Assembly (NCBI GenBank): GCA_050250895.1
Contig: JBFWNU010000004.1
Coordinates: forward strand, 366,934 to 430,933
Direction of reading: 5' to 3'
Origin: Vulcanimicrobiota bacterium
GTDB lineage: Bacteria > Vulcanimicrobiota > Xenobia > Xenobiales > JADMJV01
Length of the DNA stretch: 64,000 nucleotides
Shown here: positions 1 to 64,000 of the stretch, in pieces
How positions within the stretch are numbered: position 1 is the first letter of the stretch
Layout of the letters: each line of letters starts with the position of its first letter
The notes under the pieces: generated by a model
Told to the model about the DNA's origin: nothing
The model's input: only the letters and a program-made list of their open reading frames with translations
The model's database searches: none
Position numbers and translations under genes: made by a program

Positions 1-1
1 T

Positions 2-1063
2 GAATACCACGTTCCGCTCTTGCCGCCCGCTACCGGCAACCTCCTTTCGCCCTTGCACGGGGGCGGAGTGCGAGTTCGGCTTTCTGACCTGGGGCCGGGC
101 ACGCGTCTGCTCTTCGAGATTCATCACAGTTGCTGTGATGGCCGAGGGGCGTTCTTGTTTCTGGACGACTTTCTCCAGGACTACCACGAACTCTGCGGCG
201 GCGCCGCCCGACGCCGCCCCAAAAGAGATCTGTCGGTACTGGAAAGGAGGGGGCAGGTCGAGGTTTCGGAGACCAGCCTCGAACTTTCCCTGTGGCTGAG
301 GCTGCGCCTAGCCTGGGACTTTCTGAGCACTCGGCCCCAGGGCTTTGGCGATGTGAAGCGACCAGCTCGGTCGCACCGCCCGTTCTCTCAGCAGCTGTTT
401 TCGCCAGCCCTGAGTTCGCTCATCGACAGCCGCCTGGCTGGCTCAGGGGCCAATCTTAACGACCTCGGTCTGGCCTTGCTGCTGCGGACGCTGGCCTCTA
501 CCTCGTCCTCCTCCCAGCCGCTGCGACTGCTGGTGCCGACCAGCCTGCGTCGCCTCTCTGACTTCAGGGCCGGGGCCAGCCACCGCACCAGCTTCGCCTT
601 TCTCACCCGGGCCCCACACGATTGCCTCGGCGGCTTTGCCGACCTGCTCGAGTGGACCGTGGGCGAGACTCGCTTCATCAAAGCGGCCCGTCCCGACTAC
701 ACCACCGTGTTGGGCGTGAATCTGCTCGAGCGATTGCGCCTGCTCCGTCGCTTCTTGAGCTGGCCCCAGGCCCGCAACACGGCCGTGCTCTCTTTCATGG
801 ACGATGTCACCCGACTCCTCTCGCTCAAGCGTTTTCCCAGTTCTGCCCAGGGTGTGGGCATTGGCGACCAGGTGTTGAGCGGAGTCTTCGGCGTGCCCCC
901 CACCCGACCGGGCACGAGTCTCAGCTTTGGCCTGGGCCGCTTCCAGGGGCGCGTCAACGTCTGTCTGAAGGGGGAGCCCCAGGTGGTGTCCGAGCAACTC
1001 GAAGCCCAGCTCATGGCGGCCTATACCAAAGGTTGGCAGGCTTGGGCCGAGGGCGCTCTCTAG
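2..1063 (+). CDS. Condensation-domain/PapA5-like acyltransferase (5'-partial)
   Basis: HHSCCDG matches the HHxxxDG catalytic motif. The frame is open from position 2, so the start probably lies upstream of the window. The stop overlaps that of the convergent SDR. Confidence 0.7.
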   Translation, partial: EYHVPLLPPATGNLLSPLHGGGVRVRLSDLGPGTRLLFEIHHSCCDGRGAFLFLDDFLQDYHELCGGAARRRPKRDLSVLERRGQVEVSETSLELSLWLRLRLAWDFLSTRPQGFGDVKRPARSHRPFSQQLFSPALSSLIDSRLAGSGANLNDLGLALLLRTLASTSSSSQPLRLLVPTSLRRLSDFRAGASHRTSFAFLTRAPHDCLGGFADLLEWTVGETRFIKAARPDYTTVLGVNLLERLRLLRRFLSWPQARNTAVLSFMDDVTRLLSLKRFPSSAQGVGIGDQVLSGVFGVPPTRPGTSLSFGLGRFQGRVNVCLKGEPQVVSEQLEAQLMAAYTKGWQAWAEGAL

Positions 1064-1809
1064 AGCAGGCTGATACCGCCGTCCACCACCAGCGTCTGGC
1101 CCTGAATCAGGTCGGCCAGGGGGCTCGACAGAAACAGGACACTGTCGGCCACATCGTCACAGGTCAGCTTCCGTCCGGCCGTGAGCAGGTGCTGGTCGAC
1201 TGTTTCGAAGAGAGCCTCGGGCAAGGCTTTAGTCGATTGGGTTCGCACCAGCCCGGCCAGCACGACATTGAAATTGATCTGCGGAAACTCCAGAGCCAGG
1301 TGACGCGTCAGGCTCTCCAAAGCAGCTTTCGAAGCCCCGATCATGCCATAGTTCTCGATGGCTTTGCGAGCTCCGTGGCTCGACAGGCTCACCACCTTGG
1401 GTCGTCCCGAACCGGCTTGCATCCAGGGCAAGGCGGCCTGCACCAGACTCACCAGGGCCATGGCGTTGACGTTCATGGTGGTCTTGAACTGCTCCGGAGT
1501 GATCGAGCGCAGCGAGTGAAAACCGCCCCGGGCCACATTGCTCACCAGGATGTCCAGTCGGCCGAATCGTTGACCCACAAAGTCGAGCATGGCCTCAATG
1601 TCCTCGGCTTCGCCGATGTCGGCTTTGACCACCACCGCGTCTCGGCCCAATTGCTGCACCTCTTCGGCCACCTGCTCGGCGGCCCTGGGCGAGGCCAGAT
1701 AGTTGATGACCACGTCGGCCCCGGCCCGAGCCAGCTTGAGGGCGCAGGCCCTCCCGATGCCGCGCGAGGCTCCCGTGACCAGCGCCACCTTTCCGTCCAA
1801 TTCGATCAT
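1060..1809 (-). CDS. SDR, FabL-like enoyl-ACP reductase
   Basis: TGASRGIG NAD(P)-binding motif; NYGMIGASKAALE has the YxxxxxxK spacing of FabL/FabI-type enoyl reductases. The start overlaps the PKS stop. Confidence 0.8.
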   Translation of the reverse strand: MIELDGKVALVTGASRGIGRACALKLARAGADVVINYLASPRAAEQVAEEVQQLGRDAVVVKADIGEAEDIEAMLDFVGQRFGRLDILVSNVARGGFHSLRSITPEQFKTTMNVNAMALVSLVQAALPWMQAGSGRPKVVSLSSHGARKAIENYGMIGASKAALESLTRHLALEFPQINFNVVLAGLVRTQSTKALPEALFETVDQHLLTAGRKLTCDDVADSVLFLSSPLADLIQGQTLVVDGGISLL

Positions 1810-4800
1810 GCGCCGATTCGGTTGGGGACGCCGAGCCAGGCCAGCCGATAGTCATGGGCCCGCGCCATGAGCTGGCCATCGTCCCCCCAGAGATGAATTT
1901 CGAAGCGCTCCTCGCCTATCCATTGCACCCTGACGACACAGCGCTCGCCCGGGCGGGTGAGGCGCCCCACCCACAACTCGCCGATAGTCGCTGGCACCGT
2001 GTGCCCTTCGCGCACGCTCTTCCAGGCCAAGATTCCCGCCGCATAGAGACATCCGTCCAGGATGGCCGAGGGCAGCCGCCACCCTACTGTAGAGCGGTGA
2101 GAGCCGGCCAGTTCCACCAAGGGTGGGGCCACCAGTTCGCCCCAGAGAGTCTCTCCCTCTATTTGATAGCGTCGCAGCGTTCGCAACGAGGGCCCGTGGT
2201 ACATCTGACCCGAGTCGGAATAGGCGACCGGCTCCCATTGGTCGGGAACCTCGGGGCAGGCCAGTGACTCGACCGGCATCTCGTTCACCAACTCTACCTC
2301 GAGCAAAGTTCGGCGCGCCTCTAACACCGTTCCGTCGCGGGCCAACTGGGCATAGAGCAGCCTCACCGTATTGTCGTCACGAGCCACTTCCACCTGGCGT
2401 GGACGCCCCTCGTGGAACTTCAGAAACCCTGCCGGTCGGACTCGCCTCAAGCCGATGGGGCCAGGACCTCGAGATTGCGCCTCGCAGGCCAACTCGAGGG
2501 CCACCACCAGGGGTAGTACCGGAACGTCTTCCACCCGATGGTCTCGCAAGAAGGCTTCCTGCTCGGGATCGAGCCATACCTGATTGGAGGTTCCCAGCAG
2601 GGGTCGGGCGGCCTGCTGCGTCTCGAACAGCTCGGCGTGATAGAATCTGCGGTAATAGTGCTCATCGGTGATGAGCACCTCGGCTCTGGGGGCGCCGGCC
2701 TGCAACTCGGCGATGAGGTGAGCGACCCCCTCGGCCGCTGGCATGAAGTTCATGTTCACTAACTCGAGACCCAGCTGGCTCTCGCCTTTGACGGCCATTC
2801 CGACATCGCCCCAGGCGTGCCAATGAAAGGTCACCGCGCCGACCTCCGGCCGTTGCTGACGATAATAGGCCACTAGCTTGGCCATCATCTCGTTGGCGGC
2901 CGAATAGTCGGCGTGCCCGTTGGCCCCGAACCGACCACTGATCGAGCCGAAGGCGACAAAGAAGTCGAGCGGGTCTGCAGCCATCAGGCTCATCAAGTTG
3001 TGGGTTCCCAGGACCTTGGCTCCCAAGCATTCCCCCACCTTTTGGTGGTCCTTCTGCTCGAACTTCGAATCGCGGGTGGCCCCGGCCCCATGCAGGACGC
3101 CGCGAATGGGTCCATCGGCCCGGATCGCCTGAAGAGTTTGGGCCAGCCGGTCCCGATCGCTCAAGTCGCAACTGTGATAGTGCGCTTCCAGGCCGGCTTC
3201 GTGGAGGGCCACCAGGGCCGCCTCGATCTCGAGGCCCTTCTCGACGGCTTCCCAGCTTTTGACCGGGTTGGCTGCTCCCTGAGAGCGAGCCGTATCCATC
3301 ACTTCCAGCTTCAATCCACGGCGGTCCTGTAGCCAACGGGCTCGCCACTCGGGCGGATGCGAGGGACCGGGGGCCCGTCCGATGAGATGGAGCTTCAATC
3401 CGAAGCGGCCGGCCAGTTCGCGGGCGACGTGGGCAGTGATGCCCCGGGCCCCGCCGGTGCAGACCCAGTTACCGCGCGGCAACACCGCCTGGCCGTCCCG
3501 GTCGTCCACTGGCTGGGGTTCGGCCGTCACCAGGGCCCGTTGGCCGGCGATTTCACCGATCTCGAGCTCATAGTTGCGGTGGCAAAGCTCTCGTAGCACG
3601 CGCTGGCCAGCGTCTGAGGCACTGATATCAGGGCCGCAGTCGATAACTTTCACGGTCAAATCGCGATGTCCGGCTACCCAATTCTCGATGCGCATCGACT
3701 TTAAAAGGCCGGCCAGAAATCCTCCGTCAGGACCCTCTATGGGCGTTCCAAAGCCGAAGCCGCCCCCGAGTCTGGTCACGGCCACCACGGTGGCCTCGTC
3801 CACCAGGCCGTCTCCCTTGACCCGCCGCAACCATTCCTGGCAGAGCCAGAACGGAGTCGTGATGCGGGCGGTGTAATGCTCTGGCCGCTCCAGTTCGCCC
3901 GGCACCCAGGCGGTGGTGATAAACAGGTGGGGTAGCGGCCCGAGCGCTTCGAGACCTCGCTTGAGTTCCGTCAAGGCCCGGTGGGTATCGAGGATATGGA
4001 CCGGCCCCCTGAGGCGGCTCGCGAGTTCACGACTCAAAGCGTTGTCTCCGATGATCAGCGAAGCTCCGCCAAGGCTGCGAGTGGGCGAGAGCGGGAGGGG
4101 ACATTCGACCATCCTCATCAGGTAGCGCTGAGTCTGGTCGGGGGTCGAGCCGGGCAGGGTCCCGTGGCGCTCTTTGTAGCCGATCAGGTTGTAGAGATGG
4201 ACTCCCGCTCCCTCGGCCAGGCCGCGAAGCTCTTCCAGGGTGGCCGGGTCGAGGCCGGCCTCGAGGTCTTTCCCAGGCCGCCTTTGCCAGGGAAAGACCT
4301 TGAGCGCATCGTGGCGCAGAGCCGCGCGGATGGCTTGGGATTGCGCCCGGCCACGTAGCCGAGCACTTTCATAGGCCTGCCCGCTGACGCGGGGCAGGAG
4401 CGGCGCCTCGGCCTCGGTCGGGGCCTCGGTCACCCCGATATGCTCGAGAATGTCTTTGAGGCTTCGGAGGTTGGCCAGCTCTTTGTCAGAGGTGTCTAGA
4501 CCGAAGGCATCGCGCAGCTCGCCCAGCAATTGGGTTCTTTTGATACTGTCGATGCCGAGGTCGGCCTCGAGTTCCCATTCCAGCTTGAGCGCGCTACGTG
4601 GATAGCCCGTCAGGTCGGCAACATGGTCGAGGAGAAAGGCTTGAGCGCGGGCGTCGATGGCCGTGGTGCGTGTCTTGCCGCTAAGGCTGTCTTCCCCCAG
4701 CACGCGCTCGAGGCGGGGCCGGGTCGCGTCGAAATGATCGATGCTTCCGAGCCCTCTCTGGGTGGTCGTCGAGCGCGCCTGGGGCAGCCGGTCGACGCAT

Positions 4801-7800
4801 TCGAAGGCGGCTTCGAGGCGGGCCCACTGGAGGGCCCGCTGGCGACGCGGGTGGTCGACCGAAGTCACGATCACATTGCGCTCCTTCAAATTTTGGCGGG
4901 CCAGTTGAGTCAACACCTGTTTAGGGCCCACTTCGACGAGCAGGCCGACTCCGTCGTTCACGAGTTGATCCAGGAGCTGACCAAATCGGACCGGCTCGAC
5001 CAGTTGCCGAACCAGATTCTGGCGGATGACCTCGACCTGGGTAGCCGGCTGATTGGTCACGTTACTGTAAAACAGGATCGTGGGTGGACGCAGCTCGAGC
5101 CTGGCCAGCCGGGCTTCGAGGGCCGTCTGAGCCGATGCCACCAAAGGAGTGTGAAGGGCGCCCGGAACCTTGAGCCGGCGAGTGGGCATGCTGTCTTTTC
5201 TCAGCTCGCTCTCCAGGGCGGCCAGCTGACTGTTAAGGCCGCCCACCACCGTCTGACCGGCGGCGTTATAATGGGTGAAATAAAGTCCTAGCTCGGCCAC
5301 CAGAGGCTCGAGCCGTTGGGGAGGCGCGGCCACGGAAAGCAGACCTCCGTCGGGCGAGGCTGCTAGCAGAGCCTGAGCGCGGACCTGGGTCAGCTCCAGA
5401 GCGTCTTCGAAGGTCATGACCCCGGCCGCCACCAGGGCAGGAATCTCGCCAAAGCTGTGGCCACACACACAGTCGGGCCGATAGCCTTGCTCGTCGAGCA
5501 CGGCGAAAGCGATCTGATCAGCGATCAAGACGGCCAACTGGGTGACCACCGGGTCGGCGTCAAGGCGCTCATCCGCTTGCCAGGCCAGGAGTCCAAAGCC
5601 AGGCAGGCCCATCTTCTCGAGGGCAGCGTCGGCCCGGCGCACCACGGCTGCCGCGGCCGCGGACCCGCTCACCAGGTCTCGCAGCATGCCTTGATACTGA
5701 GAGCCCTGACCCGAGAAAAGATAAGCGATCCGCGGTCGAGCACGGCCGAGTTCGCAGTAGAAGATACCCTGCTCTTCGAGCAGGCGCCGGCCCTTGGCTT
5801 CGGCCAACTGGTCAGCTGCCAGAGCCACATTCTGGGCCAGGCGAGGCTGGTCGGGAGCCACGGCCACCAGGCGGACCGGGTCGGCCTGCGCCAGGCCCTG
5901 GCGACCCTCGCGAAGGTTGGTCGCCAGTTGGTTCGGGTCGTGGGCACTGTAGCGAGCCACCCGGGCGGTGACGGATGACCGGGGGCCGGCGCCCTCGAAG
6001 ATGAGCTGGGCAGCCTGGCCGGTCTCGGCCAGGCCGGCCAGCACCACTCTCTCTTGCGGATGGCACAAGCTAGCTCTCAACAACGAGAGCATCCCCCCGG
6101 CCGCATGCAGAGCCCCGAATTGGGCGGCCAATGAGGGCAAGAGGGGCTTGCCGCAGACCCGCTCCAAAACCGGGGCCAACTCGGCCGAGGGGGCATCAGC
6201 CAGGGCAAGGCCCGGGTCAGACAAGGCAGGGCCGACCACCAATTCGAGGGCCGACTCGGGGGTGAGTCCGCTGGCGAGTTCTGCCGTGTGCAAAAGGCCA
6301 TAGATTCGGTCCCCGTCCTGCTGGGCTCGGTCGAGGGTCTTGAGGATGACCACTCCGACCCCTTCGCCTGGCAACTGGGCGCTCAAACGACCTTTGAGGG
6401 CAAGACTCTCGAACCCCACCAGGTCCATGGAGTGCTGGCCGGCCGCCACCACCACGGCTGAGCAATCGCCGCCCCGCAGCAGGTCACAACCCACCTTCAA
6501 GGCCGCCTCGGACGATGTCTCGCCCACATCGAGAGCCAGGGCTCCACCGCGCCAATCGTGGGCTTTAGTCAATCGTGAAGCGAGAGAGCTACAGGTAAAG
6601 CCTCCCGTCTCGTCGAGCAGTGCCGAGTATCGCTCGAAGAAAATCCGGTCGAACTGCTCGAGCAATCCGGGCTTCGAGAGGCCCAACTCAGCCAGCAGCC
6701 TGGCCACCTCACGGCGAATCTCGGCGTGGCGAAAGCCCACTTGCATCTGATTGCCGAAGTCCGAACAAAAACTCGCGCCCACCACCACGGCTGTCGAGTT
6801 TGCCTCGAGTGGGGAGCCCAGCTCTGCCAGGGCCTGATTGGTCGCATCCAACAGCATCAGCTGGACCGGATTGGCCCGCTTGACCTGCTTGGGAGGAATC
6901 TTGTGGCCGACGGCGTCGAACTCGAAGTTAGTGATGTAGCCACCGCGACGGGTGGGCGTATGCCAGGGCTGGAGCTGCTCGGCCAGGCCGGCGTCACTGG
7001 GCCAGCGACCGGCCGGCGGTTCGCCGAGTTGGGACTGGCCGCTGCCGAGCAACTCTTTCAACTCGCCCAGGTTGCGAGCGCCGGGGACGACGACGCCGCG
7101 CCCGACCACCGCCACCAGCGGCTCGTCGGCGGCCACCGGCTCGACCGGTCCGCCTGGCTCTTCGACCACCAGGTGAACGTTGAGACCGCCCACCCCAAAG
7201 GCGCTGACACCGGCTCGGCGAGTCTCTCCCTGACGGGGCGCAGGCCAATCGGACGGCTCTCGCTGGACCACGAAAGGTAGCCGCGACCAGTCCACTCCGG
7301 GGTTGAGCTGGTCGACGTTGATGGTGTGGGGAATGCCGCGGTGTCTCAAGGCCAGCACGACCTTCAACAAACTGGCCAGTCCGGCCGTCTCGAGCGTATG
7401 CCCCAAATTGGACTTGACACTGCCGATGGGTATCTGGCGTCCTTTCAGATGAGGCCCGAAAAAGGTCGACAAAGACTCGAGTTCGGTGGCGTCACCCAGC
7501 TGAGTGCTGGTGGCGTGGGCTTCGATGTACTGGACGCTGGCCGCGTCGACTCCGGCGTAGCAACGTTGCAGCGCCTCGAGCTGTCCCTCGGCACGGGGGG
7601 CCCACAGACTGCGACCGCGACCATCCGAAGACAGACCGATCGAGCGGATCACCGCTTGCATCGAATCCCCGTCGCGGCGGGCCGCATCGGCCCGCTTGAG
7701 GACCATTGCCACCACTCCTTCGGAGCTGATCAGGCCGTCGGCTTCGGCATCGAACGGGCGCGAGCCGGACGCGCTGCACGATTGGGCGTGGGAAAAGAGA

Positions 7801-8516
7801 ATGAGGCTCTCCGTCTTGTTGTAGGAGGACCCTCCGACGATGGCCAGGTCGATTTCGCCCCGGGTCAGAGCCAGGGCGGCCAGGGAGAGAGCCACCAACG
7901 ACGAGGCACAGGCGGCGTCTACCACCAGCTGAGGGCCGGCCAACCCCAGTTGCCGGACCAGCAGGCCCGCGATCCATTGGGCCTCGAGACACGGTTTGCC
8001 TTCCCCGTCGCGGCGAGGCCGTCCGCGGCGTAGCTGGCCGGTCAGGGCTTGCATGGCGGCCTGACGCGTCTGGGTCGGCAAAGCGCGAAAATCGGGCAAG
8101 CACTCGAGCAACTCCGCCACCTGAGCGGCCAGGGTGGCTACCACCAGTTCTCCCCCCCGGGGCGTTCCTCCGGAGTGACCGGCATAGACACCGACTCGCT
8201 GGCCTTGCAGCCCGTCAGCATAGCCCGCCTCGGCCAGCGCTTCCAGAGCCACATCGCAAAAGATGCGGTGGCTCAAGTCATAGGAATCATCTCCCGAGCG
8301 GGCCTGGCAAGACTTGAGGCAGCCGCCGATGCTGGAGTAAGTCTTTCCCACCTGACCGCGGGTCGAATCAAAGTAAAGTTCTCGGTCCAGTCGCTCGGGG
8401 GGCAACTCGCGAACCGCATCATGGCCGTTCCAGAGCAACTCCCAGAATTCGGCCGGGTTGTCCGAATCGGGCAGGCGGCAGCCGCACCCCAATATCGCGA
8501 TAGGAGCGATCTTCAT
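1806..8516 (-). CDS. Iterative type I PKS/PUFA-synthase-like protein, KS-KS0(CLF)-AT-ACP-[C45 remnant]-KR-DH, 2236 aa
   Basis: KS motifs DAACASS, EAHATST and KSNLGHT; second KS has DVGETSS (no Cys); AT has FSGQGSQ and GHSFG; ACP LGIDS; KR TGGARGIT and DYSAAN; DH DHRVEDVPVLP and ILDGCL. Confidence 0.92.
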   Translation of the reverse strand: MKIAPIAILGCGCRLPDSDNPAEFWELLWNGHDAVRELPPERLDRELYFDSTRGQVGKTYSSIGGCLKSCQARSGDDSYDLSHRIFCDVALEALAEAGYADGLQGQRVGVYAGHSGGTPRGGELVVATLAAQVAELLECLPDFRALPTQTRQAAMQALTGQLRRGRPRRDGEGKPCLEAQWIAGLLVRQLGLAGPQLVVDAACASSLVALSLAALALTRGEIDLAIVGGSSYNKTESLILFSHAQSCSASGSRPFDAEADGLISSEGVVAMVLKRADAARRDGDSMQAVIRSIGLSSDGRGRSLWAPRAEGQLEALQRCYAGVDAASVQYIEAHATSTQLGDATELESLSTFFGPHLKGRQIPIGSVKSNLGHTLETAGLASLLKVVLALRHRGIPHTINVDQLNPGVDWSRLPFVVQREPSDWPAPRQGETRRAGVSAFGVGGLNVHLVVEEPGGPVEPVAADEPLVAVVGRGVVVPGARNLGELKELLGSGQSQLGEPPAGRWPSDAGLAEQLQPWHTPTRRGGYITNFEFDAVGHKIPPKQVKRANPVQLMLLDATNQALAELGSPLEANSTAVVVGASFCSDFGNQMQVGFRHAEIRREVARLLAELGLSKPGLLEQFDRIFFERYSALLDETGGFTCSSLASRLTKAHDWRGGALALDVGETSSEAALKVGCDLLRGGDCSAVVVAAGQHSMDLVGFESLALKGRLSAQLPGEGVGVVILKTLDRAQQDGDRIYGLLHTAELASGLTPESALELVVGPALSDPGLALADAPSAELAPVLERVCGKPLLPSLAAQFGALHAAGGMLSLLRASLCHPQERVVLAGLAETGQAAQLIFEGAGPRSSVTARVARYSAHDPNQLATNLREGRQGLAQADPVRLVAVAPDQPRLAQNVALAADQLAEAKGRRLLEEQGIFYCELGRARPRIAYLFSGQGSQYQGMLRDLVSGSAAAAAVVRRADAALEKMGLPGFGLLAWQADERLDADPVVTQLAVLIADQIAFAVLDEQGYRPDCVCGHSFGEIPALVAAGVMTFEDALELTQVRAQALLAASPDGGLLSVAAPPQRLEPLVAELGLYFTHYNAAGQTVVGGLNSQLAALESELRKDSMPTRRLKVPGALHTPLVASAQTALEARLARLELRPPTILFYSNVTNQPATQVEVIRQNLVRQLVEPVRFGQLLDQLVNDGVGLLVEVGPKQVLTQLARQNLKERNVIVTSVDHPRRQRALQWARLEAAFECVDRLPQARSTTTQRGLGSIDHFDATRPRLERVLGEDSLSGKTRTTAIDARAQAFLLDHVADLTGYPRSALKLEWELEADLGIDSIKRTQLLGELRDAFGLDTSDKELANLRSLKDILEHIGVTEAPTEAEAPLLPRVSGQAYESARLRGRAQSQAIRAALRHDALKVFPWQRRPGKDLEAGLDPATLEELRGLAEGAGVHLYNLIGYKERHGTLPGSTPDQTQRYLMRMVECPLPLSPTRSLGGASLIIGDNALSRELASRLRGPVHILDTHRALTELKRGLEALGPLPHLFITTAWVPGELERPEHYTARITTPFWLCQEWLRRVKGDGLVDEATVVAVTRLGGGFGFGTPIEGPDGGFLAGLLKSMRIENWVAGHRDLTVKVIDCGPDISASDAGQRVLRELCHRNYELEIGEIAGQRALVTAEPQPVDDRDGQAVLPRGNWVCTGGARGITAHVARELAGRFGLKLHLIGRAPGPSHPPEWRARWLQDRRGLKLEVMDTARSQGAANPVKSWEAVEKGLEIEAALVALHEAGLEAHYHSCDLSDRDRLAQTLQAIRADGPIRGVLHGAGATRDSKFEQKDHQKVGECLGAKVLGTHNLMSLMAADPLDFFVAFGSISGRFGANGHADYSAANEMMAKLVAYYRQQRPEVGAVTFHWHAWGDVGMAVKGESQLGLELVNMNFMPAAEGVAHLIAELQAGAPRAEVLITDEHYYRRFYHAELFETQQAARPLLGTSNQVWLDPEQEAFLRDHRVEDVPVLPLVVALELACEAQSRGPGPIGLRRVRPAGFLKFHEGRPRQVEVARDDNTVRLLYAQLARDGTVLEARRTLLEVELVNEMPVESLACPEVPDQWEPVAYSDSGQMYHGPSLRTLRRYQIEGETLWGELVAPPLVELAGSHRSTVGWRLPSAILDGCLYAAGILAWKSVREGHTVPATIGELWVGRLTRPGERCVVRVQWIGEERFEIHLWGDDGQLMARAHDYRLAWLGVPNRIGA

Positions 8517-9886
8517 GCGGCCCCTAGTAGATCGACGACGTGCATCAGCATTTTTAGCGCTTCATCCAGGCGCTCGGAGTCCCCGACGAGCACCAGCTCA
8601 CCTGCATAGAGAGCTTGCTCTGGGGTCAGCTGGCGGCCTGCCAGGTGAGCCAGCGTAGGCAGGCTGCAAAACGCTTCAGGCGCGCATTCGACTCTTGTCA
8701 GGGGAGTGCGTCCCGTTTCGGCAAAACCCCATTGTCCCCCTTCGGGTCCGGGCACGGTCAAAAAGAGCCGGGGTTCTGAGTTTGAGGCCAGCGGAATTCG
8801 CGAAAGTCGCCGGGCCAGATCCCACTCCGGCGCAGCCTGAAAGCGATGTTCCAGGGCGAAACCGACCAGCCGTTTAAGCGCCTCGCCATCCAGACGAGGG
8901 CAAGGCACGCCACTGTGCTCGAGGGTCAGCTGGCAGTCAAAGGTCGGATGGTTGCTGAGATAGGGTCGATAGGTCGACACCGCGGCCGGCCCGTCGAGCG
9001 ATTGAACCGATGGCGGTTGGTCATCCTCGCTTCGACAGGCGCGCACAGCGTCATACAGAGCTTGGAAGCTGGTGGGATGAGGATTGGTCAGATGATAATA
9101 TTGCTGGGCCGAGCGCTCCTGGCCCAGCAACGCGATGACCACCTGCGAGACCCAGTCCACCGGAACCAGGTTGATCCCGTCCTCGGGGTCTTCGACCCCT
9201 ACCGTTTCTAGTAGTGAACGACTGCTCGAGGCCGAGTTCAGCCAGGTCAGCAAGAGGAGCGGGTACGCTCCCTGAAAATTCGGGGTGTAGCCGGTGGAAG
9301 ACTCGCCTACGATGATGGAAGGACGATAGATGGTGAAACGCCGCAGAAACTCGGCCTGGGCAACCAGCGACTCGGCCAGGGCCTTGCTGCGCTCGTAGTC
9401 ATTGTTGAAGACCTGGTGAAGGGGCACGGGTCGGGGCTCAAGGTTGGGAACGGTGGCCCCGCAGACGTAGGCGGTCGAAATCAAGTGAAACTCGTCGAGG
9501 TCACACCCGCGACTCAGTTCGAGCAGGCGGGCGGTTGCGTCGACATTGGTCAGATAAGGTTCTCCACTGCCATCGGCTCGAAACTTCACGGTGGCTGCCG
9601 AATGCAACACCCGGCAGCAGTGGTTCTTGAGCCACTCACGAGCCTGCTCGTCAAGACCGAGATCGGGTTGGCGCAGGTCACCCTCGATGAGCTGGGGACG
9701 AGGGAGCTGGCGGGCCAGCCCTCTTTCCAGTCGCTGGCAACAAACCTCGATCCTTTCGGCTGCAGACGCTCCGTTCGTCGGGCGAGCCAAAACCGCGAGG
9801 TTCAAGCCTTGCAATAGACCGTCACGCATCAAAAACTGGCCCAGCAGGCCGGTTGCTCCGGTGAGTAGCGTAAAGGTTCTATCCAT
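8513..9886 (-). CDS. Thioester/fatty acyl reductase (extended SDR, NAD_binding_4) with C-terminal SCP2-like domain
   Basis: TGATGLLG, HSAA, YERSK and RPSII motifs. The C-terminal GQLTPEQALYAGELVLVGD-like segment resembles SCP2. The stop overlaps the PKS ATG. Confidence 0.8.
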   Translation of the reverse strand: MDRTFTLLTGATGLLGQFLMRDGLLQGLNLAVLARPTNGASAAERIEVCCQRLERGLARQLPRPQLIEGDLRQPDLGLDEQAREWLKNHCCRVLHSAATVKFRADGSGEPYLTNVDATARLLELSRGCDLDEFHLISTAYVCGATVPNLEPRPVPLHQVFNNDYERSKALAESLVAQAEFLRRFTIYRPSIIVGESSTGYTPNFQGAYPLLLLTWLNSASSSRSLLETVGVEDPEDGINLVPVDWVSQVVIALLGQERSAQQYYHLTNPHPTSFQALYDAVRACRSEDDQPPSVQSLDGPAAVSTYRPYLSNHPTFDCQLTLEHSGVPCPRLDGEALKRLVGFALEHRFQAAPEWDLARRLSRIPLASNSEPRLFLTVPGPEGGQWGFAETGRTPLTRVECAPEAFCSLPTLAHLAGRQLTPEQALYAGELVLVGDSERLDEALKMLMHVVDLLGAA

Positions 9887-9960
9887 TGATGCTTACCAGT
9901 TCTTGGCGTCGCGCCCGACTAGCCCGGTGTCGACCGGCATCGCCCAGCGCCGGGATGACG

Positions 9961-10015
9961 CAAGTCTAAGACAGTATACGAGATCCTCCGAGATTTCAAG
10001 TCTTTGGCCAAGTCT
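9961..10015. repeat. Three direct CAAGTCT heptamer repeats
   Basis: Exact copies at 9961, 9997 and 10009 (a CAAGCCT variant follows at 10017). They flank or overlap the putative promoter. Confidence 0.6.
9971..9999 (-). promoter_or_regulatory. Putative sigma70 promoter of the reductase-PKS-FabL operon
   Basis: On the minus strand, TTGAAA (9994-9999) is followed by TACTGT at 17 nt or TATACT at 15 nt, about 85 bp before the ATG at 9886. Confidence 0.5.
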
Positions 10016-11104
10016 TCAAGCCTGACCACGGGTCTCGATGGTGGGTCTTTCGATAGCGGTCTGGGCTTCTTTCCAGCGAACTCCACCGGGCAAGAGGTTG
10101 TAGGCTCGCTGGAGTCGAGCGATGGCGCGGGTTTCGGCCGTCGACAAACAAGGGTGCCACAGGTTGAGAAAGAGGACCACCCTGAGCTGATCGCTGTGAT
10201 TCCAGACCTCGTGCACGAAAGCGTCGTCAAACACCAGCACTTCGCCCTCCTCCCAGGTGGCCACCTGACCGCCGACTCGCAGGCCACAGTGGTCGGGCAC
10301 CAACAGACCCAGATGGAAGCGAAGAATACCGTTGATGGTGCCTACATGAGGAATGATTCGGCTCTGGGGGTTGAGGGCCGAGAACAGGATGAACTCTTTC
10401 TCGAGCCGGGGCAGACTGGCCAGCAACCCGCTCGTCAGGGGACAGCGTCGACAGTTGTCTTCCACCGCCTCACCCTGAATGTAGAAGTGGAAGGTGTTCC
10501 AGCCCGGCATCAGGTTGCCGTACTCCGTGCGATAGTTGCCAAAACCGCGCGGCTCCGCCAAGAGATCGTTCAACTCGTGGCGAATGGTCTGGCAATGCTC
10601 GCGCAGGATGGAGGTCCAGGGAAAATCTGAAGCCTGGTAGAGCCGGCGGGCGGGAATGCCAGGCAAAAAGAAGTGGGGGCGTTGATGGGGGTCGGTAAAC
10701 TCGGTGCAAGGCCAATCGTCTTGATGGAAAAAGACGTCGAGAAAGCCGGACCGGTGGAACAGCGCTTCGGCCACGTTGCGATATCCGAGCCTGGCACAAC
10801 CCCGTTGGAACGTGGCGTGGGCGTCCAGTCCGAACACCGCTCGGGCGAAGGCGTCGGTCTGGGCTGGTCGGAACTGGTTGGCCAGGTCACGCCAGAACCG
10901 GGCCGTGGGGTTGCTGACGAAGGCCCCTCCCAGGGCCCAGAGCCGATGCAGCCCCCACACCGACAGCCCGAGCGCGGTGGGGCCGCTCGCCGCCACCCTG
11001 GCCCAGACCCGGCGCAGCCAGGCCGGCAGACGCACCGGAGAACCATCCAAACCCAGCTGGTCGTAGCTCACCTGCATCAATTGTTCGAAAGTAGGTTGGG
11101 CCAC
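10016..11104 (-). CDS. Aspartyl/asparaginyl beta-hydroxylase (LpxO-like) 2OG-Fe(II) dioxygenase
   Basis: IIPHVG, LRFHLGL, WEEGEVLVFDDAFVHEVWN and RVVLFLNLWHP motifs. Confidence 0.85.
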   Translation of the reverse strand: MAQPTFEQLMQVSYDQLGLDGSPVRLPAWLRRVWARVAASGPTALGLSVWGLHRLWALGGAFVSNPTARFWRDLANQFRPAQTDAFARAVFGLDAHATFQRGCARLGYRNVAEALFHRSGFLDVFFHQDDWPCTEFTDPHQRPHFFLPGIPARRLYQASDFPWTSILREHCQTIRHELNDLLAEPRGFGNYRTEYGNLMPGWNTFHFYIQGEAVEDNCRRCPLTSGLLASLPRLEKEFILFSALNPQSRIIPHVGTINGILRFHLGLLVPDHCGLRVGGQVATWEEGEVLVFDDAFVHEVWNHSDQLRVVLFLNLWHPCLSTAETRAIARLQRAYNLLPGGVRWKEAQTAIERPTIETRGQA

Positions 11105-11135
11105 GGCCGAGCGCTCTTCTGGTCAGCTCTGCGAA

Positions 11136-11354
11136 CTAGCAGGTAATGTCGAGGTTGCGGCCGAGGTTGCGCTGGCGACGGGCGCGTTCCATCACCTCAT
11201 CGGGCAGCTTGACGCTACGTTGGCACGAGGGGCAGCGCAGCTTCTCGGCGCCAAGCACCTCGTCGACGCTCCACTCGGGCAGCAAGGCCCGGCAATGGGG
11301 GCAGGCCATACGCTTCTCGGGGTTGATTCTTCCTACTTCAGCCATGTCGCCCAT
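11136..11354 (-). CDS. Small zinc-ribbon protein
   Basis: CPHC and CPSC pairs in 72 aa; fills the gap between neighbouring genes. Confidence 0.65.
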   Translation of the reverse strand: MGDMAEVGRINPEKRMACPHCRALLPEWSVDEVLGAEKLRCPSCQRSVKLPDEVMERARRQRNLGRNLDITC

Positions 11355-11407
11355 TTAGTCGGGGCTCGGCGAGGGTCCTCCCGGTAGCCGGCGCGAATGC
11401 TCCAGCC

Positions 11408-12280
11408 ATGCTATTTCTGGGAGCTGACTGCAGCCGCCACAGCATCCATTGTGTGCTGGTCGACGCCGACGGCAGGGTCTGGCAGCGCACTCGAGCCCGT
11501 CGTCAGGGTCCCCTCGAGGCCGATCTGGCTTCGGCCCTGGCCCCCTGCTTGCAAGCAGCCACCGGACCGTTCGAAGCGGCCATCGCGGCCGAGGGTTGCG
11601 GGCCGTTGGCGCTGCCCGAGGGCGCCGCCAGCCTGTGGCAGTGCCGGCCCGAAGAAGCCCTGTTGTGTGGGGCGCTGGCCTGCCGGCCGGGGGTAGTCAT
11701 CACCAGTGCCACCACGGCCCGCGCGCTGGGCATCGACCGCGGGCTAAAACCACGCCAACTCGAGCAAGATGGCGGCAGCGCCGGCTGGCTGGCCGAGCAG
11801 GGTCTAGCCTCGCGGGCCCAATCCCCGCGACTGGCCCAGGCAGTCCAACGTGTCTTTGGCTCGAAAGAGCCCGAAGGGGTGGCCCGACTGGCCTTTTGCC
11901 GCGAGGTGCTTGAACTGGCGACCTTTCCGGGTCCCGACCCCATCTGCCGGGCGCTGGTGCTCAAAGCCGCCCGCAGCCTGTGCGACCTGACTCGCTATCT
12001 GGTGCCACGGATCCAGACCCTCGAACGAGCCAGTTGGGCCGGGGTGGGCATGCGGGAACCGCTGCTCGAGGCCTATTTTCAAGAACTTCAGCAACATCTC
12101 CCCGGCCTGCCCTGGCGCCAGCCACGCTTTCCCGCCGAGGTGGGCTGCGCTCTGTTAGCGCAGGCTGGCTATCACGAACGCCAGCGCCGCGACGATCAGG
12201 CAGCCACCCCGCGCAGGGTCGGCCCCGATGTCTGGCGCCACGTCTTTCGCAACCGCAAGCCCTTTCCTGAGTATGAATGA
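11408..12280 (+). CDS. BadF/BadG/N-acetylglucosamine-kinase-like protein (degenerate)
   Basis: N-terminal LFLGADC, central DGGSAGWLA and late AEVGCALLA fit the BadF/NagK fold. The glycine-rich phosphate loops are eroded. Confidence 0.55.
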   Translation: MLFLGADCSRHSIHCVLVDADGRVWQRTRARRQGPLEADLASALAPCLQAATGPFEAAIAAEGCGPLALPEGAASLWQCRPEEALLCGALACRPGVVITSATTARALGIDRGLKPRQLEQDGGSAGWLAEQGLASRAQSPRLAQAVQRVFGSKEPEGVARLAFCREVLELATFPGPDPICRALVLKAARSLCDLTRYLVPRIQTLERASWAGVGMREPLLEAYFQELQQHLPGLPWRQPRFPAEVGCALLAQAGYHERQRRDDQAATPRRVGPDVWRHVFRNRKPFPEYE

Positions 12281-12941
12281 GCGACGGCTAAGGAAGCCCT
12301 GGTATGGCATCATTGGCGAGCTGTTTTGGGGCTGCTCGCTCACCATGTTCGAAATGGTCAATCTGGGCGGGTTTCCCTGGTGGTGGAAGCTCCACTGGCT
12401 GATGTTTCGCCACTATCGCGGCTTTGATCCCGACGGGCGGGTGCGGCAATTGTACGGCAACAACCCGGGGTCGCTGGCTTATGGTGAAACCCCCGTCTCG
12501 GCCACTCGGCGCATGCTGGCCCTGGCCGAACTGCCGGTAGGTTCGACCCTGGTCGACCTCGGTTGCGGACGCGGCCTGGTAGCCATGGCGGCCGCCTGTT
12601 CAGGCTATCGAGCGGTGGGGGTCGAGGTGATGCCCGAGTATCTCGCAGCCGCTCCGCTCATCACGGCCGCCCTCGACATCGAGGTGGAGTGGCTGATCGG
12701 CGATTTTCTCGAACTCGAACTGCCTCGGGGCGATTGTTATTTCGCTGCCTCGACAGCGTTTCCCCAGCCTGTGCGCGAGCAACTCGGGCAACGCCTGGCC
12801 GAGGTCGGGGCCCCCCTGCTGATCACGCTCGACTGGATCGTCGAGCATCCTGACTATGAACCCATCCGGTCGCTGCGACTGCCGACCACCTGGGGCACCT
12901 CGCTGTTTACCGTCCACCGACTTCGGGGAACAGAGCCTTGA
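12273..12941 (+). CDS. Class I SAM-dependent methyltransferase (DOT1-like)
   Basis: LAYGETP, VDLGCGRG and GDFL motifs. The ATG at 12273 overlaps the end of the upstream gene. Confidence 0.75.
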   Translation: MNERRLRKPWYGIIGELFWGCSLTMFEMVNLGGFPWWWKLHWLMFRHYRGFDPDGRVRQLYGNNPGSLAYGETPVSATRRMLALAELPVGSTLVDLGCGRGLVAMAAACSGYRAVGVEVMPEYLAAAPLITAALDIEVEWLIGDFLELELPRGDCYFAASTAFPQPVREQLGQRLAEVGAPLLITLDWIVEHPDYEPIRSLRLPTTWGTSLFTVHRLRGTEP

Positions 12942-14401
12942 TGGATTTCTTACCTGTGCTCTCTGAATCGGCCCAGGCCTTCTGGCGTACCAGTTACGGC
13001 CTGCTGCTGTTTTTGACCCTGTTGCTGACCTGGCCGGCTTCGAAGTGGTTCTTCCGCAGCGAGAAGTGGGGTGGCTATGCCGAATCGAGCCCCACCGTCG
13101 ATCTCGTTCAGAACCCCTTCATCCATCCCCTGGTGATGGGACTGTGGTTCACCTGCGCCACCATGCTGATGCTGGGACGCGACACCGTCCTGTTCGCTCT
13201 CATCAACCTGGGCCTGTGCTGGTATTTTTTCATCTACATGCGTTGGCGCGGCATCTTGCGCGGCATGGGGGCTCCCGGCTTCATGTGTTACTGGATGGGA
13301 GCGGCGGTGCTGTTTCTCGAGGCTGGTCGCCATCTCGACCCCAGCGGCCGCTTGCTGGCGGCGGGTCTTTTCGCCTTTCAGGTCGACTACGCCATCATCC
13401 AGCTGTGTGCGGGCAGCTACAAGCTGCGAGCCGGCTATCCCCGCAACGAGGGCATGCAGTTAGGAATGGCCAATCCCTGGTGGGGCTACTACTGGCGCTT
13501 CTTCAAGCAGCTCGATTACACCCATCCTCTCTACGTCTTTCTCAACCAATCGGCCTATCTGACCCAAATCGGGGCGGCCTTCTTGATGCTCTATCCTCCG
13601 ACGCGGTTGCTGGGAGCAGGCATCATCATGGCCAGCTTCGTGTTCATTCTCACCCAGATCCGCCTGGGTGTGCTGTGCGAGATGGTCATTATCGGCGGCC
13701 TGTTGTTCATCCCAGCCGGCGGCGTGGTCGACGGTTGGGTGACCTGGCTGATGGGGCACCCCCAGGTGCCCCAGAGTCTGCCCCAGATGCCGCCCTGGCT
13801 GGCTACAGGCCTGGCCGCTTTCTTCTGCGTTTATATCGCCTTGCTACCCTTTGCCAAGTTCGGCCAGTGGTATAACTATCTGGCCCACCAGCGTTTGCCC
13901 GAACCTTTTCAGACCTTCCTCGAGAAGTGGACCAACGCCTTCGGCATCATCATCTGGCGCGTCTTCTCGGTGGATGTGGTCAACTTCTTCGTCCGCGTCT
14001 ATCAGGTCGACGGCGATGGCCGCGAGCAAGAATACACCTGTTTCGGAAAGATCGACTGGCCGACGCGCTGGCGCTATATCCATGTGGGCGAGTTCGTCTG
14101 CTTTGCCTCGATTTTCACGACGCTAAAATATCATCCCAGCAACTCGGAGATGTTTCGCGCCAAGCTGGTTCGCTACGCCCGCACCATTCCTTGTCCCTCC
14201 GGAGGCAAGCTTCGCTTTGCCTATTTCTCGCTGGCCCGCGGCCAGGGAGAGATCGAACATCGCCACAGTGCCGACTTCCTCGTCGAGCCCCACTCGGGCC
14301 ACCTCGAGGTGCGCCAGTATGACGACCTTGACCTGAGCAAGGGCCATGCCGTTTCTCCCGTGCGAGAGGGTGCCCGACCTGGAACCTACGCGCCGGCCTG
14401 A
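12938..14401 (+). CDS. Polytopic membrane protein, HTTM-like
   Basis: Many hydrophobic helices; AGSYKLRAGY...G resembles the HTTM AGxxK motif; soluble C-terminal domain. Confidence 0.55.
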   Translation: MMDFLPVLSESAQAFWRTSYGLLLFLTLLLTWPASKWFFRSEKWGGYAESSPTVDLVQNPFIHPLVMGLWFTCATMLMLGRDTVLFALINLGLCWYFFIYMRWRGILRGMGAPGFMCYWMGAAVLFLEAGRHLDPSGRLLAAGLFAFQVDYAIIQLCAGSYKLRAGYPRNEGMQLGMANPWWGYYWRFFKQLDYTHPLYVFLNQSAYLTQIGAAFLMLYPPTRLLGAGIIMASFVFILTQIRLGVLCEMVIIGGLLFIPAGGVVDGWVTWLMGHPQVPQSLPQMPPWLATGLAAFFCVYIALLPFAKFGQWYNYLAHQRLPEPFQTFLEKWTNAFGIIIWRVFSVDVVNFFVRVYQVDGDGREQEYTCFGKIDWPTRWRYIHVGEFVCFASIFTTLKYHPSNSEMFRAKLVRYARTIPCPSGGKLRFAYFSLARGQGEIEHRHSADFLVEPHSGHLEVRQYDDLDLSKGHAVSPVREGARPGTYAPA

Positions 14402-15494
14402 ATTCGGGCTGGCCACTTCGGCCTTTCAAGTCGAAGGCGGTTGGTCCGAGCGAGGTGCTTCCATTTGGGATGAGGCCTGTCCTCAGGCAGCCACAGCCTG
14501 CGGCAGCTGGCCCGACTTCGAGGGTGAACTGGCCATGCTGGGCTGGCTGGGCGCCGAAGCCTTTCGCTTCTCTCTGGCCTGGCCTCGGCTTTGCCCGGAC
14601 GGACGCCGATTTGAACTTGCTCGGCTGGCCCCTTACGAGCGCTTGGTGGAGCGATTACTGGAAGCCTCGATTCGGCCCGTTCCCACCCTCTATCATTGGG
14701 ACCTGCCGCTGGCCCTCGAGGGCGGCTGGAAAAACCCCGACACGGCCCATCGCTTTGCAGACTACGTCGAGGCGGTGACAGGGCGGCTCTCGGACCGAAT
14801 CGGACAATGGTTCACCCTCAACGAGCCGTGGTGCAGCTGTCATCTGGGCTATGAGACCGGCGAGCACGCCCCCTTCGAAACTTGCCCGCCCCGGGTGGTA
14901 GCCCAGGTTCGTGACCACCTGCTCGGGGCTCATCGCCTGGCGGTCCAGGCCATTCACGCCGCCGGAAGCCGCTGCGGCGCCGCCATGCTGCCGATTCCGT
15001 TGGTGGCCGCCGGACCCGAACACGAAGAGGCGGCCGAACTGGCCTGGCGCGAGGTCAACGATGTCTGGTTCGAGCCGCTCTATCCAGCCGACTTTCTGGG
15101 TCTCAACCTCTACTATCCCACTCTGGTCGAAGCCGTCGACGGCGGCTGGCGAGAGGTTCCCTGGTCGGGACCTCGCACCAGCCTGGGCTGGCCCGTGGAC
15201 CCGGGCTTCTACGGCCCCACCATCGAGAAGGTCCTGGGCCGCTATGGTCCTCAAACTCTGGTGATCAGCGAAACCGGTTGGGCCACCTCTGATGACAGCC
15301 AAAGACAGCAGTGGCTCGAGGCCTCGCGGCTTGACCAGCTGCCGGTCGAAACGGTCTTCTTCTGGAGCCTGATGGACAATCTAGAGTGGCAGCACGGGTT
15401 CGAGCCTCAATTCGGGTTCTTCAGCCGCCAGGGCCAACCCAAACCCAGCGCCGCCTGGCTCAGGCGTAATTGGGGCCAAGCGAGGGGCGACTAG
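14370..15494 (+). CDS. GH1 beta-glucosidase (compact)
   Basis: FGLATSAFQVEG, TLYHWDLP, TLNEP (acid/base), ISETG (nucleophile) and WSLMDNLEW. The start is uncertain. Confidence 0.9.
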   Translation: MPDLEPTRRPEFGLATSAFQVEGGWSERGASIWDEACPQAATACGSWPDFEGELAMLGWLGAEAFRFSLAWPRLCPDGRRFELARLAPYERLVERLLEASIRPVPTLYHWDLPLALEGGWKNPDTAHRFADYVEAVTGRLSDRIGQWFTLNEPWCSCHLGYETGEHAPFETCPPRVVAQVRDHLLGAHRLAVQAIHAAGSRCGAAMLPIPLVAAGPEHEEAAELAWREVNDVWFEPLYPADFLGLNLYYPTLVEAVDGGWREVPWSGPRTSLGWPVDPGFYGPTIEKVLGRYGPQTLVISETGWATSDDSQRQQWLEASRLDQLPVETVFFWSLMDNLEWQHGFEPQFGFFSRQGQPKPSAAWLRRNWGQARGD

Positions 15495-15852
15495 GCCCCG
15501 CAAAACTCGAAGCTCCGGTCGCCCGGGATTCTTTGGCCGCGAAGCGCTCGAGGTATTGACGAAACAAGATCTGGCCGGTCGAATCGCAGGAAAAGGACAC
15601 CAGGCATCGCCAGCAGCCGTTATCGAACTTGACCTGATCGACCCGAGCACTGGCCCGCACGGTGCCGATGGTGACCAGTTGAAAATCGAAGGTCATCGTT
15701 TCGCCCGGTTCGACTCGCACGAAACTCTTGACCAGGACGCGCTGCAAGCCCACCTCGTGGCTCAACATACAGGTTGGGCGATCAGCGCCTACCCGCCAGG
15801 CGAAGATGAGCAGACTAAACTCTAGCTCGTGAAACTCCGGTAACAACGACAA
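15460..15852 (-). CDS. Hypothetical protein, possibly a PilZ-like beta-barrel
   Basis: 130 aa, beta-rich pattern (VRASARV, CLVSF). The canonical RxxxR motif is not evident. Confidence 0.4.
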   Translation of the reverse strand: MSLLPEFHELEFSLLIFAWRVGADRPTCMLSHEVGLQRVLVKSFVRVEPGETMTFDFQLVTIGTVRASARVDQVKFDNGCWRCLVSFSCDSTGQILFRQYLERFAAKESRATGASSFAGPSRPSLGPNYA

Positions 15853-15980
15853 CCCTTCTTCCTCTCTGGAGCTTACAGCATAACTGGCAACACTGCAAGA
15901 TGCCCGAACACGAATTTTAACATTTTTTTCGTCGCATCTTTGCCCGTTCTCTGCTTAAATAGGGGGTAGGAGTTTCTTGT

Positions 15981-16511
15981 ATGGCGACGATCAATCCCAA
16001 TACCCCTCTCAATTCCGTCCTCCCCACCCGACCCGCCGCGACTGGCCTGCCCCTCTCTACTTCGCTCGGCAGTGGTCAGGTCCAGTTTCAGGCCCTGACC
16101 ACCCTCGGTTTGGGTTGGCTCGACTTCGGAGGTGTTACGTCGGCGCAGCACCCTGGTTTCAATTTCGGAGCACCGGCTTTTCCGGCCGGCTTCGGCACGC
16201 CGGCCGCCATCCAGAGCCTGGTGGGCGCAGGCACCTTTCCCGAGTTGGATGTACGTCCTTTCCAGGCGCTCGACGCGGCCACCCTCAACCTGACCCCCCA
16301 GCTGCCCGCGGGCGTGGCGGGCGGCGTAACCGCTCCCAAAATGCCCAGCCTACCAAAAGACTTCGAGAAACAGCTCAAGAAACAGATGGAGCAGTATGAC
16401 AAGGCCATGAAGTCGGCCTTGAAAGGTGCCAGCAAGGGCGATAAGGCCGTCCTCTCGACCTATGAGGCCAGCAACAAACTCTGGCGCCAGTTGCTCGGAT
16501 TGCCCGGCTAA
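15981..16511 (+). CDS. Hypothetical protein
   Basis: AGGAG RBS after an AT-rich intergenic region. Pro/Ala/Gly-rich N-half and a Lys-rich helical C-terminus. Confidence 0.7.
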   Translation: MATINPNTPLNSVLPTRPAATGLPLSTSLGSGQVQFQALTTLGLGWLDFGGVTSAQHPGFNFGAPAFPAGFGTPAAIQSLVGAGTFPELDVRPFQALDAATLNLTPQLPAGVAGGVTAPKMPSLPKDFEKQLKKQMEQYDKAMKSALKGASKGDKAVLSTYEASNKLWRQLLGLPG

Positions 16512-16547
16512 CGCAGGGGAGAGCCCGCCGAGCGCAAAGGGATCCTC

Positions 16548-16922
16548 ATGCGAAAGATGATTCCGTTGCTATTGCTGATTCTGGCCCTGCCCAGCTGGGC
16601 CGAAGCCCCGACTGTAGGCGGTTGGTGGCGTCTTCATATGACCAACGGACATTGGAAGAAGGAAGTTCGCCTCAACCTCGAGCAAACCGGTGAGCGGCTA
16701 GAAGGCTATCTGTTCGACTCGAGCTTCTCGGGCGGAACCAAGGTCCAGGGCAAGGTCGACGGCGACCGCGTCATGGTTTGGTGCAAGGTCGAGGACCGCG
16801 CCGGGAACTCCGCCGAGTCGACCTTCCGAGCGGACCTCAAGGACGACCAGATGGTGGGCACCGCCGACTACTTTTCCAAGCGCTATGAGTTCACTGCCGA
16901 GCGCTTCGAACCCGAAAAGTAA
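16548..16922 (+). CDS. Secreted hypothetical beta-barrel protein
   Basis: Sec-type signal peptide MRKMIPLLLLILALPSWA. Confidence 0.7.
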   Translation: MRKMIPLLLLILALPSWAEAPTVGGWWRLHMTNGHWKKEVRLNLEQTGERLEGYLFDSSFSGGTKVQGKVDGDRVMVWCKVEDRAGNSAESTFRADLKDDQMVGTADYFSKRYEFTAERFEPEK

Positions 16923-16923
16923 T

Positions 16924-17649
16924 CTATAGCCTTCGATAGAGCGAGAGAAACCGTTCACTGGAAGCGGTCAACGGCGTCTTGTTCCAATCGCCGTACCGGG
17001 CCTCTAGAGCCAGCCCCGCCAGCCGGGCCATCAGGTCGAGTTCGCTGGGCCAGACGTAGCGCAATTCGGCCGGATAGCACTCGATGCCCCCCGTGCCCAT
17101 CAAGAGATGGCGGGCCGAGACGCGCTGGCGAACCAGGTCGTGGATGGCGAAGTGGACATGAACACCGTCGTCGGTCATGGCGTAAGCGGCCACCCGCTGT
17201 CCTCGATCAAAGCGAGCCGGGTCCGGCCAGAAAGCCTCGACCAGAAATCGACCCCCGGGCTCGAGATGGGCAGCCACGCACTCCATGCAATGGATTTGAT
17301 GCTCCTGGTCGAGCAGAGCCAGAAAGGTCGAGAAGGCGATGAAGACCAGCCCGTAGCGTCGCTGCAGCTCGAAGTCGCGAAAGTCGGCCCGGTGCACCGT
17401 CAGCTCGGTGCCGCCTGGCTTGGCCCGCAACATCTCGATCATCAGATCGGAGATATCGAGCCCTTCGATCTCGACCCCGGCCTCGGCCAGCGGCAGGGCC
17501 AGCCGGCCGGTCCCGATGCCCAGCTCGAGGACCCGCCGCGAACCTGCCAGTTCAAGCAAAAGCTCGACGGCCCCGGGCTCGGGGTCGGGGTAGAGCCGGT
17601 CGTAGATTGGCGCGATGGTATCCCCGTAGGTGCTGGGGTTATAGGGCAC
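16924..17649 (-). CDS. Class I SAM-dependent methyltransferase
   Basis: VLELGIGTGRLALPLA, GLDIS and LEPGGRF motifs. Confidence 0.88.
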   Translation of the reverse strand: MPYNPSTYGDTIAPIYDRLYPDPEPGAVELLLELAGSRRVLELGIGTGRLALPLAEAGVEIEGLDISDLMIEMLRAKPGGTELTVHRADFRDFELQRRYGLVFIAFSTFLALLDQEHQIHCMECVAAHLEPGGRFLVEAFWPDPARFDRGQRVAAYAMTDDGVHVHFAIHDLVRQRVSARHLLMGTGGIECYPAELRYVWPSELDLMARLAGLALEARYGDWNKTPLTASSERFLSLYRRL

Positions 17650-18626
17650 TAGACGGAGTAGATGCCCATATCGAACAGGGCGTTGGTGAGATAGGCCGGC
17701 AGCACCTCGGAGAAGTTCTCGTTCTTAGGCTGGGCGTTAGCGGCGGCCATCATCTGGCGAGGGTCCATCAAGAAGTTGTCTTGCTGTTTCTGCGATTTGG
17801 CGGCCTCTCGTTCGGCGGCCATGGCCTGAGCCATGTCTCGGTCGTAATCGAGCAGGGCCTGTAAGTCTTCGGAGCCCTCTTCGGCCTGGGCGTGCCGCTG
17901 CTCCATCTCGCGCAGTTGCGAGAGTCCGCTATCGGCTTTGGCCAGGATCTCGCCGGTCGGCGGCAGGTCGATCTTCCAGCGCTCGTCATCTTGATCTTGC
18001 TGCAGCTTGAGAGCCTTTTTCTTGCTGTCGACGACCATCCGCTGGAGCTCGCCCTGCAAGATGGGGTCGTGCAGCGCGCCTTGATTCTGGGCCAAGAACT
18101 GCTTCACATTGGTGGTCTCGTTCTTGGTGAACGACTCGCGCTGGTCGGCGTGCTTGGTGGCCAACTCGTTGCGTTTGGCGGTCTCGAACCCTTCCCGGGC
18201 GAGACGTTGCTGCGGGTTCTCTGGCCCTTTCTCGACCTGGGGGCGGCCCTGCTGATCGAGAGCCACCTCGGGCTTGCCGTCGTTGCCGAATTTGGTGGCA
18301 TAGTGGTTCTCTTCGAAGAACTCTTGCTTCATCTGGCCCAGCTCGTTCTGCAGGTTCTGCTGCAGGTTCTGTCGTTCGCCATAGTGCTGGGTCTGCATCT
18401 GTTGCAGGTTGTTGAAGGATTTCTCGGGGTAGTCTGGGACCTTGAAGTCGAACGTGATGGGGGACTTTAGTTCGGGCTCGTCGCGCTGCAGCAGGTCCAG
18501 ATTGCCTTTCATTGCGTCGGTCTGACGCTGCATCTGCTGGATCTGGTTGCGCATCTGGTTGCCCTGCGTCAACCCTTGAATTGTGTTGATGAGCAAACCG
18601 ACGCCCATTACCGCCCACATTGCCAT
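17649..18626 (-). CDS. Gln-rich coiled-coil hypothetical protein
   Basis: Long ORF with a hydrophobic N-terminal helix followed by Q/E/K-rich coils. Probable start MAMWAV, with a GGAG RBS upstream; the ORF can extend to 18689. Confidence 0.7.
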   Translation of the reverse strand: MAMWAVMGVGLLINTIQGLTQGNQMRNQIQQMQRQTDAMKGNLDLLQRDEPELKSPITFDFKVPDYPEKSFNNLQQMQTQHYGERQNLQQNLQNELGQMKQEFFEENHYATKFGNDGKPEVALDQQGRPQVEKGPENPQQRLAREGFETAKRNELATKHADQRESFTKNETTNVKQFLAQNQGALHDPILQGELQRMVVDSKKKALKLQQDQDDERWKIDLPPTGEILAKADSGLSQLREMEQRHAQAEEGSEDLQALLDYDRDMAQAMAAEREAAKSQKQQDNFLMDPRQMMAAANAQPKNENFSEVLPAYLTNALFDMGIYSV

Positions 18627-18742
18627 GTTGGGACAACTCCTTTTGTCTTTTTTGGAGAGGGCATACTTCTCCAGGTCCCATGCTAACACAAACTATAGGG
18701 CGCAAGTCAAGGATGCCGGGCACTTACGGCGAAACCAAACCC

Positions 18743-20872
18743 ATGGGGCAATCACCAACGGTCCTGGTGGCCGGCGCTGACGAGTCGGTCCGCCAAGCGC
18801 TAGATGTCTGTTTTCCCGATCTCGCCATGGACCGATTCGAGACCGGGCGTGCCGCCATGAATGCTCTGCTCAAGAGCCATTACGATCTGGTCGTGCTCGA
18901 CCATCGACTCCAGAAGCCCGACGGGGTAAAGCTGCTAGAGTACCTGGCCAACCATCCCCGCCTGCGCGAAGCCCAGGTCATTTACTGCCTCGGCAAACAT
19001 GTCGATGCCGCTCTACCCCGGCGTCTGGTCACCGAGCTCGGCGTCACGTCGCTCATCTATCATCCGGTCGAGCCCGAAGAGCTTTGTTTTCAGATGGCTC
19101 GGCTGCTGGGCTTGCCGTCGCCGGTAGCCCTACCCCGCCTGACCGTGGACACCCGGCGAACCACCAGTCGAGGCGACGGTGAAGGGGGGCTCTTGCTAGC
19201 GGTGGGCCTGGGTGAAGACATGGTGGCGGATCTCATCCCGCGGGCCACGGCCCGACGCTTGCGTACGGCCGTGTCCGAAGATTGGCAGAGCCTGACCGCG
19301 GCCGAGTGGATCGAAGACCCACCCCAACTCTTGCTGGTCGACCTCAGCGGGCCCGAACGCAAAGAGAGGATGGCCCTTTTCGGGCGGATTCACGAACTCG
19401 AACTCAACACCCAGGTCATCGCCCTCGTCGGCGAAGAGCTGCAAGACAGGGTCGAAGCTTCCAACCGCGGGGCAGCCCGGGTGCTGACCAAGCCCTTCAC
19501 CATCGAGGCCGTGATGGATGCCATCTATGACGTGCTCGAGAGCAACAAAGAAGAGCAACTCAAGATTCTAGTGGTAGACGACGATCCCCTGACCCTGGCC
19601 AACTTGCAGTGGCTGCTCACCCAGACGGGCTACCGCGTGCAGACCCTGAGCCAGCCGTTGGCCTTTTGGGAATCCCTCGAGTCGTTCGTGCCCGACATGG
19701 TGATCCTCGATGTCATCATGCCAGCCGTGAGCGGTCTTGACCTTTGCCGAGCGGTGCGCACCGATTTGCGCTGGCGCGATCTACCGCTGCTGTTTTTGAC
19801 CATTCAAAGTGACGCGGTGACCGCCCACAACCTGTTTCAGGCCGGGGCCGACGACTTTCTCAACAAGCCCCTGCACAGCCTGGAAGTGCTGACCCGGGTG
19901 ACCAACCGTCTGTCCCGCGCTCGCACCGCCCGCAGCGCCGATCGGGATGGCCTGACCGGAGTGCTGACCCGACGACGGGCCGCTCCCACCCTGCGCCGCC
20001 TGCTGCGCATGGCCGACCGCCGCGACATCCCCTTCTCGTTGTGCGTGCTGGATCTCGACAACTTCAAGCAGGTCAACGACACCCACGGCCACCCGGCCGG
20101 CGATCAGGTGCTGGCCGCTCTGGGCAAACTGCTCCACCGGGCTTTCCGCAACGAGGACGTGGTGGCCCGTTGGGGTGGCGAAGAGTTCGTGGTCGGTCTC
20201 TATGGCATGCCCTCTAGCACCGCCTCACGCCGACTGCGCGGGTGCCTCGAGAAGCTGCGCAAACGGATCTTTCGCGGGCCGTCAGGTCCGTTCGGGGCCA
20301 CCTTCAGCGCCGGGGTGGCCGAGTACCCTCGCGACGGTGAAGACATTCAGACCCTTTACGCCCAGGCCGATGCCGCCCTTTATGAGGCCAAGCAGAAAGG
20401 CCGCGACCAGGTGGTCGAGGTCTCTGAGCAGCGCCAACCAACGGTCAGTCGGGTGGTGCGCAAGGTCGACATCGCACTGGTGGCTCCGGTGGCGGAATGG
20501 AGCCATCTGCTGGCCGACGGCCTCAACGAGACCGGCTACAGCTCGGTGTGGTTCGAATCCACCGAAGAGGCCACCGCTCAGCTGACGGTGACTCCGGCCG
20601 AACTCCAGGCGAAACTGATCGTCTTGGACCTTGACTCCACCGGCAGCCTGCTCGAAGACCTGCGCCTGGACCGCCGACGCGACTTCACCCAGGTCCTGGC
20701 GGTGACGGGTCAGACCAACGCCGAGGTTCGCCTCTGGGCTCTCGACCAGGGAGCCTATGATTGTCTCGAAGCCGGCTGCGGACTGCCGTTGATGTTGCGC
20801 AAGCTGGATCGAGCAATGCAGTTTGGCTACATGTCCGAGCATATGCCTCGGCCGACCGCGGCACGCTCGTAA
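18743..20872 (+). CDS. Multi-receiver diguanylate cyclase (REC-REC-REC-GGDEF-REC)
   Basis: REC motifs LVVLD, LLLVD and ILVVDDD...VILD. GGEEF is preceded by an intact RNED I-site, and there is a degenerate C-terminal REC. Start at 18713 or 18743. Confidence 0.9.
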   Translation: MGQSPTVLVAGADESVRQALDVCFPDLAMDRFETGRAAMNALLKSHYDLVVLDHRLQKPDGVKLLEYLANHPRLREAQVIYCLGKHVDAALPRRLVTELGVTSLIYHPVEPEELCFQMARLLGLPSPVALPRLTVDTRRTTSRGDGEGGLLLAVGLGEDMVADLIPRATARRLRTAVSEDWQSLTAAEWIEDPPQLLLVDLSGPERKERMALFGRIHELELNTQVIALVGEELQDRVEASNRGAARVLTKPFTIEAVMDAIYDVLESNKEEQLKILVVDDDPLTLANLQWLLTQTGYRVQTLSQPLAFWESLESFVPDMVILDVIMPAVSGLDLCRAVRTDLRWRDLPLLFLTIQSDAVTAHNLFQAGADDFLNKPLHSLEVLTRVTNRLSRARTARSADRDGLTGVLTRRRAAPTLRRLLRMADRRDIPFSLCVLDLDNFKQVNDTHGHPAGDQVLAALGKLLHRAFRNEDVVARWGGEEFVVGLYGMPSSTASRRLRGCLEKLRKRIFRGPSGPFGATFSAGVAEYPRDGEDIQTLYAQADAALYEAKQKGRDQVVEVSEQRQPTVSRVVRKVDIALVAPVAEWSHLLADGLNETGYSSVWFESTEEATAQLTVTPAELQAKLIVLDLDSTGSLLEDLRLDRRRDFTQVLAVTGQTNAEVRLWALDQGAYDCLEAGCGLPLMLRKLDRAMQFGYMSEHMPRPTAARS

Positions 20873-20964
20873 AGGCTGACCCAGGGTGGGGCGGGGCCGG
20901 CCCTTTTCATACAAGTTCACACCGTTGAAACAACATGCTCGCTGGCGAAAAGCATGCATGGGGA

Positions 20965-22035
20965 ATGAACCTGAACCCATCCGCCCACACCGTATCCCCC
21001 CACCGCGCCGCGGGTTGTTTCAACTGGCCCGGCACCAAGCCGCCGGAAGAGCCCCCCAAGCCCCCGGCCCCGCCGAACCCGCTCGATCCCCCGGTCAATC
21101 GCGACCGCCTGGTGGACACCTTCATTCGCTTCACCCAGGTAGAAGGTCCCACCCGCAACGAGCGCAAGATCGCTGACGCCATCAAGGCCGAATTGGCCGA
21201 TCTCGGCCTGTCCGCCACCGAAGACGACGCCGGTCCTAAGATTGGTGGCAACACGGGCAACCTGATCGTCAACATCAAGGGCAACGTCGAGGGTGCGCCT
21301 TCGCTGCTGTTTGCTGCCCACATGGACACCGTGCCTCTAGCCGTCGGCGTCAAACCGCAAATCGGCGAAGACGGCATCATTCGCAGCGACGGCACCACTG
21401 CCCTTGGCGGCGACAACCGCGCCGGTGTCTCGGAAATCCTCGAAGCTTATCGCGAGATCAAAGAGAACAACCTGCCCCACGGCGACCTGCAGTTTCTCTT
21501 CACAGTCGGCGAAGAAGGCGGCCTCCTGGGCGCCCGGGCGCTTGACCCCAGCGTGCTGAAGTCTGACTTCGGCTTCGCCGTGGACGTGTTCAAAGCCAAC
21601 CAGCTTTACACCCAGGGACGCCATCTCTTGATCGATGGACAGGAACCCGATTTCTCGCCCGAAGGAGTCCACGCGGCCAAAGACGCAGCCGCCAACTCGC
21701 CCATCATTCCGCCCGAGCACCTCGACCTGCGCCCTGAGGAAGTCGACATCATGAACTTTGCTGGTGGGGCCATGAAAGACATCGGTCTCGAACCCGAGTT
21801 CCACCGCATCGAGTGGGCCGGAACCGACGCCATCGCCCTGCGCCGCCACGGCATGAACGCCATCAGCCTCGGCGCCGGCGAGAACCGGCCTCACACCACC
21901 CGCGAGTTCGTCGAGATCAATGACCTGGTGGCCAGCACCACCCTGATTCGCTCGATGATCGCCAAAGCGGCTGCCCAGGGCATGGCCGCCGCCGCCGTGG
22001 GCGGCCCGGCCGGAGCCGCGCTGGCCACCGCCTAG
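20965..22035 (+). CDS. M20 peptidase T-like metallohydrolase with Pro-rich N-terminal extension
   Basis: AHMDTV, GGDNRAG, GEEGG, FAVD and C-terminal PHTTRE metal-binding motifs. Confidence 0.85.
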   Translation: MNLNPSAHTVSPHRAAGCFNWPGTKPPEEPPKPPAPPNPLDPPVNRDRLVDTFIRFTQVEGPTRNERKIADAIKAELADLGLSATEDDAGPKIGGNTGNLIVNIKGNVEGAPSLLFAAHMDTVPLAVGVKPQIGEDGIIRSDGTTALGGDNRAGVSEILEAYREIKENNLPHGDLQFLFTVGEEGGLLGARALDPSVLKSDFGFAVDVFKANQLYTQGRHLLIDGQEPDFSPEGVHAAKDAAANSPIIPPEHLDLRPEEVDIMNFAGGAMKDIGLEPEFHRIEWAGTDAIALRRHGMNAISLGAGENRPHTTREFVEINDLVASTTLIRSMIAKAAAQGMAAAAVGGPAGAALATA

Positions 22036-22833
22036 ATGCGACTGGCGCTAGTTACCTGCGCCGAGTTCGGTCTCATCGACGACGACCAGTTTCTGGTCAA
22101 AGCCCTCGAAGCTCGAGGGCTTTTTGCATCGCCGGTGGTCTGGACCGGCCCCATCGACTGGTCCGGTTATGCGGCCGCCCTGGTGCGAACGCCCTGGGAC
22201 TACCAGGGCCGTTTGCAAGAATTCCTGGCCTTCAGTCGCTCGGTCCCGGTGCCCCTGTGGCACTCGCCCGAACTCATCGCCTGGAACGCCAGCAAGACCT
22301 ACTTGCTCGAACTTATCCCGCAAGTACCGGTGGTGCCCACCTTGCTCGACCCCGACTGGGATGAGGTGCCGTGGGACGAGGTGGTGGTCAAGCCCGTGGT
22401 GGGAGCCAGTGCCCGCGGGCTCGTTCGTCTGCGCCGCGGCCAGCCCTTGCCGACCGGCCTGGTTCAGCCATATCTGCCCAGCGTCGCCTGTGACGGCGAA
22501 TTTTCGCTGATCTTTCTCGATGGTCGCTTCACTCACGCCATTCGCAAGCAGCCAGCGGCCGGCGACTTTCGCGTGCAAGAGCATCTGGGCGGTCGCTCCT
22601 TGCCCGCCCTCGCTTCGCCCACCCTGATAGCTCAAGCCGAAGCGGTGCTGGCCTGCATCGAGCCGACGCTCTACGCCCGGGTCGACTTTTTGCCAGGACC
22701 CCAGGGTTGGCTGCTCAGCGAACTCGAACTCATCGAGCCAGAACTCTTCTTTCGCTGTTGTCCCCAGGCGGCCGAGGTGCTGGCCGACGGGATCGCCGCT
22801 CGCCTGGCCGGGGGCTGCGCCCTTACGGCCTAG
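22036..22833 (+). CDS. ATP-grasp protein (RimK/glutathione synthetase-like)
   Basis: RTPWDY, VVKPVVGAS, VQPYL, YARVD and ELELIEP motifs. Confidence 0.85.
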   Translation: MRLALVTCAEFGLIDDDQFLVKALEARGLFASPVVWTGPIDWSGYAAALVRTPWDYQGRLQEFLAFSRSVPVPLWHSPELIAWNASKTYLLELIPQVPVVPTLLDPDWDEVPWDEVVVKPVVGASARGLVRLRRGQPLPTGLVQPYLPSVACDGEFSLIFLDGRFTHAIRKQPAAGDFRVQEHLGGRSLPALASPTLIAQAEAVLACIEPTLYARVDFLPGPQGWLLSELELIEPELFFRCCPQAAEVLADGIAARLAGGCALTA

Positions 22834-23600
22834 CCGTGATCCACCGGTCGCCAGCCCAACAAAAAGCCACGCTGAGCCAGTTGCTGCAGATCGACGAGTT
22901 CTTCGAGCTGCTGGCGGGGCATGTGGGCGACCACGCCATAGACGTAGTGGTCTTTACGGGTCAGCAAGGTGGTGTAACCCTGGTACTGCTGGGGCTCTAG
23001 TTCGCCCTGGTAAGAAGCGAGAAAGTCGCTGGCCGGCAAGACATAGACCGACACCCGCTGGTCCCCCTTGAGATACATCAAGTGCCCAGCCCGGACCTCG
23101 CCGGCCGGGCATTCGCGCTGGTCGTAAGCGACCAGCTCAGACGAAACCGTGGGCGAGGGGGGCTTGTCGCCACCGAGCTTATCGAGCCATCGCTGGTATT
23201 GAGACTTGCGACCCGGGCTGGGGGCGATATCGAAACAGGTCTCATGATGATCGACCAGGGCGATGATGGCCTCGTCGGCCCGAGGGCGATAAAGATAGCC
23301 AAGACAGACCAGACAGATGACGGCGGCCGCGGCCAGCACCTTGAAGACCAGCGGGCGCAGGGGTCGGACCTTCCTCTGACGCTCTTGAGCGATGGCCTCG
23401 AGTAGACGCGCTTGAACCTCGGCCGGATATTCGAACTCTGGCTGGCTCCGCACCAGGGCGCCGCGTAACCCCACCAGGAATTGCTTCTTCAAGCGACAAT
23501 CCTCGCAACTGGCCAGATGCTCTTCCACCGTCACCGGGTCGGACAGGTGGCCGTTGAGATACTCGGTCAGTTGGTCTTGTACGTCTTGGCAGGCTTGCAT
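22830..23600 (-). CDS. Zinc-binding (ZAS) transmembrane anti-sigma factor
   Basis: HLASCEDC matches HxxxCxxC; one TM helix and an extracytoplasmic domain. Probable start MQACQD, with a GGAG RBS. Confidence 0.85.
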   Translation of the reverse strand: MQACQDVQDQLTEYLNGHLSDPVTVEEHLASCEDCRLKKQFLVGLRGALVRSQPEFEYPAEVQARLLEAIAQERQRKVRPLRPLVFKVLAAAAVICLVCLGYLYRPRADEAIIALVDHHETCFDIAPSPGRKSQYQRWLDKLGGDKPPSPTVSSELVAYDQRECPAGEVRAGHLMYLKGDQRVSVYVLPASDFLASYQGELEPQQYQGYTTLLTRKDHYVYGVVAHMPRQQLEELVDLQQLAQRGFLLGWRPVDHG

Positions 23601-23630
23601 GTCTTTCTCCAGCCCCCACAATGGGGCCGG

Positions 23631-23670
23631 CTCCAGAAAAAGTTCCCGATCTCGGAACTTTTTTTTGGAG
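23631..23670. promoter_or_regulatory. Inverted repeat with two back-to-back GGAACTT (ECF -35-like) elements
   Basis: CTCCAGAAAAAGTTCC-cgatctc-GGAACTTTTTTTTGGAG lies between the divergent anti-sigma and sigma genes. Confidence 0.6.
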
Positions 23671-23701
23671 GATTCCAAAAGTGGCCGCATAACCCGGGCG
23701 A

Positions 23702-24244
23702 GTGAGCGACACTTTCAACGACGAGGCGCTGACCCACTCCGAAGCCCTGTACCGCTTCGCGCGGCGGCTTTGTCGTTTGCCGGCCGACGCCGAAGACTTG
23801 CTCCAAGAAACCTTCCTCAAGGCCTATCGCTCCTTTCACCAGTACACTCCCGGCACGAACTGCAAGTCGTGGCTGTTTCGCATCATGCACAACTGCCACC
23901 GCCAGAAGTGGCGCAAAGCCGAAACCCGAGCCACCCATGTGGCCATCGAGCAAGAGGGCGGTGAATTCGTGCTGCACAACTACATGCTCGAAAAAGACGA
24001 GACCTATCGAGACAATCCCGAAAAGCGGCTACTCGACCGCTTGCCCTCGGCCGCCATGCAAAAGGCTCTCGAAGAATTGCCCGAAGAGTACCGCACCACG
24101 CTGTTGCTGTGCGACGTCGAGCAGATGTCGTATCAAGAAGTGGCCGATCTGCTGGAGGTGCCGATCGGCACGGTCCGCTCGCGACTCAACCGGGCTCGCG
24201 GCCGGCTGCAGCGAAGGCTCATGCAACTGCAATCACTCGAGTAG
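23702..24244 (+). CDS. ECF sigma factor (SigH/SigR/RpoE-like)
   Basis: DAEDLLQETFLKAY and SWLFRIMHN (region 2); SYQEVADLLEVPIGTVRSRLNRAR (region 4). Confidence 0.95.
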   Translation: MSDTFNDEALTHSEALYRFARRLCRLPADAEDLLQETFLKAYRSFHQYTPGTNCKSWLFRIMHNCHRQKWRKAETRATHVAIEQEGGEFVLHNYMLEKDETYRDNPEKRLLDRLPSAAMQKALEELPEEYRTTLLLCDVEQMSYQEVADLLEVPIGTVRSRLNRARGRLQRRLMQLQSLE

Positions 24245-26692
24245 TTCACCCTCTTCTTCCTCGACGTAGGGCGGCAAAGCGATCGAGAAGGTGGCTCCCC
24301 GATCGGGTTGCGAGCGCAAGGCCAGACTGCCGCCATTGCGTTCGACCAGTTCCAGGCTGACCGAAAGCCCGAGACCGGTGCCCTGGCCGACATCCTTGGT
24401 GGTGAAGAAAGGGTCGAAAATACGGTCTTGCAGCTCGGGCGCCACCCCCGGACCGGTGTCGACCACCTCGAGCAAGACCCTCTCCCCGTCAAAGCGCGAA
24501 AAGACCGTGACCAGGGTGTCGGAGGCTTCGGGCAAAAGCACGGCGTCCTTAGCATTGATGATCAGGTTGGTCAGGACCTGTTGGAGCTCGGTGCGGTTGG
24601 CGCGAACCAGCGGAACCTCGGAGAGCCGCTTCTCCAGGCGGACCCCCAGCTTGACCACTTGAGGGCCGATGAGGGCCAGAGTGTCGCTGAGCACCTGGTT
24701 GGGATCGACGGTCTGCTGTTCAGAGGGTGCCCGGCGTGAATAGACGAGCAGCTTGGAGATGATCTCGCGGGCGCCTTTGGCCGCTTCTTCGGCCACCGCC
24801 AGCTTCTTGTCGGCTGGTCCGAGGTTGCCCTTTTTGATGTTGATCCGCACCGATTGGACGGCCAACAGGATGGCCGCCAACGGCGAGTTGATCTCATGGG
24901 CCACCCCGGCCGCCAGCTGCCCGATGGCGGCCATCTTCGAGGATTGCACCAACTGAGCTTGCGATTCTTCCAACTCTTGATTGGTAGCCAGAACCTGCTG
25001 ATAGAGACGACTGTTGGTGCAGACCGCGGCCGCGTGGTAGGCCAGGGTCATCAGCACGTCCTGATCATTGCGGGAAAAGGCGTTGGGCGTGGGCGAGGTT
25101 AGCGTGACGATACCCTCGACCCGGTCCTCGGACAGGATCGGCACCACCAGCACCCCTTTGGCGCCGGCCGTCGGCTGGCCAAAGCGAGACGTCTGGATAT
25201 CTTCAAAGAGCAAAGGGCAGCCCTGCGTGGTGGCTGCCTGCAGCAACCCCTCGAGCGCAGGGGTCCAGCGAACCGAGTCGGGCCAATGCAGACGCAACGA
25301 GCGTTCGTCGCTCAAGAGCACGATGCAGCCAGCCTGGTGATGAGGCACCAACCCTCGGGCCAGCCGCTGGAGCCGGTCGAGCAGGGCGGCCGGGTCGAGG
25401 GTCGAGGCCATCTCTCCCGAGGCCGCCAGCATCGCCGCCAGGCGCTCGTTCCACAAGGAAAGATTCTGGTTGGCCTCCGCCTGCGAAGTCAGGGCCGTGC
25501 CCAGCTCTTCGGACCGGCGGGCCGAGACCAGCGCTGGCACCACCTGGTCGGCCAGCAGTGCCAGCAGGTTCAGTTCGGCCCGCTCGAAACGCTCGCGGTG
25601 AATCTTGCCACAATAGAGCACCCCCACCCGAAACAGCGGCAGAGCCACCGCGCTTTGCTCGTCGTCGAAAAGGCGCGGACCGGCCAGGTGGTGTGGCTTG
25701 GTCAAGAGCACCTTGCGCTCTTGCCAGCACTGCAACACGATGGGTTCGTGGGTATCGAGCAGTTCGAAGCTCTCGAGCTTCTCGCGGTGGCGGCTCTTCC
25801 AGCCCTTGGGCACCAGTCGCTCTGCCTCTTCCAGAAAGATGACGGCACTGTCGCAGCGCACCACCCGCTGAGCCATGGTGACGGCCATCTCGATGGTCGC
25901 CTCGAGCCCCGGTCCGCGGGCCAGTTCGGCCGCCAACTGGTCGAGCAGGGCACGCTCTTCATACTTCTCGCTCAAAGTTCGCTGGGTCACGTTGAGGGCG
26001 TTGCCCAGCTTTTCAGCCTGCCGCTCGGCTGCCTCCTGGCGTTGCTTGAGCAGGCGGCGGGTCAGGGTTTCGACCTCGCTGGTGACGAAGCGGCCGAAGC
26101 GAACCCCCGACATCAGGATGGGCATGGTGGCTAGCGCCAGCCACGGCTCGGTCTGCATGCTGGTGGCGATCAGGGGAGCCAGGAGTCCCGCCCCGGCCTG
26201 GAACGGGAAGAGATTCAGCCGAATGAAACTCTCTTGTTCGGGGTCGATGTCACCGGCTAGTTGGCCGGGCAACCACAGCATCAAGGGCGAGTAAAGGCCG
26301 AGCGCCAGGAAAGTGCGCCCCAACAAGCCCGGATCCGTGAAGAGCACCTCGGCCGGTGGCCCCGACAGCGTCAGGGCCATCAGTCCGGGCAGCAGGTCCA
26401 CCAATATGTCGCGAAGTTTGGGGCCGCCATGGAGCACGCTCTTGAGCAAGACTCCACCAACCATAAACAGGACGGCCGCTCGCAGCCCCACCCCTTCGGT
26501 GAGTGCGATGGCCAGATAGATGGGGAAAGCCAGGCTGAACAGTCCGTAGCCAGGCACCACCACAGCTCGCGCCTCGATCACCACCACAGCGATGAGATAG
26601 GCGTAAAGGAGAACCGAGGAGGTGGGATTTGTGCCGACCCAGAGGTCGAAAGCGCCCAGAACCAGGCAAAGCAGCAGGGCTGGGCGTTCCAA
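24233..26692 (-). CDS. Membrane sensor histidine kinase (TM-GAF-GAF-HisKA-HATPase)
   Basis: AHEINSPL H-box, NLIINAKDA N-box, DTGPG, FFTTK and GTGLGL; two GAF-like repeats. No adjacent response regulator. Confidence 0.92.
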   Translation of the reverse strand: MERPALLLCLVLGAFDLWVGTNPTSSVLLYAYLIAVVVIEARAVVVPGYGLFSLAFPIYLAIALTEGVGLRAAVLFMVGGVLLKSVLHGGPKLRDILVDLLPGLMALTLSGPPAEVLFTDPGLLGRTFLALGLYSPLMLWLPGQLAGDIDPEQESFIRLNLFPFQAGAGLLAPLIATSMQTEPWLALATMPILMSGVRFGRFVTSEVETLTRRLLKQRQEAAERQAEKLGNALNVTQRTLSEKYEERALLDQLAAELARGPGLEATIEMAVTMAQRVVRCDSAVIFLEEAERLVPKGWKSRHREKLESFELLDTHEPIVLQCWQERKVLLTKPHHLAGPRLFDDEQSAVALPLFRVGVLYCGKIHRERFERAELNLLALLADQVVPALVSARRSEELGTALTSQAEANQNLSLWNERLAAMLAASGEMASTLDPAALLDRLQRLARGLVPHHQAGCIVLLSDERSLRLHWPDSVRWTPALEGLLQAATTQGCPLLFEDIQTSRFGQPTAGAKGVLVVPILSEDRVEGIVTLTSPTPNAFSRNDQDVLMTLAYHAAAVCTNSRLYQQVLATNQELEESQAQLVQSSKMAAIGQLAAGVAHEINSPLAAILLAVQSVRINIKKGNLGPADKKLAVAEEAAKGAREIISKLLVYSRRAPSEQQTVDPNQVLSDTLALIGPQVVKLGVRLEKRLSEVPLVRANRTELQQVLTNLIINAKDAVLLPEASDTLVTVFSRFDGERVLLEVVDTGPGVAPELQDRIFDPFFTTKDVGQGTGLGLSVSLELVERNGGSLALRSQPDRGATFSIALPPYVEEEEGELLE

Positions 26693-26697
26693 GGCCG

Positions 26698-27006
26698 CTA
26701 AGGCGCCCCGAAATCACCGGGTGTGGCGAGAATGTGCATGGCGCGAAAAAGCTCTTCGCGCTGAATGCGAAAATCGACCCCCAGTTCTTGACCGCGCTTC
26801 TGCAGGTCCTGACGCAACTTCAACAGGTTGAAGGAGTCGCAATTCGAGGACTCGGCAAAAAGAAGAAGTCCCCCGCGGGCCTGCTCGGTGCGACTGACCA
26901 CCAGGCCCTGGTCGGCCAACAGACCCAGCACCCTGCTCTCGAATCCCCCTTCGCCCTTGAGGCTGAAGGCTGCGATGATCAAACTACAACCGGAACTCAT
27001 AGGCAC
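26698..27006 (-). CDS. Stand-alone ACT-domain protein (UPF0237-like)
   Basis: C-terminal GQELGVDFRIQREELFRAMH resembles the UPF0237 family tail. Confidence 0.6.
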   Translation of the reverse strand: MPMSSGCSLIIAAFSLKGEGGFESRVLGLLADQGLVVSRTEQARGGLLLFAESSNCDSFNLLKLRQDLQKRGQELGVDFRIQREELFRAMHILATPGDFGAP

Positions 27007-27042
27007 AGGTTCACCGCCTGCAGCGAGCCCCCTCCTCCGGCC

Positions 27043-27714
27043 TTAAGGAGCGACTTCGGTCCACACCGGCAGGCGGAAAGGCTGCCCTTTGTGCGTTCCC
27101 TCGATCCACCACGGGCCGGCCGCCTCAACCTTGAGGTCTCCCAGCGTTTTGCCTTTGAGGTCACCCGCCTGGCCCACCCCGCCCTGGCCTTTGAATTGAA
27201 GCGACTGCTTTGCAGTTCTGACGGTCAGGGTGTAGTGTTGGCCCTGGGCCAACAACAGGTCGGCGCTGGCCCCGGTCGCCTCTTTGCCTGCCCAGCGCGG
27301 GCCGCTGCCGGCCTCGGCCTTGAGGGACCGCAGGGCTGACACCAGCCCGGTCAGGGGAACGGGCAGGTCCCGGCGACCCTGCTCCCAGCTGTAGTCACGC
27401 CGGCTGCCAGCAGACTGATAAACCAGAGAGGTGGTCATATTGGCGTATTGCCTGAGCTGGATGCCTTCTGCCGCTTTGAGACAGTTCAGCACCTTTTGCA
27501 GCTGGGTCTTGTCCACTTTGCCCAGATAGGTCCGGGTGGCGTGCCCCGGCGTCACCATCGTAGTCTTGAAAAGCGAGCCATCCGAGCGCAGTTCCGTTCC
27601 GCCTCCCCCACCGGTGATTCCCCCGGCGGTGGTCAGCGTGATCCGCCACGGTTCCTCGGCCAATCCGGGCACGGCGCACAGCAAGAGCAGAACTATTCCT
27701 AGTCTCGTTCGCAT
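27043..27714 (-). CDS. Secreted hypothetical protein
   Basis: Signal peptide MRTRLGIVLLLLCAVPGLA followed by a GGITG motif. Confidence 0.7.
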   Translation of the reverse strand: MRTRLGIVLLLLCAVPGLAEEPWRITLTTAGGITGGGGGTELRSDGSLFKTTMVTPGHATRTYLGKVDKTQLQKVLNCLKAAEGIQLRQYANMTTSLVYQSAGSRRDYSWEQGRRDLPVPLTGLVSALRSLKAEAGSGPRWAGKEATGASADLLLAQGQHYTLTVRTAKQSLQFKGQGGVGQAGDLKGKTLGDLKVEAAGPWWIEGTHKGQPFRLPVWTEVAP

Positions 27715-27827
27715 CAGTCATGCTTCTGGCGGCTAGCGGGACCTCCTGTGAGGCCACCCGCCTGATACGATCTCGATGAAGTCTGGCCGGGCCAGGATTC
27801 TGGCCCTGGTCAGGAATATCAAGAACC

Positions 27828-28526
27828 ATGCCAAACTTCTCGCAAGTTCCCCCGCACGCCTCGGGTCGCCTGGGCAAGTTGCTGCTCATCGAAGACAACC
27901 CCGAACTCTCGCGCTTGCTAGAAGCCTATCTGAGCAAGCAGGGCTTCGAACTCGAGGCCGTGGACGAGGGGGACGGAGTGCTCGAGCAACTCAAGCAGGG
28001 CTATGACCTGATTCTGCTCGACTTGCTCTTGCCCGGCATTAGCGGCATGGAAGTCATCAAGCGAGTGCGCGCTCGCACGCCCCTGCCCATCCTGGTGATC
28101 TCGGCTTGCGCGGCGGGCGAGGACCGGGTCAAGGCTCTCGACCTGGGGGCCGACGACTACCTGGTGAAGCCGTTCCTGCCGGCCGAACTGGTGGCTCGGG
28201 TGCGGGCCCTCTTAAGACGAACCCGAACGGTCCAGCCCTCAGCTTATGAGTCGGTGCTCGAGATCGATCCGGCCAGTCGCGAGGTCCGCCTGCTGGGGCA
28301 GCCCGTCGATCTCACCGAGCGCGAGCGCGAATTACTGATGGTGCTGGCCTCCGAGCCGGGTCGAAACTTTACCCGAGCCGAACTGCTGGAGCGAATCTGG
28401 GGAGGCACCCAGGATACCCGTCGCGTCGACCTCTACATCAGCCGCATTCGAGCCAAGTTGCGGCTACCAGGCGACCAGGAGTTCGTCCATTCCATCTACG
28501 GAGTAGGCTATCGCTTTGGCCAGTGA
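27828..28526 (+). CDS. OmpR-family response regulator
   Basis: LLIEDN, LILLD and GADDYLVKPF in REC; winged helix ending YGVGYRF. Confidence 0.95.
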   Translation: MPNFSQVPPHASGRLGKLLLIEDNPELSRLLEAYLSKQGFELEAVDEGDGVLEQLKQGYDLILLDLLLPGISGMEVIKRVRARTPLPILVISACAAGEDRVKALDLGADDYLVKPFLPAELVARVRALLRRTRTVQPSAYESVLEIDPASREVRLLGQPVDLTERERELLMVLASEPGRNFTRAELLERIWGGTQDTRRVDLYISRIRAKLRLPGDQEFVHSIYGVGYRFGQ

Positions 28527-28538
28527 GAAGTCCGTCCC

Positions 28539-29903
28539 GTGCGCCTGAAAAACTTGCTGACCCTGGCTCTGGTCGCCTTGAGCCTGCTGGTCCTTGCCAT
28601 CTACAGCGCCCTGTTCCGGAATACCGGGCTGGCCGACGCCCAGGGACCGCCCCCCGTGGTCTTTCATTTTCCCAACAGCCGTGAGGTCCATCTGGCCGAG
28701 CAACACCGGTGGCCCGAGCTACGCCACCATCTCGGCACGGTCCCCTGGCCCCCCGACACCGCGGCTGCCTACCAGCCTCTGGCGGGCGAGCGGATTCAGC
28801 TTCGGCACTTCGTGGATGACTTTCCTCAGAATCTCATCGACCGCTCGGATGAGGCGGGAACCTGGTTGCTCGAGGTCCACCCCGACTTCGTCTATCAGGT
28901 GTTTCCCATTCATCGCGACGGTCGATTGGATGGACACGTGCTGGTCCATCTCACGCCCGGCCCGCGCTTCAACGAGCACCGGCGTCCCGCCATGGTCACG
29001 GCTCGTTGGGCCAGCGCGACGGTGGCCTTGCTGGTCTGCCTGATGATGGTGCAGCTGGCCAGCCGCCGCTCGGCCGTTCGCCTGGAAGAGCTGGCCCAGG
29101 CCGCTCTCAGTCTCTCGGCCGGCCAGCGCCGGCGCCTGGACCCGCCCCGAGTCCCCCTCGAGTTAGCCCAGTTGGGAGAGGCCTTCAACACCATGAGCGA
29201 CCAGCTCGAAGAGCGTATGGCGCGGTTGGTGGAAGCTCGCCAGGCGGCCGAAGAGGCCGATCGATTGCGGCGGGACTTCATCGCCGATATCGCCCACGGC
29301 ATCGGCACCCCCCTGGCCTCGATCCACCTGAGACTGCAGTCTCTAGGCTCCCTTACACCGAGCGAGCGCAGCCAGGCCGAGAAGAAGTTGCTGCGCGACA
29401 TCGCCTGGGTCAGCCAGGCCTCGCGGCGACTGCTCGACCTATCGGTGTGGGAGACGGTCGAGCCCGAACTGCGTCTGACCGAGTTCGACCTGATGCAGCC
29501 GGTCATGGAGACCATCGAGACCCTCGAAGAACCGTTGCTCGAGGCCGGCATGGAGCTCGACCTCAAAGATCTGCGCGCTCTGCAGGTCCGGGCCGACCTC
29601 GGGGCGGTGCGCGAGATTCTGGTGGCCTTGCTCGAGAACTGTGTCAAACACTCGGGAGGAAATTGTCGTTTGCTGGTCAGGGCCGAAGAGAGCGAGGGTC
29701 AGGTCGAGGTGACCATCCGGGACGAAGGGGTGGGAATGGGCGAAGAGCAGCTGAGTCGGGCCGCTCAACGCCACTACACCACCGGCGGCAGCGGATTGGG
29801 TCTGGCCATCGCCCGCCGCCTCGTCGAGGCCCATGGCAGCCGCCTATCGATCACCAGTGCTCCCGGCCAGGGGGTGGAGTTTCGCTTTCGCCTAGATTCT
29901 TAG
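28539..29903 (+). CDS. Sensor histidine kinase (TM-HAMP-HisKA-HATPase)
   Basis: HAMP ELAQLGEAFNTM; atypical H-box AHGIGTP; ENCVKH, DEGVG and GSGLGLAI. Confidence 0.9.
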   Translation: MRLKNLLTLALVALSLLVLAIYSALFRNTGLADAQGPPPVVFHFPNSREVHLAEQHRWPELRHHLGTVPWPPDTAAAYQPLAGERIQLRHFVDDFPQNLIDRSDEAGTWLLEVHPDFVYQVFPIHRDGRLDGHVLVHLTPGPRFNEHRRPAMVTARWASATVALLVCLMMVQLASRRSAVRLEELAQAALSLSAGQRRRLDPPRVPLELAQLGEAFNTMSDQLEERMARLVEARQAAEEADRLRRDFIADIAHGIGTPLASIHLRLQSLGSLTPSERSQAEKKLLRDIAWVSQASRRLLDLSVWETVEPELRLTEFDLMQPVMETIETLEEPLLEAGMELDLKDLRALQVRADLGAVREILVALLENCVKHSGGNCRLLVRAEESEGQVEVTIRDEGVGMGEEQLSRAAQRHYTTGGSGLGLAIARRLVEAHGSRLSITSAPGQGVEFRFRLDS

Positions 29904-32423
29904 CTTGACCACGGTGACGCCCCAGCCCCCCTCGTGGACTTCGCCTAAGCGATAGTCGGCCACCAGGGTGTGCTGACGCAGGTGGCTCTGGACGGCATTG
30001 CGCAAAGCGCCGGTCCCCTTGCCGTGAATGACTTCGAGCTTGTCCGAGCGGGCCATGGCAGCGGCGTCGAGATAACGGTCTAGCTCGAAGAGAGCCTCGT
30101 CGACGGTGAGCCCGCGCAGGTCGACCCGGGTCGAGACCTTATCGCGACCGCTCTCGGGCAGGCGGATCTGGGTGGCCTCGCGGCGAGCCTCGATCACCTC
30201 CAGGTCATCGCGGTCGACGGTCATGCGAACGGCGCCCAGCCGGACCTCGACCCGGTCGCCCTTGTGCGAGATGACCTCGCCGTCTTGCCCGTAGCGGCGG
30301 GCGTAGACGGCCGTGCCGGGCTCGAGCGGAGCACTCGCGTCCGCCGGCTTGGGAGCAGGTCGGTAGGGAGCCAACTGCTCGTCGAGTTGAGCCAGGGCGG
30401 CCTCGACCTGGCGGGCCTCGCGGCGGGCGACTTCGTCGACCACGTCCTCGTCCGGTTCGGGCTCGGCCGGGGTTTCGGTGGTGGCGAACTGCTCGTCAAA
30501 GCCCTCCTCTTCGGCCTCTTCCAGGGGAGCTTCCAACTCCTCCTGGCTCGGTTCTGGGGGCGGCTCGACCCGTTGAGCCAATTCTTCGGTCAACTGGCGG
30601 GCCTGCTCGAGAGCGTCCCGGCGAGCCTGACCCAGAGCTTTCATGCGGGTGCGAAAGTCTTGCAGCAAGCCGGTGACCTTCTTGCGGGCATCTTCCACCA
30701 GGCGTCCGGCCTCGACCGAGGCCTCGGCCAGCAGTCGTTCGCGCTCGTCGCGAGCGGCTCGCATCTTCTCTTCATAGGCCCGGCGCAGCTCCGACAGCTC
30801 GCGATTCTCGACCTCGAGCCGCCCTTCCAGAGCCCGCACGGCGTCGCGTTCGTGCTCGAGATCGTCGAGCAACCCCTCCACCCCGGCATGGTCCTGGCCC
30901 AGGTGCTCGCGAGCCCGCCGCAGCACTTCTCGAGGCAATCCCAGGCGGTCGGCGATGGCCAGAGCGTTGGAGCGGCCGGGAATGCCCATCAAAATGCGAA
31001 AGGTCGGCGATAGGCTGGCGGCGTCGAACTCGACAGCCGCATTCTGAAAGCCCGGGGTCTGAGCGGCGTGGACCTTGAGTTGGGATAGATGAGTGGTCAG
31101 CACCGTCAGCCCGCCCTGGGCGTTGAGATAGTCGAGCAGGGCGATGCCCAGCGCGCTGCCCTCGGCCGGGTCGGTGCCCGCCCCCAGTTCGTCGAGCAGG
31201 ACCAGAGTGCGGGGGCCCGATTGGGGTAGGATGCGCAAAATCTGGGTGAGGTGGGCGGAAAAGGTCGATAGGCTCTGGGCGATGCTCTGCTCGTCGCCGA
31301 TGTCGGCCCAGACGCCCGTCAGTAAAGGCACGGTGGTGCCCGAACTGGCGGGGATGGGCATGCCGCACAGCGCCATCACGGCCAGCAAGCCCACCGTCTT
31401 GAGCCCCACCGTCTTGCCCCCCGTGTTGGGACCGGTGATGACCAGGGTGGTGAAACCGTCACCCACTTCGATCGAGATCGGCACGCAGTCTCGCCCCAGC
31501 AACGGATGGCGGGCGTTGACCAGGCGCAGGGCGCAATCCTCTTTGACCTCGGGCAGGTTGGCCCCCGCCTCGACGGCGTAACGAGCCAGGGCCAGGATAG
31601 CATCGAGATAGCCGAGGGTGTTGGCCACCTCGAGCAGCCGATGGCTCTCTTCCCCCACCCGGCCCGAGAGGCCGGCCAGCACGGCCTCGACCTCTTTCTC
31701 TTCGGCCAGCTCGGCCGAGCGCAACTTGTTGCCCAGTTCTACCACCGAGTAGGGCTCCATGAAGACCGTGGCGCCGCTGGCTGACTGGTCGATCACCAGG
31801 CCCGGAAACTGCCCTCGATGGTCGGCCTTGACCGGCACCACGTGGCGGCCGTTGCGTTGAGTGACGATGGGCTCTTGCAGTAGCCTGGCGATGTCTCCTC
31901 GACGCAAGATATTCTGCAAGGTCGACTGGACCTGACCCTCCAGGCGGCGAACCTCGAGGCGCAGCTTGCCCAGCCGCGGGCTGGCCGTGTCGAGCACCCG
32001 TTGGTCGGGCCCGATCGAATTCTTGATGGCCGACTCGAGCTTGGGAAAGGGCGTCAGAATCTCGCCGCGACCGGCCAGCCGGGGACATTGCTGGCGCTGC
32101 CCGTGCAACAGCCGCCCCGAGCGCCGCGAGGCGGCTATCAGCTCGAGCACGTCGAGCAAGACCCCCGGGCCCAGCACCGAGCCTTTAGCCGCAGCCTTGA
32201 TCGGGTCGCGCACATCCTGCAGGCCGCCCAGCGTCAGGCCCGAGCCCGACTCGACCAGCTCGAGCCCCTCGGCCACTTCGGCCTGGCGTTCGCTCAGGTC
32301 GTAAAGATCGTTGCAGGGCTGGAAAGCCTCGAGGGTCTGGCGGCCGAGACTCCAATGGGTCTGGCGACAGACCAGCTCGAGCACGGCCGGAAACTCGAGC
32401 ACTCTGAGGGCGTGGGAGTCCAT
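29892..32423 (-). CDS. mutS2: Endonuclease MutS2 with Smr domain
   Basis: N-terminal LRVLEF; TGPNTGGKT Walker A; IGDEQSI, STFS and LLDELGAGTDP; Smr VDLRG and IHGKGTG; acidic Pro-rich linker. Confidence 0.96.
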   Translation of the reverse strand: MDSHALRVLEFPAVLELVCRQTHWSLGRQTLEAFQPCNDLYDLSERQAEVAEGLELVESGSGLTLGGLQDVRDPIKAAAKGSVLGPGVLLDVLELIAASRRSGRLLHGQRQQCPRLAGRGEILTPFPKLESAIKNSIGPDQRVLDTASPRLGKLRLEVRRLEGQVQSTLQNILRRGDIARLLQEPIVTQRNGRHVVPVKADHRGQFPGLVIDQSASGATVFMEPYSVVELGNKLRSAELAEEKEVEAVLAGLSGRVGEESHRLLEVANTLGYLDAILALARYAVEAGANLPEVKEDCALRLVNARHPLLGRDCVPISIEVGDGFTTLVITGPNTGGKTVGLKTVGLLAVMALCGMPIPASSGTTVPLLTGVWADIGDEQSIAQSLSTFSAHLTQILRILPQSGPRTLVLLDELGAGTDPAEGSALGIALLDYLNAQGGLTVLTTHLSQLKVHAAQTPGFQNAAVEFDAASLSPTFRILMGIPGRSNALAIADRLGLPREVLRRAREHLGQDHAGVEGLLDDLEHERDAVRALEGRLEVENRELSELRRAYEEKMRAARDERERLLAEASVEAGRLVEDARKKVTGLLQDFRTRMKALGQARRDALEQARQLTEELAQRVEPPPEPSQEELEAPLEEAEEEGFDEQFATTETPAEPEPDEDVVDEVARREARQVEAALAQLDEQLAPYRPAPKPADASAPLEPGTAVYARRYGQDGEVISHKGDRVEVRLGAVRMTVDRDDLEVIEARREATQIRLPESGRDKVSTRVDLRGLTVDEALFELDRYLDAAAMARSDKLEVIHGKGTGALRNAVQSHLRQHTLVADYRLGEVHEGGWGVTVVKLRI

Positions 32424-32461
32424 GCCCGCGATGTTCCCACTCTCGAGTTCGAATCCTTCGC

Positions 32462-33223
32462 CTAACGTCCCAGCGCCTGGCGTACCAACTGCTCTCGCTC
32501 GTGGCCGCCAGGGTGTTGCATATCGGCCTCCAGGCCGCCCAGGAACGCCAGTGCCGGAGCCGGATCGCAACCAAGCTGAGCCAACACTCCGGCGGCGAAG
32601 GCGTCGGCCTCCCGTTCGTTCTGGTGGCGACCTTCGCGCAAGACCTTGAAGCTGAGGCTCTCTAGCTGGTCGTTGCCCTGGCAGCCGGCCAGGAAGGCCT
32701 CGAGCCCGGCCACGCCCGCCTTGTCGCGATGCTGGCGATGGCCCTCTTCGTGGGCCAGAGTGAAGAGCAAGATGGTGTCGTCGGCCATGTCGCCGGCCAG
32801 GCTGGCGGTGCCCAGATACATTTCGCGGCTGTCGGACTGGGCGTCGATGAAGCTCGACTCGAGCACCACCGGGGCCGGAAAGCTCGACTGACTGGCCTGG
32901 GCCACCTGGCTCCAGGCCTGCTCGACTCGCGGGTCCTGGCGGTGCGGTAGGCTGGAGTACTGGTCGGCCAGATTATCGGCAAAAGCGGCATCTTCGGCCT
33001 GACTCACCAGGTTCTGGCCGATCTCTTGACTGAGGGCCGCCAGGGCCGGCACTTGGCTGGCTCCGGCAGCGGCCGAAACGGCCAGGACCATCTGTTGGAA
33101 ACGACGCGCCTGGTTACTCGGTTCGAAGCTATCGGCCGGCAAAGCCTCGAGCTGGTCAGCCGGGACGAGGGGACGGGCCCGTTCGCAGAAGGCGCGTTGA
33201 AACTGGAACGTGTCGATTCTCAC
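32462..33223 (-). CDS. M48-like zinc metalloprotease
   Basis: LAHEEGH (HExxH), EREADAFA and a late HP motif. Confidence 0.75.
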   Translation of the reverse strand: MRIDTFQFQRAFCERARPLVPADQLEALPADSFEPSNQARRFQQMVLAVSAAAGASQVPALAALSQEIGQNLVSQAEDAAFADNLADQYSSLPHRQDPRVEQAWSQVAQASQSSFPAPVVLESSFIDAQSDSREMYLGTASLAGDMADDTILLFTLAHEEGHRQHRDKAGVAGLEAFLAGCQGNDQLESLSFKVLREGRHQNEREADAFAAGVLAQLGCDPAPALAFLGGLEADMQHPGGHEREQLVRQALGR

Positions 33224-33303
33224 ATAGCGACTCTAGGCGAGCTGGTATGCTTTGTCCTGAACAAGCTGTGTCCAGACGACCAAAAGGAGCGCAACCACCG
33301 ACC

Positions 33304-33603
33304 ATGGAAAGATCCCGAATGGAATGGCGCTGTCCCGACTGCAACATGCTGGCGAACTCGGCGGTGTGCGAGTGCGGACGCCGGCAAAGTCGCCGATCAG
33401 CCTTCGGCAGCCCTTTGCAGCTGTTCTTTCTGGCGGCTCTGGTGACGTGCCTGGTGCTGGCGGCCTGGTGCGAGGCGCACTACTACAACCACGGCATCGA
33501 CTGGCTGGTAGCCGGACGCCAGATCCATGAGGTCTTCCAGGGACTGGCCATGGGCCTGGTCGTGGTCACCTTGATCTCGCTGGTGGATTGGCGGTCGGCC
33601 TGA
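33304..33603 (+). CDS. Small membrane protein with an N-terminal Cys cluster
   Basis: CPDC and CECG followed by two TM helices. The start is uncertain. Confidence 0.55.
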   Translation: MERSRMEWRCPDCNMLANSAVCECGRRQSRRSAFGSPLQLFFLAALVTCLVLAAWCEAHYYNHGIDWLVAGRQIHEVFQGLAMGLVVVTLISLVDWRSA

Positions 33604-33933
33604 ATGAGCGATATCCCCCCGCCTTACAGTCCCGAGATCGAGGCGCGCATCGCCCAAATGGTAGCCCTCGGCTGGCGGCGTGACGATGTCTACGTGCGAG
33701 CCAATGGCGAGGTGTATCACGACCCGATGAGTGACGCTGTGGCCTATCTCTGCGCCGGCCATCACGCCAGCCTCGATTGCTACATGAACAGCCACCCCCA
33801 CCGCTTTCCGGTGCCCGAGCCCGTCGACGAAGCGAGTATCGAACTCCCTCCCGAGCCGTGGTGGATTCGGCTCAACTGGGCCATCATCGGCTACCTCGCC
33901 CGACTGGGCAGGGCCCAGAGGGAGAGTTCCTAG
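33604..33933 (+). CDS. Hypothetical protein
   Basis: The ATG directly follows the upstream stop, and the ORF fills the gap. Confidence 0.55.
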   Translation: MSDIPPPYSPEIEARIAQMVALGWRRDDVYVRANGEVYHDPMSDAVAYLCAGHHASLDCYMNSHPHRFPVPEPVDEASIELPPEPWWIRLNWAIIGYLARLGRAQRESS

Positions 33934-35150
33934 TCGCGAATGTCGAGTTCGATATCGCCCACGGTAATGACACCATCACCCAAATCGATGGTGGGAAGAG
34001 GGGCGTCGGGCTGGGCGGGGTCGCGCTCGAGAGCTTTCAATAGACCCATGCTGGAGAGGGCGTGTAGTCCGCCTTTGCGCGTAGCCAGGATGACCCGGTC
34101 CCCTTGCAGGGTCAAGCTGGAGGGGGTCTGTTTTTCGTCGGAGGTGTAGTTCCACAGCACCGAGCCGTCCTCGGGGCGCATGGCATAAACCTGACCTTCC
34201 TGGTCGCCCACCGCATAGACGGTGTCGTCAGGGCCAACCTGGACCCCGGAATGGGCTATGGGAAACTGCATCTGCTTGCTCCACAGTTCGTTGCCTTCGG
34301 CGTCGAGGCAAAACAGGGTGCGATCCCAGCTGCCGGCGTAGATGCGGGTGCCATCGTTGGAGAGAACCGGGGTCGAACTCAACGCAAACGAGTCTCGCTT
34401 GGAAAGGGATTCACGCTGCTCGGCGGTCATCTGGTCAAGCCGTTGATGAGCCTCGCCCGAGAACTCCCAGAGCGTATTTCCCTGGGTGTCCATCTTGCGG
34501 ATCTTGCCATTACCGGTGGTGAAGAGCAGGCCATCCTCGGTCGGAGTGACCCGCGTGCCCGCGTGCAATCCGTCGTAAGACGGAAACCCCCGGGACCACA
34601 AAAAGTTGCCGTCTTTGATGGCGGTGATGGAGCCATCGGCCTGATAGATGGTGTCGTCGGCGCCCACCGCCAGACCGCCGTGATGCCCGGTGTTTTGCCG
34701 AGTATAATGGGTCCAGCCCCGCTGACCGTCAAACTTGATGAGATGGACGTTGCCGGGCCAGCCCTCGGAATAGACCACGCCATCCTTAGACACAGCGCCA
34801 ATACGACCGGTAGGCGGGGCCGGCAGGTCTTCTTTACTGATGCTCCACTGGGGCTGGCCGTCTTTGCGGTCCAGGCAAACCAGGGGAGCCTCGCTCGTCG
34901 TAACGATGACGGCCTCGCTGGTAACCAGCGGGGAGGCGGCCATGGCCAGGCCTTTCATCTCTTTTTGCCACTGGACTTCGGCGTTGTCGGGATTCATGGC
35001 GATAAGAGCCCGGTCGGTGGGCACGTAGAGCGTTCCGTCATCGCCCACGCTGGGCGGGGCCACGATATCGCGGTCGAGCTTGACCGACCATTCCTCGACC
35101 GTGCTGCGCTTGGGGTCGAGGACCACAGAGATGGGGTTGGAGCCTATCAT
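33930..35150 (-). CDS. PQQ-like (BamB-type) beta-propeller repeat protein
   Basis: Repeated blades such as DGTLYV, LVCLDRKDGQPQW and LFCLDAEGNELW; no signal peptide. Confidence 0.85.
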   Translation of the reverse strand: MIGSNPISVVLDPKRSTVEEWSVKLDRDIVAPPSVGDDGTLYVPTDRALIAMNPDNAEVQWQKEMKGLAMAASPLVTSEAVIVTTSEAPLVCLDRKDGQPQWSISKEDLPAPPTGRIGAVSKDGVVYSEGWPGNVHLIKFDGQRGWTHYTRQNTGHHGGLAVGADDTIYQADGSITAIKDGNFLWSRGFPSYDGLHAGTRVTPTEDGLLFTTGNGKIRKMDTQGNTLWEFSGEAHQRLDQMTAEQRESLSKRDSFALSSTPVLSNDGTRIYAGSWDRTLFCLDAEGNELWSKQMQFPIAHSGVQVGPDDTVYAVGDQEGQVYAMRPEDGSVLWNYTSDEKQTPSSLTLQGDRVILATRKGGLHALSSMGLLKALERDPAQPDAPLPTIDLGDGVITVGDIELDIRD

Positions 35151-35173
35151 CTCATGAGCCTAAAGCGCCCGGC

Positions 35174-35422
35174 TTAACGGGTTCTTAAATAACGGAGAAA
35201 ATCCCACAGGCCAGCGAAACGGTAGTCGCCGTCGATGTAATGCTCGATGACGTAGAAGGCGAAGTAGTAGGCCCGGGCAAAGGCCCAGATAGCCAGCGCC
35301 AGCATCCCGGCTACCATGGGCTCGGGATGAAGCAGCAGCAGATTGAGCGCCGCCATCAACCCCAGCAGTAGAAAAAGCACACCTTTGGCATAGAGCCACT
35401 TCGGATTCTCGAGATCGCCCAT
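35174..35422 (-). CDS. Small membrane protein
   Basis: MGDLENPKWLYAKG...YYFAFYVIEHYID with 2-3 TM helices; the ORF can extend to 35488. Confidence 0.65.
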   Translation of the reverse strand: MGDLENPKWLYAKGVLFLLLGLMAALNLLLLHPEPMVAGMLALAIWAFARAYYFAFYVIEHYIDGDYRFAGLWDFLRYLRTR

Positions 35423-35501
35423 CACCCGATTTATACCCCCAGGTTGCACTTCTCGGAAGTTTTCCACAAGGATTTGAGGATTTTTCAAGGAATCTAAGGG
35501 A

Positions 35502-37271
35502 ATGGATTTATTGGGCTTGGTAGAGCAAGCGGCCGATGGAGACGTGCTGCAGCTCGAGGGTGTCTATTCTTTGGCCGAGCCGCTGGTCTTGACGCGGGCA
35601 GTGAGCCTGGTGGGCCAGGCGGCCACCATCGTGTCCGAGAGTCCTGACGTGGTGGTGCGGCTGGTGGGTCCCGGCCCTTTCAGTTTTCATGACATCCGTT
35701 TCGAATATCGCGGCCAAGAGCCGGCCCGGGTGGTCTGGCTCGAATCGGGTCGAGCCGACTTCGAGCGCTGTCGCTTCAGCGGCGGCCATTGGAATGACGA
35801 GCGTGGCTATGGCTGCGGTCTGCACCTGGGCGGCCAGAGCCAGGCCAGAGTGCGCCAATGCCAGTTCTTTGAAAACGATGTGGGGGTGCTGGTCGACCAC
35901 CAGGCTCGGCCTTTACTCGAGGGTTGCCGGTTCACCGATAATCGTCTCGACGGTTTGCGTTTTCGTGGCTATTCGGGCGGTCGGGCGGTGCAGAACGAAT
36001 GTCGAGGCAACGGCTGGTCGGGTATTTCGGTGGCCGGCGAGGCGACCCCCGAGCTGGTCAGCAACTTCTGCTCCGAGAACGGGAGCAGCGGTATCCTCTA
36101 TCGCGAGCGAGGCAGCGGCATCGGTTCGTCCAACGAGTGTTCGCACAACGCCCACCACGGCATCAGCTTGAGCGAATACTGCCGCCCCTTGCTCAAAGCC
36201 AACCAGTGCGAAGAGAACCAGCTCTGCGGCATCGACCTGGGGGATCAGTCGCGCGGCGTGTTGCAATCGAATCTTTGTTGCGGCAACGGCGTGCACGGCA
36301 TGCAGGTGCGCGATGAGGCCGATCCCGTCCTGGAAGACAACGAGTGCATGGAGAACGCCAGCTCGGGGCTGGCCATTTTCGGAGCCTCGCGAGCCGTGTG
36401 CCGGCGCAACGTGTTGACCCAGAACGCCTGCTACGGCCTGCAAGTGAGCCAGGACGCCTCGCCCGTGCTCGTCGAGAACCACGCCGTGGGTAATCGTCTG
36501 TCGGGGTTCGGCTTCTTTGGCCAGGCGGGCGGCCTGGGGGCCGCCAACGAGTGCAGCGAAAACCACGGCTACGGGGTGCAACTGTCGGGCACCGCAGCCC
36601 CCATCCTGGGCGATCAGCTCTGCACTCAAAACCAGCGCGGGGGCCTCCTGGCAGCCGAAGAGAGCCGTCCCCTCGTGCGGGGCGGCCAGTTCAGCAAGAA
36701 CGAAAAGCACGGCCTGGTGGTCAACGACCGCTCCCGCCCCCTGTTGCACGGAGCCAAAGCCGCCAGCAATGCCGAAGACGGCGTGGTCTTCGTGGGCCGA
36801 GCCGGGGGCGAGGCGCTGGCGGTCGAGGCCAGCGAGAACGGCCGCCACGGAATGTCCATCGGCCCCAAGACCTCACCCCTGCTCGAAGGCTGCAACTGCA
36901 ACCAGAACCAGGCAGCCGATACCAGCAACCAATCGGGCAAGGCCCGCACAGCCTCGCGGGGCGGCGAACACGAACCACTGCCCGAGGGCTTCGAGGTGGC
37001 CATCGAAAGCGGCGAATCGCTGCGTCTGCCGTTCGAACCCAAGGGAGTGGAAAAGTTGATTCTCGAGGCTCTACTAAAGCACGGTCGCTTGAGCGAGGCA
37101 TCCCTTGCCAAGGTGGCCCGCACCCGCCGCATCGGGGGAGCCATGGAGAACTTGCTCGAGCGCCTCAATCAGGCCGGGCTGCGCTATATTCGGCGCGACG
37201 GCGAGGGGCCCGAGGGCAACGTCTACGCGCTCAGCCGCGACACCAACCAATCAGGGAGACAAGCATGCTAG
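35502..37271 (+). CDS. Right-handed parallel beta-helix repeat protein with a C-terminal winged-helix-like domain
   Basis: Many ~23-aa coils of the type NxCxxNxxxG[ILM]; C-terminal LILEALLKHGRLSEASLAK...NVYAL; no signal peptide. Confidence 0.85.
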   Translation: MDLLGLVEQAADGDVLQLEGVYSLAEPLVLTRAVSLVGQAATIVSESPDVVVRLVGPGPFSFHDIRFEYRGQEPARVVWLESGRADFERCRFSGGHWNDERGYGCGLHLGGQSQARVRQCQFFENDVGVLVDHQARPLLEGCRFTDNRLDGLRFRGYSGGRAVQNECRGNGWSGISVAGEATPELVSNFCSENGSSGILYRERGSGIGSSNECSHNAHHGISLSEYCRPLLKANQCEENQLCGIDLGDQSRGVLQSNLCCGNGVHGMQVRDEADPVLEDNECMENASSGLAIFGASRAVCRRNVLTQNACYGLQVSQDASPVLVENHAVGNRLSGFGFFGQAGGLGAANECSENHGYGVQLSGTAAPILGDQLCTQNQRGGLLAAEESRPLVRGGQFSKNEKHGLVVNDRSRPLLHGAKAASNAEDGVVFVGRAGGEALAVEASENGRHGMSIGPKTSPLLEGCNCNQNQAADTSNQSGKARTASRGGEHEPLPEGFEVAIESGESLRLPFEPKGVEKLILEALLKHGRLSEASLAKVARTRRIGGAMENLLERLNQAGLRYIRRDGEGPEGNVYALSRDTNQSGRQAC

Positions 37272-38569
37272 CCAGTTTAAGCCGCGACACGGCCACTTCG
37301 ATCATCAACGCGCTGCGTTCGGGAACCGTCCCTTTTGACGGGCTCGAGCACTATGCGGTGGGCCTCGAGCGCCAGATGGAGGTGCTGCGCGAGCAGCGCG
37401 AGTACGTGGCCGGTGGTCACTCGGCCTATAAGTGCATTCGGGGCGCTTACGGGTCGGGCAAGACCTTTCTCTCGAGCCTGGCCGCGGCCGAAGCTGCCGA
37501 CGCCAAGTTTCTGACCAGTAAAGTGGTCATCTCGGCCGCCGATACGCCGCTCCATAAGCTCAAAGAAGTCTATCGCCGCTTCTGCCAGAACCTTTCTCTG
37601 GCCGACCGCCGAGGGGGCGCCCTGCAGACCCTGGTCGACCGCTGGCTCTATCGCCTCGAGGACCAGGTCATCGAGGTCGATGGAGTGGCTGAGGACGACC
37701 CCGACTTCGCCGAGGTGGTGGCCCGCAAGGTCGACATGAGCCTGGTGCGCATCGGAGAACGGGCGGGCCGCCTGGCCGTCACCCTCAAAGCCTATCACAA
37801 AGCCAAGTACGACAGTCGCTTCTCGGACGCACGGGGCTTGCTCGATTGGGTCTCGGGCGAACCCAAGGTGGGGGCCGACGTCAAGCGCCTGGCCTCGGTG
37901 ACCGGCCAGATCGACAACACCGACGCCCTGGTCTTTCTGCGCGGTTGGCTGGAACTGGCGGAGGCGGCCGGCTACGCCGGGGTGTTGCTGGTGCTCGACG
38001 AAGTCGAGACCATCCTGCGCCTGCGCCGGCCCGAGCGGCTCAAATCGCTCGAAGTGTTGCGCCAGTTGATCGACGCCGTCGAGAATCAAGAACTGCCGGG
38101 GTTGCACCTGCTGATCACCGGCACCCCCGACTTCTTCGAAAGTTCCCAGGGGGTCCCGTCGCTGGTGCCCCTGCACGAGCGCATCCGCCAGACCCACCGC
38201 GACGGCGAGCCCGAGAACTTTCGCCAACCCCAGATCACGTTGCCCACCCTCGACGCCGAGCGTCTGCGCCAGGTGGCCACGCGGGTGCGGGCCATCTATC
38301 CGGCCGAACATGGCGAGCGGTTGAGCAAGCGAGTACCCGACAGCTATGTGTTGCAACTGGTGGACCAGATGACGGCCGGCTTCGGTGGTCGCATCGAGGT
38401 GTTGCCGCGCTTGTTCCTGCGCGAATTCGTGCACATCCTCGACCTGGTCGACCAGCACTCAGACTACGATCCGGCTCAAGCCTATCGCTTTGATGTGGCC
38501 GGACTGAGCGAACTCAGGCCCGAAGAGGAAGAGGCCATTCAAGCGGCCGGGCGCGAGGTTCTCATCTAG
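37265..38569 (+). CDS. brxD: BREX-type ATP-binding protein BrxD (DUF2791 P-loop ATPase)
   Basis: IINALRSGTVP..GL start, GAYGSGKT Walker A, LLVLDEVET Walker B, ITGTPDFF, and PRLFLREFV..LDLVDQ at the end. The ATG at 37265 follows GGGAGA and overlaps the upstream stop. Confidence 0.85.
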   Translation: MLASLSRDTATSIINALRSGTVPFDGLEHYAVGLERQMEVLREQREYVAGGHSAYKCIRGAYGSGKTFLSSLAAAEAADAKFLTSKVVISAADTPLHKLKEVYRRFCQNLSLADRRGGALQTLVDRWLYRLEDQVIEVDGVAEDDPDFAEVVARKVDMSLVRIGERAGRLAVTLKAYHKAKYDSRFSDARGLLDWVSGEPKVGADVKRLASVTGQIDNTDALVFLRGWLELAEAAGYAGVLLVLDEVETILRLRRPERLKSLEVLRQLIDAVENQELPGLHLLITGTPDFFESSQGVPSLVPLHERIRQTHRDGEPENFRQPQITLPTLDAERLRQVATRVRAIYPAEHGERLSKRVPDSYVLQLVDQMTAGFGGRIEVLPRLFLREFVHILDLVDQHSDYDPAQAYRFDVAGLSELRPEEEEAIQAAGREVLI

Positions 38570-38581
38570 TCCGCGCTGCAG

Positions 38582-40531
38582 TTAGAACTGCTGCCAGAGC
38601 AGCACGCGGCTCTTCTCGGCCGGGTCGAAGACCTGATTGAGGTCGAGATTGATCAAGTAGAACTCTTTGCCGTTCTTGATGGTGGGCTTGAGCAGCGAGT
38701 CGAGATAGGCTTCGACCTTCATGTCATCGACCTTGACGGCCGGCTGAAAAGTGTGAGTCGAACTCGAAGAGGTCTTGGTGGTCTTGGACGAGAGCCCGAA
38801 CCAGGAACTCTCCTTCTTCTTGTATTCGGTGGTTACCGTGTATTCCACCGGCGCGCCGGCCGAGGCCTGGGCCACTGCGGCCCAGTTGGCAACTTCGGCC
38901 AGCACCGTCTCGCGAGAAACGTTATTGCCGCGATAATAGTTGACATAGACCGTCTTGTCTTCAATAGTGAAGGGGTACTTGTCGAGCTGGAAATTGGCCG
39001 CATCTTCAACTGGGATGGCCGAGGCATCGGTATACATGTTGCCTCGCGAGAAAGCGCCTTGAATAGCCACCGAGAAGCGCTCTTCACCGGTCTCGGTGGC
39101 GGGCATTCGATGGCCTGACACCGCCAGCCCGGCCACCACCGAGTCGGCCAGCTTGGCCTTGTCGGCGGCGCTGATGATGTTGGTGGTGGTGGTGTCTTTA
39201 TCGCCCCAGCCGAGGAACCGGTCGTCGTCTTCATCCTCTTTGCTGGTGGTATCGGGCAGCGTGCTCTTGGTGACATCGGGCACGCCGACCGCAAAACTCA
39301 CCGAGATGGGCGTCTTGACCAGGGTGACGTTGTCGAGGCGCAACTTTCCTTTCCCTTTGGGGCCGTTGGCCACGGCCGCTCCCACCACCGTGATGTCCTT
39401 GGCCCACAGGTCGCCTTCGGAATAGACCAGTCCGTTAAAGAAGTTGCCACTCTTGCTCAGGCCGTGAAGGGTGATATCGCCTTTGGAGACCAGCGCCACC
39501 ACATCGGTGGCCGAAATCTCGGCGCCCTCTTTGATCGACACTTCACCGAGCGAGAAAATCGCGCCGTTGCCGTAGACCTTGCCGGTCACGTCGACATCGC
39601 CCCGCACATACAGCAGGCCACCGTTGAGGTGAATGTTGCCATTGACCCTGAGGTCGCCCAGGGCCTCGGTGAAGAAGTCGACCTCTAAATTGGTAAGGGT
39701 CGGCGACCCATCGAGGATCTGATCGTTGCCTTTGATCTCGTCAAGCTTGGCAAAGATGTTGTCCACATCCAGGTCGGGCATGGTCTGCTCACCCGAGTGC
39801 TCGCGCACCTCGCCGGCCACTTTGACCGAGGTATCGAGGTCGATGCTTCCTACTGCCATGACGTCGCCCATCACGGTCGAGGTTGGCCCGATAGAAACGG
39901 CCTTGTCCCCGGCAAAGTTACTGGCCACATGGGCCATATCCAAATCCGCCGGGTCGAGGGTGGTGGCTTTGCCGGTGTCGGCAAAAGCCTGGGTAGAAGC
40001 CACTCCTGCAACCAGCAGCCCGCCCGACGAGGTCAGGGGTCCGGTCGAAGCCAGAGCGTTGGGATAAGGAGGGATGTAGTAAATGGCTTCCATCTGGTAG
40101 CGGGCGTTCTTGCACTTGCCCACGGCCACCAGGTGCACGGCGCTGTCGGGAATCTGCCGGCCGTTGGCCCCCTCGACCGAGGTCGGCTCTTCGAAATTAT
40201 TGGTCGAGAAGGGCAACTTCAGATCGGAGGCCTGCTTCTTGCTGAAGGTCAGCCAACCATCGGCCTCGTCAGGAGCGAAGCTGGATGGGATGTGAATGGT
40301 CTGGTCATCAGCCCGGGCCTTGCCGAACGTCTGGTCCATCCAGATGCGTCCCAGCGCCGTGGCCACCGCCGACTCGGCCAGATTGCGGGCTTCGCGCTGG
40401 TCCACCACCGTGTTGCTGAAATTGAGGTGGAAGAAGGAAACGGCCACCACGGTAAACAGCGCCAGGGTAATGATGGTAACCAGCAGTAGAACAGAACCGA
40501 TTGTGAGACCGCGTGCTCCCCTGCGAACCAT
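38582..40531 (-). CDS. PilX-like minor pilin/pseudopilin with a large C-terminal domain
   Basis: Basic leader and G|L prepilin-like site (RRGARG|LTIGSVLLL), a hydrophobic helix and ARNLAES, followed by Gly-rich beta-solenoid-like repeats. Confidence 0.65.
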   Translation of the reverse strand: MVRRGARGLTIGSVLLLVTIITLALFTVVAVSFFHLNFSNTVVDQREARNLAESAVATALGRIWMDQTFGKARADDQTIHIPSSFAPDEADGWLTFSKKQASDLKLPFSTNNFEEPTSVEGANGRQIPDSAVHLVAVGKCKNARYQMEAIYYIPPYPNALASTGPLTSSGGLLVAGVASTQAFADTGKATTLDPADLDMAHVASNFAGDKAVSIGPTSTVMGDVMAVGSIDLDTSVKVAGEVREHSGEQTMPDLDVDNIFAKLDEIKGNDQILDGSPTLTNLEVDFFTEALGDLRVNGNIHLNGGLLYVRGDVDVTGKVYGNGAIFSLGEVSIKEGAEISATDVVALVSKGDITLHGLSKSGNFFNGLVYSEGDLWAKDITVVGAAVANGPKGKGKLRLDNVTLVKTPISVSFAVGVPDVTKSTLPDTTSKEDEDDDRFLGWGDKDTTTTNIISAADKAKLADSVVAGLAVSGHRMPATETGEERFSVAIQGAFSRGNMYTDASAIPVEDAANFQLDKYPFTIEDKTVYVNYYRGNNVSRETVLAEVANWAAVAQASAGAPVEYTVTTEYKKKESSWFGLSSKTTKTSSSSTHTFQPAVKVDDMKVEAYLDSLLKPTIKNGKEFYLINLDLNQVFDPAEKSRVLLWQQF

Positions 40532-40677
40532 ACACCAAAGTATATCACGATCGACCAGCGCTGGACCAGTTCATCTAAAATTAACATCCCCCAACACTTT
40601 TCCAAGGGATGCTCCGGAGGCACCCGGTAGACTGAAACCATGGCAGGAGAGTTTGCGCTTATTGTGGGCGGCCGGCG

Positions 40678-41553
40678 ATGAATGCGGTCAGAACCCATCG
40701 CCCGACCGCCGGGCCCACTCTCCCGGCCGCGCGCCCGCGCCCGGCCGGGCCTGCGCTCAGCGGCACCGCTGACACAGGGCTCAAGGCGCAGCGCCTCTCT
40801 GAGCTGCGCGACCAGAAACCGACCACCCCGGCGGGCCAGAACCCCACTCTCGCCAGCCAGGCCGAAAGGGCTAGGGCAGGCCTGGGCCAAGCCTTCGAGC
40901 TAAAGAAGCCGGTCACGCTCAAGAATGGAGTCACCGTGGTCAAAAGCGCCGACCTCAGCGACGGCTCGGGCCTATATGACCTGAATGTGGGCGGCCACAA
41001 AGTGGGGGTCCGTTTCGACCAGGGAATCGACGCAGGCACAAAGCTGCCGCAATTGGCCGACTACCTCGAGCAGACACCCGAACACTTGCGCAAAGAGCTT
41101 GGTTTTATCAACTTTCAGAACGGGGCCAATCCCAAGGACGCTGAAATCGCCAAGAAGTTTGGAGTCGAAGAGTTTCAGACCTGGGCTACCGCCGATGACC
41201 ACGCCATCAACGTCTACCACGGCGGAAAATTCTTCGGTCAACGCGAGTTCGACCACGAGCTGGGCCATCTGGTGGGCGCCCGTCGCAGCGGCCACGACGA
41301 ACTGGTCGACTGGGTCAATCTGCGCCACGACCCCCACAACACACCGGTTGGTTGGGGGGCCCGCAAAGCCTACGACCATAAAGAGGTTTCTGACTACGGA
41401 AAGCTGTCGCTCGGCGAGGACTTCGCCGAGGGCTATGCCGACTACATGCAGGCTCGCCGTCAGGGCCCCGAAGCCTGGCAGGCGTTCGGACAGAAGTTTC
41501 CCAGCCGGACGGCCCTGCTCGAGCGCATCGTGACCAACGGAGACACCCGCTGA
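40678..41553 (+). CDS. Zincin-type metalloprotease-like protein
   Basis: DHELGH (HExxH) and downstream SDYG...EDFAE, as in lethal-factor/Pro-Pro endopeptidase-like domains; Pro/Ala-rich N-terminus. Confidence 0.7.
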   Translation: MNAVRTHRPTAGPTLPAARPRPAGPALSGTADTGLKAQRLSELRDQKPTTPAGQNPTLASQAERARAGLGQAFELKKPVTLKNGVTVVKSADLSDGSGLYDLNVGGHKVGVRFDQGIDAGTKLPQLADYLEQTPEHLRKELGFINFQNGANPKDAEIAKKFGVEEFQTWATADDHAINVYHGGKFFGQREFDHELGHLVGARRSGHDELVDWVNLRHDPHNTPVGWGARKAYDHKEVSDYGKLSLGEDFAEGYADYMQARRQGPEAWQAFGQKFPSRTALLERIVTNGDTR

Positions 41554-41595
41554 CACTCCGCCAAGACAGGGTTTGCCCAGGCCTGGCAGAAATCC

Positions 41596-42558
41596 GTGGC
41601 GATGGCCGACTTCATTGCCCTGGGGACCGAGAAGTGGGACCGGGCCGCCGCTCGGGCCTATCGACTCGAGCGCTTTCTTTATCGCAACCAGGACCTCGAA
41701 CTCAGGCTGCTCAGGTCGGGGCGGGGCCAGCCCTGGGTGAGCAATCCCTACGGCTATGTCGGGGGCCTGGACCGAGCCCGGCCTGAACTCACCCAGGAGC
41801 TGCCTCAGGTGTTGGCCAGGCTGCTGCAGGAAAGCCAAGCCCCCTATGCGCTGTTGCGCACTCTCGAGCCGTTAGGAGGCGAGGTGGCCGAGAAGTTTCA
41901 GGTCGACACCCGCTTTCACACCTTCTTTCTTGACCTCGAGGGTGGCTCTGAGGTGGTCTGGAACACGCGTCTGGCCTCGAAGGTGCGCCGCCAAACGCGC
42001 CGCGGCCTCCGTCAGGGGGTAGTGGCCCGCCTCGGCCAGCTCGACCTTTTCCCAGACTTCTTGCGGGTACTGAGCCAGTGCTGGAGAGACCTGGGTACTC
42101 CCTTTCACACCCCCGCGTTCTTCAAAGCGCTGCTGGCCAACTATGGCCCGGCCGATTCGGCCATCCTGAACCTCTACCAGGGCGAAGAGCCAGTGGCCAC
42201 CGCCCTGCTGGTCATCGCGGGCGATACGCTGTTTTTTCCCTACACCGGCACCCTCAAAGAGGCTCAGCGAAACGGAGTCAACAACGTGCTCTACTGGCGC
42301 ATCATCGAGTTTGGCTGCGCGCGGGGCTGCCGCTGGTGGGATCTGGGGCGCAGCCGCAAAGACTCGAGCCACGCCATCTATAAGCGACCATGGGGGGTCC
42401 AGGAGCGGCCGCTCTACTACAACTATCTGATGGCCCCGGGCGCCGCCATCCAAAACCTGGAAAGCCGCCTGGTGAAGCTAGCCGTCGAGACCTGGAAGCA
42501 TTTGCCGGTAGGCCTGCATCGGGCCCTCGGTCCCCGGCTGATCCGGAGGGTGTTATGA
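41596..42558 (+). CDS. FemAB-like GNAT-fold protein
   Basis: SNPYGYVGG, RDLGTP, NNVLYW and WDLGRS...YKRPWG motifs. Confidence 0.85.
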   Translation: MAMADFIALGTEKWDRAAARAYRLERFLYRNQDLELRLLRSGRGQPWVSNPYGYVGGLDRARPELTQELPQVLARLLQESQAPYALLRTLEPLGGEVAEKFQVDTRFHTFFLDLEGGSEVVWNTRLASKVRRQTRRGLRQGVVARLGQLDLFPDFLRVLSQCWRDLGTPFHTPAFFKALLANYGPADSAILNLYQGEEPVATALLVIAGDTLFFPYTGTLKEAQRNGVNNVLYWRIIEFGCARGCRWWDLGRSRKDSSHAIYKRPWGVQERPLYYNYLMAPGAAIQNLESRLVKLAVETWKHLPVGLHRALGPRLIRRVL

Positions 42559-43145
42559 GCTTCACCCAGGCCGATTCGACCACCGATCGGGCCATCCTCG
42601 AGCAGGTAGTCCAACTGCACCTGGCCACCCTGGGCGACCTCTTTCTCAGCCAGCTGGGTTCTTATTTCGTCGACCGTTACTACGACGAACTGCGCCACGA
42701 CGGCGGCTCGCTGCTGGGCCTTTGGATGGACGGTCCGCAAGTGGTGGGTCTGGCCGCTGGCGGCCTGGCTCCCGGTCAGGTCTTTTCGCGGCTGGGTTGG
42801 CGTCGTCTGGAGTTTAGCCTGCAGATGCTACGTGCGCTGGCCAGAAGGCCTCGCCTGCTCGGCCAATTGCTGGCCTCGCTGGGCGGCGTAGAAGACTTAC
42901 CCTCGAGCCAGGTCGAACTGACCTATTTCGCGGTGGCTCCGGCCCGCCAGGGCCAGGGTCTCGGTAAACAGCTGCTCGAGGCTTATGCTCAATGGTGGAC
43001 CGCGCGAGGCATGACGGGGCTTTCTCTGAGCGTTGAAGAAGAGAACCAGGGCGCCTTGCGATTCTACTCTCGTCAGGGCTTCCAAAAACTCGGGGCTCAA
43101 AAGCACGGAGCCTATCAGCGTTATCTACTGAGAAAACCGTTGTGA
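42555..43145 (+). CDS. GNAT acetyltransferase
   Basis: AVAPARQGQGLG acetyl-CoA motif and NQGALRFYSRQGF; ATGA overlap with the upstream gene. Confidence 0.85.
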   Translation: MSFTQADSTTDRAILEQVVQLHLATLGDLFLSQLGSYFVDRYYDELRHDGGSLLGLWMDGPQVVGLAAGGLAPGQVFSRLGWRRLEFSLQMLRALARRPRLLGQLLASLGGVEDLPSSQVELTYFAVAPARQGQGLGKQLLEAYAQWWTARGMTGLSLSVEEENQGALRFYSRQGFQKLGAQKHGAYQRYLLRKPL

Positions 43146-43954
43146 GATTTCACGCCGACGACCTGGGCGCCAGCCCCGCCATCACTCGGGCCGTGCTCGA
43201 CTGTTACACGGCCGGGGCGATTTCGAGCTGCAGCGTGCTGATCAATCGCCAACCCTTCGAGCAGCTGGTCGAGGCTTTGCAGCCCCACCCCGGCCTTGGC
43301 CTCAGGCTGCACCTCAATCTGAGCGAAGGCTATGCTCTGACGGAAGCTCCCCGGCTGTGCCGGCCCGACGGCAGCTTTCGTCACTCCTTCCAGAGTCTCG
43401 CCCTGGACTATCTCTTCTCGCCTCAAAGGGCTGAACTCCGGCGCCAGTTGCAGGCTGAACTCGAGGCCCAGTGCCACCGCTACGGCCAGCTGCTGGCAGC
43501 CCTGGGCCGCAGCGCCGAAGTGGGCCTCGACAGTCACGAGCACTTCCACTTTCTGCCCTTTGTCTTTGAAGCCGTGTCCCAACTGGCTGGGCAGTTTGCG
43601 GTGGTGTCGCTGCGCCTGCCTCCCAGGACCGTCTTCCTCAGTCACTTCACTCCGGCCTCGCCGGTGCCGCTGCTCAAAGCGCTGGTGCTGACCGGTCTCG
43701 GCAGGTGGCTGCACTCGCGCTGGCCGTATCAGGCACCTCGGTTGCTGGTCACGGGCACCGTCGATCCCTTCCGACTCGATATCGACCAGGCCGGCGAGGT
43801 GATTTTTCACCCCGGGCAACTGGCCCCCGACGAATCGGGACCTCCTCAGCCGCGATTGGCCAGGGCCTATCGGGCCGAGCATCGCAAGCTCGAGCACGAA
43901 GCTCTGCTTCGCTTCACAGCTGGTCGCGCAGCACGTAACGGGGCCGGGCTTTGA
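43142..43954 (+). CDS. YdjC/ChbG/HpnK-family carbohydrate deacetylase
   Basis: HADDLG, LHLNL, LDSHEHFH and FHPG motifs. Confidence 0.85.
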   Translation: MRFHADDLGASPAITRAVLDCYTAGAISSCSVLINRQPFEQLVEALQPHPGLGLRLHLNLSEGYALTEAPRLCRPDGSFRHSFQSLALDYLFSPQRAELRRQLQAELEAQCHRYGQLLAALGRSAEVGLDSHEHFHFLPFVFEAVSQLAGQFAVVSLRLPPRTVFLSHFTPASPVPLLKALVLTGLGRWLHSRWPYQAPRLLVTGTVDPFRLDIDQAGEVIFHPGQLAPDESGPPQPRLARAYRAEHRKLEHEALLRFTAGRAARNGAGL

Positions 43955-44831
43955 CCTCTTCGTGGATCCGGCCCACGTAGAGACCGAGAATGGACAGGCC
44001 CAGAAAGTTGAGCCCGCCCGACGAGAGAATCAGAAAGTTGATGGTCGATAGACCGTTGACCGCCTGTCCGGTGAACTTGAGATAAAGGGTCCAGCCGCCC
44101 ACCAGCGAGGCCGGAAAGAGCAGCAGCAATCCGGTCACCAGCAACATGGTGAGGGGAATCGACGAGAAAGCCGTGATGTTATTGATGGCATAGCGCATCA
44201 GCCCGAAGAACGACCACCGCGAGTCGCGACCGGGGATGTCGCGCACCATGAACTGCACCCGAGCCCGGTCGAACCCGAGCCAGTTGGTCACGCCTCGAAA
44301 AAACATATTGCGCTCGGGTAGCCTCAACCAGGCATCGCGGGCTCGGGCGCTGAGCAGCTTGAAGTCGGTCTGCCCCTCGAGATCGGTGCCACACATCAGG
44401 TTGAACACCTTGTAGAAGAGCCTGGCTCGGGTGCGGCTGAAGTAGCCCTCGTTAGGAGAGCGCATCTTGATGCCCTCGACGAGATCGCAGGCTTGCTCTT
44501 GCCAGGTCCTGACCATCTCGGGAATGAGCTCGGGGGGATGCTGCAAATCGCCGTCGATCGTCACGAAGGCCTCGCCTTCGGCGAACTCGAGGCCGGCACA
44601 CAAAGCCGCCTCCTTGCCAAAGTTGCGACTCAGTCGCAAGGCCCGCAAAGGGTATTTCTCTTGGAGCTCGGTTAGAGCCGCCCAGGTCCCATCGGTTGAT
44701 CCGTCATCCACCACCAGACACTGGTAATCGAGGTCTTTGAGGTGGATGTCGAGCTGCTCGAGCAGGGCCGGCAGCCCACTGGCCTCGTTATAGATCGGGA
44801 CAATCACGCACAGAGTCGGCACAGAGCTCAT
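43914..44831 (-). CDS. GT2 polyprenol-phosphate glycosyltransferase (GtrB/ArnC-like)
   Basis: VPIYNE, VDDGSTD, LSRNFGKEAA and IDGDLQHPP; two C-terminal TM helices and RPRY. Confidence 0.92.
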   Translation of the reverse strand: MSSVPTLCVIVPIYNEASGLPALLEQLDIHLKDLDYQCLVVDDGSTDGTWAALTELQEKYPLRALRLSRNFGKEAALCAGLEFAEGEAFVTIDGDLQHPPELIPEMVRTWQEQACDLVEGIKMRSPNEGYFSRTRARLFYKVFNLMCGTDLEGQTDFKLLSARARDAWLRLPERNMFFRGVTNWLGFDRARVQFMVRDIPGRDSRWSFFGLMRYAINNITAFSSIPLTMLLVTGLLLLFPASLVGGWTLYLKFTGQAVNGLSTINFLILSSGGLNFLGLSILGLYVGRIHEEVKARPRYVLRDQL

Positions 44832-44921
44832 CGTTCAAGGTTCGAATTCGCCCACATAGCCCCTGCGCTCGAGCGCTGCTTTGTCGGCAGGAACTGCTTG
44901 CAGCGACAGGAACCGGTTGCG

Positions 44922-46619
44922 ATGACCAGGGTTCGACCGCTACCGGTGATTCTTTGCGCCTTCATGCTGGTCACGTTCCCTCTGCGTCTGCGCGAACACG
45001 ATACCTTTCAAGTCGAGTTCGATCAGGCCAACATCCAGCAATATCTGTGGCTGATGGCCCACGGCCAACGACCCTATGGCACGCTGGCCGAGAGTCACGC
45101 CTTCGGCGATCACTTCGACCCCGTCCTCTATCTCTTCTGCCTGCCCTTCCGCTGGCTCCCCAGCTTCGAACTCTATCTGCTGATGCACCTGGGCCTCATG
45201 CTGGTCGGTGGAGTGGCCGTCTTTCGTCTGGCCCATCGCAAGCTCGAGTCAGAATGGCTGGCGGCCGCCTGCACCATGGCCTACATGTTCAATCCCCTTA
45301 CGTTGGGCGTGAGCCTCTATCCCCTACCCCATGTGGCCGTCGGGCTGGCAGCCTTCCTGTGGGCTCTGGCCCTGGACTGCGACCCTCGTGCCCTGGCGGT
45401 AGGCCTGCTGGTGGCGGCGGCCAGTGTCGAAATGGCTCTACTTCCATTCCTGGGTCTGGCCCTTTACCTCCTCAGCCAGAAAGAGTACAAGAAAGGACTG
45501 GTGTTGGCCGCGGCCAGCCTGTTCTTGATGGTCCTGCTCACCCAGGTGGTCACCCCCACCTTCGGGGCCGTCGGGCAGCACGCCGGGCTGGACCGCCAAT
45601 TCGGTCGCTTCGACTATCTCAAGCAAGATGTGGCCGGGCTGCCGGGCCGGCTGGCCACTCATGCCGCCGCCTTTTGGAGCCTGGATCGAACCTTGCTGGC
45701 CCAGATGTTCTTGGCCACGGCCGGGCTTTTCGTGTTGGCCCTGCCGGCCTGCCTGGCCTTCTTGCCAGGGCTGATCATCAATCTGGCTGCCGACTTCTGG
45801 GGGATGCACAGCGTCTTTTTGCACTATCAGGCCATCGTGGTAGGCGGGCTCTACTTCGCGGCCATCTGCGGCCTCGAGCGTTTGGGCGACCAGCACCGGT
45901 CCAGGGCGGCGGTGTTCCTGCTGGTAGGCACAGCCGGGTCGCTTTTGTTGGGCAACCCGCTGGCCGGCCGGGTCGGGCAATCACCAGAACGCGTCGCTCA
46001 ACTCAGCACGGCCCTGGACCGGCTGCCTCCCCAGGCCTCGGTCCTGGCGCCGGCCTCCACCGTCTCGCACCTGGCCTTTCGCCCCCAGGTCTACAGCCTG
46101 CCCTCGCTGACCGAGACGCCATCCTGGCAGAGTTCGGCCGCCCACCAGGCACAGGTCGACTGGATCCTGCTCGATCTCGACGGGCTGGGCTTTCCCTGGC
46201 GCAAAGACATGCTCAACCTCAAGGCCCAACAGATTTTGCAAGACCCCGACTACGGTTTTCACTCAGCCATCGGGCGCCTGGTCCTGCTCGAACGGGGCAA
46301 CACCACCCCTTTACCCGAAGGCCTGGTCAAGGTGATCCCGACCTATTCGAGTCTGGAACTGGTGAACGCTTACCTGGCAGGGGGCTTCCCCGAACAGGCT
46401 CAGGCCGAACTCGACCGCCTGCTGGGCCAGGCCGAGTCGCCGGTCTTGTGCTACTGGCAGGGGCGCATCTTCCAGCAGCAGCGGGCGGTCGAGAAATCGA
46501 ACCAGTGGTTCGAACGGGCCCTCGAACAGGGTCCTTCCGACGACCTGCGCCAGGAGTTGCTGGCCCAGCTCGAGACCAACCGGCGGGGCTACGTTCCCCA
46601 GATCGCGCCGCGATACTAA
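44922..46619 (+). CDS. DUF2079-like membrane protein (putative GT-C) with a C-terminal TPR
   Basis: FDQANIQQ...HG...GDHFDP, multiple TM helices, FLHY and HLAFR; TPR-like tail. Confidence 0.7.
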   Translation: MTRVRPLPVILCAFMLVTFPLRLREHDTFQVEFDQANIQQYLWLMAHGQRPYGTLAESHAFGDHFDPVLYLFCLPFRWLPSFELYLLMHLGLMLVGGVAVFRLAHRKLESEWLAAACTMAYMFNPLTLGVSLYPLPHVAVGLAAFLWALALDCDPRALAVGLLVAAASVEMALLPFLGLALYLLSQKEYKKGLVLAAASLFLMVLLTQVVTPTFGAVGQHAGLDRQFGRFDYLKQDVAGLPGRLATHAAAFWSLDRTLLAQMFLATAGLFVLALPACLAFLPGLIINLAADFWGMHSVFLHYQAIVVGGLYFAAICGLERLGDQHRSRAAVFLLVGTAGSLLLGNPLAGRVGQSPERVAQLSTALDRLPPQASVLAPASTVSHLAFRPQVYSLPSLTETPSWQSSAAHQAQVDWILLDLDGLGFPWRKDMLNLKAQQILQDPDYGFHSAIGRLVLLERGNTTPLPEGLVKVIPTYSSLELVNAYLAGGFPEQAQAELDRLLGQAESPVLCYWQGRIFQQQRAVEKSNQWFERALEQGPSDDLRQELLAQLETNRRGYVPQIAPRY

Positions 46620-48235
46620 CGGGCGGGAAAGCGATAGACCTGGTAGACCCAGATCTGGGCAATCTTGTCGGCCCCGGCGGTCAGGCGCTCGAGGAGTCTG
46701 GCTTCTTCCTTCTGATACAGGTCGGGGTCCATGCTGGGGTATTCGGCCCGAATGCTCGAAGCGGTCGAGAGAAAGAGCACTCCACAGCGGTCGGCCGCTC
46801 GGATCTGTCGCTCAGCTTTTTCGAAGGCCTCTTCCGGATAATAGAGGGGAACCAGGCTCTCGAAATCGGTGGGGTTGTGGGCTCCCACCAACCAGACCAG
46901 CTGGGGAAGCTCGGGAAAGGCGAAGAGGTTCTGGCCGGCAAACTGCTGGGTCAAAACGTTGCTCAACTGCTGGGTGGCCGCGGCCACTTGAGGATCGTTG
47001 GCATACAGGGTGCCGCGCGGAAAGCGAATAGGATAGCGGTATGGGCCCCAGCCGATGACATTGTCGAGGCCGTGCGTCAAGAACACGGTCACCACACACG
47101 CGGCCACTGTCCTGGCCAGGCGGGGATAGGCCGATTGAAGCCAATAGAGCAGGTAGGCCAGCGCGGGATACCAGGCCACCGTCAAAAAATTAAAGTGGTA
47201 ACGAGTGGCCCGGGCCATGGCAAAATAGGTCGAGACCCACAACAGGAGCAGCAACCCCAGTAGCAAGCTCCGGCCGGCATCGTCGAGAGCCTGGGAGTGA
47301 CGCAGCCTGGTCGCGTAGACCACGGTGAGCACGATCAGGACCGGGAAAAAGCCGGTATACTTCACTAGATCCACTCCGGCAAAGGCGGCGGCCCGCACGA
47401 ACCAGACCAGCCAGCTAACGATGGACGGATTGCCGAACTGGGAGAGCCCCGAAGAAAGCGTCTGGAAATGTCCGAGGGCCAGCCCCCAGTCGAACGGATA
47501 GCCCTGGACGGCTTTGTATTCGAGCACGTTGAACAGGATCGCCTGAGACCAGAAGTCGCCAAAGACGCCCCGCCAGAGCATCCAGCCGACAAAGAGGGCT
47601 CCCGGGATAGCCGCGCCGGCCACCAGATAGGCCAAACGCTCGAGCCGCGCCTCCTGGCTGACCACCACCATGAGCGCCAGGGCCAGGCAGACAGCCACTC
47701 CCCGCGGTTGCAGATAGAGCACGGTCAGCCCGGCGAGAAGACCTGCCCCCAGTTGGTGGCGGGGCTGGCTGGCGTAAGCCGAACAGAGGAGGGCGAGCAG
47801 AGCGGGGATCGAGGCATCCCAGTGATAGACAGCCATGGGGAACATCTGGCCCCCCACACAGGCGAACATCAGCGGCGGGATGGCCGACCAGAGCCGAGGC
47901 ATGAGGCAGCGACTGACCAGCCAGACGGCCACGCAAAGCAGGCACAGCGACAGCATGAAGTAGAGCCGGGCCACCCAGATCTGCTCGCCCAGGGCGAGAA
48001 AGAAGATTTTCAGACCGAACGGCGTCCCCGGCATGAAGCGCATGAAGAAGTCGCGATAGGGAAGTTGCCCCTGGTTGAGGCGCGAGGCCCACTCGAGCAT
48101 GTTACCCTCGTCTTGCAGCACCAGGTAGGCCGAACGAGAGGGCCAGATGGCCGCCAGTTGCAGCCAGAAGACGAGGGCCGAGCCCTTGACCAATTCGGAG
48201 GCCGACGGCGTCTGGTAGGAGCGCGATTCGGTCAT
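46616..48235 (-). CDS. GT-C fold (ArnT/PMT-like) glycosyltransferase
   Basis: DEG in the first periplasmic loop, GQLPYRDFF...PG, and many TM helices. Confidence 0.75.
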   Translation of the reverse strand: MTESRSYQTPSASELVKGSALVFWLQLAAIWPSRSAYLVLQDEGNMLEWASRLNQGQLPYRDFFMRFMPGTPFGLKIFFLALGEQIWVARLYFMLSLCLLCVAVWLVSRCLMPRLWSAIPPLMFACVGGQMFPMAVYHWDASIPALLALLCSAYASQPRHQLGAGLLAGLTVLYLQPRGVAVCLALALMVVVSQEARLERLAYLVAGAAIPGALFVGWMLWRGVFGDFWSQAILFNVLEYKAVQGYPFDWGLALGHFQTLSSGLSQFGNPSIVSWLVWFVRAAAFAGVDLVKYTGFFPVLIVLTVVYATRLRHSQALDDAGRSLLLGLLLLLWVSTYFAMARATRYHFNFLTVAWYPALAYLLYWLQSAYPRLARTVAACVVTVFLTHGLDNVIGWGPYRYPIRFPRGTLYANDPQVAAATQQLSNVLTQQFAGQNLFAFPELPQLVWLVGAHNPTDFESLVPLYYPEEAFEKAERQIRAADRCGVLFLSTASSIRAEYPSMDPDLYQKEEARLLERLTAGADKIAQIWVYQVYRFPAR

Positions 48236-48238
48236 GGA

Positions 48239-49897
48239 CTAGCGCGCCCCTGACGGGGGAGGAACGGGCCGCGTCCAGAGAGGAATCTCGGTCTCCTTGA
48301 TGATCTCGATGGTGGGATAGGTGAAGTACTCGACATCGACGGCCGTCAGGCTCACCAGCGGCTCCTGGCCCTGGTACGAGCCTTCGGGACGACGCACGAA
48401 GAAGTGATTGGGCGCCTGCAACCAGTTGAGCACTCGCAGCGGCCAGGAACGCTTGTAGCTGTAGCGATTATGGGTGTAGTAGACCAGAAACTCGGTAAAG
48501 CGACGGCTGGTCTCTTCGGAATAGCGGTCCTCGCCAAAGGCGGCCTTCACCTTGGGGAGCTGGGCGGGTTCGACCTGGTTGAGAAACCGGGCCACCACCG
48601 GCGAGTGGGTGGCTCCGTAGGTCTCGACCAGCCTCGGTTCGGAGCGAAGAAAGAAAAAACGGCTCTGGACCATCTCGAGTTCGTAGAGAGAAAAGTCGGA
48701 GGGAGCCAGCTCATAGGTCTGACCACTGGCGCCGGTGCCGACGAGCCGAAATCGATTGACGAAGGGCGTGTCGTACCAGAAGAAGCTGGTGGGCAGCAAG
48801 AAGAAGATGCCCAGGCAGTACATCGCCAACCACAGACCGCGGTGATAGCGGTTGAAGATGGGCCTCAGAAAGCGACCGCGGCCTCGCCAGAGAACGAAGA
48901 TCAGGACCAGATCGAGCAACATCCAGGTCCAGAAGAAGATCCCGCTGGTCACCAGGATCAGCGCGTGCAGCCCGATGACGCCGACCAGGCCCAGTTGAGC
49001 GCTGCGACGTCCCCAGATCAGCAGGATACCGCCCAACTCGAGCAGCAAGGCGCCGACCTGCATAGGCACGGCGAAGACCGACATCGACCGGGCTACGCTC
49101 TCGATCTCGGCCTGGTTCATCCAGGTGTGCATGCGGTAGATCCAGCCGGCCGGGAGCAGGTGGCTCATATCGTTGCCCAGCACCCAACGCAGGCCGCCCG
49201 CATAGAAGATCTTGCCGACTCCGGCGTTGAAATAGAAAAATCCCGTCAGGGCGATGGCCAAAAAGACGAAAAAGCGCCGGTTGAGCTTGAGGCAGTATTG
49301 CACCGGCAGATAGGCTGCGAACAGGATCATCATATCCCAGGGCAGGCGCTTGTCGAGCAAAAACCAGAAGTAGCCAAAGACCGGAAAGCGAAACTGCAGA
49401 CTGATGGTGGTGATGGTGGCGATAAAGGGATAGATGAACAGCGGGTGCCTCCACAGGGCCAGCCAGAGCACGATGAGGCAGAGGCGGTCGCCCAGGTGCT
49501 CTTGCCCGAAGAAATAGTTCATCTGATAGGCGCTAAAGATCCAGGTCAGAATGGCGGTGGTGGCCAGAACGATGATGCGAGCGTTGCCGCTGGGGTCGAT
49601 AGCCTCCCAGCTCAGCTCGTCTTTGACGTGATACGAAATGATGACGAACAGGCCGGCCAGAGCCAGCACCAGGGGCCTTTTGAGTTGCTCCCACATGAGA
49701 AAGGGAGCGCGAAAAACCGCCTCATCAAGACCCAGTACGCTCTGGGACATGATCCAGACGAGATTGAATAGAAGGATGACCGCCACCATCGCGAGCAGGC
49801 CTTTGGAGCGGAGAAAACGGCTCACGGCCCTTCGATTCCGTGTCGCCAGGGGAAGAACCTCTCCTGGAACTCTGGCCACCACGAGCTGGTTATGCAT
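48239..49897 (-). CDS. Polytopic membrane protein, HTTM-like
   Basis: FYFNAGVGK...W, LLELG and LH...SGIFF motifs; soluble C-terminal domain. The start is uncertain. Confidence 0.55.
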   Translation of the reverse strand: MHNQLVVARVPGEVLPLATRNRRAVSRFLRSKGLLAMVAVILLFNLVWIMSQSVLGLDEAVFRAPFLMWEQLKRPLVLALAGLFVIISYHVKDELSWEAIDPSGNARIIVLATTAILTWIFSAYQMNYFFGQEHLGDRLCLIVLWLALWRHPLFIYPFIATITTISLQFRFPVFGYFWFLLDKRLPWDMMILFAAYLPVQYCLKLNRRFFVFLAIALTGFFYFNAGVGKIFYAGGLRWVLGNDMSHLLPAGWIYRMHTWMNQAEIESVARSMSVFAVPMQVGALLLELGGILLIWGRRSAQLGLVGVIGLHALILVTSGIFFWTWMLLDLVLIFVLWRGRGRFLRPIFNRYHRGLWLAMYCLGIFFLLPTSFFWYDTPFVNRFRLVGTGASGQTYELAPSDFSLYELEMVQSRFFFLRSEPRLVETYGATHSPVVARFLNQVEPAQLPKVKAAFGEDRYSEETSRRFTEFLVYYTHNRYSYKRSWPLRVLNWLQAPNHFFVRRPEGSYQGQEPLVSLTAVDVEYFTYPTIEIIKETEIPLWTRPVPPPSGAR

Positions 49898-50350
49898 CAG
49901 GTGAGACTTTTGCTGAGCACGATCCTGGTGGCCCTGGTGGCGTGGTGGCTATGGCCCGTCCCCGAGCCCGATTGGGCTCACCTGAGCGACCAGCAGTGGC
50001 AGCAACGCTTGAGCGCCGAACAATACCACATCCTTCGCGAGGGTGGCACCGAACCGCCCGGCACCGGCCTCTATGCCAAGCCGGGCCAGCCAGGCACGTT
50101 TCGCTGTGCCGGCTGCGGCCAGCCCCTGTTTGCCAGCCAGAAGCAGTACGACTCGGGCACCGGCTGGCCCAGCTTTACCCAGCCCCTCGAGGGGGCTGTC
50201 GACCACCACCAGGACAATACTTTCATGTTCGCCCAGGTCGAAGTGCGCTGCGGCCGCTGCCTGGGTCATCTGGGACACGTCTTTCCCGACGGTCCTAAGC
50301 CGACCGGAACGCGCTACTGCATCAATTCGCTGGCCCTCGAGCTAGAATAG
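49892..50350 (+). CDS. msrB: Peptide-methionine (R)-S-oxide reductase with an N-terminal signal/TM segment
   Basis: GTEPP, CAGC, DSGTGWPSF, CGRC, HLGHVFPDGP and RYCINS motifs. Confidence 0.95.
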   Translation: MHQVRLLLSTILVALVAWWLWPVPEPDWAHLSDQQWQQRLSAEQYHILREGGTEPPGTGLYAKPGQPGTFRCAGCGQPLFASQKQYDSGTGWPSFTQPLEGAVDHHQDNTFMFAQVEVRCGRCLGHLGHVFPDGPKPTGTRYCINSLALELE

Positions 50351-51555
50351 GCACCGAAGGCCAGCACGGCGTTGAGCCCGCCGAAGGCGAAAGAATTGGA
50401 AATCGCTTTCTGGACGGGGGCTTCGAGAGCCTGATTGGCCACTACCTTGACCCGACATTCCGGATCGTCTTGCTGATGATGGATGGTGGGAGGGACCAGC
50501 CCATGATGCAGGGCCAGCAGAGTGGCGCACGCCTCCAACGCCCCGGCCGCCCCCAGCGCGTGGCCGTGCATCGACTTGGTCGAGGTGACCAGCAGTTGGT
50601 CGGCATGCTCCCCGAACACCTCACGGATGGCACTCGACTCGGTGGCGTCGTTGAGCGGAGTGCCGGTGCCGTGGGCGTTGATATGGTCGATCTCGGTCGG
50701 GACGAGCCCTGCATCGGACAGGGCCGCCCGCATGGCCAGGGCCGCTCCCTCGGCCAGAGGCCGCACCACGTGGTGGGCGTCGGCGCTCATGCCAAAACCC
50801 AGCACCTCGCCATAGATCCGGGCCCCCCGGGCCTGAGCCAGGCTCAACTCCTCGAGCATCAGCACAGCCCCGCCTTCGCCCAGGCTCAAGCCCTGGCGGT
50901 CGGCCGAAAAGGGTCGGCAAGGTTCAGGGTCGACCGCTCGGGTCGCTTCCCAGGCGCGCAAGTTGCCCAGGGCAAAGGGGGCTTCGCTGCCTCCGGCCAG
51001 GGCCCGGTCGATCACTCCCTGGCGGATCATCCAAAAGGCCATGCCGATGGCGTGATTGGCCGAGGAGCAAGCCGTGGAAAGGGTAAAACACGGTCCCATC
51101 AGCCCTGTCTCGGCGGCCAATCCGCTGGCGCCCGAGTTAGCCATGACCCGGGGCACCGTCAGCGGAATGACCCGCGGACGATTCTGGATATACAGGCGCT
51201 GGCTCTCTTCGTCCTGGGTCATCTGGCCGGCGCTGGCCGTAGCCGACACGATGGCCGTGCGCACCCGGTCTTCGGGACCGGGCTCGAAACCAGAATCGGC
51301 CAGGGCCTGGCGCCCGGCCAACACGTAATACTGCCCAAAAGGGTCGAGTGAAGCCAGGGCCGACTTCTCGAAATGGGCGCTGCCGTCCCAATCGGGCATC
51401 CAGGCCGCCGTCTTGATGCGCAACTCGGGAAAGCGCGTGAAAGGCGTGATGGCGCAGACACCGGAGGTGAGCCCCTGCCAGAAGTCAGGCCAGCCCAAGC
51501 CCAGGGGACTGACCACGCCAAGCCCGGTGACTACCACCCGCCGGGCTGGCATCAC
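50314..51555 (-). CDS. Beta-ketoacyl-ACP synthase II, NodE-like
   Basis: TACSS, NAHGTGT, KSMHGH and NSFAFGG motifs; the RAWEATR...CRPFSADR..L.LGEG segment recalls NodE. Confidence 0.9.
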   Translation of the reverse strand: MMPARRVVVTGLGVVSPLGLGWPDFWQGLTSGVCAITPFTRFPELRIKTAAWMPDWDGSAHFEKSALASLDPFGQYYVLAGRQALADSGFEPGPEDRVRTAIVSATASAGQMTQDEESQRLYIQNRPRVIPLTVPRVMANSGASGLAAETGLMGPCFTLSTACSSANHAIGMAFWMIRQGVIDRALAGGSEAPFALGNLRAWEATRAVDPEPCRPFSADRQGLSLGEGGAVLMLEELSLAQARGARIYGEVLGFGMSADAHHVVRPLAEGAALAMRAALSDAGLVPTEIDHINAHGTGTPLNDATESSAIREVFGEHADQLLVTSTKSMHGHALGAAGALEACATLLALHHGLVPPTIHHQQDDPECRVKVVANQALEAPVQKAISNSFAFGGLNAVLAFGAYSSSRASELMQ

Positions 51556-51788
51556 TCAGTCTGCAACCCCCGCACCAATTCGATGAGGTCGTTGACGGTG
51601 TTCACGTCACGGGCGCCCTGATCAGGAATCGAGAGGTCGAACTCTTCTTCGAGATTGAAAATGATCTCCATCGAGACAATCGAATCAAAGCCGATCTCGT
51701 CGAACGGCTGGTCCAACGGAATGTCGGAAGGACTGAGATCAACACGCTCGGCGACGACCGCCAAGACCCTGTTCGCCAATGGATCCAC
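51552..51788 (-). CDS. Acyl carrier protein (NodF-like)
   Basis: GFDSI phosphopantetheine Ser and LEEEFDLSIPD; 78 aa from the GTG at 51788; coupled to the ketosynthase. Confidence 0.88.
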   Translation of the reverse strand: MDPLANRVLAVVAERVDLSPSDIPLDQPFDEIGFDSIVSMEIIFNLEEEFDLSIPDQGARDVNTVNDLIELVRGLQTE

Positions 51789-51882
51789 GCCCGGGTGCTT
51801 CCTAAACGGCCGGGTTGATTCCTCCCCGAACGCGCCAAAGCCCAGGAAGGAAACCCGTAGCACGAGATAGCAGAAAGCCAAC

Positions 51883-52758
51883 ATGCCGCCCCATCCCATA
51901 GAATTACTCGAACAAGTCGAGAGCTGGCAGTGGCCCCCCGCTACCGGGCAGGTGTTGCTGACCATCTTCAAGACCGATCCGAACCCCGACATGCGCTGCC
52001 GGGCGGCCATGATGCTGGGCGATCTGGCCGTGTTCAACGACCAGATCGGGGCCGCTCTGTTGGCATGCGTTCGCGACGCCGAGCTACCGGCGGAGGTGCG
52101 CGCCTCGGCCGCGGTGGCGCTGGGTCCCGCCCTCGAGCAGACCGAGCTGGTCGGTTTCGACGACCTCGAGTTCGACCCCCCACCGCTACCCGAAGAACTG
52201 TTCGAGCAGATTCAAGAGACCTTTCACGAACTCAGTCAAGAGCCCACCCAGTCTGCCCTGCTGCGCCGGCGGGCGCTGGAGGCCTCGGTGCGCGCCCCCG
52301 AAGCCTGGCATCGAGAGTCGGTCGAAAACGCCTGGAAGACCAACGATTGCGAGTGGCAAACCACGGCCGTCTTTTGCATGGGCTACCTGCCCGGCTTTGA
52401 AGACAAGATCCTTGAGGCCCTCAAAAGCCCTCATCAGATGGTGGTCAACGAAGCCGTCTATACGGCCGCCGAACGGGGCATGCCTCAGGTCTTCGAGCGA
52501 TTGGCCGCTATGGCCCGCGACGACAAGCTGGCTGACGAACAGCGCTTCATCGCCATCGGCGGCCTGGGAGCCATGGCCACCGACCAATCGGTGGCCGTCC
52601 TCACCGAACTGAGCACCTCTACCAACGAGGAAATCGCGCGCTCAGCCAAAGAGGCCTTGATGGACGCCCAGGTGGTCGGGCAGCTCGATGGCGAAGAGGA
52701 GTGGCCCGAAGAAGACGATTTTGACCCCGAGAAAGGGACTGCCGGGGCCGATAACTAA
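51883..52758 (+). CDS. HEAT-repeat protein
   Basis: Repeated helical units (VRASAAVALG, RCRAAMMLG) and an acidic tail. Confidence 0.75.
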   Translation: MPPHPIELLEQVESWQWPPATGQVLLTIFKTDPNPDMRCRAAMMLGDLAVFNDQIGAALLACVRDAELPAEVRASAAVALGPALEQTELVGFDDLEFDPPPLPEELFEQIQETFHELSQEPTQSALLRRRALEASVRAPEAWHRESVENAWKTNDCEWQTTAVFCMGYLPGFEDKILEALKSPHQMVVNEAVYTAAERGMPQVFERLAAMARDDKLADEQRFIAIGGLGAMATDQSVAVLTELSTSTNEEIARSAKEALMDAQVVGQLDGEEEWPEEDDFDPEKGTAGADN

Positions 52759-52793
52759 AAACCGCTTTCCCACTCAAGATTCAGGAGGACCCG

Positions 52794-54059
52794 ATGAACC
52801 TGCAAGAGAGCGCCAAGCGAGTGATCCAAGACCTCAAAGAGCTGGCCGAGTTGACCTCGACCCCGGAGGGCGCTCAGCGGGTAGCCTGGGGCCCCATCTG
52901 GCGCAAGTCCCGCGACTGGTTCGAGGGCAAGGTCCAAGAGATCGGGCTAACCATGGAGCGCGACTCGGCCGGCAACGCCTGGGTCACCCTCCCCGGCGCC
53001 AGCGAAGAAGTGGTCATCATCGGCGGCCACCTCGACTCGGTGCCCAACGGCGGGTGGCTCGACGGAGTGCTGGGCACCCTCTCGGCTTTGGAAGCGCTGC
53101 GCCGGGCCAAAGCGGCCGGCACTCCGCCGGTGACCCTCAAAGCGGTGGATTGGGCCGACGAAGAAGGAGCGCGCTTCGGTCGCAGCTTGCTGGGCTCGGC
53201 GGCCGCCGGCGGCAGCCTCGAGATCGAAGAGGTCCGCGAGCTGCTCGACAAGGACGGCATCCGCTTAGAAGACGCCTTGCGCGAGAACGGGGTCAACCTC
53301 GACACCATGCTCAAGGCCCACGACGAGCTCAAGACCATCCCCTCCAAGGCTTACCTCGAGTTGCACATCGAGCAAGGTCCGGTGCTCGAGGCCCAAAATT
53401 TACCCACGGGCGTGGTCATGGGCACCTTTGGCGTCGAACGCCACCGCATGCGTTTCGTGGGTCAGGCGGCCCACTCGGGCTCCACCCCTATCCCCCACCG
53501 ACGCGACGCTTTTCTGGCGGCCGCCCAGACGGCCCTCGAGTGCCGCCAGATCGGGCTGCGCCATTCGACCCCCGAAAGCAACGTGGTGTGTACCGTGGGC
53601 ATGGTCGAGGTCGAACCGTGTATCGTGACGGCCGTGCCCGGTGTGTGCACCATCTCGCTGGATCAACGGGCTTTGCACGCCGAGGTGCTGGCGAAGATGA
53701 ACCAGGAGGCCCGCGAGGCCTCTGAGCGCTTTGCCAAGGAAAACAACGTTACCGTCGAGTGGAGCAAACTGTGGCAGATCGAGCCTCGCCCCTTCGACCC
53801 CGACTTGATTCGCCTTTGCGAAGAAGCTGTCAAAGAAGTGACCGGCCACGCTCCCAGGTTGCCCTCGGGCCCGCTTCACGACGCCGCCGAGATGGTGCCC
53901 CATATGCCGACGGTGATGATGTTTGCTTACTCCTCGAACGGTCTTTCCCACTGCAAAGAAGAAGACACTCCCATCGAGCACCTGGACAAGACCATTCAGT
54001 CCTTCCTGCTGTTGGCCGAAAAGACGGTCAACCACCTGGCCGCCACGGCCACCCGCTAA
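52794..54059 (+). CDS. M20-family N-carbamoyl-L-amino acid/allantoate amidohydrolase
   Basis: GHLDSVPNGGWLDG, DEEGARF, ELHIEQGP, HDA and GLSH motifs; AGGAGG RBS. Confidence 0.92.
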   Translation: MNLQESAKRVIQDLKELAELTSTPEGAQRVAWGPIWRKSRDWFEGKVQEIGLTMERDSAGNAWVTLPGASEEVVIIGGHLDSVPNGGWLDGVLGTLSALEALRRAKAAGTPPVTLKAVDWADEEGARFGRSLLGSAAAGGSLEIEEVRELLDKDGIRLEDALRENGVNLDTMLKAHDELKTIPSKAYLELHIEQGPVLEAQNLPTGVVMGTFGVERHRMRFVGQAAHSGSTPIPHRRDAFLAAAQTALECRQIGLRHSTPESNVVCTVGMVEVEPCIVTAVPGVCTISLDQRALHAEVLAKMNQEAREASERFAKENNVTVEWSKLWQIEPRPFDPDLIRLCEEAVKEVTGHAPRLPSGPLHDAAEMVPHMPTVMMFAYSSNGLSHCKEEDTPIEHLDKTIQSFLLLAEKTVNHLAATATR

Positions 54060-54060
54060 C

Positions 54061-54951
54061 ATGCGCCGCCGGTTGATCCTCGCTACGCTGCTGGTGTTGG
54101 CGACCGCGGCGGGCTGGGCCAAAGAGACCCGTGAGGCCTTCTCGGTGGAGGTGCCCAAAGGCTGGGCCACCAACGGCGCGTTGTCTCGTTCTTCCAGCCA
54201 TGTGTATCTGGTGCGCGAAGGCAAACCGTGGAAGTTCTCGATGTCGCGCCAGCCCAGCAACATTCCCTCGCAGGCTGCGGCCCGCAAAGCTCGCACCTCG
54301 CCACCCCAGCAGAAGGTCCTTTCGATCTCCAAGCTCAAGGTGGACAAGCGTGAGGGCTTTGTGGTCGACTGGACCTCGTACGGCGGCAAACGCCTGCAAG
54401 AAGCGTTCATTCCTGATAAAGGCGAAGGCTACTTCTTGATCACCTTCGAGTGCCCGGCGGCCGACTACGGCCGCAGCCTCAACGACTGGAAGCGGTTGCT
54501 CAAGGGGATCGATCTCAGGCTTTCTAACGACGCGGCCGCCAGCCCCTCGGGGGGGGTGGTAGCCAAAGAGACTTTTACGGTTGAACTGCCTGAGGGCTGG
54601 GCCGAGGCCAGGACCACCCAGCGCGACAAGAGACGGGCAATGCTCGAGTTCTCGGCCCCCGGAGCGCGGGCCCAGGTCGACATCTCTGACGACAAAATGG
54701 CCCCGGCCACGCTCGAGCAGCTGATGCCACGCTCCAAAGAAGCCAGGCTGGCCGACAGCGGCAAAGCGAACATCTCGCGACGCCACGGCATCTTCGTAGC
54801 CGAGGTCTTTCAGAGCGAGCGTATCGAGCTCTATCACCTCGACAATGGCCGCGGGGGGCGCTATCTCATCCATTTCTCCTGCCTCGAGGCCGACTATCAC
54901 AAGATCAAACCCAGCTGGAAAAAGCTCTTGGGTCGCCTGAAGTTGCAATGA
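54061..54951 (+). CDS. Secreted protein with two PsbP/DcrB-like repeats
   Basis: Signal peptide; duplicated FSVEVPKGW/FTVELPEGW and YFLITFEC/YLIHFSC segments. Confidence 0.65.
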   Translation: MRRRLILATLLVLATAAGWAKETREAFSVEVPKGWATNGALSRSSSHVYLVREGKPWKFSMSRQPSNIPSQAAARKARTSPPQQKVLSISKLKVDKREGFVVDWTSYGGKRLQEAFIPDKGEGYFLITFECPAADYGRSLNDWKRLLKGIDLRLSNDAAASPSGGVVAKETFTVELPEGWAEARTTQRDKRRAMLEFSAPGARAQVDISDDKMAPATLEQLMPRSKEARLADSGKANISRRHGIFVAEVFQSERIELYHLDNGRGGRYLIHFSCLEADYHKIKPSWKKLLGRLKLQ

Positions 54952-54956
54952 TGACC

Positions 54957-54978
54957 CCGGTTGCAACCGGTTAGCAAC
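54957..54978. promoter_or_regulatory. Candidate operator: palindrome CCGGTTGCAACCGG overlapping TGCAACCGGTTAGCAAC
   Basis: Intergenic. The 17-mer recurs with one mismatch at 58439-58455. Confidence 0.5.
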
Positions 54979-55000
54979 AGCCGGCCGTTAAGGTTCGGCT

Positions 55001-56530
55001 ATGCTCTCTGCGGCTAACCATACGCGTTACGGAGGCTGCCTGGCAGCTTATCTGCACAAGCCTGACGGCAGCGAGTTTCAGCTCGCTCTGGCCGAGCCGG
55101 GCTTGCTCTTGCAGGACGAACGAGAAGCTTTAGCCGTGACCCGCGATCTCGACGGGCAGCCCCGATTGGTGGGGCTGGAGGGCGACCAGGTTCTTTTCTC
55201 GGCCCCGTTGGCGGGTGAAGTGCTCGAGTTGACCCGAGGCGCCTCGGTGCTGGTCTCGACCGAAGACCAGATCCAGAGCTTTGACCCCGCCACCGGCCAG
55301 CCACTGGGAGCCTTTGCTACTCGCGCCCGAGTAGAGCAACTAGGCCAGGGTCTGGCGGTGGTCGAAGACAATACCGTCAAGCTGCTCGATGCTCGCATGG
55401 GGCTGGCTCACCAGGTCGAACTCGACTTTCGCCCCCGCAAGCTGATGCCGCTCGGCCCAGCCTTGCTCTTGATGGGTCGGGATGAAGCCGACCACCTCTG
55501 CCTGGAGGTGATCGACGCCACCGGCCAGAGCTTGCACGCCGACCGCGATTTCGAAGAGTTCTCGCTCTCGCTCCATCCCGACGGCCGCCTGCTCTATGTC
55601 AACGAGAACCAGCGCCTGATGCAGTTCAAGGTGGGCGAGCCGACGGCCGAGACCCTGCGCTGGGTGGGCCGGGGGGCTAAGCCCGTGCCGCTCGAGTCGG
55701 GCTTTCTGCTCGAAGACGATGGCAAGGTCGAGGCCTACACCGAGGACAACCGTTATGTGACCAGCTTTCGCTTCGGCTATCGCGAGGTGCTCGACCGGCT
55801 GACCGCCACCCCCAACGGGGCCTACGCCATTACCCGCAAGTATCTCGACGACGGCGGCTATCTGCGTCGCCTCTATCGTCTGGACCAGCGCCAGGGAGCC
55901 CAGGAGCTTTACCGCGTCGAGGGCCACAACACCCTCTTCGAAGCCAGCTTCGAGCCCGACGGCGGCTTTCTCATCAAGCACGACGATCGGGTCGAACGCC
56001 ACGGTGCCGATGGCAGCCTGGTCGAGACCCTGCCCCCTCAAGACGAGCCGCAGCCGGCCAACCTCTATCGAACCACGGTCAAAGCCGAGCCACTCGAGGC
56101 CCAGCCGACCGCCTGTCCCGTCCCGGTGCCCCAGTTTCACTCCGACGGCCACAAGCTCGACTACAACCCGCTATTTGACCGCCCCCGCACCCTGATCACC
56201 GCCGACGACGACGAGACCATCACCTCGCTGCTGCCCTGCTACTCGGGCCACAAAGGCTATGTGCTAGCCGGAACCGACGACGGCACCGTGTATTTTGCTC
56301 CGATCGAGGGGGGCCGGCCTCAGGCCTTCGAGCTGGGCAGCCCGGTCACCACCATCTGCCAGCTAGACGATCGCGTGGTGATTGCCAGTCAGGCCGGTGC
56401 TTCCCTCGAACTACGCGCCGACCGGGGCTTCTCGCCGTGGGAAATGCCCGCAGCGACGGTCACCCCCATGGACACGGAAGATGACGCTCTGGTCATCGGC
56501 GACGTGCGCTTACCGATCGAGCAAAGCTGA
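55001..56530 (+). CDS. Beta-propeller-like hypothetical protein
   Basis: Blade-like motifs (FDPATGQ, HPDGRLLY, LAGTDDGTVYF); no signal peptide. Confidence 0.65.
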   Translation: MLSAANHTRYGGCLAAYLHKPDGSEFQLALAEPGLLLQDEREALAVTRDLDGQPRLVGLEGDQVLFSAPLAGEVLELTRGASVLVSTEDQIQSFDPATGQPLGAFATRARVEQLGQGLAVVEDNTVKLLDARMGLAHQVELDFRPRKLMPLGPALLLMGRDEADHLCLEVIDATGQSLHADRDFEEFSLSLHPDGRLLYVNENQRLMQFKVGEPTAETLRWVGRGAKPVPLESGFLLEDDGKVEAYTEDNRYVTSFRFGYREVLDRLTATPNGAYAITRKYLDDGGYLRRLYRLDQRQGAQELYRVEGHNTLFEASFEPDGGFLIKHDDRVERHGADGSLVETLPPQDEPQPANLYRTTVKAEPLEAQPTACPVPVPQFHSDGHKLDYNPLFDRPRTLITADDDETITSLLPCYSGHKGYVLAGTDDGTVYFAPIEGGRPQAFELGSPVTTICQLDDRVVIASQAGASLELRADRGFSPWEMPAATVTPMDTEDDALVIGDVRLPIEQS

Positions 56531-58405
56531 GGCAAAGTCGGCCACCGAGGCGAACCGGTCCTTAGGATCCTTCTCGAGCGCTCGCAGGAGGGCCAGGGCC
56601 TGACGATCACTCAGGTCACGCGTAAACTCGCGGGGGTCAGGGGGAGCCTCGGTGAAATGAGCCATGATGACCGCCATCGGCTCCGCCTTGTCGAAAGGCA
56701 AGCGACCGGTTAGCAACCGATAGGCCAACAGGCCGGCCTGGTATTGGTCGACGGAAGGCTGGCGCCGGCCGCTGGTGAGGAGTTCGGGGGCCAGGTAATT
56801 GGCCCGAAACGAGCCTTGCCCGGTGTGCCATACCCGATCGAGCAAAGGCTCGAGCGGAAAACCTATGGTCAACCGGTCCTCATCGTCCAGAAAGAGAGCG
56901 CTGGGCGACAAAGCACAGTGCATGACTCCGTGCTGATGCAGGTGGGTCATCCCCTCGGCCAATTGCTGAATGAACCTTAGAGCCTGCTCGTGTCCGACTG
57001 GTCTGGCCAGCCTGGGTTTCAGAGGCACCACCGGCCAGGTGGCCATGTAAAAGTCTCCGTCCACCCTTCCCATCCTGACCTTACCCAACCGCGGATGGGC
57101 GACCCGAGACCATACCTGCACCTCGCGCTCGAAACGCTTCTGAAGGTCCTCATCGACAGGCACCAGCTGAACCCGGAAAGATTGCTGCTGCCCGATGTCG
57201 ACTGCCAGGAAACATTTGTGTTCAATTGGCTCGACCAGGAGTAAGTCATCCAGGGTCATCCCTATCATCGGGTGCGCACCTCGACCGAACTGGTTAAACA
57301 GGAACTCTCGCACCCGAGGAGGTGCATGAGCAAAGGCCTGCAGTTTAAGCCGTTGACACCGCTGGCGCAGGTTGGCTTTAGACAACTCGTAGGCCTCGTC
57401 CTCGACCACCTCCAGGCCCGACAGGTCGGTTTTCAAGCCGTCAGCCACCAGCCAGGTCTCGCACAAGGCGTCGCGGAGGTAGTGGGGGTGGGTCAAGACG
57501 CCATCGACCACGAAATAGAAGATTCCGTCAGGCTTGGGGCTCACCCTCAGGCGCATCACCGACCGCAATCGTTGCGAATCCTCACCCACCTGACGATAGA
57601 CGCGACACCACGCCGACCGGCGGAAGAGCCCCCAGCGGCTGACCCAGAGCCCGGGCTGGATCGGCTTCAATCGACTCAGGTCGGCCCGGGGCCAGCCCAA
57701 AGCAGACTGTTCGGCGCTGACGCGCTCCTCGGCCAGGCAATCCACACCGGCCGCGGGCGGCTGGAGCAACTCTCCGTTGAGAAACAGCGCCAGCGGCGCG
57801 CAACAGCAACGCTCTTTGATGGTATCTCGCTCACTGACGAAGGCCCGGGCGTCGTCGGCGGTAACCATCATCCTTACCGCCCGGCGCACCAACATGAAGC
57901 GACACCTTCGCACCCTGCCCTGACCCGCATAGGCAGTGGGTGGGCTCAGCCTGATCGTCTGGCCCTCGATCATCAACACCTGGCCACGATTTGGCCCAAT
58001 CACACTCCACAAAAAGCTCGCGTGAGCCACCCCGAGCGCCGAACTCAGACCCAGCACCAGGTGTCGTATTGGGCCATGAGGGGCCGATTCGGGTTGTTGC
58101 AGCAGGTTAGCCGCCGCACCCACGTCATCGAACAAGTCGTGATCGAGTTCGAACGAGAGGTCGACCAGATCAGCCCGAACCGTTACCTCGAGCCGGCTCG
58201 ACCGAGCCGCCACCGCCGCCTGCACGAACTTGAGCAGATAGAAGCTGGGTCGAGCCAGGCGAAAGCGTTGCAACTTCTCGAAAGCTTTGGCCAGGTCCAG
58301 CGTAAAAACGCCCTGAGAATCGACCGTTCCCTGGTCGGTCAGCTCTTTTAGATAGTCATCAAGCGGCGAAGACAATGGCTCCGGCTTCCCGCGCGCGGCA
58401 GCCAA
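56510..58405 (-). CDS. Ser/Thr pseudokinase fused to an N-terminal degenerate GHKL-like domain
   Basis: Kinase C-lobe retained (RFERE, HPR, YLAPE, DQY, LLTGRLPF, P.DR). N-terminal DSQGVFTLD...LLKFVQAA. Confidence 0.7.
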   Translation of the reverse strand: MAAARGKPEPLSSPLDDYLKELTDQGTVDSQGVFTLDLAKAFEKLQRFRLARPSFYLLKFVQAAVAARSSRLEVTVRADLVDLSFELDHDLFDDVGAAANLLQQPESAPHGPIRHLVLGLSSALGVAHASFLWSVIGPNRGQVLMIEGQTIRLSPPTAYAGQGRVRRCRFMLVRRAVRMMVTADDARAFVSERDTIKERCCCAPLALFLNGELLQPPAAGVDCLAEERVSAEQSALGWPRADLSRLKPIQPGLWVSRWGLFRRSAWCRVYRQVGEDSQRLRSVMRLRVSPKPDGIFYFVVDGVLTHPHYLRDALCETWLVADGLKTDLSGLEVVEDEAYELSKANLRQRCQRLKLQAFAHAPPRVREFLFNQFGRGAHPMIGMTLDDLLLVEPIEHKCFLAVDIGQQQSFRVQLVPVDEDLQKRFEREVQVWSRVAHPRLGKVRMGRVDGDFYMATWPVVPLKPRLARPVGHEQALRFIQQLAEGMTHLHQHGVMHCALSPSALFLDDEDRLTIGFPLEPLLDRVWHTGQGSFRANYLAPELLTSGRRQPSVDQYQAGLLAYRLLTGRLPFDKAEPMAVIMAHFTEAPPDPREFTRDLSDRQALALLRALEKDPKDRFASVADFASALLDR

Positions 58406-58438
58406 CTCCTGCGGCTGCGCAACCCGGTAAGAAAACCG

Positions 58439-58455
58439 TGCAACCGGTAAGCAAC
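58439..58455. promoter_or_regulatory. Candidate operator TGCAACCGGTAAGCAAC
   Basis: Lies in the divergent intergenic region; 16/17 identical to 54962-54978; a weaker copy is at 58419-58436. Confidence 0.5.
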
Positions 58456-58528
58456 TGGCCCGGCATACAACCTTGCCAGAACGAAACGCGGCCTAGACGG
58501 CCTCGGAAAAGAAAAGGACGACAAGGCA

Positions 58529-58858
58529 ATGAAAACGATCGACAAAAACCCCATGGAAATCACGATGGACCTCTGGCTGAAGAACCTCAGCACCCTCTGC
58601 TGGGCCCAGGACCAGGGCGAAAAGATCCTCCGCTCCTACATGGACCAGGGCACCCTGGCCCGCGAAGAAGGCCTCAAAGTGGCCGAGCGCTTCGCTGAGC
58701 AGGTCAAAGCCAACCAGGCCGAGATGCAGAACATGGTCGACCGCTCGGTGAAAATGGCGATGGAAACCTTCCAGAAGACCCAGAAGGCTCAGATGGACGC
58801 TTTCAAAGCTCGCATCGACGAGATGAACAAGACCATCGAAAACATCAACAAGAATTAG
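58529..58858 (+). CDS. Phasin-like coiled-coil protein
   Basis: 109-aa all-helical Q/E/K/M-rich protein, monocistronic with its own terminator. Confidence 0.55.
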   Translation: MKTIDKNPMEITMDLWLKNLSTLCWAQDQGEKILRSYMDQGTLAREEGLKVAERFAEQVKANQAEMQNMVDRSVKMAMETFQKTQKAQMDAFKARIDEMNKTIENINKN

Positions 58859-58889
58859 GCTTAATCCAGCCCACAAGGACCTCTGTAGC

Positions 58890-58918
58890 GGGGCGGCGTG
58901 AAAACGCCGCCCCTTTTT
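58890..58918 (+). terminator. Intrinsic terminator
   Basis: GGGGCGGCGT-GAAA-ACGCCGCCCC forms a perfect 10-bp stem followed by TTTTT. Confidence 0.92.
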
Positions 58919-58937
58919 GCGTAGCAGGCCGCCCGCC

Positions 58938-60737
58938 ATGGCGGCGAGAAATTCGGGCTACGTGAGCGCTCTTTTGTCTCGACTCCACCGCCGGCTCGGC
59001 CATCTTTACCACGAACGAGAACGCCTTTACTGGCGGGCCCGAATGGGGCTCGATGAAAAGAACGGCTGGGCCAGGGCCCAGGTTGCCCTGCAACGGTTCA
59101 TCAGTTCGCCCAGCCTGTATCGACGTCTGCAGCAACTCGAAGCCAGACGCTCCCAGCCGGAATGGCAAAGCTGGTTGCGCTTGTTCGCCCGCCACCAGTT
59201 GAACTCACCCGAAGCCGCTCGCCTTCGCGACGAGATTATCGAGCAAGAAGCCGAGATCGGGCAGGCACGGCAGGGCCTTCAGTTCTCGGTCTACGACATC
59301 GAGAAGGGCGACTACCGCCCCGTCACACGCAGCGAGTTGGGGACCCTGCTGACCACCCACCCGGATAGCCAGCAGCGACAGCGCGCCTACCAGGCCCTGG
59401 TTCAACTCGAACAGCGCATGCTCGAGTTGGGGCTGCTTGAACTCATCAAAAAGCGCAATCGCCTGGCCCGGTTGGAAGGGCACTCAGACTTCTATGCCTG
59501 GACCGTGGCCAGGGCCGAGAACTGGACGATGGAAAGGACTTTCGCTCCTCTCGAGGCTCTGGCCGAGTGCATCGCTCCGGCCGTCGATGTCCACCTGAAG
59601 GGCCTCGAGGCCGAGCACGGCCCCGGCAGCCGAGACCCCTGGAACTGTATCTACTTGCGCCGCTGTCAAGAACGCCACGAACTCGATCCCTACTTTCCTA
59701 TTCAACCCGCCCTGCGCCGTTGGCTCACCTGCTTCGCAGGGCTGGGCATCGACTTCCACCAGGCCAACCTCACGCTGGACTTGATGGAGCGAGCAGGCAA
59801 GTACGAAGGCGGCTTCTTCCACGCCCCCGCTCTGGCCACGGCCTCGAGTCCGGCCGACATCCACTTCGCCTGCGCGGGGTCCTTCGAGTTGGGGGGCGGC
59901 TTGCCCGCCCATGAAGTCCTGTTTCACGAGGGTGGCCACGCCGCCCATGTGGCCCACAAGGAAGTGTCCACGCCCTATTTCTTCCACGAGTTCCCTACCA
60001 GCGTGGTCCACACTGAAGCTCAGGCGACTTTTACCGAATCGCTATTGTGGGATGCGGCCTGGCGTCATCGCTTCGCTGGAGTCCCCCTGGATCTGCTCGA
60101 GGGGATTACCTTTCGCGAGCAGGCCTGGCGAGCCTGGGACGTGAGTGCGTCGCTGACCGTGCCCTTCGGCGAACGATTACTCTACCAAACCCCGGAAGAC
60201 CAGCTCGTGCCCGAGCAACTGCTGCCGCGACTACGTCAGGTCGAGCGTCGCCACCAGGGCCTGTCGGCCGGCACCCAACCGCTGCTGACGGTGATCCATC
60301 TCATCGATACCGAATCGAGTGCCTATTGCCACGCCTACCCGCTCGCCGAGATGGCGGCTTTTCAGGTGCGCGCGTTCTTCTTCGAACGCGACGGTCAACT
60401 GCTCGACAACCAGGGGGTCGGCCCCGAGTTAAGGCGTCACTTCTGGGAGCCGAACAAGCCTTTTGAAGAAATGCTGACAGGCCTCACCGGGCGCGGACTC
60501 GATTGCGCCGCTCTAGCTCACGAGTGCACCACTGACCCGCTACAGACGTGGCGCCAGGCCCAAGCTCAGTTGCGTCACCTGAGAGACCAGCCCTTGGCAA
60601 GCCTGGAAGCAGGCCTCCAGGCTCGCTACCGTCTGGTGGACGGTTCCCAACTGTTCTACGAAGGCGATGAAGCCGAGCAACTGTGCAGTATCTTCGAGAG
60701 GTGGACGGCCCGGCCCACCAGAAGCCAGCGCCTATGA
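58938..60737 (+). CDS. M3-family oligopeptidase
   Basis: RNRLARLEG..DF, R.GKYEGGF, LFHEGGHAAH (HExxH) and a third ligand in HTEAQA. Confidence 0.85.
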   Translation: MAARNSGYVSALLSRLHRRLGHLYHERERLYWRARMGLDEKNGWARAQVALQRFISSPSLYRRLQQLEARRSQPEWQSWLRLFARHQLNSPEAARLRDEIIEQEAEIGQARQGLQFSVYDIEKGDYRPVTRSELGTLLTTHPDSQQRQRAYQALVQLEQRMLELGLLELIKKRNRLARLEGHSDFYAWTVARAENWTMERTFAPLEALAECIAPAVDVHLKGLEAEHGPGSRDPWNCIYLRRCQERHELDPYFPIQPALRRWLTCFAGLGIDFHQANLTLDLMERAGKYEGGFFHAPALATASSPADIHFACAGSFELGGGLPAHEVLFHEGGHAAHVAHKEVSTPYFFHEFPTSVVHTEAQATFTESLLWDAAWRHRFAGVPLDLLEGITFREQAWRAWDVSASLTVPFGERLLYQTPEDQLVPEQLLPRLRQVERRHQGLSAGTQPLLTVIHLIDTESSAYCHAYPLAEMAAFQVRAFFFERDGQLLDNQGVGPELRRHFWEPNKPFEEMLTGLTGRGLDCAALAHECTTDPLQTWRQAQAQLRHLRDQPLASLEAGLQARYRLVDGSQLFYEGDEAEQLCSIFERWTARPTRSQRL

Positions 60738-61108
60738 GCGAAATCGAGCGACTGGCCCGATCCCACCCGCTGGTAGCCTGCCAGCAACCGTCCTTCGACG
60801 GCCTTTACTCGCGCTACCAGCGCCTGCGATGGCAGTTCATGAACAACGAACTGCGCCAGGTCCTGATGGCCAGTTGGCAGGCCGGTCCGGGCAGCGAACT
60901 GTGGTTCTTTGCCAGTGGAGACTACCGCCTCCCCGGTCCGGCCCCAACGGCGGCGCGGCTGCTGCCTCTTGAAGCGAGCGAGGGAGCAACCTGGCAAGAT
61001 ACTGATCGCTTCGCGCGCGAACCCGGAGCGACCGTCGCTTTGCAACCCGGCCGCTGGTTCTGGCTAGGACCGATGGCCCACGACTGCTGGTGGTGCCTGG
61101 CCCGATGA
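60734..61108 (+). CDS. Hypothetical protein
   Basis: ATGA overlaps at both ends place it inside the operon; Trp-rich. Confidence 0.6.
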   Translation: MSEIERLARSHPLVACQQPSFDGLYSRYQRLRWQFMNNELRQVLMASWQAGPGSELWFFASGDYRLPGPAPTAARLLPLEASEGATWQDTDRFAREPGATVALQPGRWFWLGPMAHDCWWCLAR

Positions 61109-61788
61109 AAGTGGTTGAGCAACAGCCGAACTTTCTGGTGGTCGACGACTTTTTACCCTCGTCCCAGTTTGATCGTCTGGCCGCCTATGTCGACACCGAA
61201 GACTACTCCTTCGTTCAGGTCGACGAGTGGCAGCGGGTGTGGCGGCTGCACGATGGCAGGCCCCTGGAGGGACCTCTCTTTCTCTCGCGCGCCCCCGACG
61301 GGTCGCGCTATCCCGCCTACCCTACCGGCAAGCCGATCGATATCCTATTCGAAGCCCTGACCGACCATGTCGATCTCTTTCGACAGCAGGTGGGTGAAGA
61401 TTGGGACCTGTTCACGGCCCGCCCCTTTCTCTATCCAGCCGAGACGGGTCTGTCGTGGCACGTCGACCAGGACAACAGCCAGACCATGTTGCGGACCGGC
61501 GCCTACACTTACTACACGCATCGCTCCTGGAACGTGCTGTGGGGAGGCGAACTGATGATCTCGCGGGAGCGCGAGGCTCAGGACTGCGGCATCCTCGACA
61601 ATCAGGCTGAAAACGCAAGCCTGATGCAAGATGGCTTTGGCCACTACGTGCTGGCCCGGCCGAATCGCCTGGTAGTGCTCGCCGGGTGGGCGCCCCATCG
61701 AATCGCCCGGGTCGACCGTTGCGCCGGCCACCACGTTCGCAGTTCGATCAGCGGATTCTTCTTGAAGATCCCCGAGGAGTCAGCTTGA
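61105..61788 (+). CDS. 2OG-Fe(II) oxygenase (prolyl-hydroxylase-like)
   Basis: VVDDFL, LSWHVD (HxD), WGGEL, PNRLV, distal PH and RSSISGFF. Confidence 0.85.
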   Translation: MKVVEQQPNFLVVDDFLPSSQFDRLAAYVDTEDYSFVQVDEWQRVWRLHDGRPLEGPLFLSRAPDGSRYPAYPTGKPIDILFEALTDHVDLFRQQVGEDWDLFTARPFLYPAETGLSWHVDQDNSQTMLRTGAYTYYTHRSWNVLWGGELMISREREAQDCGILDNQAENASLMQDGFGHYVLARPNRLVVLAGWAPHRIARVDRCAGHHVRSSISGFFLKIPEESA

Positions 61789-62333
61789 GCCTCAGGCCTA
61801 TTCACGTGATTGCCGATGTCATTGCCAACCACGCCGAACTGGTGGCCCTGGCCGAGCAGCACAAAGACCTTTTCCTGAGCTACCCACGCCCGGAGGCAGC
61901 CGCAGCCCGGCCCGCCGACTGGACGTTCGATCCTTATCGAGATACCGAATATGAAGACGAAGACCGCTACGCCGTCCTGCAACAAAATCAGATGCCGCCC
62001 GAGCTGGTGCGGGCGGTGGTGGCCGGTGCCTTCGGCCGGTACGAGCATTTTCGACCTGGTAGTTATTACTTCCAGATCAACCGCTACGACCGAGGCGGCT
62101 ACGTCCTGCCCCACCGCGACGAGCTGCAGCAAGGACTCTACGTTCTGACCAGCTCGGCCCAGGACGGATTGACCGTTCAGGACGAACAGGGCGGTTTTCG
62201 CCGGATCTACGATCAAGCCGGGACCTTTATCTTGAACGATGCCAACGCGTGGCACTGGGTCGATCCGGTGGTGCAGGCGCCTCGCTATACGCTTTTGACC
62301 ATCCCGCCCGTGTGGGACTTTGATGACTTATAA
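61785..62333 (+). CDS. 2OG-Fe(II) oxygenase
   Basis: INRY..G.YVLPHRD (HxD) and WHWV...RYT; GAGGAG RBS and a TTGA overlap. Confidence 0.78.
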   Translation: MSLRPIHVIADVIANHAELVALAEQHKDLFLSYPRPEAAAARPADWTFDPYRDTEYEDEDRYAVLQQNQMPPELVRAVVAGAFGRYEHFRPGSYYFQINRYDRGGYVLPHRDELQQGLYVLTSSAQDGLTVQDEQGGFRRIYDQAGTFILNDANAWHWVDPVVQAPRYTLLTIPPVWDFDDL

Positions 62334-63803
62334 CTCGAGAGTATCCATATCTACCGCCCGCAGGTCTGGATAGCGGGCTCGCAGACTGGCGAAATCGGGC
62401 CTGTCGGCCAACTCTAGCAATAGCTCGGCAATCCCCTCCAGGGCCGGACCCGAACGCGAGCCCAGAGCGACTTTGAACAAGCCCTGGCGGTCGCGAATGC
62501 TGGGGATGATCGTTTCGAAGCGATGGCCTCGAAAGCCAAAGCTCGAACCCATCGCAAAGGGCAGCTCTCGTCGGCGCACCTCCTGGCTGATGACCGAGAG
62601 CAGCAGTCCGTGGTTTTCCAGACGGTCCTCTTGCAAATGCAACACTACAAAGGGAGCCTTCGCCCAGGCCAGTTCAGCCGCCGGGCCCAGACTGGGGTGG
62701 GCCACCTTCCAGAACAGCCCTCCCCGGCCCCGCTCGAGCTGAGCCGCCAGCCAGGCGTTGTTGGCGAAGACAGCCTCCGAGTGCTCGGCCAGGCTTTGCC
62801 GGGTGGCGAAGAAAGGGACATCGAGTTCGCAAAGCTCGGCAAACGATAGGGCCGTGCCGGCCACCGTCCGCAACTTGCGAGTCAGGGCGGCTGCCTGGCT
62901 CGCCTCGCCTCCGGGGGAGTAGTAGCTCAGCAGGCCCACGTTAGCCAGTTCTAACCCCTGCTGGTCGAGCTTGAGACCGGAGGTGATCTGCACCACCATC
63001 AGCGGCGGGTCGTCGGCCAGACCGGCCAGCAGGTCCTCCATGGGAAAGGCAAGTCCCGTCAGCGTCGTGTCGAGCACCAGCACTTTGACCCGCTGAGACG
63101 AGCGCTGGCTCCAGCTCTCGAGAAACGCCTCGAGATCGAAGACCTCCAGCTCCCAGTCATAGGCCACGGTCTCGAGCAGCAGGGCGTCGTGCTCGCCTTC
63201 GAGCAAGGCAGTGTGCATCGTGTCTTGACTGTGGTGGCGGCGCCAGTTGAAATGAGCATGAGCCACCCCGCCCAACAAGAAGTGGGTCTCGTAATAACCT
63301 CCCCACATCCCCAGAGATAGAGGCTTGTCCGGACCCGGCTTCCACATGGTGTTGAGAGCCAGTAAGAAGGTTGCGATCGCTCCCATGCCGCTGCGAAAAT
63401 GCACGTGCTCTGCCTGCCAACCCGGGGGAGCGGGGCGATAGGCCCGGGTCTTCTCCTCGAGCAGATGGGGGCGGACGTTGCGCTCATAGGTAAAGTCGAT
63501 CGGCTCGCCCGAGGGCAGGCACTTGGGGTCGGAGTGAAGCGGGCTTTTGAGCAGGATGTCACTGAACTGGTGAGCACAGCCAAGCCAGAGGGCCCGCAAA
63601 CGCAAAGCCATGTGGTCGAGTTCGGCTTCGCCGGCCAGGGTCTCGAGTTCGGGAGCCGCCTGCAACTGCTGCATCCGCTTTCGCCACGCTGCATAGCCCG
63701 GCCCCTCCATCTCGAGCGAGCGAGCTAGTTCGAGCAGCCTCTCGGCTTCTTGCCGACCGCCCGTTTTCAGGCCGGGCGCAACCGGCCGTTCTCGAAGAGC
63801 CAT
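62328..63803 (-). CDS. PLP-dependent enzyme, Cys/Met-metabolism fold (cystathionine gamma-synthase/lyase-like)
   Basis: FRSGMGAI, YYET, LDTT, SGLK (PLP Lys) and GSSFG. Probable start MALRE at 63803. Confidence 0.75.
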   Translation of the reverse strand: MALRERPVAPGLKTGGRQEAERLLELARSLEMEGPGYAAWRKRMQQLQAAPELETLAGEAELDHMALRLRALWLGCAHQFSDILLKSPLHSDPKCLPSGEPIDFTYERNVRPHLLEEKTRAYRPAPPGWQAEHVHFRSGMGAIATFLLALNTMWKPGPDKPLSLGMWGGYYETHFLLGGVAHAHFNWRRHHSQDTMHTALLEGEHDALLLETVAYDWELEVFDLEAFLESWSQRSSQRVKVLVLDTTLTGLAFPMEDLLAGLADDPPLMVVQITSGLKLDQQGLELANVGLLSYYSPGGEASQAAALTRKLRTVAGTALSFAELCELDVPFFATRQSLAEHSEAVFANNAWLAAQLERGRGGLFWKVAHPSLGPAAELAWAKAPFVVLHLQEDRLENHGLLLSVISQEVRRRELPFAMGSSFGFRGHRFETIIPSIRDRQGLFKVALGSRSGPALEGIAELLLELADRPDFASLRARYPDLRAVDMDTLEL

Positions 63804-64000
63804 TCGGGGGGAACCTCCAATCCGTGCAAAGAGCGCGCCATACTCGTCACATAGCCGCCAGCCGCGCTCAACACCAGCCGCTGCCCTACCGCAAGTTGGG
63901 GCAATTCCACCTCGGTGGCGAAGTAGTCCTTCTCGTAGCAACTACAGCCGACCAGAGACCAGCGCGAGCGGGCTCCTTGGGCCTGGGTGGCCAGCACGCG
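63767..64000 (-). CDS. C-terminus of a diaminopimelate/ornithine decarboxylase-family PLP enzyme (partial)
   Basis: GCSCYEKD and AGGYVTSM match the GxxCxxxD and GAY..M motifs; the gene runs off the window edge. Confidence 0.7.
   Translation of the reverse strand, partial: RVLATQAQGARSRWSLVGCSCYEKDYFATEVELPQLAVGQRLVLSAAGGYVTSMARSLHGLEVPPEWLFENGRLRPA

Follow-up and report, generated by a model that had tools for sequence, protein, structure and literature searches.

The locus comprises two genes, one for a beta-helix protein (gene A) and one for a BrxD-family ATPase (gene B), and sits inside a 764-kb contig (Table 1; the window hereafter denotes the whole stretch of 64,000 nucleotides that was analysed). 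As the first-pass annotation had it, both open reading frames (ORFs) exist and overlap by 7 bases (ATGCTAG, 37265-37271), and the pair is bounded on both sides by genes of the opposite strand. The nearest ORFs upstream (35174-35488 and 33930-35150) and downstream (38582-40531) are all on the minus strand, the last being convergent and unrelated. A Shine-Dalgarno-like run (AGGGAGA) precedes the ATG of gene B, and the GRxxC tail of gene A is conserved in the genera in which the pair is devoid of a helicase gene (see below), which fits a conserved overlap. The scan for promoters and terminators yielded no promoter-like and three terminator-like sites, no more than in shuffled sequences.

Table 1. 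Genes and features of the beta-helix/BrxD locus, with positions in the window.
Feature	Position	Strand	Basis
Gene A: cytoplasmic beta-helix protein with C-terminal winged-helix adaptor, 589 aa	35502..37271	+	ORF/translation, Pfam, AF2 model
Right-handed parallel beta-helix, ~20 coils, residues 14-476, Asn/Gly ladder every 23 residues	35541..36929	+	DSSP of the model
C-terminal adaptor: small beta segment and three-stranded winged helix, residues 482-577, RRxGG and GxGPEG conserved	36945..37232	+	Alignment A1, model
Translational-coupling junction	37253..37271	+	AGGGAGA 37253-37259, BrxD ATG at 37265, gene A stop TAG 37269-37271
Gene B: BrxD-family ORC/Cdc6-like AAA+ ATPase, 434 aa	37265..38569	+	Family scans, AF2 model
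Walker A, G60-T67, GAYGSGKT	37442..37465	+	Sequence; invariant in 21 orthologues
Helical insert after strand 2, residues 113-190, predicted adaptor-docking surface	37601..37834	+	Predicted interface, AF2 model
Walker B, residues 241-246, D245-E246	37985..38002	+	Sequence; D245 and E246 invariant in 21 orthologues

The greater part of gene A was modelled as a right-handed parallel beta-helix (mean pLDDT 93.1, pTM 0.86). The strand coils, the Asn ladder, the profile match, and the matches to beta-helices in the PDB agree with this assignment. Pfam Beta_helix (PF13229) was detected in four stretches (8.5e-45, 152.6 bits), a TIGR03804 repeat match was found in the NCBIfam scan, and the invariant Asn/Gly columns in 23 homologues are spaced by 23 residues. 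The Foldseek search with the model retrieved generic beta-helices only, at 8-15% identity. Neither a ligand site nor an active site was recognisable in the beta-helix from the conserved columns and the Foldseek matches, and no hydrophobic N-terminal signal or signal peptide was visible in the sequence. The protein had been annotated as a Cys-rich cytoplasmic beta-helix acting as a sensor or scaffold; the cytoplasmic part agrees with the lack of a visible signal peptide, but most of the cysteines follow the register of the repeat, as N-x-C every 23 residues, and thus look structural. The idea of the beta-helix as a DNA mimic was rejected, as the acidity is only mild (net charge of -16 over 480 residues, pI 5.3). 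No TerB family was found in gene A by Pfam, and no PADLOC family matched it.

The C-terminal adaptor of gene A (hereafter the tag) has an H-b-H-H-b-b topology in the model, with helices at residues 515-527, 532-539, and 544-557 and strands at 529-531, 563-569, and 572-577. Type-2 PglZ is described as ending in a three-stranded winged helix-turn-helix (wHTH; PMC12839542), and the winged helix in our model shares the topology of that domain. When the tag alignment (A1) was compared by hhalign with the C-termini of 19 canonical PglZ proteins encoded directly upstream of BrxD (A4), the probability was 93% with an E-value of 3.5e-7 over 52 columns. At one of those PglZ loci, that of Streptomyces (L109), the order BrxC-PglZ-BrxD-BrxHI was confirmed. 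The direct HMM search with the A1 profile did not detect the canonical PglZ C-terminus, indicating that the relationship is remote. Altogether, judging from one profile-profile comparison over 52 columns, we regard the tag as a remote homologue of the type-2 PglZ C-terminal domain. In Eremiobacterota, PglZ proteins possess both the tag and the domain that ends canonical PglZ. No solved relative of the tag was found by the profile search against PDB sequences, which gave weak matches to Lrp/AsnC-type wHTHs only (best E-value of 0.2). The lenient Pfam scan of the tag alone produced nothing meaningful (HTH_53, 0.036) and no TerB_C match, and the tag was accordingly rejected as a TerB-C domain. 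The word-indexed homologue search with the tag region, being too insensitive, recovered a single close relative (P0004).

At an E-value of 1e-3 or lower, the tag was matched in only 119 of 1,835,955,588 cluster representatives and is thus rare, and all of the 60 representatives with E-values of 1e-10 or lower had the match ending at most 23 residues from the C-terminus. The N-terminal parts of tag-bearing proteins were classified into TPR (28), PglZ (19), a class of ~450 amino acids without assignment (11), beta-helix (7), and singletons (13), with Pfam used to check ten of them. Tag-bearing front ends also include a STAND-like NTPase and a helicase-nuclease. The tag tree mirrors the BrxD tree whatever the N-terminal class is. 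The adjacency of the tag and BrxD is not universal, since a tag-bearing protein of ~501 amino acids is encoded far from any BrxD in the genomes of one genus (g4, see below).

Gene B belongs to the BrxD family, with full-length profile matches above the curated cut-offs. PF10923 (BrxC_BrxD) matched it at 8.5e-119 (397.6 bits against a cut-off of 22.2; profile positions 3-412 of 414), BREX_BrxD of NCBIfam (NF033438) at 459.1 bits (cut-off of 350), and BrxD of PADLOC at 1.5e-140. The model (pLDDT 86.5) is an AAA+ core, in which strand 82-88 is followed by seven helices and then by the Walker B strand (239-245); the helical insert after strand 2 includes helices 120-137, 148-166, 168-182, and 186-196. 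Both Walker motifs, which had been annotated as intact, are indeed so (Table 1). The Foldseek matches of the model were weak and included RdrA, HslU, BrxC (6.2e-4), TnsC, and ORC/Cdc6 (E-values of 1.7e-4 to 2e-3, TM of 0.3-0.4).

The complex of BrxD and the tag, for which the input alignments were built within this analysis, was predicted with an ipSAE of 0.76 in all three runs, against 0.00 for the best of the three controls (among reference sets, 58 of 80 solved complexes but 2 of 110 mismatched pairs attain the mark). At least 92% of the contacts recurred between the runs, with a partner pLDDT of 80-81. On BrxD, the predicted interface covers residues 113-132, 143, and 181-190, and brings together the most conserved motifs of the tag and the conserved D125, R126, W127, L128, and E132 of BrxD. 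The prediction thus places the tag on BrxD's helical insert. The beta-helix protein had been proposed to take the slot of the upstream partner of BrxD, and the homology of the tag to the type-2 PglZ C-terminus, the predicted docking, and the conserved pairing described below all speak for this proposal. As gene A ends in a remote homologue of the domain that closes type-2 PglZ, the beta-helix protein looks like a partner swapped in for BrxD.

Of the 21 genomes of two related families (f1 and f2), 19 were found to encode the beta-helix adaptor protein: 2/2 in the genus studied here (g1), 7/8 in its sister genus (g3), 6/6 in g2, and 4/5 in g4. The genes for the beta-helix protein, BrxD, and BrxHI constitute one operon in four genomes of g4. 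All six genomes of g2 possess BrxD-BrxHI, and the beta-helix gene there is directly upstream in three, past the helicase and on the opposite strand in two, and 15 kb off in one. The loci of g1 and g3 are syntenic, with a divergent mutS2, the beta-helix gene, and BrxD in this order. No helicase was found downstream of the pair in the window, at any of the five g3 loci whose downstream flank reaches 5 kb or more, or in the other g1 genome, whose available flank is 2.5 kb, and no conserved third gene was found downstream in these helicase-less genera. The near-universal, syntenic, and vertical distribution of the pair beside mutS2 is unlike that of a typical patchy defence island.

In the FastTree phylogeny of 43 BrxDs (arbitrarily rooted and displayed without support values), the BrxDs linked to the beta-helix formed one clade, in which those of the helicase-less g1 and g3 were sister to those of the helicase-linked g2 and g4 with similar branch lengths. 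Together with the conserved BrxD columns that the helicase-less group keeps (see below), this gives no sign of relaxation. The pair had been annotated as a candidate new two-gene module, but it does not look like a primary invention of two genes, as the three-gene operon persists in the sister genera. We thus regard the helicase-less pair, on gene order and phylogeny, as derived from a three-gene beta-helix/BrxD/BrxHI operon by a single loss of the helicase gene.

The genome is 99.64% complete and yielded no match to the PglZ phosphodiesterase domain (PF08665) or to BrxC/PglY (PDLC02488), so that the absence of PglZ, annotated for the neighbourhood, extends to the whole genome. The type-2 PglZ model (PDLC02565) matched only a 109-residue segment resembling the C-terminal domain, in the protein downstream of the paralogous helicase described below. 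Because the genome is without a PglZ domain and BrxC, and the locus lies in the interior of its contig, a split or misassembled BREX locus was rejected. Besides two BrxDs, the PF10923 matches in the genome comprise a tandem pair that is distant and two weak hits. The second BrxD, 60% identical to gene B, belongs to a paralogous BrxD-BrxHI-adaptor operon 33 kb downstream on the same contig, ~6 kb past the end of the window. In total, the genome encodes exactly two tag-bearing proteins, two close BrxD paralogues, and one BrxHI (C4:438518-440626), which adjoins the BrxD paralogue. The absence of a helicase nearby, as annotated, holds within the window but not 33 kb downstream, and gene B, described as an orphan BrxD, lacks a helicase at its own locus but is not fully orphan because of the paralogous operon.

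We conclude that the pair represents a new version of the ATPase-helicase module of the BREX-2/Shango type, for which we infer a function in defence. By analogy with its characterised relatives, its role is likely the restriction of phage or other mobile DNA. The reading we favour, with somewhat better than even confidence, is a lineage-specific derivative of PglZ-BrxD-BrxHI, in which the beta-helix was swapped for PglZ, the tag docks on BrxD, and BrxHI is probably used in trans. The PglZ upstream of BrxD would have been replaced by a cytoplasmic beta-helix protein in an ancestor of the Xenobia-type Eremiobacterota, with the C-terminal winged-helix tag being retained through the replacement. 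Placed on the long helical insert of BrxD, the tag would tether an exchangeable repeat module to an ATP-driven switch, and the beta-helix would probably act as a target-binding sensor or scaffold. PMC12839542 treats BrxD and BrxHI as a tightly linked dyad, in which BrxD possibly loads the helicase, and the BrxHI that follows BrxD in the sister genera g2 and g4 may be loaded or activated by BrxD. The helicase gene would then have been lost from the operon in g1 and g3, the coupled pair being kept under purifying selection, and the pair most likely serves as an extra sensor arm for the single BrxHI 33 kb away.

Alternatively, the pair may be a self-sufficient two-component system, in which the beta-helix senses and BrxD provides the output, by oligomerising or clamping on DNA or by consuming ATP, with no helicase involved. 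The helicase-less arrangement is stable across two genera, no conserved third gene was found downstream, and the seven helicase-less BrxDs keep 77 of the 80 columns that are at least 90% conserved in the 33 helicase-linked BrxDs. Furthermore, there is a second, independent helicase-less pair in a metagenome, where a TPR-tag protein is followed by BrxD 2 bases later (PADLOC, 1.3e-123) with no BrxHI within 4.7 kb, a case that counts for the favoured reading as well. The position of F329 is occupied by Phe in 33/33 helicase-linked but Leu in 7/7 helicase-less BrxDs, and that of F277 by Phe or Tyr in 30/33 but Leu in 7/7, as expected if the helicase contact was given up; the two substitutions could mark a lost contact and would argue against the use of a helicase in trans. 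On the other hand, BrxD is, by the account of PMC12839542 and in our model, a protein without a DNA-binding or effector domain of its own, and it adjoins BrxHI at 33 of the 43 loci on the tree and at most loci of the wider survey. A BrxHI-type helicase or its fragment is also encoded elsewhere in all five other genomes with a helicase-less pair that were tested. The last point hardly discriminates, since almost every genome of these families has a BrxD-BrxHI dyad (a BrxD match in 40 of the 41 genomes surveyed). We consider the self-sufficient system unlikely.

Less likely still is a housekeeping nucleic-acid module derived from defence and tied to MutS2/Smr, working in repair, recombination control, or the rescue of stalled complexes. 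The divergent position beside mutS2 is conserved at seven loci of g1 and g3, mutS2 being also present at locus L133; the distribution in f1 and f2 is core-like; and the scan of the immediate neighbours recognised no further defence genes. Nevertheless, three other ORFs separate mutS2 from gene A in the window, and the operons of g2 and g4 are not beside mutS2 within ~7 kb. Between g1 and g3, the beta-helix (28% identity) has diverged much faster than BrxD (66-72%) or the tag (55-65%), which is more typical of a conflict-facing module, and all the characterised relatives, BREX-2 and Shango, are defence systems.

We see very little room for the beta-helix being a carbohydrate-active or NosD/AlgG-like enzyme, unrelated to nucleic acids, with BrxD as its chaperone or regulator. 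Such an enzyme would account for the Pfam NosD match (8.2e-23), the weak AlgG/NosD matches of NCBIfam, AlgG and alginate lyases among the Foldseek matches, and a polar run (H219, C242, D245, H265, and Q268) conserved on successive coils. However, the NosD/AlgG scores are far below the cut-offs (27.7 against 300 and 26.6 against 700), no signal peptide is visible, the identity to any solved beta-helix is as low as noted above, and the invariant columns are nearly all ladder positions; moreover, the same tag is borne by TPR and PglZ proteins that occupy this slot elsewhere. Finally, the pair is not peculiar to this genome, given its breadth in the two families, and that it is a decaying remnant of a three-gene system heading for loss, as the operon without a helicase gene might suggest, is largely refuted by the conserved BrxD columns, open frames of both genes in every orthologue examined, invariant Walker motifs, BrxD identities of 66-80% across genera, the kept 7-bp coupled overlap, and branches that are not inflated.

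As for type-2 BREX, where the role of BrxD is called 'uncharacterized' in a 2026 survey (PMC12839542), the pair matters for what BrxD and BrxHI do and how they are connected to the PglZ core. Our literature searches, which did not extend to supplements (that of PMC12839542 may list such neighbourhoods), found neither a description of a beta-helix-BrxD module nor a paper in which the C-terminal domain of PglZ is given a part in docking on BrxD. The pair offers a concrete predicted contact between a small tag and the BrxD helical insert with residues named, and the natural series of front ends (PglZ, beta-helix, TPR, and the class without assignment), with and without a helicase, is ready-made for dissection. 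More tentatively, and leaning slightly to the doubtful side, we suggest that the winged helix of ~95 residues is a portable docking tag plugging interchangeable front ends (PglZ, beta-helix, TPR, STAND-like NTPase, and helicase-nuclease) onto the BrxD insert, with BrxD at the centre of an immune machine of a 'split NLR-like' kind and the tag as the missing physical link between PglZ and BrxD-BrxHI in type-2 BREX. If so, the helicase-less pairs would be natural minimal versions, several tagged sensors with their genes in cis or in trans could share one helicase, and the tag would give a means of searching for new sensors or effectors coupled to BrxD.

STAND/NLR-like defence NTPases of the Avs type bear fused TPR or other repeat sensors. 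They resemble the pair in coupling a repeat module (beta-helix or TPR here) to an ORC/Cdc6/STAND-related ATPase, but the repeats here are on a separate polypeptide predicted to dock by the tag, with no fused effector. In type-1 BREX, the BrxC ATPase and BrxB-PglZ assemble into a core complex (PMC13326643), in which a PF10923 AAA+ ATPase is physically coupled to PglZ (PDB 9zll); the contact in that complex runs through BrxB and the N-terminal portion of PglZ, in contrast to the C-terminal winged helix predicted on the helical insert here. Shango, which protects against phage, is built from the TerB protein SngA, the ATPase SngB, and the helicase SngC (bioRxiv 10.1101/2022.11.11.516204), and shares with our system a variable first protein, a DUF2791-type ATPase, and an Lhr/Ski2-like helicase. 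SngB is matched by gene B at 5.8e-44, and SngC by the paralogous helicase at 1.4e-135. Nevertheless, the first protein here has no TerB domain, the helicase is absent at the locus, and both the ATPase and the helicase are much closer to BrxD (1.5e-140) and BrxHI (2.3e-213) than to their Shango counterparts. Membership in type-2 BREX fails since PglZ and BrxC were not found in the genome; the partner is a beta-helix repeat protein, BrxHI is not directly downstream of BrxD at this locus, and the distribution is vertical and core-like within two families. The likeness to PglZ-BrxD-BrxHI of type-2 BREX lies in the BrxD family itself (PADLOC value of 5.3e-210 for the Streptomyces protein of L109), in the gene order of the partner, BrxD, and then BrxHI, which is seen in the sister genera, and in the terminal three-stranded winged helix of the partner, homologous to the PglZ C-terminal domain.

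Gene A encodes a beta-helix protein with a C-terminal winged helix, and gene B a BrxD-type AAA+ ATPase. The two genes share a 7-base overlap (ATGCTAG), with an AGGGAGA run six bases ahead of the gene B start codon (ATG), and the flanking ORFs are of the minus strand on both sides. Gene A matched Pfam Beta_helix (8.5e-45) and NosD (8.2e-23), and no family match was found for its last ~110 residues in the Pfam scan. Gene B matched PF10923 (BrxC_BrxD) across its entire length (8.5e-119), PADLOC BrxD at 1.5e-140 versus 5.8e-44 for SngB, and the NCBIfam equivalog BREX_BrxD with 459 bits (cut-off, 350). The Walker A (G60-T67) and Walker B (D245-E246) motifs are intact and invariant in 21 orthologues. 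Judged from its sequence, gene B belongs to the BrxD protein family. The ORFs and family matches confirmed what the first-pass annotation had described, namely an overlapping same-strand pair with opposite-strand flanks and a BrxD with intact Walker motifs. Three window ORFs near the pair, 32462-33223(-), 35174-35488(-), and 40678-41553(+), have no Pfam family. As mutS2 directly abuts gene A in the sister genus, the ORFs separating the two genes in the window look like later insertions.

Features of the gene pair, the protein models, and the paralogous operon
Feature	Coordinates	Strand	Description
Gene A	35502-37271 (window)	+	589 aa; ORF and translation
Gene B	37265-38569 (window)	+	434 aa; ORF and translation
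Beta-helix	gene A residues 14-476		right-handed, ~20 coils; AlphaFold model
Short beta segment	gene A residues 482-509		AlphaFold model
Winged helix	gene A residues 515-577		helix-strand-helix-helix-strand-strand; AlphaFold model
Polar run	36156-36305 (window)		H219, C242, D245, H265, Q268 of gene A
Gene B residue 277	38093-38095 (window)		F/Y in 30/33 helicase-linked, L in 7/7 helicase-less BrxDs
Gene B residue 329	38249-38251 (window)		F in 33/33 helicase-linked, L in 7/7 helicase-less BrxDs
Predicted interface, tag side	tag residues 43-47, 52-67, 79-84		RRxGG-helix 3 and GPEG motifs
Predicted interface, BrxD side	BrxD residues 113-132, 143, 181-190		helical insert; conserved D125, R126, W127, L128, E132
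Paralogous three-gene operon	L007:7164-11979 = contig C4:437163-441978		BrxD, BrxHI, 450-aa protein

The pairing was surveyed by fetching the flanks of the BrxD genes and mapping reference proteins onto them, together with a phylum-wide search for the C-terminal domain of gene A. A BrxD match was present in 40 of 41 related genomes, and the beta-helix partner in 19 of the 21 genomes of two families (f1 and f2). The latter was found in both genomes of the own genus (g1) and in 7/8 of the sister genus (g3; not found in genome G015), and the gene order in both genera is mutS2 (divergent), beta-helix, and BrxD. The pair is not followed by a BrxHI helicase in the window, nor in the other g1 genome over its 2.5 kb of available flank, nor in any of the five g3 loci for which the flank extends 5 kb or more (two more g3 contigs are cut off too soon for a judgement), and no other conserved gene was found 3' of the pair in these flanks. 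In four of the five genomes of the related genus g4, the beta-helix, BrxD, and BrxHI genes form one tight operon; the fifth (64% complete) has a PglZ-type partner instead of the beta-helix protein. All six genomes of another related genus (g2) possess BrxD-BrxHI and a beta-helix gene, the latter being located directly upstream (three genomes), on the opposite strand just past the helicase (two), or 15 kb off (one). Between the window and the g3 orthologues, identity is ~28% in the beta-helix part, 55-65% in the C-terminal domain, and 66-72% in BrxD. The same beta-helix/BrxD synteny was seen among loci L079-L096 in records of which the BrxDs are 64-79% identical to gene B. The titles of these records conflict (Vulcanimicrobiota, Xenobia, 'uncultured Burkholderiales', and 'Selenomonadaceae'), and some of the submitter labels are probably wrong.

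The partner-slot proteins in the relatives share the same ~95-residue C-terminal domain with conserved RRxGG and GxGPEG motifs, termed here the tag, which is common to the beta-helix protein, the PglZ-type protein, and a 450-aa protein of a paralogous operon. An exhaustive search of 1,835,955,588 proteins with the tag profile retrieved 119 cluster representatives (E<=1e-3), and the match ends at most 23 residues from the C-terminus in all 60 representatives with E<=1e-10. We clustered the N-terminal parts of the tag-matching proteins of at least 300 aa by BLAST and sampled members of each class with Pfam, the class names of the unsampled members coming from the clustering alone. There were 28 proteins of ~600 aa (two sampled, both TPR), 19 of 830-1030 aa (three sampled, with a PglZ domain), 11 of ~450 aa (two sampled, without any match), 7 of the beta-helix class (one sampled, Beta_helix), and 13 singletons including a STAND-like NTPase and a Upf1-like helicase with a REase_MTES_1575 nuclease. 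In the representative library, P0051 (610 aa) is a STAND-like NTPase and P0101 (972 aa) comprises a Upf1-like helicase, a REase_MTES_1575 nuclease, and DUF3320, each with the tag at the C-terminus. In the single locus fetched for the TPR class (metagenome contig L182:6001-9109), a BrxD that is 37% identical to gene B (PADLOC BrxD 1.3e-123) starts 2 bases after a 607-aa TPR-tag protein, and no BrxHI was found within 4.7 kb. This locus is a second, independent helicase-less pair of a repeat protein and BrxD, albeit a single case. Within the phylum, the tag was detected in 25 of 301 genomes, with 14/15 in f1, 5/5 in f2, 3/19 in f3, 1/1 in f5, and 1/207 in the largest family (a weak match). The g4 relatives bear a ~501-aa tagged protein (L179:6025-7530, with counterparts in L180 and L181) that has no Pfam family and neither BrxD nor BrxHI within ~6 kb. 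Thus, the adjacency of tag and BrxD is not universal, and a tagged protein may act in trans.

We then compared the tag with the PglZ proteins of type-2 BREX. Among 62 BrxD loci surveyed by alignment in species-representative genomes, some of which overlap those of the pairing survey, 22 carry the tag, and a type-2-kind PglZ precedes BrxD in 25 of the remaining 40, mostly with BrxHI next. The tagless loci are of Actinomycetota, Myxococcota, Acidobacteriota, Chromatiales, and other groups; one Streptomyces locus comprises BrxC, PglZ (PDLC02565, matched to position 909 of 910), BrxD, and BrxHI. The tag profile gave no direct match to the canonical PglZ proteins of the surveyed loci. A profile-profile comparison with the last 105 residues of 19 canonical PglZ proteins (three of 22 were dropped, as their ends were apparently out of frame) yielded a probability of 93% and an E-value of 3.5e-7 over 52 columns, spanning the helix-turn-helix core and the RxxG motif. 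By this computation, the tag is remotely homologous to the PglZ C-terminal domain. The 2026 BREX survey (PMC12839542) gives that domain of type-2 PglZ as a three-stranded wHTH and, in the portion consulted here, does not tie it to BrxD. In the 450-aa class and in the PglZ-type partners of Eremiobacterota, the tag lies C-terminal to a segment matching the PglZ C-terminal region, so that it looks like a diverged second copy of that region. Some relatives possess complete BREX-like loci with PglZ (model PDLC02548), BrxC (PDLC02486), BrxD, and BrxHI. The next gene (L071:9095-11956, with similar genes in the BREX loci of other relatives) encodes 953 aa and ends in a Cas4-like nuclease (4.6e-8). The tag profile did not match the PglZ of these loci.

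The AlphaFold model of gene A (23 sequences; mean pLDDT 93.1, pTM 0.86) retrieved generic beta-helices only in Foldseek, namely a phage tail protein, AlgG, pertactin, and tailspikes (E down to 8e-9, TM <=0.51, identity 8-15%). In the beta-helix, invariance is almost confined to Asn/Gly ladder positions, which are spaced 23 residues apart. Eight of the 20 cysteines are in N-x-C motifs that mostly follow the same repeat, and thus the cysteines look structural. The polar run, which sits on successive coils and is conserved in most of the 23 homologues, could serve as a ligand or metal site, or just belong to a 46-residue double repeat. The AAA+ core of the BrxD model (pLDDT 86.5) carries an insertion of seven helices, which separates strand 82-88 from the Walker B strand (239-245). 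The PDB matches of this model were weak, with RdrA, HslU, BrxC, TnsC, and ORC/Cdc6 among them. When BrxD and the tag were each entered as an alignment, the predicted complex reached an ipSAE of 0.76 in 3/3 runs, a score calibrated without these alignments, and the best of three controls gave 0.00. This mark is attained by 58 of 80 solved complexes, as against 2 of 110 mismatched pairs. The runs had at least 92% of contacts in common, and the pLDDT of the partner was 80-81. The model, with its confident predicted interface, supports binding of the tag to BrxD as a prediction. The tag tree follows the BrxD tree independent of the N-terminal class, as expected for co-diverging partners; shared ancestry alone could give the same agreement.

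In the FastTree phylogeny of 43 BrxDs (drawn without support values, with an arbitrary root at the most distant sequence and several fetched loci left out), every beta-helix-linked BrxD fell in one clade, in which the helicase-less BrxDs of g1 and g3 are sister to the helicase-linked ones of g2 and g4. The next branch out comprises the PglZ-linked BrxDs of neighbouring genera. The branches of the helicase-less BrxDs are not inflated, and these sequences (n=7) keep 77 of the 80 columns in which 33 helicase-linked BrxDs are conserved to 90% or more; residue 329 is among the exceptions. Together with the presence of the pair in 19/21 genomes, this argues against a pair unique to this genome and in decay, the possibility raised in the first-pass annotation. 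The simplest reading is that a PglZ-type partner gave way to the beta-helix protein, the helicase was later lost once from the operon, and the pair has since been under purifying selection. Residues 277 and 329 of gene B, which differ between the helicase-linked and helicase-less sequences, may mark a surface formerly touching BrxHI.

The genome encodes another BrxD (60% identity to gene B) 33 kb downstream, ~6 kb past the end of the window. Next to it come BrxHI (contig C4:438518-440626; PADLOC BrxHI 2.3e-213) and then the 450-aa protein, in which residues 245-353 correspond to the C-terminal end of the PglZ model for type 2 and the last ~95 residues are the tag. In contrast to the gene A/B pair, in which the tag-bearing gene is 5' of BrxD, that of the paralogous operon is 3' of the helicase. 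The genome encodes exactly two tag-bearing proteins, two close BrxDs, and a single BrxHI. A different system lies on another contig (L008:7029-16184, contig C5), where a distant tandem pair of BrxD/SngB-like ATPases (PF10923 2.3e-39 and 5.5e-29) has a 302-aa protein before it and a 1671-aa protein after it, both lacking any family match; similar tandem arrays of 3-4 copies recur in small-genome relatives.

We propose that the tag would hold the beta-helix on BrxD as an exchangeable module for target binding or scaffolding, and that BrxD would be an ATP-driven switch, loading or activating BrxHI in the three-gene forms. For BREX-2, PMC12839542 puts such loading or activation forward as a suggestion. 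We infer a defence role of the pair from its relatives only, BREX-2 and Shango, the latter being a TerB protein, an ATPase, and a helicase reported with anti-phage activity (bioRxiv 10.1101/2022.11.11.516204). The inheritance of the pair, core-like and syntenic beside mutS2, leaves room for a housekeeping role as a less likely alternative. As for the helicase, the pair probably shares the only BrxHI of the genome with the paralogous operon. A BrxHI-type helicase or fragment was found elsewhere in 5/5 other helicase-less genomes tested, which lends weak support to sharing in trans since BrxD-BrxHI dyads are nearly universal in these families; F329L and F277L could instead mean that the helicase contact was given up. 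A BREX locus split by rearrangement is ruled out, as the genome (9.5 Mb, rated 99.64% complete; the window sits inside a 764-kb contig) has no match to the PglZ domain PF08665 or the type-2 BrxC model, and the sole match to the type-2 PglZ model is a 109-residue segment of another protein. The absence of the PglZ domain and BrxC agrees with the orphan status first assigned to gene B, but the second BrxD and BrxHI 33 kb downstream do not.

In the full-text literature searched, neither a beta-helix-BrxD module nor docking of the PglZ C-terminal domain on BrxD was described, albeit the supplementary data of the 2026 survey may list such neighbourhoods. The locus does not qualify as a type-2 BREX system, because PglZ, BrxC, and an adjacent BrxHI are all missing, nor as a Shango system, since a TerB domain is absent and the best matches are to families other than SngB/SngC. 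The closest system in working is the PglZ-BrxD-BrxHI sub-module, from which the pair differs in that the front end is swapped and the helicase detached. The locus offers a concrete connection, open to testing, between PglZ-type partners and the BrxD-BrxHI dyad.
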